Origin: Catajapyx aquilonaris
Taxonomy: Eukaryota
Direction: 5' to 3'
Assembly: GCA_000934665.2 (NCBI GenBank)
Contig: JYFJ02001638.1
Location: 1-64,000, forward strand
DNA length: 64,000 nucleotides
Within the stretch, counting starts at the first letter, position 1, and each line of letters opens with the position of its first letter. A model generated the notes under the pieces. It was given only the letters and a program-made list of their open reading frames with translations, was not told the origin of the DNA and ran no database searches. A program made the translations under genes and the position numbers. This document shows positions 1-64,000 of this stretch, piece after piece.

Positions 1-758
1 GCTCGCCCTTTTCTCCAGCCATCTTCCACTCCTACTCCTTGCTTTTCCTGGAGCGACTCTGCCCCACTGCCGCTACACCTTATAGCAGCTACGCTTTCTC
101 AACCATAGCAGTGTAATCATGATCAGTTATGGCCCAAGTATGAATTGGTTCCACACAATGCTCTACATCATGATCTCATTACAATATTATGTGATGTGGA
201 AGTCTCCAGGGAATGTACTTTATGAATATGCTTACGTACATAGGCGGTTGTTATCTGGACAGTCACATGTGTACTTGTGTACACATAAATCAGGGCAGGC
301 TGGGTCTAAACATCGATCGTGGCTATCTGCAGCTGTGCAAGTTTTACAATCCGATGACACCATAGTGATGGTGTACCACACGCATTCCCTGGATTTGTGG
401 GTTTGTGAGCGAACTGCTTTCCAAGTAGCTATACTGACATGCGTTGAACGTCTGCGTCTGCTATGGCCACTCCCTTCTCCCCAGGGTCACCTACATGAGT
501 GCCACCCCCACCCACCTAGACTGGTTAGGGTGGGGGAGGCAACCATGTAGGGGACCCTGCTTCTCCCTACTCAAATCACCTGGGAATTAATTGTTATTTT
601 GAAGCTTCCATGACAACTCCATAATAACATTATAATTATAATTATATAAGTTATACACGATGGAGGTGACGAAAGTGCCAAAGAAGAACCATGGATTAGT
701 CAAGAGTACATTGATCGATTCCCTTCTGGCCAGCAGCAGGTGTGATCCGCCGATGCTG

Positions 759-3700
759 ATGGAAAAATTAAATGTGAAGCGCACCGGGAAAAGGTACAGT
801 GGAAGATAGTAGTGAAACTGCGTCATTCCCTCGCAAGGGTGCACTTCAGCCCCGCAATATTATTGCAGGGCTCTATATTGCATTTCTCGCATCTACTAGA
901 AGACCAGCTGAGTCGAATGACACTATTCGTATAGGGTGGAGAAAAATGATAGAATATTGAAATAGCAAGTAATAAACAATCAGTAAATGAAAATGAACCG
1001 GTGTTCCTTTGTTGAAACGGCTTTACTTCGGTTGTTGCGTGATGGAATCGTCATGGTAATTTCAAAGGTAATTTGTAGATTATTGAGGACGTTCACCGGC
1101 TGCGGCAGCGAAACAAAAGAGTACAATAAAATAACAAGGTACTCTATGTGCGTCCCCAACATTGCCGTCTTGTGGCGCCGTAGATGTTGCGTGAAGCGGC
1201 TCTGAAAAGCCACAATAACGTTCGTTGCCCTGCGGCGCCACAAGCCAAACAGTTAATGTTTCGATTACACAACCCGCACAATAAGCGGCCTACTCACTAA
1301 CGCTGAATTGAACTAAAATCACCACGCAATTTTCATTTATTGATTGCCTGTTACTTGCAGCAATTTCAAAGTTTGATAACTTTTGAACGAATTGTTTCTC
1401 ATTATTCTCAACCCTACAAAGAGTGTCATTCGGCGCCTCAGCTGGTCGGGTAGATTCAGAAAATATACGGGGTGTATCACATTCACGGGTCAAGCGCGCG
1501 CGAGGGAGTGGGGAAAAATCGCAGGGGGCGACAACTCCGGTCGGTTTTTATAAAACAATATTAGACATAAGGCAGTACCGGTAATCAATTTATTTATTGC
1601 GGCGTGACGTCACATCCTTTCTGTATTCGAATTGACCGGCGCGGACTGGCAGATTCAGTGGGTTGAACTGGTTGAGCGGCTTTTTAGCCTTATTGCGGGT
1701 TGCACTGAAAAAGGCGCTCTCACCGGCAGGGTACTGTACAACGTAGTGTACTACCGCACAGGAGTGTGTTCAGTACCCTGCCGGTGTAGCATGAGAGCGC
1801 CTTTTTCAGTGCAACCCGCAAGGCCAAAAAGCTGTTCAAATCAGATTCATTCCATGCTGCATCTGCCAGTCCGCGCCACACAATTCGAACAGAAAGGATG
1901 TGACGTCACGCCGTGCGGCCGTAATAAATAAATTTCTAATCGTTTTCTCAAACCGACCGGGGTTGTCGCCACCTACGATTTTTCCCCACCCCCTCGCGCG
2001 CGCTTGACCCGTGACTCTGAAACACCCTGTATAGTGTAGAAACCTGCAATATGTTTGCGTGGCTCAAGCTTGGGACGCACACAGGGCCACCACATGGCTG
2101 TTTACATTTGTGAGGGTGGAATTCAGTGCTGCACTTGTTATTATTTAGGAGAATACAGTAAAACTTCCATAATAAGGCGAACTTCCCTAAGTCGAAGAAA
2201 ATTATGAGCTTGGTTGGTCACAATGTAAATAAATTAGGAAATAAACTTCCCTAACTCGAATTTCTACAACTCGAAGTTCTCCATAACTCGAAGTGCAGGC
2301 AGGGCTTTACCATGGGATATCAATGCATTTTCAGTCTCCCTAAGAAGTCCAAGTTCATGTTGGCGAGTACGGAACATTTTCTCATTTCCCAGCCGAAGGG
2401 TAGAGAGTAGGCCACATGTACAGAAAGGCTCAATTTCTTGATCTCCGTCTACCAGACGTACCGAAAGAAGTCTTTGACGCGATCGTTGTGACAATTGAAT
2501 CCTTGAATCTAAGAGTAGGCAAATGTCCGTATCCGAGTTTTTAAATACAACAAAACAACGAGGAACCTTGTAAGTGTGATAGTGACAGTTATATTTAAGT
2601 TGCGGACACCTTTCGTCGCCGGATATAAAGGTAGGCTTCCTATAGAGTTCTGTGCTTAAAAAATAAATTCCATTCTTCTCTAACTCGAATCTTCTATAAC
2701 TCAAGTTTTTTCCCCCAGTCCCATGGAGATTCGACTTACAGAAGTTTTACTGTATTTGGACCTTGGGTGTACTGGGTCAGCCCTGACCGAGCCCTTCATG
2801 CCATTTATCATTAATATTGTTGCTGATTAACAATCAAAGGTGCACACTGCACATATTATTGGATGCAACATTCCTGCATGCTTCTGGCTTTGATCTGGGC
2901 TCAAAATTGTTCTTGACAAGCTGCCACCACTATAGCACTCCTGTTCATTTACCTCCTCACTTGTTTGCATGATACAGTGACCTGTCCCAGGCCTTCTGGT
3001 CAGTGGCCCACAACCAGCGAGAAGAGGAAGACCATGTGCCAGACCCATGTGTTCCAGCTTGCATGTTCTGGACCAGAAGCAACGTTTCTCTGTGGCTCCG
3101 AACCATTGGATATCCTCAATATGTGGTGAGCTTGATGATGGTCATGATGATCATGATAACATGTTGGTTATTATGATAATGGTGATCTTTCTTCCCATCA
3201 GAGAACTTTCTCTGCAAACTTCATCGATGGTAGGAAGCTCATGTGGTTGGATGCATGCAAGCTTATCAAGATGGGGATTTGTGACTTTGATGATGTCAAG
3301 GTAAGCCATCTCATTGATTTCTTATTGGAGTGGTTGAAGGAAGGGTAAAAAGTCTGCATTGTTTTGAATGGCTTTCCTGCACACATGGCGCGCGTTCCTT
3401 TCCTAGAATCTGACTGCGGCCGTCCGGTTCTTGTCGAAGGAGTTTAATGACGACAGGGAACGCAGCATCGCCCTTCCGACCCTGACCCCACGGACCGCCT
3501 TCCTCCGCATCAGGAGCCGCATCCACAAGAAGCCAATGGTGTTCAAGTGCTTCCTCCGCAAGGAAGGCTACGATGGTGCCAGGGGTTGCTCCACAGAAGG
3601 CTGGTTGGCTCCTCCAACCAGGTGCTGCATATTTGCCCCGAAATTCATCCCAGAGCTATACATGTCTAAGTCGCCGGAGATACCTGACATCTCACCAGCC

Positions 3701-3985
3701 CTCATGCTTTGCCCTCGTTGCATCAGGGAACAAGCAAGAGGGAATAAAGACCTCTCAGTGTTCAGGTATCCCTGGCAGCAGCCACCCTGGCAGCATCCAG
3801 CACTCAGCGCACTGACACCTCCAAGCTGGTCACCACCAACCGTCTCATCTCGCAAGAGAGACACTTCCTGGAACAATAGGTCCACATTGCTATCCCACTT
3901 ATACCTGCTCAATCACCCGGACACACCTCTTTCCCAGTACGGACGGCTATGCCGGACTCGCAATGGAACCCTTCCAGAGTTGTGA
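759..3985 (+). CDS. SAM-domain protein (SAMD15-like), tandem copy 1; exons ~759-793 (uncertain), 2978-3125, 3202-3300, 3407-3985
   Basis: Spliced translation FWTRSNVSLWLRTIGYPQYV|RTFSANFIDGRKLMWLDACKLIKMGICDFDDVK|NLTAAVRFL...RSIALP is a SAM domain resembling the SAMD15 C-terminus; GT-AG phases are consistent. Exon 1 is inferred from similarity to copy 2 and needs a weak donor at 794. Confidence 0.7.
1468..2029. mobile_element. Foldback MITE, Tc1/mariner-like
   Basis: Termini C(G/A)GGGTGT.TCA.A.TCACGGGTCAAGCGCGCGCGAGGG; flanking TA at 1466-1467 and 2030-2031; inverted symmetry continues almost to the centre (~1745). Confidence 0.85.
2156..2752. mobile_element. pogo/Tc1-like MITE family A, copy 1
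   Basis: TIR CAGTAAAACTTC...GAAGTTTTACTG, TA on both sides; alignable along its length with 4812-5367. Confidence 0.85.
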
Positions 3986-4285
3986 GAAATTTTTAGTGAC
4001 GCCAATCATGACTAATGGAGTGTTGCAAATTGTCATATCAAAGCTATCCAACACCATAATAATTATAGCATTGGAATTTATTAATCAGGAATAAGGAGGA
4101 TCCTGCAATTCATGCAGGTTACTGGTAGAGCCATAACATTTAATATGCCTATAACGCTGAGATATGAAAATGTGCACCTCCTTTCACAAAATCCGCAGGA
4201 AATATTGTGCCGTAATAAAAATTTCCAAACGTGACCAATGTACTCGTCTTCTCTGTGAAATGTCATTGCCCGAAGCTGATCAACT

Positions 4286-4568
4286 GAGGAGCTTGCAAGC
4301 AAATCCAGATAAATCCACTCCGGCGCGAAAATAATCTGGCAACGCTGGAGGCATGCTTCACAAGTATTCTTAGATCGTGCTTCACACAATTCCTTTCCAT
4401 TGACATGAAGTTTAAAGTACAACCACACATTTCCACCGAATATATCTGAGCCATGGGAAAAATGCCATTTCAAGCAGATCATCAGATACGTTTATGAATC
4501 ACTTATTATTTGCCCGTCCTGAAAATTGTCAAATTTCGGATTTATCTGGATTTTCTTGCAAGCTCCTC
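4286..4568. mobile_element. MITE with GAG...CTC termini and 4-bp TSD (Sola-like)
   Basis: 31-bp TIR GAGGAGCTTGCAAG(C/A)AAATCCAGATAAATCC; AACT duplicated at 4282-4285 and 4569-4572; absent from the paralogous segment near 7450. Confidence 0.75.
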
Positions 4569-4811
4569 AACTATCATTGACATTTTTAAAGCAAAAATTC
4601 TTACATTCCATTGTCTATAATATAATTTGTCACTCCCAACTTTCACGGCATATACAGCCATACACGTAAGCAATGAGAGCGTAAAACCATGAAATGTGAG
4701 AATATCTGAATGGTTCGTATTCATAACGTGAACATGAACCTCTTTAATATGTAATGAGTTTATAATACTGTGAGTGAGATAAGCCATTATGGGCACATGT
4801 CATGTACAGTA

Positions 4812-5367
4812 CAGTAAAACTTCTATAAGTCGACGTTCTCAATAAGTCGAAGAAAATGATGAGCTTGGTTCGTTGGTTGGTCACAATGTAAAATCATAGT
4901 TTGAAATAAACTTCCCTAACTCGAAGTGCAGGCAGGCCCTTATACGATGGGATATCAATGCATTTTCAGTCTCCCTAGAAGTCCAAGTTCATGTTGGCGA
5001 GGACGGAAAATTGTCTCATTTCCCAGCCGAAGGGTCAAGAGTAGGCCACAGCATGTACAGAAAGGCTCAATTTACTGATCTCCGTCTACCAGACATACCG
5101 AAAGAAGTGTTTGACTCGATTGTGACAATTGAATCCTTGAATGTAAGAGTAGGCAAATGTCCGTAACGGAGATTTTATTTTACAGCACAACAACGAGTAA
5201 CATTGTAAGTGTGATAGTGACAGCTATTTTTAAGTTTTGAACGCCTTTCGTCGCTGGATATAAAGGTAGGCTTCCTTATAGAGTTCTGTGCTTAAAAAGT
5301 CCAAACATCTCTAACTCGAAGTTTTTCCCGGTCCCATGCGGAGATTCGACTTACAGAAGTTTCACTG
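4812..5367. mobile_element. pogo/Tc1-like MITE family A, copy 2
   Basis: TIR CAGTAAAACTTCTATAAGTCGA / TCGACTTACAGAAGTTTCACTG; TA TSD; homologous to 2156-2752. Confidence 0.85.
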
Positions 5368-6060
5368 TATTTATTTTACATAACAAATTGGTTTCCATTG
5401 CAATAAGAGAGGATCTAGATCCGACGCCAGTTGCAATAAGCTCACTGGTTCCGTCAGGCTTGTCGAAAAATTACGAAATACATCGACCAAAAATGGGCAT
5501 TTTGCGATTTTTTTTCCACTCTTATAGGCGGCCCAAGAAAAGAAAAATTCACAGCTCTATTGTTATAAGATATCATTTATTGGTTTTCATTTTAAATAGG
5601 CGTGTCCTGCCTTCTTTTCTGGCTAATTTCTTTTGCTCTTATTATTTAAAAGTGCATCGAACCCCACACAATAATGTCTCTAGCTCGGGAATATAATGTG
5701 TTATTGTATCCTCACATACTTTCCCTAACCAGATTCATTATCCGGGTATTCTGTAGCTCCAAAGGTGGGCATGAACTCGAAACATGAGAAGCAATTATTT
5801 GCCATATCCCACCGATCATAATGTATACAGTATACCCAGAACAATACCTAATTATTGAACCTCAGTTTCCATTGTCGGAAACAGCATTTAAATATCTGGA
5901 CAAACTAGACAAACTATAGCTGGGCATTAGGAAGCTTCCATGACAACATTACATACATACTATGGGGGTGCCAAAGAAGGGTTCCAATAATTACCATGCA
6001 GGAGTCAAGAGTGAATTGGTCGATTCCCTACTGGCCAGCAGCAGGTTTGGCCCGCCGCTG

Positions 6061-7192
6061 ATGGAGAAATGTAAGGTGGTGCGCACCGGAAAAAGGTACA
6101 GTGGAAATGAAGCTGCGTAAGTGCTGGGTATATCCTTGCATGCCTCTGGCGAATTTGATGATAATTATTATGGCCTCACATATATTGCTCTTGACAAGTT
6201 TGCATCACTTGCTTACATGAAACAGAGACCTGTCCCAGGTCTTTTGGTCAGTGGCGCACAACCAGCGAGAAGACGAAGACCATGTGCCAGACCCATGTGT
6301 CCCACCTTGCATGTTCTGGGACCAAGACGAAGTTGCTTCCTGGCTCAAAGACGTCGGATATCCTCAATATGAGGTGCGCCTAATTAATTAATTAATTAAT
6401 TAATTAATAACAATAAAGTTTTTTTTCCATCAGGAAATTTTCAGTGCAAACATCATCGATGGTAGGAAGCTTATGTGGGTGGATGCAAGCAAGCTTATCA
6501 AGATGGGGATTAGTAACTTTGATCATGTGAGGGTAAGCTTTGACTTGGAGTGGTTGAAGGAAGAGCTAAAAGTTTTTGAATGGCTTTCCTCCTGCACATT
6601 CATTTCCCAGGATCTGAGTGCGGCCATTCGCTTCTTAATAAAGGACTTTAACGAAGAAAAGGAACGCAGCGTGGCCGTTCCACCGCTGCCCCCACGGACC
6701 GCCTTCCTCCGCATCAGGAGTCGCACCCACAAGAACCCCATGGTGTACAAGTGCTTCCTCCGCAAGGAAGGCTACGATGGTGTCAGGGGTTGCTCCATAC
6801 AAGAAAGCTTTCCTCTCCCCACCAGGTGCTGCATATTTGCCTCTAGATTCATCCCAGAGCAATACACGCCACCTACGCTGGATGAGACACCGCCTGCTGA
6901 CACGCCGCCATACGACCGGCGTTGCTCTCGTTGCATCAGGGAACAAGGAGACATTTCAGTAACCAGGGCCCGGTGGCAGCAGCCAGCAGCCAAGCCACTC
7001 GGCCGCTTGCCTCATCCACACTGGTCACCAGCAGCCTGCTCCTCTGTCACTGGAACAATAGGTCCAGATGGCTGTCCCAGTCAAGATATTCATCCCCAAG
7101 TTCATCCCCTGGGTATAACTCGTCTCCTCTCCAACCCCAGTACTGACAACATACTATGCCTGACTCCCAATGGAACCCTTCCAGAGAAGTGA
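6061..7192 (+). CDS. SAM-domain protein (SAMD15-like), tandem copy 2; exons 6061-6116, 6226-6373, 6434-6532, 6611-7192
   Basis: MEKCKVV...FWDQDEVASWLKDVGYPQYE|EIFSANIIDGRKLMWVDASKLIKMGISNFDHVR|DLSAAIRFL; canonical splice sites; internal exon sizes (148, 99 nt) identical to copy 1. Confidence 0.8.
6381..6408. repeat. (TAAT)n microsatellite in intron
   Basis: taattaattaattaattaattaattaat read directly. Confidence 0.9.
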
Positions 7193-7646
7193 GAAATTTT
7201 TAGTGAAGCCAATCAAGTCTCGTGTCGCAAATTGTCATATCAAAGCTACCCAACACCATAGCATTGGAATTACGTATTACTCAGAAAGAAGGATCCCGCA
7301 TTTCACGCAGGTTACTGACAGAGTAATAGCATTTCATATGCTCAACATGCTGTGATATGAGCCCTTTACCCATGAAAATGTGCTCCGCATTTTACAAAAT
7401 CCTTAGCATACAATATTGTGCCTTAATAAAAATTTTCAACCGTGTACAGTGCTATATCATTGCCATTTTAAATTACAACCAAAATGCTAACATTCCATTG
7501 CCTAAGTCACCTCCAACTTTCCAGGCATCTATGAACGCGTATATAAGCAATGAGAGCCAATATAATGTTAGAAAATCTGAATAGGTCGTGTTCACAACAT
7601 GACCATGAACATATGCTTAACAAAAGGTCAATAACTTGTTGTGGGC

Positions 7647-7856
7647 TTACTTAGGGTGGTCGGTAAATGGCTCACAAGCTTCCATATTGACACTTGTTGT
7701 TTCTTCCAAAGTCTGCTGCAGGGTCACAAACTTCTCCCTCCAAGTCTCCTCCAACTGCATGATGATTCTTGTTTGCGACAACTCCAGGTCTCTCTGGAGT
7801 TTCCCAAGCTGGTCATCCAATAGCGCGGACAACTGTTCGATAGTAGCCATTACCAC
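7647..7856 (-). other. Short coiled-coil ORF; orphan exon or TE ORF1 fragment
   Basis: MATIEQLSALLDDQLGKLQRDLELSQTRIIMQLEETWREKFVTLQQTLEE has heptad character and ends at a possible donor (AA|GTAAGC); no downstream exon identified. Confidence 0.3.
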
Positions 7857-8008
7857 TGTGAAATGGGTACTTTTAACCTAAGTCGGGCCTTAGTTACTGC
7901 GGCCAACTTTACCTCTGAAAACAGGGGAGCTGTTTTTAAACACGACCTGTTCATCTCACAGCTCGGGCGTGTGCCATAATCCAGTAATAACAATGTACAA
8001 AACGTAAG

Positions 8009-8122
8009 GGGTGCAATTTTCGTCCCACTGGTAGGTACTACTAACTTAGCAGTGCCAGTCTTGGCAGTGTGTGTGGTACTGCGAAGTTAGCAGTACCTAG
8101 CAGTGGGACGAAAGTTCCACCC
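8009..8122. mobile_element. Small hairpin MITE (PIF/Harbinger-like)
   Basis: ~50-bp imperfect inverted arms starting GGGTG; AAG duplicated at 8006-8008 and 8123-8125. Confidence 0.6.
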
Positions 8123-8288
8123 AAGCCCTTTACAGACTAGACATATGAACAAGGGCACCCATTTCCCGTTATAATCTTTGTACAACTTCAGGGTTGATTT
8201 ATTATTATCAGTGGAAGATTCAGAGGAATGGTAACAGAATGTGCCAAGACATGCACGGTCCAGCATATGCACTAGGTACACACACCCA

Positions 8289-10522
8289 TCACTGCCTGAA
8301 GAGTGGCTCCACCGCACGGAGAAATGAGTCGTGGAACTCCTTGTCTGAGAATCGATCAACAGATGCTCTGAAAACATTGGATTGACGTTGAACATTGGAA
8401 ATGCAAGAAAATCTTGGCACGTCCTACAGTGAAGCACCGGGTACCCACCTGGCCTTCTCCTTGAGGGCCTTCCTCTCCTGAGGCCTCATCCTCATGGCTA
8501 TGCCTATGGCCCTGGCATACTCCCACTCGTCAGAGGCCAGGAACCCATTCCTAGCCCCCTCACTCTCCACGACAATGTCTGCCAGAGGACCTCCAGACCT
8601 GTGGGCAATCATCACAAGACCAGCCGCCATGCACTCCACAACGCCTGGTGACAAACAGGCAATCAACCGGCGCAATAAGACAAATCCACTCATAGCAAGG
8701 ACAGCCTGGTTTACCTATTCCAAAGTGCTCGTTCCACATTGTGTGCATTCCAAGCGTGGCAGCCTCCATCTCCTGCATGACCTGAGGGAAAGGCAGGTTG
8801 ACCTTGAACTCCACATTGTCCTCCACGGACATGTGCTTGCACAGGTCTTGCATGTCCTTGACCCGCACTTCGTCCCACTTGTCCCTGCAGCCACCAATCA
8901 GCACCAGCTTGGTCCTGTCCCACTCCTCCTCGCTCACCATCTGCCGGAGCTCGTACATGCTGCGAATCTGCATTGGGTGGTCCTTCTCAGGCCGGAACTG
9001 GGCTATTGACACAATGCGTGTGGTGTCCTTCTCTGTGTCATCTGATAGTGGGATGCACTTGAATGCATCCACATTACAAGGAGGATACACCTGCAGCAAG
9101 ACGTACATTTTTAAATGTCTAAGGGCCAGTTTCACCAAGCCAAGTTTTGATAAAAACCCCGGTTCTTATGCAAAATCCCTATTCTATTTGCAGGTCATAT
9201 AAGTCTGGTCACTCCTACCCACCCCCTGGCGGGGCGTTTTGCAGTGGGTGCTCACCTGAGAGCGCCATGAGACATTTCGGAGCCCAGGTAAATGCGACCC
9301 TACCGGACTAGGCTGAACTTTATAGGTACGAAAGGGGAGGGCTACATTGGGGGGCCCAACATGGCCGCCAGCGCTTCCCTTCCGTACCTATAAAGTTCAG
9401 CCTAGTCTGGTAGGGTCGCCACTTACCTGGTCTCCGACATGTCTCATGGCGCTCTCAGGTGAGCACCCGCTGCAAAATGCCTCGGCAGGCGATAACGCCA
9501 GAATGTAGTATAAGTGTCCGGGGGCTGCTGCGGCCCAATATGATTGCATCCCCATGAATTTAACTAAACACTTATTATACCTGCTGACCTTGTGTGTTCT
9601 CTCAGGAATCCCCCACAACCTGAGTATGTGATCCTCCGTCCAGGAAGAGTTGACCATGACTATGTGTGCAGCTCGTCCGCAAGCCCCGTACACCTGCGCG
9701 AAGAGCCTGTAGTAGGCCATCTTTCCAGCCTTGAGGATGGGGCTGCGCTGCCATAGGGACGGTGGCCCCCCAGAACCGCCCTTGGGGCCACCCTGGGCCA
9801 GGCGGGTGAGCATGTCGGTGCTGACAGTGGGGTAGTGCACGTAGCATCCAACCTTGCATCCAGGCACAAGGTGGCGGAAAACAGGCAGTGTGAAGGAGTA
9901 CCCCATGGTGTCTATGTACACGTCAGGAACCAGCTTGAACACAGCCTCCAGAGCCAGCCACATGGACCCCAAGCTCTGGCCCAGCAGGGTGGCGTACGGG
10001 TAGCGCGACGCTTCCACCCAGCGGCGCCGCGTCAGGTACACAAACTCAACCTGCGTGACATCGCAATGAAGATCGGACTACCGAACGCAACAGGCCCACT
10101 CACATCCTCGTTCCCGACGCTGATCCCGAACCTCTTCCTGGCCTTTGTGAGTATCTCCTCTGGATGCACGTGCACGTCCCCGGTGTACACGGCCAGGCGG
10201 GCACCAGGGTACTTCTCCCTGAGGCATCCCACGGCCACCCACAGGACCCTCTCTCCGCCACCTCCTGCGTCGCAGTACGGATGGAATATACCAACAGTCA
10301 GGTGGGGGTTTGACTCCTTCTGGGCCAAACGCCGCTTGTGCAGGTCCTAACAATATTTAATAATATTTAATAAAGGGTGTTCAGAGTGTGTGGTGGTTGT
10401 TTAGTTACCCTCCTGATGATCCAGGCTACGAGGGCGGCTAGGATGGCCAGCAGGGTTCCAGAGCAGGCGCAACCCACCACAGCACCTACCACCACGCTGC
10501 TCCATACCACCAGGGGCGGCAT
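8289..10522 (-). CDS. ALG11: GDP-Man:Man3GlcNAc2-PP-Dol alpha-1,2-mannosyltransferase; 6 exons (10522-10409, 10346-10104, 10050-9589, 9090-8715, 8644-8449, 8367-8289)
   Basis: Motifs FHPYCDAGGGGERVLW, YVHYPTVSTDML, SIAQFRPEKDH, HTMWNEHFGIGVVECMAAG, AHRSGGP; N-terminal TM segment. Confidence 0.95.
9225..9489. mobile_element. Palindromic foldback MITE in ALG11 intron
   Basis: ~120-bp imperfect inverted arms (GGCGTTTTGCAGTGGGTGCTCACCTGAGAGCGCCATGAGACAT... and its reverse complement); exact termini and TSD are ambiguous. Confidence 0.75.
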
Positions 10523-10847
10523 GGCCAAGGGCAGGCACCCGAGGCAGGCACTGGAGAAGAAATGAGAGGGAAGTCTCCAGCCAGCTGCAGAAGAACTTCT
10601 TTTCCTATTCCATTCCAGGCAGAGAGAGATTGCCGATAGTTGTGATAGCAGCACACGATCGATGCTGAGGACGATTGAGAGTAGCGCAGATCGATCCCAT
10701 CGGGCGGATACCGTATCCGACGACAACCGTATCAGTCAGTTTTGCGCAATCAACAATTATTCATTATTTTCGAGTAACCACGGTGCCGCACTGGGTGCTC
10801 GTTCAAGATTTACACAAGTGAGAAGCATCATCTGAAGGTCCCCAGAC

Positions 10848-13145
10848 ATGGACCAAAAGCAAAACTCATCATCCAGCAGGCTCTCTACTATACCAGTAAT
10901 AAGCAGCAGCAGCTGCAACGTACAAACCAACAAGACTATTATATTCATACCTTTTTAAATACCCTTGTTAATTATGATTCAGGAGAGACCTCAGCTGCAG
11001 CGGTGGCAGCAGCGGTCAAGACGCAAGAGACTTGGGGCCCTACTGAGCCCCGTGCGGGAAGGAACGACTGAAAGGGTGAGACTATAACTGCGCTGATTTC
11101 GGGGCAATAAACTGAATATAATTATATTCGCCTCAATATACTCAGGATGACTCCGGATCAACTGTCAGCTACGCAGAATCAAGCCCCAAATCTGGCAAGT
11201 CACCACAAGGGTCGCAGTCAACACTACCGGCCAGCAATATTAGGCCAGGAAGCAGCAGCAGGAGGTTAGGTAGCTCGTCCAGTTCAAGCAGCACGGGCTC
11301 AGTTTCATACAGGAAAAGCTACTCTGGCTCGTCCGTGGAACACATTTACCATGGGAGGGCAGACTCCATCACGTCCAGCTCTCTGGACAGCGAGCCTGAG
11401 ACAGGCAGTGAGGCACCCAGGACCCCACCGTCGCCCACAGCAGCAGGTCAGGTTGGACCGAGTAGCCCGAAGCAACTAGTCAAAATAATGGAAAGCTTGG
11501 TGAGACGCTTCTTTGCTTATTATTTTGTTATCTAGGTTTTCACCTCTTCAATTATCCCGCACCAACAGCAGCCTCGTCCAGAGCCACCCACCAAAACTGC
11601 AATGCTGCTGCAGCCTCTGAGCTCATTGAGCATGGGATCATCTGAGAAGCTGGTGCAGTTGCTGTCCGTTAAGGAAGGTGGAAAGCTGGCCATGAGTCCA
11701 CCACCCAAGCCCTCACCACGGCCAATGCCTGAGATGACCGCCAGCAACTTAGATGCTGGCGGCCAACAGTCACTGGGGGACTTGCCAGAGACAAGCTCAG
11801 AAGAACAGATGAGGCGGCTGCAGCAGCGACTCTTCCACGCCACCTTGGAGCTCCACCAGGCAGGATCCTCCATGCAGCAAAGAATTATGGTAAGCATGGG
11901 GGCAATAAATCTGCAAATTTCAACGACACAGTTACCTTGCACAGGATGACATCCGTGCATGGAAGGAGGAGATGAACCGGCACTACCAGAAGAAGCTCGG
12001 TCTGCAGTCCTTCTCCCTCAGGAAAAAGGTTCTGTCGATGCAGACTGTCCTGGACTTTCACGAGATCAATCTTACCACGATGCAGTGTTTCCTCAAATCC
12101 GTGGAACAGAACAATGATGACGATATTGCACGAGTGTACCTGGCCAAGTGGCGAGAATGTGTGACTCGCAGGAAGGTTCAGGAGAGACTTGAGCAGGCCA
12201 GTAATGCCGGCATTCTCAACGCAGCCTTCTTAACTGAATTTGTGCATGATTCTAGTACCTGGAGATAGTAATGAGAGGCTTCTACGAGCGCAAGCTGAAG
12301 CGCCGTATATTCAAAGCCTTCTGTAAGCACTGTCTGGACTCGTGTCAAAGACGTTTTGACGAAATGTGCTTGGAAGAGGCTCAGGCTATCTGCGCAGTCA
12401 AGACCCAGAGATCACGGCAATCGAGAGTTTCGGTAAAAAGGGCTGGGGTCACTTGTTAGTAGCGAGTAAGTCATGACACACTTGAAATGCTGGCAGGTCG
12501 ACCTCCAGTTGCAAGGGGTTGTTGACGAGACTAGTCAAATTACGAGAGAGACCAGCGTGTTCAAAAATGCGGTGCAAGAGTGCATCCTGACTGGTGTGGA
12601 CAAGATGGGATGGGATTTGATAGGCCTGCTGGAAGGTAAGAAGATTGGGCACCAGCATGGAAACAACTGCAGCTGCCCCCTTGGCTGCGACTGCACCTCA
12701 GATAGGTAAAACACTCTGCACAGGCAATCATGCTGTGCTGGTATGATCATACACTTTGAAATTCAGGTTGAGTTCAGGTCACCTGCAGCCACACCTGCAG
12801 CCAGACCTGCAGTCACACCTGAAGCAGCCTTCAGCGGACGACTCCCTGGAGCAGCTGTTTGAGATTGTAGCCCCTCGCCAAGTACCTACGGGGTACATGA
12901 ACCGGTACCAAAGGCCACTGGCAGACAACACCAGGAGATTTTACCACATCCCGGAGTTGTGTCAGCATGTGCCTCCGCCCCACATCCATTCAAAATACCA
13001 CCAGAATTGCACCCGACCAGAGATCGGGATCTCCAGAAAATTCCTGCCCGAACTCCCAAGAGTCGCAGTCACCGTCCACAGACCCGATCCAAATAGAGTG
13101 CGCATCATGGACTACACAGTCCGAAACCCTCTCGACTACTACTAG
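10848..13145 (+). CDS. Multi-exon Ser-rich/coiled-coil protein, divergent POC5-like centriolar protein
   Basis: About 8 exons joinable in phase; KWRECV...GFYERKLKRRIFKAF...DEMCLEEAQAIC...FKNAVQECILTGVDKMGWDLIGLL resembles the POC5 core as recalled; the junction at ~12175-12270 is ambiguous. Confidence 0.55.
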
Positions 13146-13615
13146 TCCTAAATCCGATTGCTCACAGGCACCCTGATAAGAGTTGGGCAACTCAAAACTT
13201 CTCGTTCTGTCAAGGGATGAGCAACAATGTATGGAAAGACCTTGCCTGCTTGAATATACGCCCATTTATTATACATATGGTATACTCTTATACATTCAGG
13301 TACATTAAAAATATATTTACTGCAACACTCTGTCTTTCAAATGGCCAATAATGACAAGCCTTCCTGCGTGTGCAGCACACCCTGTATACCCCAGCTCATC
13401 ACATGATACAAATTGTACAGGTCTAACATCTGACGACAACAATATTGATAATACTGTTAACGTCTGACAACAACAATACTGATAATACTGTCTACATCTC
13501 TTGACGACAAGTACCACTGTGACATTACGGCAGAGTTTACTGTTCTTGCAGGAGTTCAATGCAACATTCGCAGCAATACATATGGCAGCGTGTAACTGCC
13601 GTGCTGCTGGTACAG

Positions 13616-14791
13616 CTAAGTGCTATTGGCCCTTACCTTACGATGCCCTTTGTGCCTAACTGGCAGTGTCAAATGCGTCTTCTGGTGCGTCTTCAAATGT
13701 ATCGATTGGCTAAACTTCTTGTGGCAGTGGGCGCAACTGTAGGGCCTCTCGCCAGTGTGTACTCGCATGTGAATCTTCAGGTCGGACAGCTGGCAGCATC
13801 TTTTATGGCACACTTGGCAGAGGTACGGATTCTGTTCGGCGTGCACCTTCATATGCGTCTTCAAGCTACCTGCCATCTTAAACTTCTTCCCGCAGTCCGG
13901 GCAGACGTGCGGCTTCTCTACTAAATGCGTCATCTTGTGGCGAGTCAAGTCGGAGTTCTTCCTGAACTGCTTCTGGCACACAGGGCAACTGTATGGCTTC
14001 TCATCCAGGTGTATCATCATGTGAGATTTTAGTGCGAATGGCTTGGTGAATGTCTTCTGGCAGACGTCGCACTCGAATGGCCTTTCGCCAGTGTGCAACC
14101 GCATGTGACCTTCAAGGTCACATCGCCGAAAAAACCTCTTCTGGCACAGGTCGCATTCATAATATGACCTCTCTTTCGGATGTGTTTTCATGTGGCATCG
14201 CAATGGATGCAAGTAATTGAACTCTGCGTGGCAGACGGGGCAACGGAATCGCTTCTCCCTCGTGTGCACGTCCGTATGTTCTCTCAAAGCAGACGCAAGA
14301 CAAAACTGTTGGTGGCACACATGGCACTCGCATGCCTTGACCCTCAGTCCAGTCGACTTCTCTTCATCAGGCTTCTCCGGCCCTGCCTGCAATGCACATT
14401 GAAATATCAGGTACGTCAAGTCCGTACTGTATGGCTATGACGTACCTGACTGCTGCCTGCAGAGCTAACGGCTAAGGGGTCGTCTGCATCTTCCCAAACC
14501 ATGGGCACGTGGGCTACCATCTGTTCCACTTCCTCCTTAACCCTGCACGGAGCTTCCTGTTTGACTTCTAGGGCATCTTGGTCCAGTTCTTCCTTCACCA
14601 ACCTCAGCTTCCATGTCTCCTCAGTTGTGATCTCGTCTTCATCCAGCTCCATCTTGACTCTCAGCCGTGGTAACTGACTGGTCCTAAGAACAAGGCGTAT
14701 CATCAAGACCATGGTATCATGCAACGCTGCATTGGAGCAGCGGCTCAGGGACTCACCCGGGCATGGGTCCCGCCAACAGCTGCCTAAGCAT
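13616..14791 (-). CDS. C2H2 zinc-finger protein with 8 fingers
   Basis: Eight CxxC-x12-HxxxH repeats with HTGERP-type linkers; upstream acidic exon (VKMELDED, VKEE motifs) joins in phase; start codon tentative. Confidence 0.9.
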
Positions 14792-15959
14792 ACTTGAAGC
14801 TGAGGATGTCCCAGATCAATTAGAAGTGGCCACAGAGTGGCAGCAAGTGGCCTCCATCTTGAAAACAGCTGCTCATGAGGGTGCATTCTGGTGGGCGCCC
14901 CTCTGTCTACAACAGCTACTGATTCAAAAGGGGTACAAACTATTGATGAGAGCACGAGACACTACCAATTATTAATCTGTATCCGTTACGGATGAAACCG
15001 CAGCCTGAATTGGCTAGGAAGCAATGGAAATGAAACATGGACATCCCTGTGTAAGTCTCTCCGAGACCCAAATTATTGCGATTTATTCCAACACGGCTAG
15101 CAATCATCAACGTCTTGTGCTCCATAAAGAGTAGAAGGGGACCAAAAAAACACTTCTATGGAAGGGCTGCTTGTTACTTTCCTTTAAATACAATAATTAA
15201 GGCTCTCTGTTACTTTTTGGTGGACCACTAAAACCCTCACGGAAAACAATAAATAAGTAGCAACCAAAAACACTTTTGTGCCCACATCGTTCCAAGCAGC
15301 TCGGAACAGTCGTTGTGCTCAAGACTCCGTCCCCTGCGTCTCCTCTCGCTGGAGGAATGCAGGGGCCCAGTGTTGGGAAGAGGCAGCGGTCGAGGAAAAC
15401 AAAGCAAACGTGCTGACTAGCCAAGCGAGAACGGCAGGTGGGTGTGAAGCATTCCAAACTTGCGCTAACATCAGCCCACCTGCCCCCAACACCAGGGCAC
15501 TCCCGCTCCAGCCAGCCTGCTGATTAGGCGAGGCAATAAACCAGTCCAAATAAGATGCCTCCACAGCCAAAGCTACGGAATCATCTACAGCTCCCCCGAC
15601 AAAATGGTCGTTGCAGGTTGGACCACACAACCTCTGAGCAGGGGGCCAGAGGGATAAGATAAATCTAAAAATAATAACATGGCGAGGAGGCATACCCTCA
15701 ACCTGCTCAGCACAACCCCAACTATAACCCCCTTCCCCGATTCCCCCTGACACACAGCACACACACACACACAAACACAGAGCAGTGCCATGTTAACGCA
15801 GACAAGTCCTTTTCAATGCCAACGCTGCTGCACCAACAAGAGTCGCCAGCAACTCTCGTCCCTCCACCAGCTCCTCCACACGCATACCAATCTGCCACGT
15901 AGCACACAACGGCACCACAACCTACTTTCCGTACTCTTCTCATCCACTGCCACCACGCA

Positions 15960-17546
15960 CTACACACTGTCATCTGAAAAGAGAGGAAACACAGGCTGAT
16001 CAAAGCTTTTCAACACAACAATCACGAGTGCCTCCCAGACAAGGATTTGGATGTGCTCTCCGACCTACACCAAACTCACCGTGATACCACCATTTGGTCT
16101 TCTTTGGGTTCTTGCTGCATGTCTTGACGTAGAAGGTATTATCTGGAGGTCTTTTCTGTGGAGAGAAACAAGTAGTGCCATTTTCACCAGCCCGGCCAGT
16201 AAGGCTGAGGGAGAGTAAACGCACCTTCTCCTTGCAGCTGCTGAGCATGGAGACGATGGACAGGCAGACGGACTGGACGGAGAGTGCTGGCGACCAGTCA
16301 TCAGTCAGAATGGAAAGGCAGATGTGACCATTTGAGTATACGTGTGGGTGAACCGGGATGTTGGGTCCAACGAAGGTCACTTCTGGGGAATCAAACGGGT
16401 ACTTGTTGCCAAACTTGAACTGGAGTTGGAACTTCTCCCCCTCGTACAAGGTGCCTGCTGCTCCCTCCATGTTGATTATCCACCTGAAATTGGCCACGTT
16501 AGTGATGTATTGCGATTGCACAGGTGGGAAGAAGCCACTTACTGGGTAAGGTTGCGGCTGCTAGCATCTGCATCCACCAGGACTCCTGGGGGGGGCTCCT
16601 TCAGCAGGGACATCAGCTCCTTCTGCAGCCGCCTCTGCAAAGTCACACGAAAACAGGAAATATTATCAGCAGGTCTTGCAGTGCTTTCTCGCACAGTGCA
16701 TCACAAGTTGGCCTGCCTGCCTTCCCTCACCACGTTGGCAATGGCCAGCCGAGTGGCATCGTTGTCTTCCTTTTTTTCCTTGCTGGCTCCAGGTATGTTC
16801 AGCTGTGACTGTGGCATGGGAGGCTTAGTTGACATGGTTGTGACTGTCCATTCGCTTTTGTCGCCTCCACCTTTTACTCCTCCCCTTTTCTTAGCCACAG
16901 CCTTTCTGGCAGGCATCTTGAACTTTCTAGCTTTGCCCACGCTCAACTTTGTTGCCTTTGACCGACCCTTTGCACCTCTCCTACCAGGAGTGCCTCCCGC
17001 AGCAGCTGGGAAGGGCGAGCGGCTAACGGACTGACCCTTCCTGGGACGCTTCGCTCCTTTGGTCCGTTCCTCCCTCACCTCCCATTCCCCCTCATCCTCA
17101 CGCAACCTTTTCCTTGGCATGACTCGGGTCAGGCTGCTTGCCATCAGTTAACAAGTCTAGTGCAGTAGTAGTGCAGGGGCAATGGCAGGCAGGCAGGCCA
17201 ATAAAAAATGAAGTGCTTGGCCCTGAAGCTCAAGCTCAACTGGCCAGCACATCTACTCTGTACAAATGCTAAAATAACTCATAGCAGGAGGGGGGAAATG
17301 GGGTCCTGAACTAATGGGGACACTTGCACAGAGTTTGAGGGAAGGCAAGGTCAGATGGGGCAGTACATTTAATGCACTTATTCAAAGAAATGCCATGCAG
17401 CAGTGCTAACTGAATGGTCAAATGAGAATGGGCAGGGTGCTAGCATTGGTCAAAGGACACAATCAGGGGTAGTCCTGGGACTAATGGACACCTCCTCAGA
17501 ACCTATCCCTGACGTAAATTACCTCTGCAGGAGTAAGAGAAGTCAT
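15960..17546 (-). CDS. UBE2W: Ubiquitin-conjugating enzyme E2 W; exons 17546-17523, 16634-16543, 16483-16225, 16155-16080, 15973-15960
   Basis: MTSLTPAE|RRLQKELMSLLKEPPPG...HPHVYSNGHICLSIL...NPKKTKWWYHDDSV* matches UBE2W, including the HPH motif and C-terminus. Confidence 0.95.
16731..17144 (-). CDS. UBE2W: Candidate alternative Lys/Arg-rich N-terminal exon of UBE2W
   Basis: 138-codon open frame ending at GTG|GTGAGG (phase 0), 96 nt above the phase-0 RRLQKEL exon. Confidence 0.55.
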
Positions 17547-18270
17547 CTGAGTTGGGAGACTGGTGTAGCTCCCAACTTCTGGCTCCTCTACTGCCTGCTG
17601 CTGCTGCTGCGTCTGCTGCTGCCCACCGACCTGTCCGGCCCCCGTCTCAGCTTGCTTGCTTGGCTGGTGGGCCAGTTGGATAACCAGGTTCTGTCCAGAT
17701 GGCCTGGATGAGCTTGCTTCGGCTCAGCACAGGATTGGAAGGATGCTTCTTTGGAAACCCAACCTGGCTGGGCGTAAGTCACTGCTGGGAATGTCCTGGC
17801 ATCAACAGCGTTGGCAAGGGTGTTCTACCACAGTGCACAACATCCAGCACTGCATGAAGAGAAAGTCAATACTGAGTAACCAAAGTAATCAGTTTTAATA
17901 ACGTCATTTGCAGCCACCAACTGGCAGGCACATAGACACTGAAAAAATGGCTCTGATATGTGTCCTTATTCTAATTGTGTGGGTACCCTCATGCAGGGCC
18001 GTACATATACATTTGTCGCGGGTAGGCCCCCCCTCTCCCCACCAATTCCTTCCGTAACGTTAATACGCAGAATGATCATACAGGTAATACAGGCGCATAG
18101 GCAGGAAAAATTTTGGGAGGGGGGGGGGAATGGCAAATAAGGAAAGCGCAAATTTTTTGTGTTCAAGGTCACACAAGCTACTGGGAGATTTGAATGGGCG
18201 TGTAGGCCTATTTGATGAAATTGAACTGGGTTCAGTGGGGCTTAACATCGGCCTATTTCTGCCTCTAAGG

Positions 18271-18466
18271 CTCAACACCGACGCCAGGGGGTGGTCCTTC
18301 TCCTGGAAATTTGGCCACTCTGGGGATCTTTAACGTGCACTCGCACAAGCACACGGGACCGATGGCTTTACTTCCCCTCTGAAGGAAGGCGCACTCTCAC
18401 TTTTCTACCACCCGGAGAAAAGTCACCGACGTCGGCCGGGTTCGAACCCACAACCTTGAGACGACG
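18271..18466 (-). mobile_element. tRNA-derived SINE, 5'-truncated, with Nin/Deu-type core
   Basis: Pol III B-box GGGTTCGAACCC at ~18438-18449; body GGGATCTTTAACGTGCAC...CACGGGACCGATGGCTTTACTTCCCCTCTGAAGGA resembles recalled invertebrate SINE cores. Confidence 0.7.
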
Positions 18467-21400
18467 ATGAAATTGAACTGGAATGACCCCCGGGAATGCA
18501 ACTCAGCCACAATTTTTCCACAGTACCAGAGACAATTTTGCCCCCCCAAATTTGCCGCCCCTAAAAATTTGTCTCTAGGCAGTTGCCTACTTTGCCTATT
18601 GGGAAATTCGGACCCGCCCTCATGGATCACATCCCCCCCCAATTGTTCGCTTGCTACATGTGGACCCTGTACATTAAGTTCCTGCTAGCTTCACAACAAA
18701 AGCAGGACGTCGCATAAAGCTGGTTTATTGGTGAGGCAATGTGAAGAGCAAATTGAGGATAATTCACACACAAGCTGGGTTCTGCTCTCTTATCATAAAG
18801 CACAGGCAGGTTTCCTCTCCAGCATGCTGCGGAGCCAAATAGACCCCGACCACTGCAGGAGAGCCTAAACATTGGCAGGGAGTAATAATTTGAAATCTAT
18901 GCACTCTTAATTGATTACCGCAGAAATGGCTTATAAACAAGCAGCTTAGTGCCAAAAATCACTAGCAACAAGTAACATTTCAACTTGAACATCCTGTGCA
19001 TTCCCGTACGGTATGACTGGTACACTAATTGACCTCCCTGCAAATTAAGTCATAAAACAGCTGGCATGTGATCCTACTGCACAGCGATACCATCTGTGAT
19101 ACAGTACTTTGCAAATCATGCCATTGTATTCACCAAGTGCCAACATTAACAGGGACATCCTAGAAATAGAAGCAAGTATACCTCCATGCAATGCAACGTA
19201 TGTCATCACCCCCATCTCCACTGGTTGCAATAGACATCCCGTGGATATGTTCTAACAACGACTGGTTAATAATATCGTAATGCACTGATGAGTCACATGA
19301 AAGCATGAATTTACCTCAAGTCCTCAACAGATATGACTTCACTGAGGCAGAACCTTTTGCGCAATATCCACCCACCAAGAGCTGAACCCTTTCAATACTA
19401 AATGATGCCATGTGCAACTTGAATGCTAATGAAAAACAAGTCAAGGCCAGAAATCATGGCACAATAACAGATCCCGTTTTTATCTCGTTACAAGCATTCC
19501 ACACACAGCAATCTTCCTATGTCCAGTACAGGAAGAATTCTTATTCAGACTAACACTACTTTCAGGCCGTACATGATTAACAACAACAAAAAAACACTCG
19601 TTTAGAGACTAGTACAATGGTTTTCAATAGTTACAGGGCTTCTGCTTTATGCGAACTTGGAAAACAAACAAAAATTCTGCAATGAACATGGTTCTAGTAA
19701 ATCCAGGGTTGGTGAGGGACAGGTTTTAACCTACGGACACATGTGCACATCTCTCCAACTGATCGATTCATTTTTACCTCAGTTAAGTGACGCATTGAAG
19801 GGTTTCCTTTTACTTGTCATCAAAGTCAGGTTTCATTGCATAAACTAGTTCTTGCAAGCCAGACGTTATACTGGTATTAAGTCACAGGAGCAGCTTGCGA
19901 CTCTGATGCTGAATTACACAATGGAAGTGTGCTATGATTTGCTAGGTGTATTGGTGCAGACGAAAACATTAAGACAGGGCTCCAGCAAGTTCACTACATG
20001 GAAAACCCGATGCATCTGGTGGAACACAAATTGACGTAATGCACGGAAAATGAGAGAACGATGTGACGTCATCAAGGTTTCCAAGGAAATGCCTTCACAG
20101 AACAACATGAGTAAACAGCGTCAACAAAAAGCAACGATGGAAGAAACGATGACGTCAGCTAGTTATCTCGTTCTCCTTGCATTACAGAGTACTTGGTCTG
20201 AACGGCTGACGCAGGCAAAGTTTTCAAAGATCTGTTCTGTGGTCTTTAAAGGCAATAATTCCTTCACATTTAAAATGGCCATAAGCACTAAAGACATGCC
20301 AAAGCCTTCAATTTTTATGCCAATGGTGTATGAGGGCCAATTTGTGAAATCACACATTGCTCACTGACAATAATAATTTTAATGACATGCTCATGCACCA
20401 TTGCACATTGAGAGGGTGCACTTGTCGTCTTGTCCCTACTTGTTTATCTGCACAATATGTAACAAACCAGCTTTTTTCTCGCAGTTAAAGCATGTGTGGT
20501 GCTGGTATACCTGTGTCAGCAATCCCACACCTTCGAAGTTTTTCCAAAGCGCGCGGTTATGCAAGAGGAGCCAACATGTTTGACGACAATTCCGGCTCAC
20601 CAACCCTGGCCAACACGACATGACGGTGACCACATCTCGTGCACTGGCTCGTCGCTCTAGTGTATGCACCTTGTGCAGTAGTGCCATGACATGCGGCATG
20701 TTCCAGTGAAGAACTTGCTGGTATGTTCTGTGTGGTGGTGGTCCCAACTCACTTCTTCCCTGGACGAGGCTTCCCTGCCCACGCAGGCATGCTGGCCTTG
20801 GATCTTGCTTATGCCCCCTACTTATTCCCTGTTCTTATTTCCTTCCTTCCTTCCTTACTGCCTGTCCCTCTCGGATTGTCCGCCTCGTTCGGGATGCCTG
20901 GACACGGTTTGGTTGTTCTAATAATGATTGTTCCAAACTTTTTTTTTTTCTTTTTCTTCTTGTTCTTTTTCTTTGCTCTTCTGCTGCTGCTGCTGCCCCC
21001 TCCACCCCCCTGCCCTCTTCCACACACACCCCCCCCCACAGAAAACCAGTCTGGCAACCCTGCACACTTCAGAGTCCCAGGATCAACCTAGGGGCATGCC
21101 CATGGGCCAGACGGACACGGGGCCTGTCAGCACCCTACCGACGCCCCTGGTCCTGCCCACGGGCCGGTTCGTTCGATCACTTTGGCGCCACGTTCCATCG
21201 AGCAGTTGGCCACCCTGCTGCTGTCGGGCTCGTTCAGTCGCGGTGCCATGGAGGAACCCACCCAGAGACCTTGGCTGGATGACGTCACCCGACAGGCTCC
21301 AGTGGGCATGGTTCTGAGCGCACCCATCTCAGCCAGCCAGCCCAGCAGCAGACGGATTCAGAGACGGGCGTCGCTCGTCGTTGGAAGACCTGCACAGGTA

Positions 21401-21587
21401 CACTGCGTACCACCACCACCACCACGTACGTACGTACACAGAAAAAAATGCAATATAATGTGTGCACTGATTGTGTGGCAATTGCAGGTCCAAGCGGAGC
21501 GGCATGTTGTGAGCCACCAGTGCACCGGAGCTGGGAAGATGATGATGCGTGTCAGCTGATGGACCACCAACGCTACTAGAGAGAGCC

Positions 21588-22824
21588 ATGAAGTGTGGCG
21601 GCACAATCAGGCTGAATCCGGTGGGGATGACGGTGCTGGTGGTGGGCTGCCTCTTGCTCTACCTCTACTCGCACTACGGTGGAGGAAAGCAGCCGCACCA
21701 GCCGCGGACTGTGGAGGACGCCGGGGCCACCCTGAAGCAGGCCGCTGCGGCAGGGGGAAAGGTGAAGCTCCGGCGCCTGCTGGTGGCTTCCATAGACGCA
21801 GCACAGAGAGGCGGAAAGGAGGTGCTGGCCGCTCATGCCGAGGGAGCTCCAGGGATTAAGGTCAAGGGGAAGACCAAGGAAGGGGTGGACGAGCCCCTGA
21901 CTCCGGCCGACCTCCGCTCGCACCAGGTCATGTCCAGGGGGCTCAAGAAGGCCTTTCCTGGAGTCGCCCTCATCTCGGAGGAGGAGGATCCCGCAGGGGA
22001 GGACGGAGAGCCTGCTCCCACACTGGTAGTGGACGACTCTTCCTCTCTTCTGGATGGGGTGGACACGTCGCCTGTCCCACAGGCTGAAATTCTGGTACCC
22101 GTTGAGGATGTGGCCATTTGGATCGATCCCTTGGATGCCACCAAGGAGTACACCGGTTAGAGCGATCCAAACTTGCGTCCCTAAATGTCGAGTAAATCAT
22201 GCATTCCTTCCACAGAAAACCTGCTTCAGTATGTGACGACAATGGTGTGTGTGTCAGTCAAGGGCAAGCCGACCATCGGCGTGGTCCACTTTCCATTTGG
22301 AGAAGCGAAACGGACAGTGTGGGCCTGGGTGGGGCATGGAAACAACGTCAATGCTCCGGCAAAGAGTAGCAATGTATGTACAGCACACTACAAGTGCATC
22401 TTGCACACTAGTAACGCTTGATTTTCAATAGGATGACCAAAAGGGCGGCTTGAAGGTGGTGGTGTCTCGCTCACACAAGGGGCCTGTCCAGGATGTGGCG
22501 TCCAGTGCGTTTGGAGAGTCCGTTGTGGTTGTGGATGCTGCTGGGTCGGGATACAAGTGTGTTGAGGTGGCAGAGGGTCGTGCGGACGCATACCTGCATG
22601 CGACTGCCATCAAGAAGTGGGACGTGTGTGCAGGAGACGCGATCCTCTCGTCCATGGGAGGAAGGCTCACCACCCTCAGGGGAGAGCTGCTGGATTACTC
22701 CCCAGGGGCGGACCCACTCAACACGGACGGTCTGCTTGCCGCACTCACCAAACAACAGCAATACTTGGCGCAGCTGCAGGCGAACAACCCGGACAAAAAG
22801 AAGGAATCTGCAGTTGCAGAGTGA
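21588..22824 (+). CDS. BPNT2: Golgi-resident PAP phosphatase (IMPAD1); 3 coding exons
   Basis: N-terminal TM (IRLNPVG...), [47 protein letters not shown]. Confidence 0.93.
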
Positions 22825-23337
22825 ACACTTTTGGCTGACATGCAGACTGATAAACGGCATAGAAACGTATTGAATTTTTTTCTGAGGAAAAGACTGGTTT
22901 CTTTCCCCTTCACCTCTTCATTATCTGTGTTTGCACTAGTGGGATATGGTGCTGTGTATTTATTGCAAGGATTGTGAGAAATTCAGCTGCAGCTTCGTGT
23001 TTATTTACAACCATAAAACAAGAGTTAAAAACACAATGTCTGCTTGAATTTCTCCAATGCAATGCGCGCAAATTTATGAAGTTCCAGCAATGTCAGTGGC
23101 ACATTGGCCTAATCCAACTGCTCCATTGGAATTCTCTCTAAATGATGTCTTTTAGCAGACAATATTCATGTGGCACCTACTGCATGTCATAACGTATCGT
23201 TTCCCACGTGGGGGAATCAGCTTATAGTCAGGTAAGACAGTACGGACAGGGTCTGTACTGGAGCTTACAGCTGTAGTTGGTGTCGGGACTGCTGGCATGA
23301 CGTGAAATAAATGCTGGTATGTGTACGTCTTACGTAA

Positions 23338-25266
23338 TCACTGCTCCTGGTCGTCCTCTCCGATCCAGTTCCAGGGAATGCACATCTCCCCGTCAGACAG
23401 GAGGGAGTAGTAGGTGGAGATGCAGAGGTGGGCTCCCTCCAGCCTGTGCCTCAGCTGGTGCGAGTGGGTGATTAGTCTCTGCAAGCAAGATATCATCTGC
23501 TGGGCGTCTACGTTGTCCTCCTTGCGAAGAAGGTCCAGGGACAGATCCCTCATGCAACGTTCCTTCAGGTCCTTCTCCAGCTGCTCGTCCCTGGAAACGG
23601 CAACGAAATGAAGAAGGGGCATTGCAGGACAGTCGCGTGCTGTACTCACCTGAGGTGCCTGTGCAGCCTGAGCCGTGCCTCCTCCATTGAATCCGTGATG
23701 AAGCTTATCAGTAGGAAAGCAGGGCACGAGGCTGGGACTAGGAACTGCCCACTAGGAGTTAGCATCAGAGGGCATGCCTCTCTGCAATGTGAATGAGCCT
23801 TTTGGACTTGCCCTGGAGATTTGCACGAACGAAACTCACGTCTCAACAGCCATCTCCAAATGGGAAAGGGATGGTGGCCAGTCTCTGGGCAAGCTGTACC
23901 TCCCTCTGTGGTCACCCAAAGTGGTCAGCACCCTCCGCAACTGGGCTTCATAGGTCTCGGCCATCAGCTTCGGTTGGAATTCTCTGCAACAGAATGCTAC
24001 ATTTACGGCTACCAATGTCCACGTACGCATCTAGCAGTGCCTCACCTGTGCACTACCTTTATGTCGTTAAGGGCGCAGGAGACGGCCTTCTGCACAGCGG
24101 GGATGCGTCGGATGGTTTGGTCATGCTTTGGCACATTACGAATCAGCTGTTGGCGTAAAGCACATGCCACTTTAAGAGCGAAAACGGGAAGCAATGCAAG
24201 TCACGTACATCGAGCCAGTTGTGCCTGACTTCCCCACTGTTGAGCACAATGTGGCCATCCAGCCCAACCCCAGTCTGCCTCCCAAAGACGAGCGTGCGTC
24301 CCTTGAGAACATGCATGTGGGGGTGGTGGTGGGTCGCAACAGCCATGAAGCTCTGCAGGCATCCCCGGAAGTGTCTCAGTCCCCATCCGCAATCCCAAGT
24401 CACTTGCTGCAGCCCCAGCTGGTCACATAGCTCCTTCCGCAATCGCACAACCTCTTCCCTCATCGAAGACACTCCCTCCAGGTTCATGCGGGCTTCCTCG
24501 CCATACCGCTCCAGCCAACCCCTACAGTTGGCGAACATGATGACATGAATCCAGCCGGTTGCATGCTACTTACTCGAGTGTTTGTGGCTGGCTGCGCTTG
24601 CGACGAAGCTGCTCCTCCGCCCTCTGCGCACTGGATGATCGGAATGGCCACAGTGGGGAGGGTGGCGGGCCAGGTTCGGGGGCGGCAGGGGCAGGGCTGG
24701 GCAGGCTCTCAACGAAAGTAGTGGGCAAGTTGCATGTCTGAAGGATGGTGACGACCACCTGCTTGACGTCCCCATTCCCGAGGCTTATCTGCACAGGGCG
24801 GAACGACTCTGGAACATCACAACAGTGAACTGGCCTGTCCAAACTGTGCTCAGTCACCTGTGGGGCTGTCCGGCCCATTGTTGGCCTTGGTCCTCAGGTA
24901 AAACGTGACCTTGACTGGTGTGGCCGCATGCTGGCGCCTCCAGGGCATGTTGGCCGCAGCACCGCCATTCCCCAGCTGGAGAAGGGACTCCATGTACGCA
25001 TTCAGCTGCTTCAGCGAGTTCTCATTCACCGCCTGTCGAAGCCAGTTATTAGACGCTGCCAATTGCCCCGCCAATAACAAGTGGTGAGCATCACCCACCC
25101 TTTCCTTGGGATGCTGCCCGAATCTGTCTGGATGCACGGAGAAGAAGAATGGCCTGAGAGCAGCGGCCACCTCCCCGGAGCTCAGGTGCCTGACCCTGCT
25201 TGCCAGAAGCGGAGGAGACCCGTGGTGCCTGCACCTGGTGGCTACGAAGGAGGCAGCGGACAGCAT
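23338..25266 (-). CDS. TCAIM: T-cell activation inhibitor, mitochondrial homolog; multi-exon
   Basis: LRPFFFSVHPDRFGQHPKERAVNENSLKQL at the N-terminus and YYSLLSDGEMCIPWNW at the C-terminus; presequence-like start. Confidence 0.9.
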
Positions 25267-26300
25267 GGCGCTGGCTGGGACTACTCCTCAGCTGCCGGTG
25301 GACATGCCACAGACAGGCTGCTGTAACTAGCAGTAATTAGTGCGGTTGATGCAACACGGTGGAGCGTACTCTTCAGCTCCTGTCGCCTGCTTGAAGAAGC
25401 GGCTGCCCAACAGACAGTCCTACTCTGAGCAGGTTCTTCTTCTTCTTCTTCTCTTACCACCACCTCTAAGGGCGATCCAGAATGATCCAGGATCTTCCTC
25501 CAGGACCACCTTCCAGCAAACCTCGTGCCCTTTCCCACTCTTCTTCAGCTGGACATAGCAACATCCATGCCCAGCTCCACGGGGACTTGTGCAGGTGGAA
25601 AAAAAGGGACGCCATCTTTGAGCAAGTCACTTCTGTTGCCACTTCTCCGATACGGTACTGTACATACATGCCAATTATTATTCGGCCGGATTTGCTATTC
25701 CGATATGGATTATCCCTGTTGGGATTCGAAGCATATTTTCCGGGAGGAAGGAAACAAAAGGAAAATGTAGGCTGACAACTGCTTCACATAAATGACACGG
25801 TAATACTACACGGTGTGACGACTTCCTCATTTCCAGCTGCTGCTGAAACAGGAACAAAATGCCACACAATTATTTGAATCCCGTTTTAATTACACAGCGT
25901 CATTGTGTTTGCTGCATGATGACATGGACTGGTGCGGGGCAGCTGGAAGAATGGATATATACATATGCTGCAATTATAGGCATGTCAACAGTGTGTAACT
26001 GAAGGCACCAATAATAAATCCCTTCCGTCGTCGTGTCCACGCAATTGAAATGGAGCTACATGCAGCAGGTGCAGCTCCTGTCTAATGAGACAACCGTGTA
26101 ATTTCAGGCAGGGGGCTCGTCGTGTTTATATGGGACCAGTTGGGTCCACCTGTGCTGCAGTATAGTCGCACACTCTTGTTGCATGTTATTGGGTTCAGAC
26201 CATCAGCACAGGACATATACATATAGTTGAAGGCCTCTGTGCATCAGGAGAGGTACCACATATGCTGGCCGTGTGAACCGGACTGTGTATATATACCGAC

Positions 26301-29106
26301 ATGGCAACTGCCGTAGTGGTTGTCCTCTCTCTGATGCTGGCCGCCTCTCTGACGGACCAGGGGAGCTGCTCCATTTCCAGTAGCAACAACCAGTGGCATT
26401 GGACGCAGCAAGTGGTGCCCTTGCCAGTCAGGCAACCTGCAGCCACTGATGATGGACACGACAACAACACAAGTGCAACGACTTCTTCCGACTCCCCACC
26501 AGGTCAGTACGGCGCTAGCTCATGTCCACAATAATATATTAATTGCATGTGCTATTATGCAACATATATGATTGCAGTGTTGCCTTGCGGGTCGTACGTC
26601 CTTCTGGGCACAGCATCTCAGACCAAGGCGCCTGGAAGCAGCTGGGCTCTGGTGCAGACACCGGGGTATGGACAGCACAACTATCCAGGCAGCTACAGGT
26701 GCACTTGGATGTTCATGGTATACGTTCACACTGCACATATACATATACGTGTAGTATATTATCGTACTCTGTATTACAAAATTCGCACATGTGTACGTGT
26801 GTTGCAGGGAGTGACTGGATGTGTGCCTGCAGTGCGGTGCCTGCCTTCGTTCCGCCTGCAGGACTCGGTCGGATGCAGGAAGGACCACCTCATCATCTCG
26901 GACGGACGACAGCTGCACCAAGTGCAAGTAGTATACCAGCAGTACACCAGTCGCGTGTTACACTGTCCGTGTATTATAATTGTGTGTTATTGTACCACCT
27001 CATCAGGTTTTGCGGGTCTGAAGGTCCCCGAGGCGAGTACATCATGTGGACAACCAACATCCTGGAGATGAGCTTCAAGAGCGACGGCACCTTCAACCAG
27101 CCAGGGTTCCAGTGCTCTGTCACCTGTCTCGTACCTTCCGACGCCAACGACGACGTGACACCAGCGTCGGACCAGAGGCAGCCCCTGGTTTCGCTCCGGG
27201 GCCAACCCCTACCTCCTCCCATCACCACCAACGCCTGCAGTAAGTGCCATCATTTCATTTGAAAATAATATAAAAGACACGTGTGGAGGGACGCAGCTTC
27301 CAGGCTTGGCAAATCCACAATAACGTTCGCTCGTTGGCACAATTATGACTATATAGGACCGCATTTTGTCCTGATGGCCGTCAGGGGCTTGCAGAATCAT
27401 TATACAGGATGTTCATGAAAAACACCGACACACCTATATCACCCCCGACCTAGGGACCAGACGATCACATTATGTAGAGGAGTGATGGGCCGCCTCATTA
27501 CCGCGTAAATTCCCTTCAAACAGGTAGTATAAAATATCCTGGAAGTTAGGCCACCCAACGAACCCTTCCCCAGTCAGAAGGGTCTGGGGGCCGGACTTTG
27601 TTGGTTTGTTGCCCACAGGTGGTAAGGCCTCTATGGCTATTTACGCCTGTAAATTCTATTTAAAAGTCAGAAGGAGCGATTAGGCAAAATTCGCTAATCA
27701 GCATGACGAGTCAATTATCTCAGTAATGAGGCGGTGTATATAGACATAATTGACTCCTCTACATAAAATGACCCTATCACGTTACCATTGGCCACGGGTT
27801 ATCAGTTTGTCGATGTTTTTCATGAACACCCTTTTAGAGTGCGGGGTGAGAGATGATTCTGCGAGTGACGAGTCGGCCTCGGGGCATCAGTCAAGGAGGG
27901 CGGCCCAGGGGCGAGTGGTGGGTGGTCACGTGGCCAAACCAGGAGAGTTTCCGTGGCTGGCTGGAATCGTATTCAACCCTCCCATTCGACCAGAGAGATG
28001 GAACACCACCACCACTACAGAAGATGACAATAAGAGGAGAGAAGATGATGATGATGAGGACGACTGGTCCACGCCTTTCTGCGGAGCGACCATCATCAAC
28101 GACAGATACGCACTCACAGCGGCTCATTGCGTCGAACGGTACGTTATTGTCTATAGGTTCAACGACAAATTGGGAAGGTTCACACGGCGTCTTTTGTCTT
28201 TGGGTCGTTATTGCAGGTGTAGGATCATCCTCCAGTCAACAGCAGCAACGACCCAAAGACAACGACGGGTGTGTGTGAACCAATAAGTGTCTGTTGTTCC
28301 CTCAGCCACAACTTGTCCTGGTTGGAGCTGGTGGCCAACGTGGTCGACGCTCGTGACCTGTCAGCGTCAACTCGGCGTCGGTCGGGGGCGTCGTCGTCGC
28401 CTGTCCGCCGCAAGATAGTTCAGGCGGTGCTTCACCCATTGCTGTTCCCACTGTCCCTGCATCACGACGTGGCCCTCCTCCGTCTGCACCCGCCCTTGCC
28501 CCTGGGCATGCCCCGGGCAGTCAACCCGGCCTGTCTTCCACACACCGACAGTCGAGGGGTACCGCCGGTCACACACGACCACGAGAACCTGGAGTTGCTT
28601 GCAGCCGGATGGGGAGCATTGCAAGAAGGTATACTGTCATCCGACACCAGTTGACATTATATTGATGTCCTCCATATTGTGATGCTGCATGCAGACGGAG
28701 AGTCCAGTCCGATCCTGAGGAAGGTGACCCTCGAGCTGATGAACCAGAAGAAGTGCGCAGACTACTACAACTTCAAGGAGTACCCGTACTCTAGCGTCAC
28801 CTACGCCATGCTCTGTGCTGGGTACCCCCACGGAGGGAAGGACACCTGCCAGGGTGACTCCGGTGGTCCACTGACGTACAGGGACGACCGAGGAAGACAC
28901 ACGTTGCTTGGAGTCGTGTCTTGGGGAGACGGGTGCGCCAGACCCAGGAAGCCAGGGGTCTTCGCCAGGGTCACAGGTACAGCATATAAGGACGACGAAA
29001 CACACGCTCGACTGGTGCATGCATATATACCTTATTATATACCTCCGCAGAAATCATGGGCTGGATCAGGAAGCACACCTTGGACGCCGTTTGGTGCCAG
29101 CAGTAG
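26301..29106 (+). CDS. Secreted CUB-domain trypsin-like serine protease 1
   Basis: Signal peptide; CUB ([17 protein letters not shown]...GFQC); activation site R|VVGG; catalytic motifs [21 protein letters not shown]. Confidence 0.9.
27405..27834. mobile_element. Tc1/mariner-like MITE in protease 1 intron, abutting the 3' splice site
   Basis: Left CAGGATGTTCATGAAAAACACCGACA; right TGTCGATGTTTTTCATGAACACCCT; TA at 27403-27404 and 27835-27836. Confidence 0.75.
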
Positions 29107-30330
29107 TAATGACCCGTACAATCTGGCTACATATCCTGTGCCCCAGACGACCACCCAAACACCTCTACAGGTCGCCTCCAGTTCAGGATAAATCTGATCG
29201 TAAAACAGTATTTATTATATACTTTATTCAAATGGCAATATCTCAATGGGAACACAGACCGGCGAAGAAGGAATAAGGTCCCATTGTGTGGATCCCGCGA
29301 CAATAAAAAACCAAACGTTCATGCTGTGTAATAATCGTCTCCTCTCTCTCTCTCTAAACAATATAATATGTAGAATAATAGTGCACGCCCAACAAATCCA
29401 ATCATCCAGCAGCATATACCCACCGCCTATTTCCTGGTATTTACAGTCACATTGATGACGTGAATGTGACCCAGATCTGGGCCTGGCCGGAGTCGACACA
29501 TATTTTTATCGGCTATATGACTGGTTTTTTCCCCCCCGAGGTCCCTTCTGCATGAGCCATATCAGCCCGATAGTGATTGTGTATGCAAATTTATGCTGAT
29601 TGGTGCAGGTATAGGCGATCTGGAGCATCGGATCCGGTTTCTTGGCTCTGAGGATGCTGCTGGTGATCATCTCAGTCAGAGGCAAAATGAGAGGGGGGGA
29701 AATCTGGTATAATTTCTATTACATTAATCGCCAATGGAAAAACCCCCCTGATTATTATGCTTCAAATTGGTCACATCTGACTTATTCGAGGCACGTATTG
29801 GGGGGGAAGCAGCATCCGGAGGCGCTTACATCATCGTCATCTGAACCGGGATCGGAATAAATCACGTGCATGACAAGTAATAACAAGGTGTGTTTCAACA
29901 GTCAGTTGAAAATGGGAAGAGAAAGTGCAACACTATATGTAACAATAGTAATGCCTGCGGACCTGAAGTGCAGTTATATTTGCATTTTTGCAATAATTGC
30001 ACTTATTTTAGTTGGCCGGTTTTTTTCCCTCTCCACTTTGACCAGAAAACTTCGTTGCAAAAAACCCTTCAAAGGCGCGATGGTCAAATGTCCATCTTTT
30101 ATGAAGACTAAGGTCGCACAACAATAATATATTATATGTTCCTCTTGTTCGTTTGTTGTTGTTGTTTTTCCCCTGCTGGTCGTTGTATAGGTGTGGGTGT
30201 GTGTGGGCTATGTATGGAAAGTGTGGCACCAACCTACTTCCTGCTGGTGCTTATTGCTTGTGGCATCGGGTGACCCAGTATTAGGCCGCATTCGTCCTTC
30301 CTGAGCAGCCCCAGTCGACAACCAGCAGCC

Positions 30331-32328
30331 ATGCAGACAACCACCATCGTGGCAGCCATCCTCCTCTTCATCATCCAGTCATCAGCAGCCGAGCCGGAAA
30401 CCAGCACAACTCTTCTTCTGCCTGACGTTGAAGATCTCTTATCGGTGCAGCAGGAGACGACGACGGTCATCAGCAGAGCAAACGACGAGGGTCCGTCCAA
30501 CAAGATATGGGTGGAGGTCTTCTCCACCAGAACTCCAGGGGTCAACACCAGCAGCACCGTCACCGTCGTCACTACCCCGGGAGCTAGCGGAGTTGTCGTT
30601 GACGAAAACGGAGCACTTTTCGGATCTGCTGGTTCCACCACCACACCCGGTCCATCACAGCGGATACTCTGTGAGTACACAGTATACATTGTCGCCATTA
30701 TTATTTTGTCAACATGTCCAATGTCCTCATCAGACTCGTGCGGTTCCTTCACTGTTCGATCCGGAGACAGCGGTTACATCCAGACGCCCAAGTTCGGTAC
30801 CGCACCGTACCCAAACGACTACACGTGCAAATGGAACTTTGACGTACGTGTCACCAAATACTGTTGCGGACAATTGGTGGCATTAATTTTCCTCTCTCGG
30901 TGCACATGCATAGATATCTCCTGGGTCCGAGATGCGGATGAGCTGCTCCACCTTCAGCCTGGCCTCATTCTTCGGCCTCTGCTTCGACTTCCTCAGGATC
31001 ACAGACCACAAGGGGAAGACCACACGGTAATAGCAGACACATTCATTGTCCACTGAACAGCCTACCTTACAGCTGTGATGGACAATTATTGCAGGTACTG
31101 TGGTAGTACAGGGCCAACCAACGTGAAGAGCAAGACCAAAATGAGCATGTTCTTCAGCAGTAGCAGGCTCCTCAACGACAAGGGCTTCAGCTGCGACTTC
31201 AATGTCGTTCCAGGTGCGGGTGAACATCACCAAATAGTCTGATGCTAATTATGTGGCTATAACATTGTTTTTCCAACAGACGGTACAGCTCCAGCTGGGG
31301 AGTCACCTCCAGTCCCACCCTCCGCCACAGAAGATCCGTCGCAGCTGCTTCCACAAACAGGAACAACTGTCCCATGCAGTTAGTCTCACACTGACATTAG
31401 TTTGGTTAACTAACTTATACTGTTTTTCCCCCTTGAACCATCAGAGTGTGGCATAGCAAGCAAGTCAAACCGCATTGTTGGTGGGGTTGTGACCGAGGTG
31501 GGTGAATACAAGTGGATGGCAGGCCTCGTGTCAAAGGGATCCAGCCGGCCCTTCTGCGGGGGATCCCTCATCAACAGCCGATATGTCCTGACAGCCGCCC
31601 ACTGTGTCTCCAGGTGGGTAGTTTGAAACGGCAAATCATCACCAGAAATGCAACGTCCTATTTGTGTACTGTCATGCAGTCGCACGCCAGCCAACCTGGA
31701 GATCCTCCTGAATGAGCACAACGTCATCTCCGCATCTGAGACATCAGTCCTTCGCATGGGCGTTGAGTCGATCCGCAGCCATCCCCAGTACCGCAACCTG
31801 GATTACGACGTGGCTCTGATCAGGCTGAAGGGGCAGGTTGCCCTGGGCAGGGACAGGGGCATAATCCCAGTCTGCCTTCCCTCGGACACCACAAAGACCT
31901 TCACTGGGGCAAAGGCCATTGTGATTGGCTGGGGAACAACCTCCTCAGGAGGCAGCCTCTCCACGCAGCTCAGGGAAGTCGACGTCCTAGTCATGCCGCA
32001 GTCGCTATGCTCAGAGTCGTACAGGAACAGGATCACTCCTCGAATGTTGTGCGCAGGGTATCCTTCAGGCGGGAAGGACTCTTGTCAAGGAGACTCTGGA
32101 GGCCCCCTAATGTGCAGTGAGCGGCCAGGTGTCCTCAACCAGTGCGGGATTGTGTCCTGGGGAGAGAGGTGCGCACAGCCTAACAAGCCTGGGGTCTACA
32201 CCAGGGTCACAGGTTGGTCGTATAATGCATGGTCATCCTTATCGCCAGCACGCTCATGTCTAATCATTGCAGAGGTCAAGGCGTGGATCTTGCAGCATTC
32301 CTCAGACGGAGCCTTCTGCAGTCAATGA
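30331..32328 (+). CDS. Secreted CUB-domain trypsin-like serine protease 2
   Basis: Signal peptide, Thr-rich linker, CUB (YPNDYTCKW), [28 protein letters not shown]. Confidence 0.92.
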
Positions 32329-32769
32329 GAAGCAAGTGGAGGTGGGACAGTCGTTACAGACAATGGTGCTTCAAACCACTTCACCTGCACTCTATTTATT
32401 AGCAAGGCGGATTGCTTCCGAGAGTCTTTGCCATCAGATGCACATCCATATAGTTTGTACCGCAATATTTTTTACCACAGAGTATTTTCATATGCGACCC
32501 TCCCCAACGTATTATTGTCGCTCTGTAACCGTAACATATTTATTACATTGTAACTTATCATAATGCATGTAGTGTCAGTACAAAATAATCAGCATTGGTC
32601 CAGTTGGCTAACAAATACACTTCACGCTGCGAATCTTCCAATGAACCTATACGTACCTTGCAGTTTTTTCAATTGATTTTTAAAATGCCAATATTGAGGA
32701 GTCAGTCGAATGGAGCCATCGATGTCATGTTTTATTGCAGCAAATTTGGTGTCATGTAATGCATTATTG

Positions 32770-33764
32770 TCACGAGCTGGCCGATGGTTCAAATCCAAAG
32801 AGATCCTTGAAAACCTGCTGGCTGTTGTGCTCCTGGAGGAATTCCATGAACTTCTTCATGTCCATGTGGTAGTTCCTCCCTCCTCCGCCTCCCGCTCCTT
32901 CCAGGTTCAGCTCATGAAATCCGCTGAATTTCCGCAGCGAGTCCAACTGACCCGCTGCCACCTCCACCCTTTCCTCTATCCGCAACGCAATCTTCTTCCA
33001 AGTCATGCTCTTTATCTGCGATCAAGATTAGCCAGTCAGCCCAATAACAAAGCAAGCAAAAGACAAGCGCATCACCTGTTGCCACCAAAGAGAGCAGGAT
33101 GAGTGGTCACCCTCCACGCAGATGATCCCCGGCTTTCCAGGCAGGCAGAACCCGGACAGTCCCATCTGCCTGGACAAGCTCAGGATATGACGCCGCTTTT
33201 GAGTGTTGTAGATATGGTGGGAGTGGATCCAAAAGCAGCCGTAACACAACGGACAGTCCATTGCTACTGGATGTACCTTCTTCTTACAGCTTATTGCTTC
33301 CACAGGCTGGTCCACTACAACTGCAGGCATGGGGGTCAGGTACGACTTTGCATTCTCCTCCAACCAGCTCAGAGCCAGGTACAGGCACAGCTCCTTGGCA
33401 GGCAACGAGGCCACGTAGCTGGACAGGTGTTGGTTCAACGACTGCTCGCTCTGCCCATCCTCCAGCTGCCACGTGCTGTCCGAATCCTCCTGGCGCACAA
33501 ATATGAAGGGCCTTTCTCCTCCGAGTGGGTATGTTCTCGGCAGACAAATCTCGACTCTTAGCTCCACCTGCAAGTGTGCATGCGTGACCTAAGGTCGGAT
33601 GGCGATGAATCCCTACTTACTCCATGGTCAACCCGAATGGTGACAGCCAAGTTCTGGTGCCCGTCCCGGTCCAGCTCATCCTCCGGCGGATACATGGCGT
33701 GGACCATCTCAATCTCCTGCTCCTGCAGCTCCCTGCATCTCTCCACCAGCTCAGCTTCAGCCAT
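32770..33764 (-). CDS. RWDD2: RWD domain-containing protein 2 (RWDD2A/B-like); 3 exons
   Basis: QEQEIEMVHAMYP, LPRTYP, WIHSHHIYN, LSGFCLPGKPGIICVEG, FKDLFG. Confidence 0.9.
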
Positions 33765-34018
33765 GGTCTCAAGAGAAAAGAAGCCTGTCCATACCTTCCC
33801 TTCAATTATTCTGTGTACACGTGTGAGCCACCATTTTGGTTCAGGGTTGCCAGTTGCCAGCATCACAAATGGAGGGAACGGTCAACATCAGCTGTTATCT
33901 ACACATTTTTCTTTTATTTATTTCCGGTACCTCCCAAAGCCTGTAACGAGGCCAACAGTGCGGGATGAAAGTACAGAAAATGATGGTTGGTTGTGACTAC
34001 CAGCTTAGTTGTTGCGTC

Positions 34019-35479
34019 CTATTTCATCTTAAAGAGCAGGTTTTTGTCCCCTACTTCCTCGTTGAAACCCTGGGTGTACTTCATCCCCGGCGCGTTCCAC
34101 CAGACTTTCCTGTATTGCAGGGCGTCTTCTCCCGAGACGAGCATCTCCGGGACGTCGTTCCTGGGCACGTTGAAGTAGCACTGGAGGATGTCCTGGTGGT
34201 TGGTGAACAGCTTGCGGAAACCGTTCCAGTCGTCCTCGTCCCCCTTGCGCCAGTCGCCCAGCTTGGCATCGTGCTTCTCAAACCCTTCCAGCTTCACCCT
34301 CTCCACGTCCTCCACAACCGTCTCAACCACATCCGGGGTCAGGTCACTACTACTCCAGGCCCAATCGTACACCAGCACCTAAGGAAAAACCGACAGGAAA
34401 TCATTTAAAAAATGTTCAAACAATACAGTGAAAACCTGCATTTACATGTGAGGGATTTGATCAGCGATTGTTTGGGGAGAAAATATACTGTTACCACCAT
34501 TGTTACTTTCACATGGTGATGTCATCGCTGATCAAATCGCTCATATGTAGACATGGCTTTATGTAGGGGAAAAATTCAGACTTTACCTGAGCATGCTTCT
34601 CAATCTCTGGGAGGAACCGCTTCTTGTACTCTTCGTCCATTCTCTCCAGAAAGTTGGTCTGCAGCACCTTCGACTTGGCTTCCACTGGACGCTTCTGCAG
34701 CCTGTTCTTCACCTCGCTCACAGGTACGTCCAGGTACACGACCAGGTGCGGACGGAGCAGCTCTGAGATTGTGTTTGCCCGCACCTCGTGATACACACTT
34801 CGGGCTCCAGGACTGATGAAGCCTTCAGCGGCCATGCTCTCCAGAAACACGGTGTCGCTGTACACGCTACGGTCCATCACCACGCCCTGGCCGGTGTTGA
34901 GCAGGTGCGCAAGGGCATCCACGTACTGGAAGTACCTCAGGCGATACATGTTCAGCTGGAACGCTCCCGTGTTCAGATGCTTTGGCTCGCGGTGGAAGTC
35001 TGATGCATCGTAGGTCTTGCACGACTCTGGCAACTGGCTGTTCAGCTGGCGCATGTCGTACCTGCAGTTGAGTACATTTTCACATAAGATTGCAGGCGAT
35101 TTTAAACAGTGTGGGTGTACCCTTGTGGGGTGATGTATGTCTGGTCCATGTTGGCTTCCGGGAAGTAGACCATGTCCAGCTCGGTGGCCAGGGCTTTTGC
35201 AAGTGCGGTCTTCCCAGCAGCCAGGGGACCGTCCACCACAACGACCCTGGTGTTCTCATGGAACCGCTTGGACGTCTTCCTGTCGAATATGAGCGCGTGC
35301 CACAGGTTGTACCCTCGCTCCTTGTACGGCCAGGGTCGGATTGTGGCCGGGTGTCCCTCCGGCAGCACCTCCTTCTGTCGCAGGGCGCGGGACACAATCC
35401 CACGGGCGGACACCGTGGCAGCAACCGGGGGCAGAAGAAGGCGAGGGGCGCCCCTCACGAGGAGCCATCCTGGGGCCAT
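34019..35479 (-). CDS. NDUFA10: NADH dehydrogenase 1 alpha subcomplex subunit 10; 3 coding exons
   Basis: dNK-fold motifs VVDGPLAAGKT, YVDALAHLLNTGQGVVMDRSVYSD, PHLVVYLDVP, KYTQGFN. Confidence 0.95.
34426..34563. mobile_element. Degenerate MITE remnant in NDUFA10 intron
   Basis: Inverted repeat TACATGTGAGGGATTTGATCAGCGAT / ATCGCTGATCAAATCGCTCATATGTA; left end TA-CAGTGAAAACC. Confidence 0.55.
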
Positions 35480-35936
35480 CGCTCCACCTGCTGAAGGTAC
35501 AAAACCAGGTCTCAGCTCCGCACAACATGTTCCATACATCCACGGTGCTTGTCCAGGGCAGGCGGTCTTAATTAATTAACTGGCTTAATTAAATTGATAC
35601 TCACACCACCAAGAAGAAGAAGAAGAAGTGTTTCTTTTCCTTCTGGGATCGGGATGGATGGAAATCAGGGTTGCCAACGGATGATGGGGGCATCGTAATA
35701 ATTATCTGGTTTTAATTAGGTTTAACATGAAACTATTTTAATTAAGGTTTGCACTGGATGATTTGACTAATCAGTGTCCACCCTTGCTTATCCAGGTTGT
35801 TATTGTGCTAGCTGGTGTTTTGGGGCATCTTGGATCTGGACAAAAAGATGGCGGCGCACATTTCGGCTACTTCGGCACTTGTTGTTGGCTAAGTTTGTTC
35901 TTCTTCCAAGTGGCAGGTTCTGCCTGTTGCGGAGAC

Positions 35937-37285
35937 ATGAGCAGCCAGAAGGGAAGGGGGATGCTGCAGGATGCTGGGGAACCGGAAAAGGTGGCAGAAA
36001 AGGTGTGGTCCACCACACTATGTGAATGACAGTTTGTCTTCAATGACTTTGTTCCATCAGGCCAATGGTATCTTCCCCGACGAGCTTGTCCTCAAGATCT
36101 TCTGCCACTTGCCCAAACATGACCTGCTGGGGAGGGCCGCCCTGGTGTGCAAGGACTGGGCCAGGCTGGCCATGGACCCCTCCCTCTGGACGGAGGTGGA
36201 GCTGCACGCGGCCATGTTGACCAGAGAGAGAGCCAGGCAACTGATCAAGCACATGACGCGACTGAGGAAGGTGCGTCTGATCCGTTGGGGGCCACCTACC
36301 ATCTTTGTGGATGAGCTGCTGTGCCTCATAGCAAAATTGCATCCCAAGTTAGAGGTGCTGGAACTTAAATGGTGCGCGATTCACAGGTTGGATAGCTTCC
36401 AGCGAGTGGCTGAGAGGTAAGATCACAATTGTTCCAACTTCAATAAAAATAATGTGCTCTTCAATAATATCGATGCATGTTAATGCTTATTTCCTTTTAT
36501 ACATTATTAACAGCTGCACAGATATGAAGGAGCTGGCGATTACGAAGGGCCGTGGATATAGTACATTACCGTCTCGTAGCCACATATTTACTCTGTGTGA
36601 AAGAAGTCCAAATCTTCAGAAGCTGACTCTTGAGAATAACAGATACACAGGTTATCTATGGGCCAGGGAAATTTATTGGCCTTACCTACGGGAAGTCCAC
36701 CTGACCTTCCTGTCCCACTCTGCCGATGCAGAGTTGGAGGTGGTGTGCAGGAGTGCTGCGGGAACTCTCCAGAAACTGTGGATTCGTTCGGTTGTTGGAG
36801 CTGAGGCCCTGGTTCATCTCAGTCAGTGCACTCTACTGGAAGACTTGGGTCTCCTTGTGAAGACGTCAGAAAATATCGACTCTACACTTGCACGCCTGGG
36901 GAACCTCCGCCGCCTTGACTTGGGGGTGGTTCGTATGGACGATGACTCTGATATAGTCTCACTCTTATCTCAGCAGGCAGTGGTCCAGAAACTTGAGAGG
37001 ATTGAATTTAGCAGGACTTTCGAAATAAGTGACCAATGCCTCTCTTTAATTGCCGAAAACTGCCCTGAACTGACCAGCCTCTCTTTGATCAATGATGAGA
37101 TAACCAAGTATGGGCTGGCAGATCTTCTCACCTACGCCAACAAACTCGAGTCACTGGAATTGCACACTGACTGTTCAGAAATCACCACCAGTGCGTTGGA
37201 TGAGCTGCGCAGTTTCTTTCCAGCCGTAACGATCACGGAGGTGGAGTCCATGTGGGACGCACCGGCTGAATTTCTGAACTATTAG
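35937..37285 (+). CDS. F-box/LRR-repeat protein; 3 exons
   Basis: F-box FPDELVLKIFCHLPKHDLLGRAALVCKDW...DPSLW followed by LRRs (PNLQKLTL, CPELTSLSL). Confidence 0.88.
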
Positions 37286-38046
37286 AGCGGAAAAGAGATG
37301 TTGAAGAGTAATTGCCACCAGTAATTTTGTACTGTTCTCAAGTTTCTGACTCACCTTTTGTATACGGATAATAAATTACCAAGAGGAAATGATAAACCAG
37401 AGTAGTTGATTGGCGTAAAAGAGCGATGAGGAACTTATTTTCTTGCAGGCTAACCCTGCGATGCTTGGTGGAGAGGCCAGCGAGAGATGTATTCAAGGGA
37501 GGAGGCTGTGCTGAGGAGGTCACCACAGGTAGGTCACCTGGAGGTCACCAGAAAAGAGGCTATACATGAGTAGTGTATGTTGACCTTCAAAATTCAAATC
37601 GCGCGCCTTGTAAGCAGTGGTGCCAACACCAGCTTCACTTGCATAAATTAATGGAAATAATTGTTTTAATAATCCAATAATTGAATGCGACGCCTTGTTA
37701 TCAATCAGGCAATTCTGCAGCACTGTCCACTAATTAGATGGGGGATGACGCAGCTGTTGAGTCTCGTGATGACCTTTTAAAGATGGCGGCCCCTTGTGAC
37801 GTTCTATTCCGTTGCAATAATTATTATTGAGCAATTTTTCCGCACAAATTTTGCACGTACTGTTCAAAGGTACTGTTTATTCGGCTGCCCGGAGCGTCGT
37901 TCCTGAAGGACTGACGCTGATCTACTGCAGGCCATACTGCAGCAGGTAAAGGTCGTGGACTGGTGGCTCAAACTCTGGTCATAATATTTCAATGGTTCTG
38001 TTTCAGTGAGTTTCAACCAAGTTTCAACCTTCAAGTTTCAACCCAA

Positions 38047-38875
38047 ATGGATCTGAAGAAGTGGCTGGTGGCAGACCATGACGTGAAGCCACAGGTCATG
38101 GTGGTGCAGGCCAGCGGGACAGACTGGTTCGGAGTGCCCCAAGATGCAGCGCGGCTTGTGGAGGCCACCTCCTCCGCATCCGTGGAGGGTCAGCCAGACT
38201 CCACCTTTGACCTGGCCCTCCTCTCCCTGGCTGACCCTGCCCCGACCGACCTGGAGGACCTCCTGGCCCAGCTGGCCCGCGTCCTCAAGCCAAACTGCCG
38301 CCTGGTGGTCCGCCAGCCTACCAGCTCCTCCCTGATGCAGTCTGCCCTCCGCCTGTCCGGATTCTCCCAGCCGACTGACCCGGAGGAGGCGGCTCCCGGT
38401 GTCGTACAGGTCACTTCACGCAAGCCAGACTTCGAAGTTGGGTCGTCCATCGTGCTCAAGTTACCTGCTCCGAAGCCAAAAGCGGTGTGGAAACTGGACG
38501 ACATGGAGGATGAGGATCTGGTGGATCCGGACAGCCTGCTGGACGCGGACGACCTGAAGCGTCCTGACCCAGCATCGCTACGTACGTGCGGAACGACTGG
38601 GAAGAGGAAGGCCTGCAAGGACTGCTCCTGCGGGCTGGCAGAGGAGCTTGCGGAGGAGAACGGAGTGAAGCAAGCAAACAACCTGCCCAAGTCGTCCTGT
38701 GGGAGCGTAAGTGCCTCCGGGTTGCCGTCCTTTTGCCCCATTTGACACATCTACCTTGCAGTGTTACCTGGGCGACGCCTTCCGATGCGCTGGATGCCCA
38801 TACGCCGGTATGCCTGCGTTCAAGCCAGGAGAGCGCATCGTACTGTCCGACCAACTTCTCAAGCCCGACCTGTAG
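38047..38875 (+). CDS. CIAPIN1: Anamorsin (Dre2) Fe-S assembly protein; 2 coding exons
   Basis: [15 protein letters not shown] and [30 protein letters not shown]. Confidence 0.96.
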
Positions 38876-38997
38876 ACCGCCGTTTAATTATTAAAATGTA
38901 TTGTCTAGTACTACTATTTCTACTCATTTGGAGCAAATGAACGACAGTTAAGAGTGTGTATGCAATTTAATGATTATCTACAAGGGATGGGGTGGTG

Positions 38998-39552
38998 TCA
39001 CGAGGTGTCGTTCTTGATGTACGAGGAATACCAGTCGTATCCAAGGCTTACGGCGTTGTCGTAGAAGACCCTGAACCTGGTGGGAAGGACGTAGAAGTTG
39101 ATTGCCTGTGCGGGGGGCCAGACGAGCCACTCTGCCAGGTAGAGCTTCCATCCCTTTGCGAGCGACTCCTCCACAATCCTCCTGGGCCCGGCTCTTTCCA
39201 GCGCGCCCAGGGTGGCGAAGAACACGAGGATGCAGACGGGGGAGAAGAGGATCTGGTCCACGGCCACCTTCCTGACCACGTCCACTGCCCTGCGTCCGGG
39301 CAGGCGGGCGTCCAGGAACAGGTACCAGTGGTGGCACAGCAGCCCCACCGTGGCCCCCGAGGTGGCCATGCGTGCGGTGCGGCCCCTGTCCCACCACCTC
39401 TGGTGGGGCTGGGCCCGGTGCTTGTGCCGCTGCTGCAGTGCGTCCCCCAGGCCGGACAGCGCGATGGAGATGCCCACGTTGGTCAGGAGCAGGTGGCGGT
39501 CGAACAGGCTCCTCAACAATCCTGCCGCTCGAGACACTCCCGCTGCTGCCAT
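38998..39552 (-). CDS. MPV17L2: Mpv17-like protein 2
   Basis: HLLLTNVGIS...GDALQQ, HHWYLFLD, KVAVDQILFSP, WPPAQAINFYVLP, YSSYIK. Confidence 0.9.
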   Translation of the reverse strand: MAAAGVSRAAGLLRSLFDRHLLLTNVGISIALSGLGDALQQRHKHRAQPHQRWWDRGRTARMATSGATVGLLCHHWYLFLDARLPGRRAVDVVRKVAVDQILFSPVCILVFFATLGALERAGPRRIVEESLAKGWKLYLAEWLVWPPAQAINFYVLPTRFRVFYDNAVSLGYDWYSSYIKNDTS

Positions 39553-40759
39553 TGCTCTGCACCGACCAATTACCACTTAATTAGCTGTGGTAATTAGCAA
39601 CCGGTTGAACTCTACCTCTGCAGAGGGTTGCAGGTCACGCCATCACATCACTGCAGGCACCTGTAGTGTACCAAGTGTTAAGTACAGCCTGGCATTGCGC
39701 TCGGTTCAGTAATTAACGTGCCTAATTAGCTAATTAGAATGGAAACACTTTTGAGAGCCCTTTTTACCTCGCGTGTTCTGAAGATGGCGGGCGGCGATCG
39801 TCGCTTGTTTGTTACGTCATCGGGTGGGCGAAAGGGCGGGAGGTTTCGAATTCGGTGGATCGTCAGGGAGGGGGTCAAAGGTCGTTGCATCAAGGTCGTG
39901 CTGCAGATAAGGTCATGACAGGTCACCTGTGCCGTAGCACTGCCTGCTACTCTAGGTACTCAAGTTGACCTGCACTGTTCATTTTATCCTGGTAATGACC
40001 ATAGAGGTGACATTCCACAAACAGTGCATTACAATGACATACGAGCTTAATGAGTGTACGAACCTGGGAAATCCCAGCCTGACGAGAGATTGCCCTGAGA
40101 GTAGTGCAGCAAGCAAGAGAGGTCAACAGCAGGAAATCCAAGAAGCGGCAAAAAAAACAACCGATTATAAAATACGGTGCGTAACACTGCTGGCAAGGTG
40201 TGTGCGCTGGCTAACAGCCAACAACATACGCTGCCAAGTGAACAGGAAGGAGATGATGCAATATTGCTTCTTCTCACCAGCTGCAGCACATGTGCATGCA
40301 ATGGGGTTCAATACTCCACTTCCATGGGCGCAATCGGTCGTGATAACACATCAATCACTTGCAGCAAGAGCCGCTTATTGGAGCACTCCATGACGAGAGT
40401 GGCACGTCACGTACATACCAACTGGCACTGCTAAGTTAGCAGCAACTTAGCAGTGGAATTCCCACAATGTAACAAGGGTTCGAGGAATACACGATTTGAA
40501 AATGCAATTATGTAGCTTGCCTCTCCTTCACAAATGTACAGGTTTGCAAACCGCTGTTTTAATCAGCTCATACATACTCTTTGGGTTCCAGCAACGAAAT
40601 ATCGCTGCCTTACATAATATTTTATGTACATAATAATTACAGTACAGCCTCGGCAGGCAGTTTGTTCGCACACAGAAGCACAACACGGGAGTTGGCAGCG
40701 CTATTAGTATAAAGTAGTATAAAGGCAAAGGGTACATCATGACACAAAGTTTGCACCAA

Positions 40760-43700
40760 CTAGAACATCCCGTCGTGCACTCCGATGGGCACCAACACAA
40801 GCAGGAACAGGAGGAGGTTCCTGAGCGCAAGTCTCCAGTCAAGAGGAACGGCGTAGGACACGAGGATTCCCGTTATCCGGTGCACCTCGTGGGCGATGCA
40901 CACAAACACAAAGGAGGTGACTATCACGTTGGCCACGGGGTACGAAGGGATCAGGACCAGAGCACCGTGAGTGTCCGCAGCCAGCCACACGTGGTACTGC
41001 CCTATGAACAACTCCAGGGAAATACGGCCAAACCAGGAGAAGAATGTGGAGTATCGGGTGCGGAGAGAGCCCGACACGTTCCTTAGGATCACGTAACTCA
41101 CTATCTGCAATGGACGGAATCAGCGTTATTCAAACTGGACTGCGCTTGAACCGTTACGAGGGACTTACAGGGAGGAAGGCAAGGTACGGATGAACCTCGT
41201 TACACTCTGGCTTGTTCCGGCACAGGAAGGAGAATGCGGTGTACAGCCCTATCCCAATGAGGGAGAGCAGGACCGCAGTTAGGGAGATCCCCGGAGAGAA
41301 GAGGTTCCCGTGGTTGTTGTCGTCCAACAGGCCGTACCTCTGCGCCAGAAGGTACAGCAGGGCAAAGGTCATCCCAAACAGAACCGAGTAGCGGTCCAGC
41401 TTCCACCTGAACCACCACTCGTGTATGTCGTCATCCGTGGTGACAAACAGGGCCTTCCAGGGCCGGGTGACAAACACCTTCTCGAAGAAGACCTCCGACA
41501 TGTAGAGGATGGTGACTATGCTGAAGAGGGCCACGAACTTGAGGACCAGGTACAGGTAGTGCAGGGAGTTTTGATCGGCTGTGGCGGAGGTCACCTGAGG
41601 CGGGGAGGCCAGGAGGAGGTAGACCATCAGCACCCAGAAGGAGACCAGGGGCACAAAATAGTAGAACTGGTACGGCCGGTTCATGCACAGGCACAGCATG
41701 ACCGCCATCAGGTTCATCCGGAACAGCACCTGCAACGACACCAGGGACACCAGGGTTAGAGAGAGCGGCCACTCAGCGGCTGGGCACGGGTGGGAATGAG
41801 AGGCATGGTGCGTACCTCACACAGCCTGCGCAGGCCACAATTTCCAGACTGCCAATAGGCTGCCCAAGAGCGCCCAACCCTCCTCTGCAAACAGTCAACA
41901 CAGTCAGTGGGTCAAGGGTCGGGTGCACAGTGTTTGGGTTTTCCGCACTCTCTCTCTCCGAGCCACAAACACACAAGAGGGCGGGGATCAACTGACCTGG
42001 AAGAACCTGACGAGACCCGCGTCTCCTCGCTGCCAGAAGTAGTAAAAGTGCCCGTAGCCAGTGAGGAACAAGTAGGCGGAGACCAGGACGCGCAGGTGCA
42101 TGTAGATGGGCAGGACGCTGCTGGCTCCCGTCATGTGGTACACCAGGATCACCATCTGCATCCAGCCTGGAGAAGGACCAAAGCAATGAACGCGACCTCC
42201 ATGGACGGCTGCACAAAGAGATGGTACCTTTCCACTCGTCAGTTTGGTCCCGATGCAGCACCTTGGTTAGCTTGCTGTCCTCGGTGAAGAACAGCCCAAG
42301 AGCGAACAGGTACGCGATGGGCAGCCAGAAGTTGAGCGCAGTGAAGTACTTGTTCTCCTTCATGAAGAAGTTGGTCCTGCAATACCGAACGCTGCAGATG
42401 CTTGCCGCGATTCATGCCAGGTGATTATTACCTGTCGCAGATGAAGAAGTAGGCCATGATCACAGCCAGCCTGGCCAGAGCAGACACCAGCACCTGGAAG
42501 TCGCTGGACTGACTAGAAGCAGGCTGGTCCTTCCTGCTGTCCCTTTGTCCGCTGCGGTTCCAGCGCCACCTGCGCCGCCTCATCCGCTGGGCCCACTGCC
42601 GCAACCAGCCTCCCACCGCCAGAACCAGGCTGAAACACAGCATGTCACAGCAAGTGGCGGCCGGCATTCACGGTTGCGCTTACCAGACACCGAGAGTGGA
42701 GAAGGTGACAATCTGCAGGGTGGTGACAGGTTCCGCACTGCTGCAGCACGTGCCGTCGTTGAAATTCATGTGGTCGTTACAGTACATGTTGAGCAGGATT
42801 TGAACATCGTGGCTCAGCGCTTGCGGGCCCATGTGCAGCCCGTCCGCGCTCTCCTTCAGGTTCCCCTGTGCCACCAAACGAGAGGAGGACCACACGTCCA
42901 CCTGCGTGGACTGCAGGACCTCCATGGCCGCCTTGTTGTACAGATCGATCTGGTCGTTGGTGATCATGGACTTGTTTGGATGAAGCTTCTCTGAATCGAC
43001 TGGCTCCTGCAGCATCCACACCACACGAGATTTGGATGACACAAGGCGGTCCAACACCTGAAATGGCGCGCCGGATGTAACCCCCTTTTCCGTGACAGGC
43101 ATTGGGCCAGTCGCCTTACTTTAACAATGCGAGTCAGATTAGCGGCGTACTGCTGAAGGGCGGCGGCTGAAGCGTTGAGCTCCTTGATGGCCCAGGTGGC
43201 TGCCCCCACGACGATGACCTTTGGGGTGGTCAACAGCGGCTGGGAGGGGACCAGCGTTGGAGGCTTGGTGAGCCACTGCTGGAATACGGCCAGCATGGAG
43301 TCGTTGACCATGGGCTGCCAGAGGTAGTCGACCGACAGGCGGAGCTGCGAGTTGTTGAAGGAGAGGTTGGAGTGGCGGGTGACCTGAGCCTGGGTGGGTC
43401 CGGCGGGGACTGACTCCGGATGCACCTGCCGCAGGAACTCGTGGTAGAGCTGCCGTATGCGCGAGTCCCCCACGAATGCAAAGTCGTTGCGGCTGCCCCA
43501 GTACCCAATGTACCGGAAGCATCGCTTCACGTCCCTGCAAGGGCGGAATTAAGAGCGTGACGTTGGTTGCAAGCAGGCGGTGGTGGGAGGCAACTCACAG
43601 CTCCGAGTAGCGGTGCATCATGCACCCGTACGGCTGCCAAATCTCGTATCCTTTGTACATCCCATCCGAGAGGAGCCAGGTGCAGGAGTCGATCCCTGTG

Positions 43701-44239
43701 GGCATATCAGTGGTGCGTAAGAAGGCCATAAGGAGTGAGGCAAGGCAAAGGCCACACTGACCGTATATGGAGTGCAGTATGCCGTGGTATGCGACGAACC
43801 CGATGACAATTGCGGTGGCGACAATCTTTGCGTTGGATGCGTTGATCTGCTGTATGACGTCCCCTGCGGCCCACTGGTGCGGGTGAGGGGTGGTTGGGAG
43901 CAGCCTGTGCTGCTGTGCCGTGGGTGGCTGATGTCCTCGGGAGTGGGGCGAGGAAGGAGGAGGAGGAGGCCAGTTGTGGTCCTGTGGTGCTGCTGAGGAG
44001 GATGCTTCCAGACCGCCTCTGCTGCTGGTGGTGGTAGGCATGGTGCAGCTGTGCTGCTGCCTGGTGTTGTTGTTGGCCTGGGGGGGCGGCGGCATCCCCT
44101 GCTGCTGCCCGTGGACAGACTGGTGCTGCCTCTGGGCCTGCCTCCTCCCTGCCCCGGGGAGTGCGGCGGCGGAGGTGTGCTGCGACGGGGACGGGGAAGA
44201 GGCGGAGGCATTGCTTCTGCTGGACCCGGTCGCCGCCAT
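40760..44239 (-). CDS. CASD1: CAS1 domain-containing O-acetyltransferase; multi-exon
   Basis: [69 protein letters not shown]. Confidence 0.95.
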
Positions 44240-46169
44240 CTTTGCCTCCTCCTCCCCCTCCTGCTGCAAGTGCCTGGCTCTCACACCAGCTGGCAGCACC
44301 TTCACGCTACCTATTCAATGGGGGCAGCCATCTTGAATCCAGGCAACTTGGCAACACTGCCCGGCCCGCACTCCCCATGCAGGGCTCGCGTCCTCCCTCT
44401 CTCTGCACAGTGCACACTGCTCAGGTGTTGAGGATGAGTCAATGTGTGTGTGGGGGGACAGAGTCACGCGCCTATAGCCAATTCTATGGATGCTATATAG
44501 TTACTGGCGGCAACACTGCCTGGCCCACCCACCCGCACTTGGACGTAATACGATATGCCACTGCTATACTTGGCGTGTAGCCTGTGCTAGCAACCTCTGC
44601 CGCCCCCAGGGGGGGAAGTGCAGCACTACATGCACGTTGGTGATGAGTCACCGCGCGTACAAAGCCCACCCTCGTCTGCTTTGAAGTGTGTCCCATTCTC
44701 TGTGACCGCTACGATACCGATAATGAACCTGCTGCTGTACTGTTAATGAAAGCAATGTATTCCATTCAAATTGAAAGTACGTCATCAATAACCCAACAGT
44801 TCCTTTCAAGTGAGAATGTCCGCAGCATCAACTTGCCGAGTTCATCAGCTTGGAATTGATCCAGTTCCGAATTGACCATCAAGCTGCAGCTGGTGTCTGA
44901 ATAATAAGCGACTTGAAGGGTCGGATGTGCCCGCAACGTGTACGCCGCCAGGCCCTACAAGAATGAGTGGAACCATGATTGAAATAAATGAAGAAATCAA
45001 ATAATAATACACAGTTATTGTCTCTTCTTTTGGTATATCCCGGGACTGCAACTCGGAAGGAAGGAATAAGGAAGGAATAAGGGAAGGAAGGAAGGGCAAT
45101 GAGGAGGAGAAGAGTGGTCATCAACAGTCTGGTGGGCAGTGTGTGTACACCGAAGTGTGAAGGGCAGCCCAGCCAAGCAGTGGTGGTGGTTGCGTCATCG
45201 ACCTTGATTCCCTTATTAGGCCTTCCTTCCTGGGGATGGATGCTGCCTGCTGGGTAGGTAGTAGGTAGGTAGGCAGAGGTGGAAGAGGATAAGGTGGGGA
45301 AGAAGAGAACGAGCCATCCACATCCAGCCAGCAGTGGTGGTGGTGGTGGCCGTTGGGTGAGGAATAAGGAGAGAGAGATGGACAAGAGCTGCACTGCTCG
45401 CAGTAGTAGATCAGGTGCTGATGCTGCGTGAGGCCCAACGGTTGCCAGGTAATAAGAGTAGTCCTTCACGCACCGTACGGTGGTCATGTCTAATTGCAGA
45501 TTATTCCTTTGCCCCACCCTTATTCATTCCGACAACAAACCCACCCACAGGTCGCACCCACCTCTCTCTCTCTCATCGCACTAGGAGCAATTAAAAAGCC
45601 AGCCGCAAGACAAAACTATTGTTAATTCTGTACAAGAAAAGGCAATTAGAGGAGCAAACTCCAGTAATGAGCTGCGGGTGGGAAATGTGGTAGATTGTTG
45701 CACAGATAACAATGTGAGTCAAGGAGTGGGCCTCATAACTTTCTCCCCGCTTGGTTGGTGCTCCCTTCCACCCACCCACTGACCTACCTACTTCACACAC
45801 ATTATAATATATTGTATGTGCATATCCCTCCGCAGAGCTCACTTTCACTTTATAATGGAGAAAAAAGGGGGTAGCACTTTCTTCCACTTTCCATTTCCCG
45901 AATGGCGGAGCTGCTGCTTGGCCACCGATCCGTCCCTTGGCCGGCAGTGGCTGCCATCAGTATCGGTGCGTAATGAGTCTTCTGAGTGTGGCGACCTTCC
46001 CTGTTCCGCCCTCCCTGTTTGTGGGAACCGCCCCCACCCGCCCACCCACCAGATAAGATCCCTTTCACACACTCGTGCACCCCCTCGCATTCCTCCTGGG
46101 GACAAAACCGTGGCTCAACCCAACGTACTCTAATGCTGCCATTTCCAGGCCAGTTGGTGAAGAGCGGTC

Positions 46170-47094
46170 ATGTCTTGGGCCAATAAGCCAGGAGGGGACC
46201 CAGAGGTGGGCCGGCAGAGGTCCACCTCGTACAACAACCATGCGTACGAAGGGAGGCGAGGCGGCAGGCATCGCAGGGAAGAGTACGACGAGGAGTACGA
46301 TGTGGATGAGGAGCGTGCACCGTCGGAGCGGACAGCTTCCGAATACATGGTGGTGGCCAACGAACGGATTGCGTCCCCAAATCATCAGTCGTCGGCTGTA
46401 CCCGAGATATTCGTCACAGACTATTCGTCGCCCTACACCAAGCGTCCGCCCTCGGAGTTCAGGTACGTTCCATAAGTCGCAGTGCTCGCCCTGCAAGTTA
46501 CCATGTTCCTCTCGCAGCCATTATTCGGGCCGGACGTACCGCAGCGGTGCTTCCACGTCCACTACAGCTCGCAAGCGGACGTCCAGGCAGGGTGGGGTGG
46601 TGGTTGAGACCATGTCTGCTCCCAACCCATTCTGCCCCAACACCCGCGGCGCCTGCTGCCTGATGCTGCTCCTCAACCTGGGGCTGATCCTCCTCACGTT
46701 GGGGTTCGTCATAGTGCTCCAGCTGTTCAAGCCGCCATTCGTGTGGTACCTGGGCATCGTCTTCCTGGTGGTGGGGTTTCTCACCCTGATGGGCAGCATC
46801 GTCTACTGGGTCCACCTGTGCCGTCAGCCTCCCCCGCCCCAGCCACCTCCCATCTACCCCTACCCGTACACCTACTACGACCCTGCCGCCCCCGCAGACG
46901 CAAACGGCCAGCAGCTGTACTGGACGCGCCACTGGCAGAAGAGGATCCAGCTGCCGGAGGTGCACCGCAACAGCAGCACCCAGATGGAGGGGGACAAGAT
47001 GTCCGACAGATACTCGGACCGAAGCGCCAAGTCCGCAGCATCCAACAAGTCTGACCGGAAGCAGCAGCACATCTCTGCCTACTCACACCACTAA
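46170..47094 (+). CDS. Uncharacterised two-pass membrane protein; coding exons 46170-46462 and 46518-47094
   Basis: Phase-2 GT-AG join; two hydrophobic segments (CCLMLLLNLGLILLTLGFVIVL; WYLGIVFLVVGFLTLMGSIVYW), then a Pro/Tyr-rich tail and YWTRHW motif. Confidence 0.75.
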
Positions 47095-47533
47095 CTCGCA
47101 GTGTGCCCGCCATTGCATTTACATAATGCTTCACGTATAAATCTCAAAAGCTAGTAATTGAAGTGTGTGTGTGTGTGTGTACCTACCAAACGTTGTACAT
47201 AGTTGTCTTCCCAGTTAACAAAAAGAGTTGTACAATTTTTAGCACAATTTAATACAAAACATCTTATTACAAATGCGAAAGTCTACTGGTCTGTCCCACC
47301 TTTATGGTCATTTTCCAGGCAGTCTGAATACGATTATGAGATTACGGTCTGTTAAAAAATCTAGCATCGCTTGTGGGTTAAGTGGATCGGCCACTCGCTC
47401 CTTAGACAAACTAACCAGGAGCCCACGCACATAAAAATGAGAACACACCATACCCATCCCATGGCCGCAGCCACTGGGAACTAAGACATCGAGCACTCAA
47501 AAATAATAATAAAAAAAATAAAAGGAAAAAAAA

Positions 47534-47605
47534 GAGAGGCAATACTGAAGAAAAATAAATGAACCAAGGCCTTGGTTAATTTATTTTTCTTCAGTATTGC
47601 CTCTC
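47534..47605. repeat. 72-bp loopless palindrome with one mismatch
   Basis: GAGAGGCAATACTGAAGAAAAATAAATgAACCAAGG|CCTTGGTTaATTTATTTTTCTTCAGTATTGCCTCTC. Confidence 0.95.
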
Positions 47606-48046
47606 ATTTTGCAAGGATGGAAAATTTCTTCCCTCCTTTCCTTTTTTTTTTTGTGTGTTTCGTTTTGCTTATGTACAGATCAGGCAGCTTTAGGGTTCTG
47701 GTCTCTTATTTTGGGTTTTAAATTTACACCTGTTTTTTAAAAACCGTCCTTCAAAAAACCTACTCTTAAACGCAACAGAATAAAACTCACAAAAACAATA
47801 GAAAGGGGTGGCATATAAAACGTATGACAAAAAGTCCTCCTACGACGAAAAAACCATTGGCGCCTCCCAATGCTTCTTCAGATTGTACGAACCCAACGGA
47901 ACAAAGCCTGTCTGGATTCCTCATTGCAAATAGGATATTGAATTCTCGTATAAATAACCAGGTGTGTGCTGACCTATTAAAAACAATAATAATAAAAAAA
48001 TAACGCAAGGTGGTGGCAGGAGGCTCCTCCTCCTCCTCACCCCTAC

Positions 48047-51000
48047 TTAAAAGTCCGAGTCGGAGCCTGACTCGTCGAAATTGTACTTGACTGGCTTCCT
48101 AGCCCTTCCGCCCCCTTCCCTCTCCCTGGCTGGGGACTCGAATCCTCCGGTACCAAACGCATCCTTCCGCAGGCTGTCCTCGTCACTGCTGCTGGAAGCC
48201 GCCTTCTTCTTCTTGCGCTGAACCTGCATAAACCAAGCCTATTTGTATGAAGCAATCCCCTTTCACTGCAAGGACTGGCTGCGTACCTTCTTCGCCTTGG
48301 GCGAGTCTGAATCGGAGGAATCACCAGCAGCCTTCTTCTTCGGGGCAGGCTTCTTGCGCTTAGGGGCCGCTGTAGTCTTAGGCTTTGGTCCACTAGGTGC
48401 TGCCTTCTTCTTCGGCTTGGGGGCGGCTGGAAAGAACATGTGCCGTCAGGATATGTCACCCATCAACAGCCATGGCGCAACTCACCCTTCTTCTCTGGCA
48501 TAAAGTCTGACCCCGAGTCGTCGTCATAAGCCATTGGGGCGGATGCGGCCTTGCTTGGCGCTGCAGCCGGCGAGGATGGCGGGGAAGAGTCTGAATCATC
48601 CAGCTTCCTGTTGTTTGCGGCGTTGGAGGCAGAGGACGATGCAGGTTGAGGTGCAAGTGCAGGGGGAGTGTCATTGTTGGAAGAGCTGCCTCCCATCAGC
48701 AGGGAGTCAAACAAAGCGTTGGAATCCTCTGAGGAAAGTGGCAAGAATTAAGTCCCAGTCGCATCAAGTCCAGTTTCAATCACTTACCCATTGGTTTTGC
48801 TGGCTGCTTCTTCTTCTTCTTAGGTCCGACATCGCTGTCGTCATCAGAGCTGCTTGCTTTCCTCCTGACAGGCGGGGCTGCTCGCTTAGTCGGAGCAGGG
48901 GTCTTCTTGGCCTCAAACTCGCTGTCGGTGTCACTTATGGCCACCACATCATGCCTGCAATAAACAAGCGTGTCAGACACCAGAGCCACCAACAAATTAG
49001 TCGCGCCAACTCACTCGTCAGAACTGCTGTTGTCCAGGTTGTAGTTGACGGCACCTGGAGGGACACGAGGATTGTAATGAGCACACTGTACGGCACAAGT
49101 CGGAGGGTTATATCTTGCCTGCTTTACCTGCGGCTTTCCTGGAGGTCTTCTCCCTTCTGACCACTGGTTGTTCGTTATCACTGGCAAACGGATCCTCCCC
49201 TTCGCTGTCACTCATGCCGCCCTTGGGCTTGAAGTTCAACTTCGTCTGCTTCATCCCATCTACCGTCACCAAAGTACATCATTAGCAACTTGAGGATGGC
49301 ACCAGGATATCCAGGTGACTCACCTGCCGCCTTCTTCCTGCCCCTGGCCTTCTTCTCAATCATCTCGGGGGAGTTTCCCAAACTTTCCCTCAAAGAACCC
49401 TTGGTGCCTTCCACCATCAGGTCAATCTCATCCTTCTCGTCCTCTGGCTCCTTCTTGCCCTGTTACGGAGAGTAGGAACAGTGACGTCCACCGTCCGTGC
49501 TACAAGTGAGCAATGACTTACCCTCTTCCCCTTGTTCTCCTTGGCGGCCGCAGCCTTCTCCACCTTCTTCTTGAGCTCAGGGTCGATCCTCGGCTCCACC
49601 CTCCTGGCCATTGGCGACGGCAGGGTCTCGTGGGCAGGCTTCTTCCCCCTGCCACCCAGCATGGCGCCCTTACCTTTCCCTTTGGGCTTAGGTATGTCCA
49701 TGTCATCTTCCAACTCCTTCTGCTCAACCACATCCAGCTGCAAAAGAGTGAACAGGTGAGAACAAGGTTACACTTAGGCGCCCCAGTCTCGCATGAATAT
49801 TCCCTAACCCACCTCCTTGATGAGGGCATCCAGATCGTCCTTCCAGAGCTGCGAAGGCGACTTTGCCTGAAGCTTCTTGAGCTCCTGCTGCTTCTCGTCC
49901 CTCTTTCGGAGCAGCTCGTCCTTCCTTTCCTTCGTGAGCGACCACATGGTCATCCCCAGGAGGTAGTCATAGTCCCGACCGCTGTCCAGGTCCTCCTCTT
50001 CCTCCTGAGAATCGGCGGCTGCGGCTGCGGCTGCATCCTCCTAACAAACCAAACACACAATCAGTCCCACCTTATACAGGCCCGAAAGGGCCATTCATTC
50101 ATCTCCCACCGTACCTGCCCATTCTCCTTTGCCAGAACAGACATACAAAGCGAGAGGAAAAAAGCCACTCGAAGCATCATTCTCACTCGCAAACACATTC
50201 CTGCCCAAAAGGCAACACTCACCATGACGGCGTCCCTATCCTGCTGGATCTTCCAGGCCTTGACCGGATCCGAGTCATACCCTTTCCGCACAAGCTCCTC
50301 TATCATGTCCTTCTTTTTCTTGTTCTCGATAGTCAGGATTCCATCGCACTTCTCTATGATGAACCTGGAATGACACATCCATTACAGAATGGGGACTAAT
50401 GCTACTCAATCCTGCAGCATACCTGGCCTGATTGGAGAGCTTCAGTGCTTCAGCCTTCAGCATCCCCTCCAGGTACGCCTTCCTCTTCACGTAGAAGCTG
50501 AGCCGCAGGTGGTAGAACTCCTTCAGGATGTCCTCGACCGTGTCAAAGCGCCTGAGACATCCGTTTGAGTCAAACAGGACCATGGAGGTTGTGCTGAAGG
50601 TGGTCTGCAGCTTGAACACCTTATGCAGGCCCTCATCTTCCGCCTTGATCATTTTGTCCTCTGGAAGGCTGACCACAAAGCGGACAGTCTTGTCTGTGTG
50701 GTACTCCTTGTAGTCGCTGATGACGGCCGCGGTTTTCTCCGTCCCATGCAGCATGGGCTCCAGGTGGTTCTCCTTGTAAACCTGTGTCCAAACGTGCACA
50801 GGCAGCTCCGTAATCTCGATCCGGTTGGCGGACAGGATCCCCACTTCCCCGTTCATTAACCACTTCTGGTGGCCCAGTGATTCAATCTCGCCTTTGAACC
50901 CTTTGTACCAAGGTTTCATTGGGCGCGGCTCTTCCCCATCAATCATCAGTCGGAGGTTCCGCACAATCTCCCGGGGACTGTGGTTGGGAATCTTGGTCAT

Positions 51001-54000
51001 CCAGCCTGTCCCAATGCCGTCCGCTCCGTTGACCAGCACCATGGGAATGACTGGCATGTACCACTCTGGCTCAATGCGCTGGTTGTCGTCATTCAGGTGC
51101 TTCAGGAGGGGCTCGTCATTCGGGTGGAATATGTGCTTGGCCAGGGTGCTCAGCATGGTGAAGATGTATCGAGGGCTGGCTGCGTCCTTCCCTCCCTGCA
51201 GCCTGGTGCCAAACTGACCAATGGGCTGGAGCACATTGATATTGTTGCTCCCGACGAAGTTCTGGGCCAGGTTGATGATGGTGGACATGAGGGAGGCCTC
51301 CCCGTGGTGGTAGGCCGAGTGCTCAGCCACGGACCCTGCCAGCTGGGCCACCTTGATCTCCCGCTTGTCATTACGCTTCAGGCAGGTGTACACGATCTTG
51401 CGCTGACCCGGCTTGAAGCCATCCACCAACGAAGGGATGGACCTCTCGTTGTCCATGTTGGAGAACAGAACCAACTCCTTGTTCACAAAGTCCGAGTAGT
51501 GCACCTGGGTCGTGTCCTTCTCGTACAGGTAGAGCTCAGGCAGCCCGAGCTCCCTCCTGCGCTTGCACTCGTCCATCCAGTTGGTCAGCCACTCCTTCCG
51601 CTGATCCACGCACTTCTTGCTGAACGCCATCATGATAGCGTGGTCGTCCTTGGGTCCCTGGTAGCGGAATGTGACTCGGTGACGCTGCATGTCGCTGAAA
51701 TACTCCTTGGCCTCCTTGGAGGTGGAGGTACCCAGACCCTTGTAGTACTTGATCTTGTATGTGTGCCAGTTGGTCTTGGCGCGCTTCCACTCCTCAAACT
51801 CGGGAAGGGAGAAGAAGGGATGCTCCTCCTTGGCCCCCTTGGTGGCCTTCACGATTGGAGTGATGAACTCCTCCAGGAAGGGAAGCTGCAGCAGACTGGG
51901 CCAGTTGTGGTGGATGAAGTTGATCAGCAGGCCCTTGATGTGAGACCCATCCTGATCCTGATCAGTCATGATCATCAGCTTCCCGTAGCGAAGAGTCTTC
52001 AGGTCATCCACAGACTCGTACTTCTTCTTGTACTGCAGGCCCACAATCTTGATGATGTTGTTGATCTCCGCGTTCTCCAGGATCTGCTTGTGAGTCGCCT
52101 CGCGCACATTCAGCATCTTTCCCCTCAAGGGAAACACTCCGTACTTGTCTCTCCCGACCACACCCAGTCCTGACACAGCCAGGGTCTTGGCTGAGTCTCC
52201 CTCCGTCAGAATGAGGGTGCAGTCGATGGAGTTCCGCGTCCCAGCATCGTTGGCATCTTCCAGCTTGGGGACACCCCGCAGCTTGTTCTGCTTCTTCGTG
52301 TTGCAGGCCTTGTTCAGCTGGGTCTGCGCCTTGAACTTGGCCCAGCTCAGGACAGCCTCGACAATCCCGCACTTCTGTACGCTGCCCACGAACTTGTCAG
52401 AGACAGTGACCTTGGATCCGAAATTCTTCATCTGCAGGGTCATGTTCTCTTTCGTCTGGGAGTCGAACGTGGGGTTCACAATCAGGCAGTTCACAAACAC
52501 CCACATGTGGTTGCGCACTTGGAAAGGCTTCACATCCACCCCTCCCTTGTTCTTCTTCTTCACGTTTTCTATGAGTTTCTTGATGATTACGTCGGCCACA
52601 TGGTCCACATGACGTCCTCCCTGCAAGTACAATCGCAATGAATATGCATTCCCCCCCAAGACACAATTACAGGGAGCTCACCTTCGTTGTAGCAATACTG
52701 TTAACGAATGAGATCTGCTGGAAGCCCTTGTCTGAAGGGCACACCGCAATGTCCCATCTCTCGCTCGGACTCTCGTACACCACCTTGATTGGATTGCCCA
52801 CGTCATCCGTCTTGCCTTTCACATACAACTCTACATACTCCTTGAAATTTTTCACCTGCAATCCGCAAGAGAAGCATGACACCCACTGTAACGCAGTTCA
52901 ATGGTCCAGCCAATACTCACAGGCAGCCTCTTCCCATTGAGGTAGACCTTGACGTCTCTGGTGGACGCCGCCATGTCGTACGCCCTGCGAGACATGAGGG
53001 CCACTATGTCATTGTCCAGTGTGGTCATGTTGAACTTGGTGAGGTCAGGCTGGAAGGTGATCTTGGTGTAATCCTCTCCGTGGAATTCCTTAATCTTGGG
53101 GTCTGACGCCTTGCCCATGTTGTTCACCCAAGACTGCAATGGAAATTGTTGTTAGCGCGCCACTGGCCAGGTGTAGCAAGCAGCAGAAATACCGGACCTG
53201 CTTGAAGCACTTCCTGTACTCCTTGCAGGCAGTCTCCACCACAAACTTGTTGCTGAAGATGTTGCAGAGCTTGGCGCCATACCCGTTGCGACCTCCCGTG
53301 ACCTTCTGCTCCTCGTCGTTGTAGTTGGACGAGGTCAGCAGGTGGCCGAAGATCATGGTGGGCACAAACATCTTCTCGTCCTTGTGCTCCACCACGGGGA
53401 TGCCCTTGCCGTTGTTCCATATCGCAATCTCGTTATTCTCCCTGTACAATCGGGGCAAAACATTAGAGTCACGTAAACGCTGCACCAAAGAGGCGCTACT
53501 GACGCGTCAATCTCGATGCGGATGCAGTTCATCTTCTTATCCCTCTGCTTGTTGTCAGCCGCATTGACCAGGATCTCATCGAATATCTTGTACAGGCCGG
53601 GCACGTAGGTGATCTCCCGCAGGACCATTCCCTTATCCTCCCCGTCAAACACCCACATCATCTCGGTATGCGGCTCGATTGAACCTGTAGGGGAGACGCA
53701 TCACGGGGCGTGTCATTTAATGCATTTTGAACAGGCTGCTTGGTGGTAGAACAAAAGGAGGGAGACTGACCGACATAGGTGTCTGGCCTGAGCAGGATGT
53801 GCTCCAGCTGCGTCTTCTTCTGGTAGACTCTCTCGACGCTGAGCTTCTTCTTAGGCGGCGGGGCTGCCACGCGTGGGGCGTCCCCTCCTCCGTCCATGGG
53901 GGCAGGGGCGCTGCCGTTCACCTTGGAATTCATCCTGTCGAATAGTTGCTGGGAAAGAGGGAGGAAATGGCCAGTTAGAACCCAAAATATCCCCCGGGCC

Positions 54001-54086
54001 ACGTGTATGAGCCCCCCATCACTAAACAAAGGTGGTTCAACCCAGTGTGGTAGTACCTTCAAGGGTCCTCCCTTGTCTCCGGACAT
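48047..54086 (-). CDS. TOP2: DNA topoisomerase II; many exons
   Basis: YQKKTQLEHILLRPDTY, EILVNAADN, GGRNGYGAKL, TEGDSAK, PLRGK, MTDQDQDGSH, catalytic ASPRY, charged C-terminal tail. Confidence 0.98.
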
Positions 54087-55275
54087 GTCGCACCGGACAC
54101 GGTGTACCCGAACCGCCGTACCAACCACGTAGTACCGCACGAAGAACAACGCGCGACCGTTTGTTCCAAACCGAAATTCCGAATTCCAAAAATGTTCGAT
54201 TTCCTCCGACACCTTCCCGGCATGCAATTGGGGGGAACCCATCCACCAATCCCGGAGCCCCTTTCTGGCGGGGTAGGCCTCCAAGTGGGGGAAGGAGGGG
54301 GAAGGAATTGGCGCCAAATCTGCCAGGACCAATCAGGAGCTTTGCCGCCTTCTCCCTCCCTCCCTCCCTCCCTCCACACAACGACTAATCATAATGTTCG
54401 AAAAAAAAACTGGTTCGAAAAAAAATTATGAAATTTCGGCGGCCATGTTGGAACACCCATTGACTACATGTTCATGATCAAGTTGAAATGGAAAAATTAC
54501 GATTAAAATAAAAAATGGCAATGTGCATGTGCTAACTTCTCAAGAATTATACCACTGTTTTTGACGTGGTTGTTTCTAATTATACTGCATGAAAATGTGA
54601 TAATTTTTTTTTTGACTAATTAGATGCCCAACTCAGGAACCTGGATTTGAAAATGCATTGTAACGTGGCAATTATTTTCCAAACGCGAATAAGCGCAGGT
54701 AGCATTAGGAGCCTTCAAGAATTGTTTCGCAATTTTTTAAACGGCAGTGTTTGAAATTGCCTCATTTCTGTTCACAACGAGCAGTGCAGTTGGCCCGGCA
54801 CTTGCGGATTCGACCAACTGCAGATAAAATAATGTTCGGGGTGGGGAGAAAAAACCTACAACTATTAAAAAGAAAGCTCCCAAAAGCAATGTGGCAAGCA
54901 TTACACAGCATTTACAATGTATCGGGTATTTTAAGCAAGTGATTTTTGGGCATAGTTTATATGCAAATACATTCTCAGAGACTTTGAACATCCTGGAATC
55001 AATTCCTGCCAATACAAAAGGGCCCTTTAAAATGGACAATGCAATGGAAAATCACTGATTCACAGAGTGAGCATTAAAATCAATTTCATAAACACTAAGC
55101 AACTCTTAATCATGTTTGAACAATGGGTGAAAAATTAGACAAACATTCTCCAATGCCCCTAATTATTTATGGGTCCGCTTTCAGCAGGGAAGGAAATGCA
55201 GTGTTGTGATTTTCAAATCCAGATGACTGGAGATCGAATTAGACCAAACCTGAGTGTCACTTTTGTCTCGTAATG

Positions 55276-55437
55276 CAGTTGAATCAGGATACAACAGCCT
55301 CGGCTATACCAGACTTTCGGTTATAACAGACTCGAAAGGCCTGGTCCCGGAAAACTTCCATATGTGGCCTGTGTATTCGGCTATAGCCAGACTGACTTCT
55401 GAGGTCACCTTAAGTCTGTTATATCCGGATTCAACTG
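55276..55437. mobile_element. Small pogo/Tc1-like MITE
   Basis: TIR CAGTTGAATC(A/C)GGATA(C/T)AACAG; TA on the right, TG on the left. Confidence 0.75.
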
Positions 55438-55736
55438 TATTAGGAACAACCTCACTAAAAACCACCATGACCCATGTTGGCACCAATCTCAAAAAGAAGA
55501 AAAAAACCTGTTGTGGTTTCATAAATCTGGTATTTTAGTCACATATCACGTGTGGCCAAGCTGCGCAGATTTCACTTCATACCTTTTGGTGTGGCTCAAG
55601 TGCACTGAAACCTTTTGATTAAAGTGGACATGCATGAGGCATGTTGGGTGCAGATCCAGTGAAGGGGAAAACGATGCATGGCGACATCCACTCCCACACC
55701 AAGCAGTATGACGGCTACAAGATTGCCACACGTTAC

Positions 55737-56170
55737 GCAATTACAAAACAGGCCCCGGGCAGCATGGTAATGCCTAACACATAAGAGCAACCTGTCCGTA
55801 CAGCGCGGCTAGGTTCATGTCGTTCCATGATTGTGGGCATGGTGTTTCCATGTGTGGTAAGCCACTCACCCGTTAGCTGTCGACTGGGGATAAGCTGCTG
55901 CCGTGGTAAGGAGGCGGCTGTGCGTGAAGAGCGACCACCGCTTGAGCCAGGAAAGAACGCGCCAACGGACTCGCACACTGCGGGGGTGGGCAGGGTCCGT
56001 CCGGGGCGCAGGAAGGAGGCGAGTGCAGATAGGGCTGGGAGGCGAGGCACCTGCCTGTCTCACTGCTGGGCCCCTGGAGCGGCCATCACTCCAACGGGCA
56101 GGGGAATGAAGCGAGAAGAAGAGGGAGACCGTCGTCGGCCGGCGGACGCCATCTTGGAATCGGCCGCCAT
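55737..56170 (-). CDS. TOP2: Candidate alternative 5' exons of TOP2 encoding a mitochondrial-presequence-like peptide (56170/56086-56064, 55977-55870, 55791 or 55773-55737)
   Basis: GT-AG junctions in phases 2, 2 and 0 yield MAAPGAQHVRVRWRVLSWLKRWSLFTHSRLLTTAAAYPQSTANG(LLLCVR)HYHAARGLFCNC, in frame with TOP2 exon 2 at 53948. Confidence 0.5.
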
Positions 56171-56340
56171 TTTCCCGGGTGGGGGAAGGAGGGGGGAGGG
56201 CAGTGTGAGGGAGGAGGGAGCGGGGAGGACTTTCCTTTCTTCTCTTGGTTCCGCCAACGCCCGCCAGGTGGCATCTGGCTGTTTACACCCGACGGACAAC
56301 CAATCACGTCGCTCGAAATAGTGCGTGCAGCCAATCAGCG
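56145..56340 (-). promoter_or_regulatory. Orphan promoter upstream of TOP2
   Basis: GC-rich; two CCAAT boxes (~56300, ~56331); two AA(A/G)ATGGCG YY1-type motifs on the minus strand; lies downstream of the UTP23 poly(A) signal at ~56507. Confidence 0.6.
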
Positions 56341-56524
56341 CGATTCATCCAGATGGACAGTAGGTGGTGTAAACACGGCTGGGGAAGACGGTATGCGCAT
56401 GCGTCACTGCCCTGGAATCGAACACCCAACCGTATTTCGTGTCGATACGGTATCGATTTCATTAACATGACAAAAGCCAACCACTTTTGAGTGTGCAGCA
56501 AGCACCTTTATTTCCCAACATTCC

Positions 56525-57355
56525 CTAATTCTTCTTCTTGGAGGTCCTGTTCTGCTTCCACCGCCACTTCTCCTGCCGCCTCCGCTTGCTCTTGGGCATC
56601 CTCTTGCTCCCTTCCCCTTCCTCCTCACCCAGCATCTTCCTCTTCAGGCTTCCAAGCACCCTCTGGTCACGCTCGGACACACGCAGCCTGCAACACGTAC
56701 CACGGTTACAGTCTTATCAACCCGCCTTCTCCTGGCATGTATACATACTTGTCCTTCTCCCTCTGCGCCACCAGCTTCTGGCTGGTCTCCGACGGTCCTT
56801 CCAGGCATGGAGCCTTGTCGAATAGGAAGAGGATTGGGGTGCCCGCAACCATGCGGGCTTGGTGCCGCAGCTCCTTGTCCTGCGTCGCCACTATGTACCT
56901 GAAACAAGGCGTGTTAGGGATTGCGACCGGTGGCAACTGGGATCCGTACCTTCCGGCATTCTCCTCTCCAAGCATGGACAGGATGCACTGTGACGCGGGC
57001 AGTGGCTCACGAGTGTGCCCGCACCTGTGGATCCCAAACTGCTTGACAACGGCCGTGGCACCGGACAGCAGCCGACCAAACTTCTCAGCCTCAATGATGA
57101 CGCACGCGGTCGTCAGCAGCTTCAGCTCGCAATCAAAGTACATGGGCAGGTTGTCCCTAATGTTCACCTTGTTCTGAAATCCAAATCATTGATGAAGTAC
57201 GGCGCTCACAATGTGGCTAGTAACCTAAACCCAACCTGGAGGGCAGCCTGACAAAAAGTGGCGTCCAGCAGGACCTGGAAGGGCTTGTGGAAGCCGAAAT
57301 GCCTGCAGAAGAAGGCCAGACGCCTGTTCACCCTCTTCAACCGGCTGATCTTCAT
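56525..57355 (-). CDS. UTP23: rRNA-processing protein UTP23; 3 exons
   Basis: MKISRLKR...FGFHKPFQVLLDATFCQAAL, TTACVIIEAE, HRCGH, YIVATQD; basic tail. Confidence 0.93.
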
Positions 57356-57657
57356 CCCTGACCCTTGACCCTGCCGGACCGCCTCTAAAAGTGGTCACTG
57401 GGTCAATCTTGGTCAATCGCACGAGGAACGTGACGGAGTTCGATCTTCACTTGTCGTCAATCTGAGAATAAGCGCAGCGGTTACCAGACAGCAGCTTAGG
57501 CCTAGTCTGTCTTGGTGTAGCGTAGCGGCTGCGTCCGTCTGCGTGTGAGCTAGGCCTAGTTCCACGCAAAACAATATTGTTCGATTATTCTTCGAATTAT
57601 TATCAGTTTTTTGCGATAAATAGAGAGATTAAAAGAACCATGCACATGTCGGCTAAG

Positions 57658-59053
57658 ATGGCGTCGGGACAGAGGGGATCTGGGGGCGGGTCTGGAGCGG
57701 CACGAGGAGGAGGAGGGGCGAGGGCCGCCCCGGGTGGAACCGGCCCCGGAGACGGAGAGGGAGGACAGCAAATAAACTACGTCCAGATGGACGGACTGGT
57801 CAGTTCAAACCACTAATCTGTAACAATTACAATCATAAAACTGCAATAATCACCACCATCCTAACAATATAAGTATTACAACAACAATTACACAAATGCA
57901 GCAGCTACAACACTATCATTGTACTAATGTAACTAACTGTTAAATTAATTGCGGCATGGTTGCGATGGAGTGACATATTTCTTGTACGACCAGGCTGTGA
58001 TGAAGATCATAAAGCATTGCCACGAGGAGAGTACGTCGAGTATTGAGGTGGCGCAGGGTGCCCTGCTGGGTCTGGTGGTGGACAAGAGGCTGGAGATCAC
58101 CAACTGCTTCCCGTTCCCAAAGTACTCGGATGAGAACATGGACGAGGAGGAGTACCAGCTGGCCATGATGCGGAGGCTCAGGATGGTCAACGTGGACCAC
58201 TTCCACGTCGGGTGGTACCAGAGCGCAGACCTGGGGAACTTCCTGAGCACGCAGCTGGTGGAGTCGCAGTTTGGATACCAGACGTCCATCGAGGAGTCTG
58301 TCGTGGTCATATACGACCCACAGAAGACTCTCCGTGGGTTCGTGTCCCTCAGGGCGTACCGGTTGACCCCACAGGCGATCCAGCTGTACCGGGAGCAGGA
58401 GTTCACTCCCGAGGCCATCCGCAACCTGCATCTGAGCTACGAGCTGCTCTTCCAGGAGGTGCCCATTGTGGTCAAGAACTCCCATCTGATCAACTCGTTG
58501 CTGTGCGAGTTGGGCCAGCTCATACCGGAGGAGGACGGGGCCCAGTTCCTCGATCTGGGGTCGGCCTCTGTGCTTGAGACCCACCTGCGCTGCCTGATGG
58601 ACAGAGTGGACGAGTTGAACCAGGAGGCCACCAAGTTCAACCGGTACCAGCACCAGGTCATCAAGCAGCAGCAGGACAAGCACAAGTACCAGCAGAAGCG
58701 GGTAAGGCTCTTTCTTGGCTGGATTAGAACGTGTTGATAACCGCTGCCTTTTTTTCCAGACGGCGGAGAATGCGTCCCGGCAGTCGAAGGGCGAGCCTGC
58801 ACTTCCGGAGGAGGACTTGACCAAGCTGTTCCGTCCCATTGTGCCCCCGACCCGGCTGAACCCAATGGTCATTTCCGGACAGATATCCAGCTACACCCAG
58901 CAGGTGTCCCAGTTCTGCTCCCAGTCTCTGGCCAAGCTGTTCATCACCGAGTCACTCCACCAGGCCAAGCAGACAACGCAGGCATCCAAATCCTCCTCAT
59001 CCGTCGGGCCAGGCGCAGCCAATGCCCCTCCCAATCAATCCTCATCTGCCTAG
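57658..59053 (+). CDS. EIF3H: Eukaryotic translation initiation factor 3 subunit H; 3 exons
   Basis: [48 protein letters not shown]; upstream in-frame ATGs at 57640 and 57646 are also possible starts. Confidence 0.96.
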
Positions 59054-60002
59054 ATGGTGCGCAGTATTTGTACTACTCAAGTGCGACAATGCCCCCTTGA
59101 ATAAATCATTGATTGACATCCAATTTTATTCGCACAGTGTTTACACTACTGCATTTTCAGCTGTACAGTACTTGAAAACATTCAATGTAACATGGCCTTC
59201 TGCTAACATTTATCACCGCAGTGTTACTACGGTCGACCAGGCACACTGTACTGGTACCGACTACTTGAATGAGATCATCGTGAAGCTGCTGTCATGGGTC
59301 GACAGGGATTTAAACCTAATGGAAGGCACCTACCGATCGTACGATCGCATTATGCAATGTATGGCACTTGAGCACGATATTCACGGATTCTATCAGCTAC
59401 GGTGCAAGCATTACGCCTAATTACTAAACAGGGTGATTGGATGGTGCGAGTGGCAATCCATCGCCGGACCGGTCATCCCCAACGACGCAAGTCCTCGCAA
59501 TTACAGGACATGCCGGAGTGGAGACTGCACCGGGGGAAGCCGGAGACGAGCAGCAGTGCGGAGCGGAAGCCAGGGTCACCGCCGACCCCATATTTTCTGG
59601 TCTCTGTATATAATATTATGTAAGTAATATACCAAGTATGTAACACGTATACAATGCAAAGTACCTTTCGAGTCAGGCTGGGTTTACGCGTGTTGTTACA
59701 TGGCCAGTGTGCTATAGTTGAAGAGAAAGTGCAGGGAGGGGTCTTGAGTAGGCTGCTGATGTGACAAGAGGCGTCGGCGCCGTCGGTTGAGCGTCGGATC
59801 GATCAGATCGTACATGCGCATTGTATTGTTCGATTTTGAACGGATTTTAAACCAGGCGCCAAAATTGCACGATCGTGAACCGGTATGCAACCTCACGGAC
59901 TAGGACTTCCAGGAGTGAATTGAACACATATTACGTTGGCCGCCTTGAGTTCAATGGCGTCGTAATTTTTCGTTACATTTTCCTGCGATTTTTCTTTTGG
60001 AG

Positions 60003-60879
60003 ATGTCTGCAGGAGGAGATGGCCATGGCCACGGCCACTCTTGCGGGTCAGAGCACGATGGGACGGATGACTCGAACGAGATGGGCGTGCAGTACAGCCT
60101 GTACCAGAAGATAGACAGGGACAGGCTGGAGTGCCTGAACGAATCTGAAGAGGGTTCAGGGAAGGCGGTCTTCAAGCCATGGGACCAGAGGCTGACCAAA
60201 GAGCAGGTACGCAGCACTAGGGCAATCGCACCCTTTGACCCCCCTCATTAACCCCCGTTGGTACACATTGGCAGTTTGTGGAAAGCGACGTGGACGAAGA
60301 GCTGCTCTTCAACATACCGTACGTAGCGTCACATGTTAATAGCGGTTGAAATGCTCAATTGGATTTTCAATTGCAGGTTCACTGGAAACGTGAAGCTTAA
60401 GGGGATCGTCATCATCGGAGGGGAGGATGGGTCGCATCCGGCCACCATGCGACTGTGAGTGTACATTCTTTTTATTCCAATTAAGTTACAAAGCGGTGCG
60501 CTTACAGGTTCAAGAACAGGCCCAGCATGACCTTTGACGATGCCAACATTTCCCCGGAGCAGGAGTTTGAGCTGCATCCGGACCCAACCGGTCAACTGGA
60601 ATACTCCACAAAGTTAGTTCACCGATGCAATGCAGGTTAAGCGTGGATTTAATCGCGTTCCCTGGCAGGGTCGTCACGTTTTCATCCACGCATCACCTGA
60701 CCATCCACTTCCCACGCAACTTTGGATCTGAGGTCACCCGCTTGTATTACATCGGTCTGAGAGGCGAGTTCTCCGAGGCCCATCGGCACGGGGTGACCCT
60801 CTGCACCTACGAGGCCAGACCCAACGTGTTTGACCACAAGGGCAACGTCTTTGACCATGTCTCGAAGGAAATACAGTGA
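60003..60879 (+). CDS. PITHD1: PITH domain-containing protein 1; 5 exons
   Basis: YSLYQKID...LECLNE, VESDVDEELLFNIPFTGNVKLKG, FKNRPSMTFDD, YYIGLRGEF, CTYEARPN. Confidence 0.95.
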
Positions 60880-60893
60880 ATAAACAAAGCCGT

Positions 60894-63298
60894 TCACAAT
60901 TTGAGTCGCTTTATGTCCTCCGCGTGAAAGTCGACCCTTAAGGCCAGCACCTGCCTGACCTCAACTGGGGTCAGCCGCCAGGTCAGCGAACCGGAGGTGC
61001 CCCAGTAGTCTGTGACCTCCGAGACCCGTTCCATGTTGAGCAGCGTGGCCATTTGGTTGAGCCGAGCGAACTTGTCTCGAACTGCCCAGCCAGTTGCGCT
61101 GCTCAGGAATGTGGCTAGGGCACGGAGTTCCTTATCCAGCTGCAGGCCGCCCAGCCGGTTGAACCTTGACCTTCCGACAACCTTCTCCATCTGGGCCGCT
61201 ATCTCTGAGGCGAGGATGCCAATGAGGGAGTCGTAATTGGTTGGTGTCAGCGCTCGCTTGAATCCGGCCAGAAGCCCGTCCAAGTTCGACACCATTGATT
61301 GCACGAACGGATCGTTTGCCTCCAGTGCAGAAAACTCCTCTTCTGTAAGGTCGTGCTGGACGTCCAGGAAGGCGTCCACCCAAGGTTTGACCCTCGGCTT
61401 GACGGCGGATGACCTGAGCTGCTGCAGCCCCAGCTCCACCACCTGCTTCAGACGATTGGCCACGCTTGAGAAACCGGATTGCAGGCAATTCGCCACCTTA
61501 TCCCGGTTGTAGGCGCTCAGACCCGCAAGCATTTCTCGCTCCAGGTCACGCTGGAGGGAACCTGCATACTCCAGGGACACCTCCGCGTTGTTCAGCCCCA
61601 CCAGAAAGGCCCGCTTGGCCTGCTCGGAGTAGTCGGCCCCGGATCCAGAGCCTGACCCGGCACTGGTCAAACCCAACCCGACAGCCAGATCCATATAACC
61701 GGATGGGAAGCCGGACTTGACCCTCCGCTGCAGCTCCCGGGCGTAGTCCTCCTCCAGAAGGGTGGCCGCGTTGTTGACCACCGCGCATGAGCCGTCCACG
61801 CTCCCACTGGACGCGGCTCGTAGCACAGACTTCTTTACGATGAAGAACACATCCTCAACCATGGTGGAGGTCAGCGGCGACGACCCCTCTTCCACCTGGT
61901 CCATCCTGACCGCCTTCTCGACGCTCCGTTGCATAAAATACTGCTCCAGTGAGATGTACCGGCCAACCAGGTCCTGCACCAGCCGGTTCAACTGGCAGCC
62001 ACCCACCAGCACCTCCGCTTTCTCCAGCTGCACATGCTTATCCTCCTCGCTTGACGTCGCAACCTCGATGTCACTCTGCAAAGCGAAGGAGTTACTCTCG
62101 AGGGGAGAGGACGACGACATTGCGACCTATTACCTTCACTCTCCTTCGGACGAACCGGTTGTACAGCTCGGTCCTGGCGCTAATTATGGTCAGCTCGCCC
62201 AGTAGATGATCCAGGTCGTTTGGGTCGAGAGCGTCCTGTCCATCCCCACCACCTCGCATGAACCGGTCGACCTGCATCGTTTTCTTTCCCAACCCTCTGG
62301 CCCTCGCGAACTCCGCCAGAATTCGTTCAGCTTGTGCGTCACACTCGGCCTGCAGGAAGCCCATGACCTGCATAACCTGGCCTGGTCCGTAGTACGTTTC
62401 AACCAGTGGCTGGTGTATCTCCACGATGCGGGCGACCCCTTCGAACAGCAGCGTCAGGGTGTCTGCGAACACCACATTGGCCCTTCCGCCGCCGCCAGCC
62501 ACCGCCTGCTTGCATGCCTCCTCCAGGTTGGTTATGGATGCGGCCTGCAGCTTGGAGCAGAGGTACAGCATGTAGCGGCGCAGGCCCTCCTCCTGCATGC
62601 TGATGAGCGGGAACAGCTTGAAGAACCGCTCCACCGAGGCCAGGTCCCCGTCTCTGACCGACTCGTCAAACCTGCGCCCAACCAGGTCTCGCAGCTCCTG
62701 CTGTGCTCTACGCAGCAGCACAAAGGAGCCGCCCAGAGTGGTCTCCTCCCCGGCATCCCTGGCGGTGTGGACCAACTGCGCCTCGTCCATGGACAGGAAG
62801 CGGTGGACATGAGCTGCGGCCTGCTCGTAATCCTCACTCTGCAGTGCGTTGTGGACCCCCTCGCTGCACAGCTTCAGGTCAAGCAGGTCGTGCACTCTGT
62901 GCTGGCACTCCCACACGCGACCCTGCAAAGAAAGTCCAGCCTCAGCCTCCAGCGAAAGGGATGTAGTAGCAGCAGCGCATACCTTGGCAAGATCAAGCTT
63001 CCTGACTTTGGCGCTAACGCTCTGAGCCAACGTGGCGGTGAAGTGGATCATGTCCGCCAGCTGCTGCGCGTCCGACTGAAGCACCTGAACCTTCGGGAGA
63101 CTCCTGCTGACTCCAGCCAGCTTGCTCTGCAGAAGCGGCTCCCTGGACATCAATCCTTCCAGCTCACGATTCACCCTCTCCTGGACAAGAAATATAACCA
63201 GTCGTGTTTGTTATCCGTGTATCAATATCCGCTGCAAAAAGCCGTACCTCCTGAACCGTCAGCTGGTCGTACGCCTTCCGAATCTCCTCCACATCCAT
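60894..63298 (-). CDS. COG4: Conserved oligomeric Golgi complex subunit 4; ~4 exons
   Basis: VSAKVRKLDLAK, DYEQAAAHVHRFL, VERFFKLFPLI, FNRLGGLQLDKELR, WRLTPVEVRQVLALRVDF...IKRLKL. Confidence 0.95.
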
Positions 63299-63594
63299 GT
63301 TGACAGGGGCACGCCCAGGGGCAGGCCCGGGGCAGGATCAGCCAACAAAACCTGAAGAAAAATCACCTTAAAATTGAGGACGTGGAAGCCGCCATCTTGA
63401 AACCAGAGTTGCCATACAACAAATTCTCCGGTCAGGGTTGCCAACCTCTGAACCGCCAGTGTTGCCACCACGCTGCATCTGGCAACCTTGGCGGATGACT
63501 AGTTGGCGTGACGTCACACGCTGCTGCTGCTGCTTCCTCTTCTTCTTATGCTGGATAATTCGAACACAAGTTTTTTCCAGTGATTCCCTCCAGA

Positions 63595-64000
63595 ATGTCC
63601 AGTGGAAAGGTCCTGCTGCCCAAGAGGATCAAGTGGGCTGTGGACTTCGCTTCCAGGTCAGTATTGGAGGCTGCGCAGTACTAGTAACAAGGGCGGGGTT
63701 CCCTCTGAACCGCATGTTTGGTTCCGTTCAAGGAGCAGGGCCGATGGGAGCAGCCTTCGAGGGGCTCAGCCGCCGCCTGAGCTCCCGTCCCCGCCTGGGT
63801 ACAGCTCCTCGTTCAGCCAGGTCCAGGCCGAGGGCAGCAGGGAGACGGACCCCAACCTGATCATCAAGCGGTCCTGGGACCTGGCCCTGGGCCCCCTGAA
63901 GCAGGTCCCGATGAACCTCTTCCTGATGTACATGGCCGGGAACTCCATCTCCATCTTCCCCATAATGATGGTCGGGATGCTGTTCCTGAGGCCGGTCAAG
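63595..64000 (+). CDS. EMC4: ER membrane protein complex subunit 4 (5' part, runs off the window)
   Basis: [52 protein letters not shown]. Confidence 0.95.

Follow-up and report, generated by a model that had tools for sequence, protein, structure and literature searches.

A candidate presequence isoform of TOP2 in Catajapyx aquilonaris and presequence-like TOP2 extensions in other pancrustaceans

The TOP2 Locus

The window analyzed here, a 64-kb stretch of the Catajapyx aquilonaris genome, carries on its minus strand a TOP2 gene with 16 introns overall and a stop-free spliced frame of 1,612 aa. The product is recognizable as a eukaryotic type IIA topoisomerase by its GHKL ATPase, gyrase-B transducer, Toprim, TOPRIM_C, and topoisomerase IV-A regions, all in one intact frame. 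In Pfam, four domains scored above the cut-off, and HATPase_c was a partial match below the cut-off, on a single exon. The best identity found to an arthropod TOP2 was 77%. The features around the 5' end of the gene are as follows.

48047..53684, minus strand: remainder of TOP2, intact by its domains and spliced frame
53771..53948, minus strand: TOP2 exon 2, with the main acceptor at 53948 (phase 0, 7.4 bits) and a conserved Met at 53933
53934 and 53910, minus strand: alternative phase-2 acceptors within exon 2 from splice scoring (3.7 and 4.9 bits)
54057..54086, minus strand: nuclear first coding exon, 10 codons ending in GPLK, phase 0, of a type conserved across Bilateria
54245..54449, minus strand: proximal promoter, with a YY1-like motif, two inverted CCAAT boxes, and a pyrimidine tract
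55268..55445, no strand assigned: MITE-like repeat (imperfect 33-nt inverted arms) in the long intron upstream, outside the exons
56507..56530, minus strand: 3' end of an upstream gene of the Fcf1/UTP23 type, with AATAAA at 56512

After the hexamer at 56512, no AATAAA or ATTAAA occurs until 54000, and hence there is none between the distal promoter described below and TOP2. Splice sites were scored against the 61 introns of the window. An ab initio gene finder, which fused separate genes and called antisense shadows, was used to nominate introns only; it did not predict the distal exons. The one, shallow RNA run covers none of the proposed junctions. It gave no depth at 53893–55131 or 55486–56370, spans that include the ordinary first exon, and is uninformative here. 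The same run was genuinely spliced, with minus-strand GT-AG ends at eight of nine joints.

A Putative Distal Promoter

Farther upstream lies a second group of promoter-like features.

56298..56337, minus strand: two inverted CCAAT boxes, 31 nt apart
56145..56173, minus strand: a pair of YY1-type motifs, around ATG 56170 and ATG 56152, both of which share the frame of ATG 56086
56104..56109, minus strand: initiator-like TCATTC, 18 nt 5' of ATG 56086

An earlier note on this DNA had described a promoter-like island with two CCAAT boxes, two YY1-type motifs, and no other gene to serve, and these motifs do exceed chance. The tandem CCAATCA pair at 56300–56337 is the single instance in the window, and 5 of 100 shuffles yield one; CCAAT boxes taken singly are not enriched (7 versus 4.95 expected). 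The YY1-type motif AARATGGCGKC occurs eight times in the window against 0.15 expected, twice at 56145–56173 and otherwise at or near the 5' ends of other genes. Both of the ATGs within the distal pair have A at −3 and G at +4. The proximal promoter shares a 95% similar pyrimidine tract with the distal one. TCATTC, which resembles the initiator consensus, is a weak hint of a start site and common by chance. Judged by its motifs, and with no other gene nearby that it could drive, an upstream TOP2 promoter looks real, and the same motifs support a TOP2 gene with two promoters 5' of a shared exon 2.

Distal Exons and Their Join to TOP2

The earlier note had drawn a chain of three cryptic exons that bypasses the ordinary first exon.

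56064..56086, minus strand: coding part of distal exon A, from ATG 56086 to a weak phase-2 donor at 56064
55870..55977, minus strand: distal exon B, with a modest acceptor and a strong phase-2 donor
55737..55791, minus strand: third exon of the earlier chain, probably not an exon as drawn

Much of this description can be read in the DNA as it was given: ATGs 56170, 56152, and 56086 share one frame, all of the named GT and AG sites are present, the phases are 2, 2, and 0, and the chain is open into exon 2, adding an extension of 62 residues with 8 Arg/Lys and 0 Asp/Glu. As a gene structure the chain is not confirmed. Phase matching is cheap, since under lenient thresholds 9,691 ATG-led in-frame chains reach TOP2 from 56260–55500, and support for the third exon is poor. 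The donor of this exon (55737, −0.8 bits) falls under all 61 reference donors, its two possible acceptors (55791 and 55773) reach 1.1 and 0.2 bits, with 2 of the 61 reference acceptors as low, and its codon score of −0.44 is of the noncoding kind. Among 161 in-frame third-exon options leading to 53948, it ranks 70th and 71st. On this scoring, 55791–55737 is probably not an exon as drawn, and because both the R-H-Y-H-A cleavage motif proposed in the earlier note and the three-exon chain rest on it, neither is supported.

The exon B donor at 55870 scores 9.1 bits, the 85th percentile of the 61 window introns, and is alone at 9 bits or more among the 132 GT sites in 54100–56340; 25,272 strand-bases of noncoding sequence hold no 9-bit donor. 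This strength supports 55870 as the end of an alternative TOP2 exon upstream of the ordinary ones. The other sites are weaker, with 9 of the 61 reference acceptors as low as 55977 and 3 of the 61 reference donors as low as 56064. A stronger donor lies 13 nt from the latter, at 56051, and its use leaves an 8-codon upstream ORF. A G missing from the run at 55870, which would turn the donor to phase 0, was considered and judged unlikely; the neighboring genes are without frameshifts.

The third exon is also unnecessary, because splicing from 55870 to either phase-2 acceptor (53934 or 53910) keeps the TOP2 frame. In-frame routes of this kind use sites of 2.9, 3.6, 9.1, and either 3.7 or 4.9 bits, and both acceptors lie downstream of the stronger 53948. 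Every in-frame route requires a weak site. Were 55870 joined to 53948 itself, the distal frame would be lost, the TOP2 frame would meet a stop a short way upstream, and the start would fall at Met 53933.

How Presequence-Like Is the Distal Peptide?

In one frame, exon B encodes 35 presequence-like residues with 6 Arg/Lys, 0 Asp/Glu, and 1 Pro/Gly, and the product from ATG 56152 is likewise acid-free. The acid-free, Arg-rich composition on which the earlier note relied is present, but it discriminates weakly, as 537 of 3,000 shuffles (18%) also give an acid-free basic peptide. When shuffles of 56200–55870 must give an ATG-led peptide that is hydrophobic and Pro/Gly-poor as well, 80 of 3,000 do so (2.7%), at thresholds passed by the N terminus of the window's NDUFA10. 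Thresholds fitted to exon B are passed by 0 of 3,000 shuffles and by 3 of 2,045 open windows of GC-matched noncoding sequence. As a gauge of an amphipathic helix, the hydrophobic moment of exon B, 0.63, is close to the 0.65 of the NDUFA10 N terminus, and 2,319 of 9,925 open shuffles match it.

In codon use, exon B scores −0.02, above its other two frames but lower than the majority of true coding windows (5th percentile −0.08, 25th percentile 0.18), and well below the N termini of the window's NDUFA10 (0.32) and MPV17L2 (0.44). The score from ATG 56170 is +0.12. Pfam returned no family in the four distal and upstream frames searched, the 12 Rfam matches were all far below the gathering score, and the exon B peptide had no usable match in the Atlas. 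Its one HMMER match, to a seven-fold repeat protein at 41% identity, was rejected as a sum of chance matches.

TOP2 Extensions in Relatives

An upstream extension of at least 17 residues is found in 27 of 271 anchored TOP2 proteins, and the other 244 have none. Extensions on genomic contigs that resemble intron read-through (e.g., P0252, P0259, and P0337) and copepod-like ENA extensions (P0268, P0325, and P0347) were left out of this count. Basic, acid-poor extensions occur in 7 of 10 taxon groups, against 0.25–0.34 by chance, and come from termites, ants, bees, phylloxera, prawn, crayfish, and a tick. The ant and bee extensions are alike, with 2–7 of 500 shuffles matching their similarity.

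Annotated isoforms such as Apis dorsata X1, Cataglyphis X1, Anoplolepis X1/X2, Daktulosphaira X1, and Schistocerca X1 resemble the window peptide in being basic and acid-poor ahead of the usual start. They differ from it in lacking sequence similarity to it, and most are 19–41 residues lying in frame directly before the short start. The best of 13 comparisons between the exon B peptide and relatives' extensions was matched by 5 of 500 shuffles, which is not convincing. In locust X1, the basic extension is joined at the same exon 2 junction, and annotations of relatives include a pair of first exons that meet there. Other annotated isoforms have their start within exon 2 (Daphnia X2, locusts X2/X3, and barnacle X2).

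The nearest neighbor in the tree, a barnacle (support 88), shows no extension among eight cluster members, and a search with its N terminus returned the barnacle cluster alone. Searching with exon 2 found no close relatives, with at most 60% identity over most of the query, and 74 metagenome loci came from distant eukaryotes with no recognizable counterpart of the distal exons. Because same-junction first exons and presequence-like pancrustacean extensions exist, the prior for a presequence isoform in Catajapyx is raised. That a presequence-like addition to TOP2 recurs in relatives seems fairly probable and is better supported than the route proposed for the Catajapyx locus itself.

A Presequence Isoform and Its Alternatives

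The best explanation of the locus, held tentatively and at somewhat less than even confidence, is a TOP2 isoform with a presequence made from the distal promoter. The promoter motifs, donor strength, and open frames can be read directly in the sequence; we infer that the region is transcribed, which junctions and start codon are used, and that the product is imported and acts on mtDNA. The proximal promoter would give ordinary nuclear TOP2 with the conserved GPLK first exon, while the distal promoter would give a transcript whose strong 55870 donor is spliced to exon 2. With exon A spliced at 56064 and a phase-2 join (at 53934 just before the conserved Met, at 53910, or through an unrecognized small exon), the product would be in frame, and translation from ATG 56086 would add about 44 basic, acid-free, hydrophobic residues and send TOP2 to the mitochondrial matrix. 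With a join to 53948, the same exons would become a noncoding leader and the nuclear form would start at Met 53933, so that a 14-nt choice of acceptor could toggle the location of TOP2. Of the promoter-switched isoforms put forward in the earlier note, the two promoters and the exon ending at 55870 are retained and the three-exon chain is not. That exact chain (56064–55977, 55870–55791/55773, 55737–53948) counts as an improbable version of the presequence isoform. Its frames are open, it reaches the conserved junction in phase 0, and its first two introns would measure 86 nt and either 78 or 96 nt, where the window median is 62, but the donor scoring below all 61 references would have to open a 1,788-nt intron, in addition to the low acceptors, codon score, and rank given above.

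About as likely as the presequence isoform is a distal promoter that supplies only a noncoding 5' leader, with 55870 joined to 53948, a start at Met 53933, and a nuclear isoform lacking 15 residues; in that case the presequence-like frame would be a by-product of GC-rich DNA. Such a leader would use the strongest pair of sites, at 9.1 and 7.4 bits, and if exon A is left unspliced or uses donor 56051, just short uORFs of 8–36 codons would precede Met 53933. It agrees with the exon-2-start isoforms of Daphnia, locusts, and barnacle, with the noncoding range of exon B codon use, and with other window genes that appear to have YY1-type ATGs far 5' of the true start together with noncoding leader exons. 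Against it, exon B is unusually hydrophobic and Pro/Gly-poor for DNA of 62% GC and ends exactly at the strong donor (the 2.7% of shuffles above), the good-context ATGs would hinder initiation at Met 53933, and presequence-like extensions recur in other pancrustaceans.

Two further possibilities are each unlikely. Translation might start at ATG 56170 or 56152, giving a long N terminus that is not imported because the signal is displaced from the end, or exon A might be joined directly to exon 2. Both ATGs have a favorable context and a shared frame with a positive codon score from 56170, the same motif appears to supply the start codons of eIF3H and CASD1 in the window, and N-terminal masking of targeting signals is described in PMC12718117. 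In three other window genes, however, the motif lies about 90–260 nt 5' of the apparent start, and the product from 56152 would still be acid-free. The distal island might instead not feed TOP2 at all: it might be silent, or might give rise behind the UTP23-type gene to transcripts that are short or antisense. The lack of RNA there in the one shallow run would fit but counts as uninformative, and the strong sense-strand donor, the sense-oriented YY1-type motifs, the lack of a polyadenylation hexamer, and the lack of Pfam or Rfam families in the region's frames speak against it.

Known Systems and Significance

Alternative first exons give DUT and UNG1/UNG2 their nuclear and mitochondrial N termini. 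Like the proposed TOP2 isoforms, these are DNA-metabolism enzymes whose N termini differ by compartment; they are other enzymes, and their case is shown by experiment. Nuclear and mitochondrial isoforms of human DUT are described in PMC10181998. Among topoisomerases, human TOP3A and Drosophila Top3alpha each provide nuclear and mitochondrial isoforms from one gene (PMC6514783, PMC9638942). TOP3A resembles the proposal in that one gene makes a longer N terminus with a presequence and a shorter, nuclear form. It differs in being a type IA enzyme with alternative start codons on one transcript, where the window TOP2 would be type IIA with a promoter and splicing switch.

A nematode type II topoisomerase paralogue is labelled mitochondrial in UniProt. 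Trypanosomatids have dedicated mitochondrial type II topoisomerases (PMC6514783), which are like the proposal in being type IIA and in their destination and unlike it in being encoded by separate paralogous genes. Vertebrate TOP2A and TOP2B are a parallel in that a type IIA enzyme is proposed to act on animal mtDNA. Their presence in mitochondria is disputed, with PMC6182158 for it and PMC9638942 against it; the latter did not find either human protein there. A 2019 review (PMC6514783) gives no identified targeting sequence for vertebrate TOP2 and names Top3alpha as the only topoisomerase found in Drosophila mitochondria, whereas the window TOP2 would have a gene-encoded candidate signal.

Searches of mostly open-access literature without supplements found no report of an arthropod TOP2 presequence, and no paper testing the location of the annotated extensions of relatives; fly mitochondrial proteome tables may bear on novelty. 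Invertebrates are without TOP1MT (PMC2770673), and TOP3A is unable to remove positive supercoils (PMC9638942). Together these provide a rationale for a mitochondrial TOP2, not evidence for one. Our broader proposal, a tentative one given somewhat under an even chance, is that pancrustaceans, in which TOP1MT is absent, obtain a gene-encoded mitochondrial TOP2 through an N-terminal presequence added to the nuclear gene, and that the Catajapyx locus may do so through a separate promoter and a choice of 3' splice site. If true, this would bear on which enzyme relaxes positive supercoils on invertebrate mtDNA. The presence of a type II topoisomerase in animal mitochondria is disputed, and a defined TOP2 presequence in Catajapyx, or in the bees, ants, and termites that have an annotated upstream start, would make it testable.

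The TOP2 locus

The window carries an intact topoisomerase gene with several features around its 5′ end.

54086–48047, minus strand: TOP2, type IIA topoisomerase, intact, 1612 residues, 16 introns
54245–54449: proximal TOP2 promoter
55268–55445: MITE-like element with inverted arms
55977–55870, minus strand: proposed distal exon B
56086–56064, minus strand: coding part of the proposed distal exon A
~56145–56340: distal island
56512: polyadenylation hexamer of the Fcf1/UTP23-type gene upstream of TOP2

A quick tree of 40 of 51 sequences (11 were dropped by the trimming pattern) places this TOP2 inside Pancrustacea with support of 99 and, weakly, beside a barnacle (88). The genome is compact, judging from a median intron of 62 nt (61 chosen introns of the window). 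The names eIF3H and NDUFA10 are based on Pfam matches; COG4, CASD1, MPV17L2, and CIAPIN1 are what we take other genes to be by likeness. The MITE-like element is repeated in the genome because many contigs of X1, a single sequencing run whose record does not label it as RNA, match it with loose ends. Two similar plus-strand ORFs (3407–3985 and 6404–7192) resemble diverged tandem duplicates of a single unidentified gene.

A probable distal promoter

The earlier note proposed that an upstream promoter and three cryptic exons give TOP2 a mitochondrial presequence. Its coordinates, dinucleotides, phases, and translation all agree with the sequence, and the island it described as promoter-like most probably is one. 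Eight copies of the YY1-type pattern occur in the window against 0.15 expected, two of them within the island. The island also has elevated CpG and the only tandem CCAATCA pair of the window (seen in 5 of 100 shuffles). The features it shares with the proximal promoter are inverted CCAAT boxes and a pyrimidine tract of 21 nt. The sense strand between the island and TOP2 has no polyadenylation hexamer, and no protein or RNA family was found in the distal-region frames tested.

Throughout the window, the YY1-type motif also tags the 5′ ends of genes (25608, 35845, 37780, 44232, 57655, and 63388), forming the apparent start codon at some genes and lying about 90–260 nt upstream of the start at others.

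Splice sites and possible routes into exon 2

Splice position weights were derived from 61 introns of the window, of which 16 belong to TOP2 and 45 were hand-picked from gene-finder output. X1 joints confirm 8 of the 61; as the others are predicted, the low end of the score range is probably lenient. The donor at 55870 scores 9.1 bits, with no equal among 132 local GT sites and none as strong in 25,272 noncoding strand-bases. Given this strength and rarity, some exon almost surely ends there. The exon A donor at 56064 scores 2.9 bits against 6.1 for a competitor at 56051, and the exon B acceptor at 55977 is modest (3.6 bits).

The third exon of the proposed chain (55791 or 55773 to 55737) is probably wrong: its acceptors score 1.1 and 0.2 bits, its donor (−0.8) falls below all 61 reference donors, its codon score is −0.44, and it ranks 70–71 among 161 in-frame options. 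The phase agreement carries little weight because 9691 lenient chains are in frame. Exon 2 has further phase-2 AG sites at 53934 (3.7 bits, immediately 5′ of Met 53933) and 53910 (4.9 bits). A join from 55870 to one or the other, a route the earlier note passed over, keeps the reading frame without a third exon, and the weakest site is better than in the proposed chain. Joining 55870 to the main acceptor at 53948 is out of frame, and TOP2 would then start at Met 53933. The first full codon of the exon B frame is GTG with A at −3, speculatively a non-AUG start under either exon A donor. The X1 contigs are spliced and cover the upstream gene and TOP2 downstream of about 53890, but neither of the TOP2 first exons.

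The nuclear ATG frame is open for 82 codons upstream (54332–54086, minus strand) and contains a further Met near 54242; just 5′ of the nuclear start it runs through a stretch rich in Arg and free of acidic residues. This open frame could likewise be joined to 55870, through a phase-2 acceptor at 54264.

The exon B peptide

Evidence that the exon B peptide is special is moderate and mixed. When 56200–55870 was shuffled with the real donor kept in place, 537 of 3000 shuffles gave an ATG-led basic, acid-poor peptide, and 80 of 3000 gave one also hydrophobic and Pro/Gly-poor at thresholds that the NDUFA10 N terminus passes. None of 3000 passed thresholds fitted to exon B, which were set after the fact and which NDUFA10 itself fails; a second control, MPV17L2, passes at none of the three levels. 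The hydrophobic moment has no discriminating power. In codon use the proposed frame is the best of the frames, yet low for coding DNA and below both local controls.

TOP2 N termini in relatives

The survey covered 321 proteins, mostly arthropod, with a fungal top match excluded; the searches found no close relative. A short first exon ending PL[K/R] before the LFD-type junction is found in barnacle, Daphnia, mantis shrimp, locust, hemichordate, echinoderms, and amphioxus too, and annotations for malacostracans, locust, and amphioxus give a second first exon that meets this junction. The anchor motif is present in 271 of the 321, and 27 of these have an upstream extension of at least 17 residues.

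Extensions are basic and acid-poor in 7 of 10 taxon groups (termites, ants, Apis/Anthophora bees, phylloxera, prawn, crayfish, and a tick with an incomplete start). None of those compared resembles the window's peptide. Unnamed proteins were labeled termite, prawn, crayfish, or tick according to their cluster mates, similarity of N termini, and position in the tree. Daphnia and Hylaeus fail the basic, acid-poor criterion, and locust does so narrowly. Random frames pass it in 25–34% of cases, which by our own arithmetic, with a post hoc criterion and no control gene, puts 7 of 10 groups at about 0.01 (0.025 if ants and bees are merged). Ant and bee extensions are alike (2–7 of 500 shuffles match the likeness; among bees alone, 0 of 500), which suggests constraint.

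Presequence-like in-frame extensions occur in the relatives' proteins P0002, P0003, P0088, P0109, P0120, P0143, P0182, P0240, P0245, and P0375. Two members of the termite cluster, P0192 and P0196, start with Val rather than Met. Copepod-like ENA fragments (P0268, P0347, P0325, P0348, and P0358), left out of the extension count, carry basic, Ser/Thr-rich extensions of 43–55 residues before the usual start. In amphioxus (P0291 and P0289, compared with P0299, P0334, P0311, and P0262), the annotation gives one TOP2 gene two alternative first exons. The one ending PLR is like chicken TOP2A and the window's GPLK exon, whereas the one ending WV is like fish TOP2B; each vertebrate paralogue may have kept one ancestral first exon.

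Possible roles of the distal transcript

Sequence signals make a second promoter and a single upstream exon look genuine, and the distal promoter most likely feeds TOP2 through exon B. What the transcript would encode is a matter of our judgment. That it adds a presequence to TOP2 we hold tentatively, at somewhat short of even chances; within that reading, the exact three-exon chain is improbable. A noncoding leader is a serious contender, ranked next, and the isoforms annotated as beginning within exon 2 in Daphnia, locust, and barnacle support it. Presequence and leader forms could both be made, toggled by acceptor choice. It is unlikely that TOP2 gains a long N terminus that is not imported, and equally unlikely that the distal island is unconnected to TOP2.

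Vertebrate Top2 is described as having no known targeting sequence, and Top3alpha as the sole topoisomerase found in Drosophila mitochondria (PMC6514783). Human mitochondria are described as being without TOP2A and TOP2B, and TOP3A as removing negative supercoils only (PMC9638942). A separate mitochondrial Top1 is absent from invertebrates, and their lone Top1 is believed to cover both compartments (PMC2770673), making a mitochondrial TOP2 less necessary. PMC12718117, PMC6163646, PMC12151872, and PMC12102361 add nothing on arthropod TOP2 targeting, and our literature search turned up no paper describing a presequence on TOP2 in an arthropod. Mitochondrial targeting by the candidate presequence is plausible but unproven. 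The principle of dual targeting is already known; its use on an animal TOP2 would, if true, be new.
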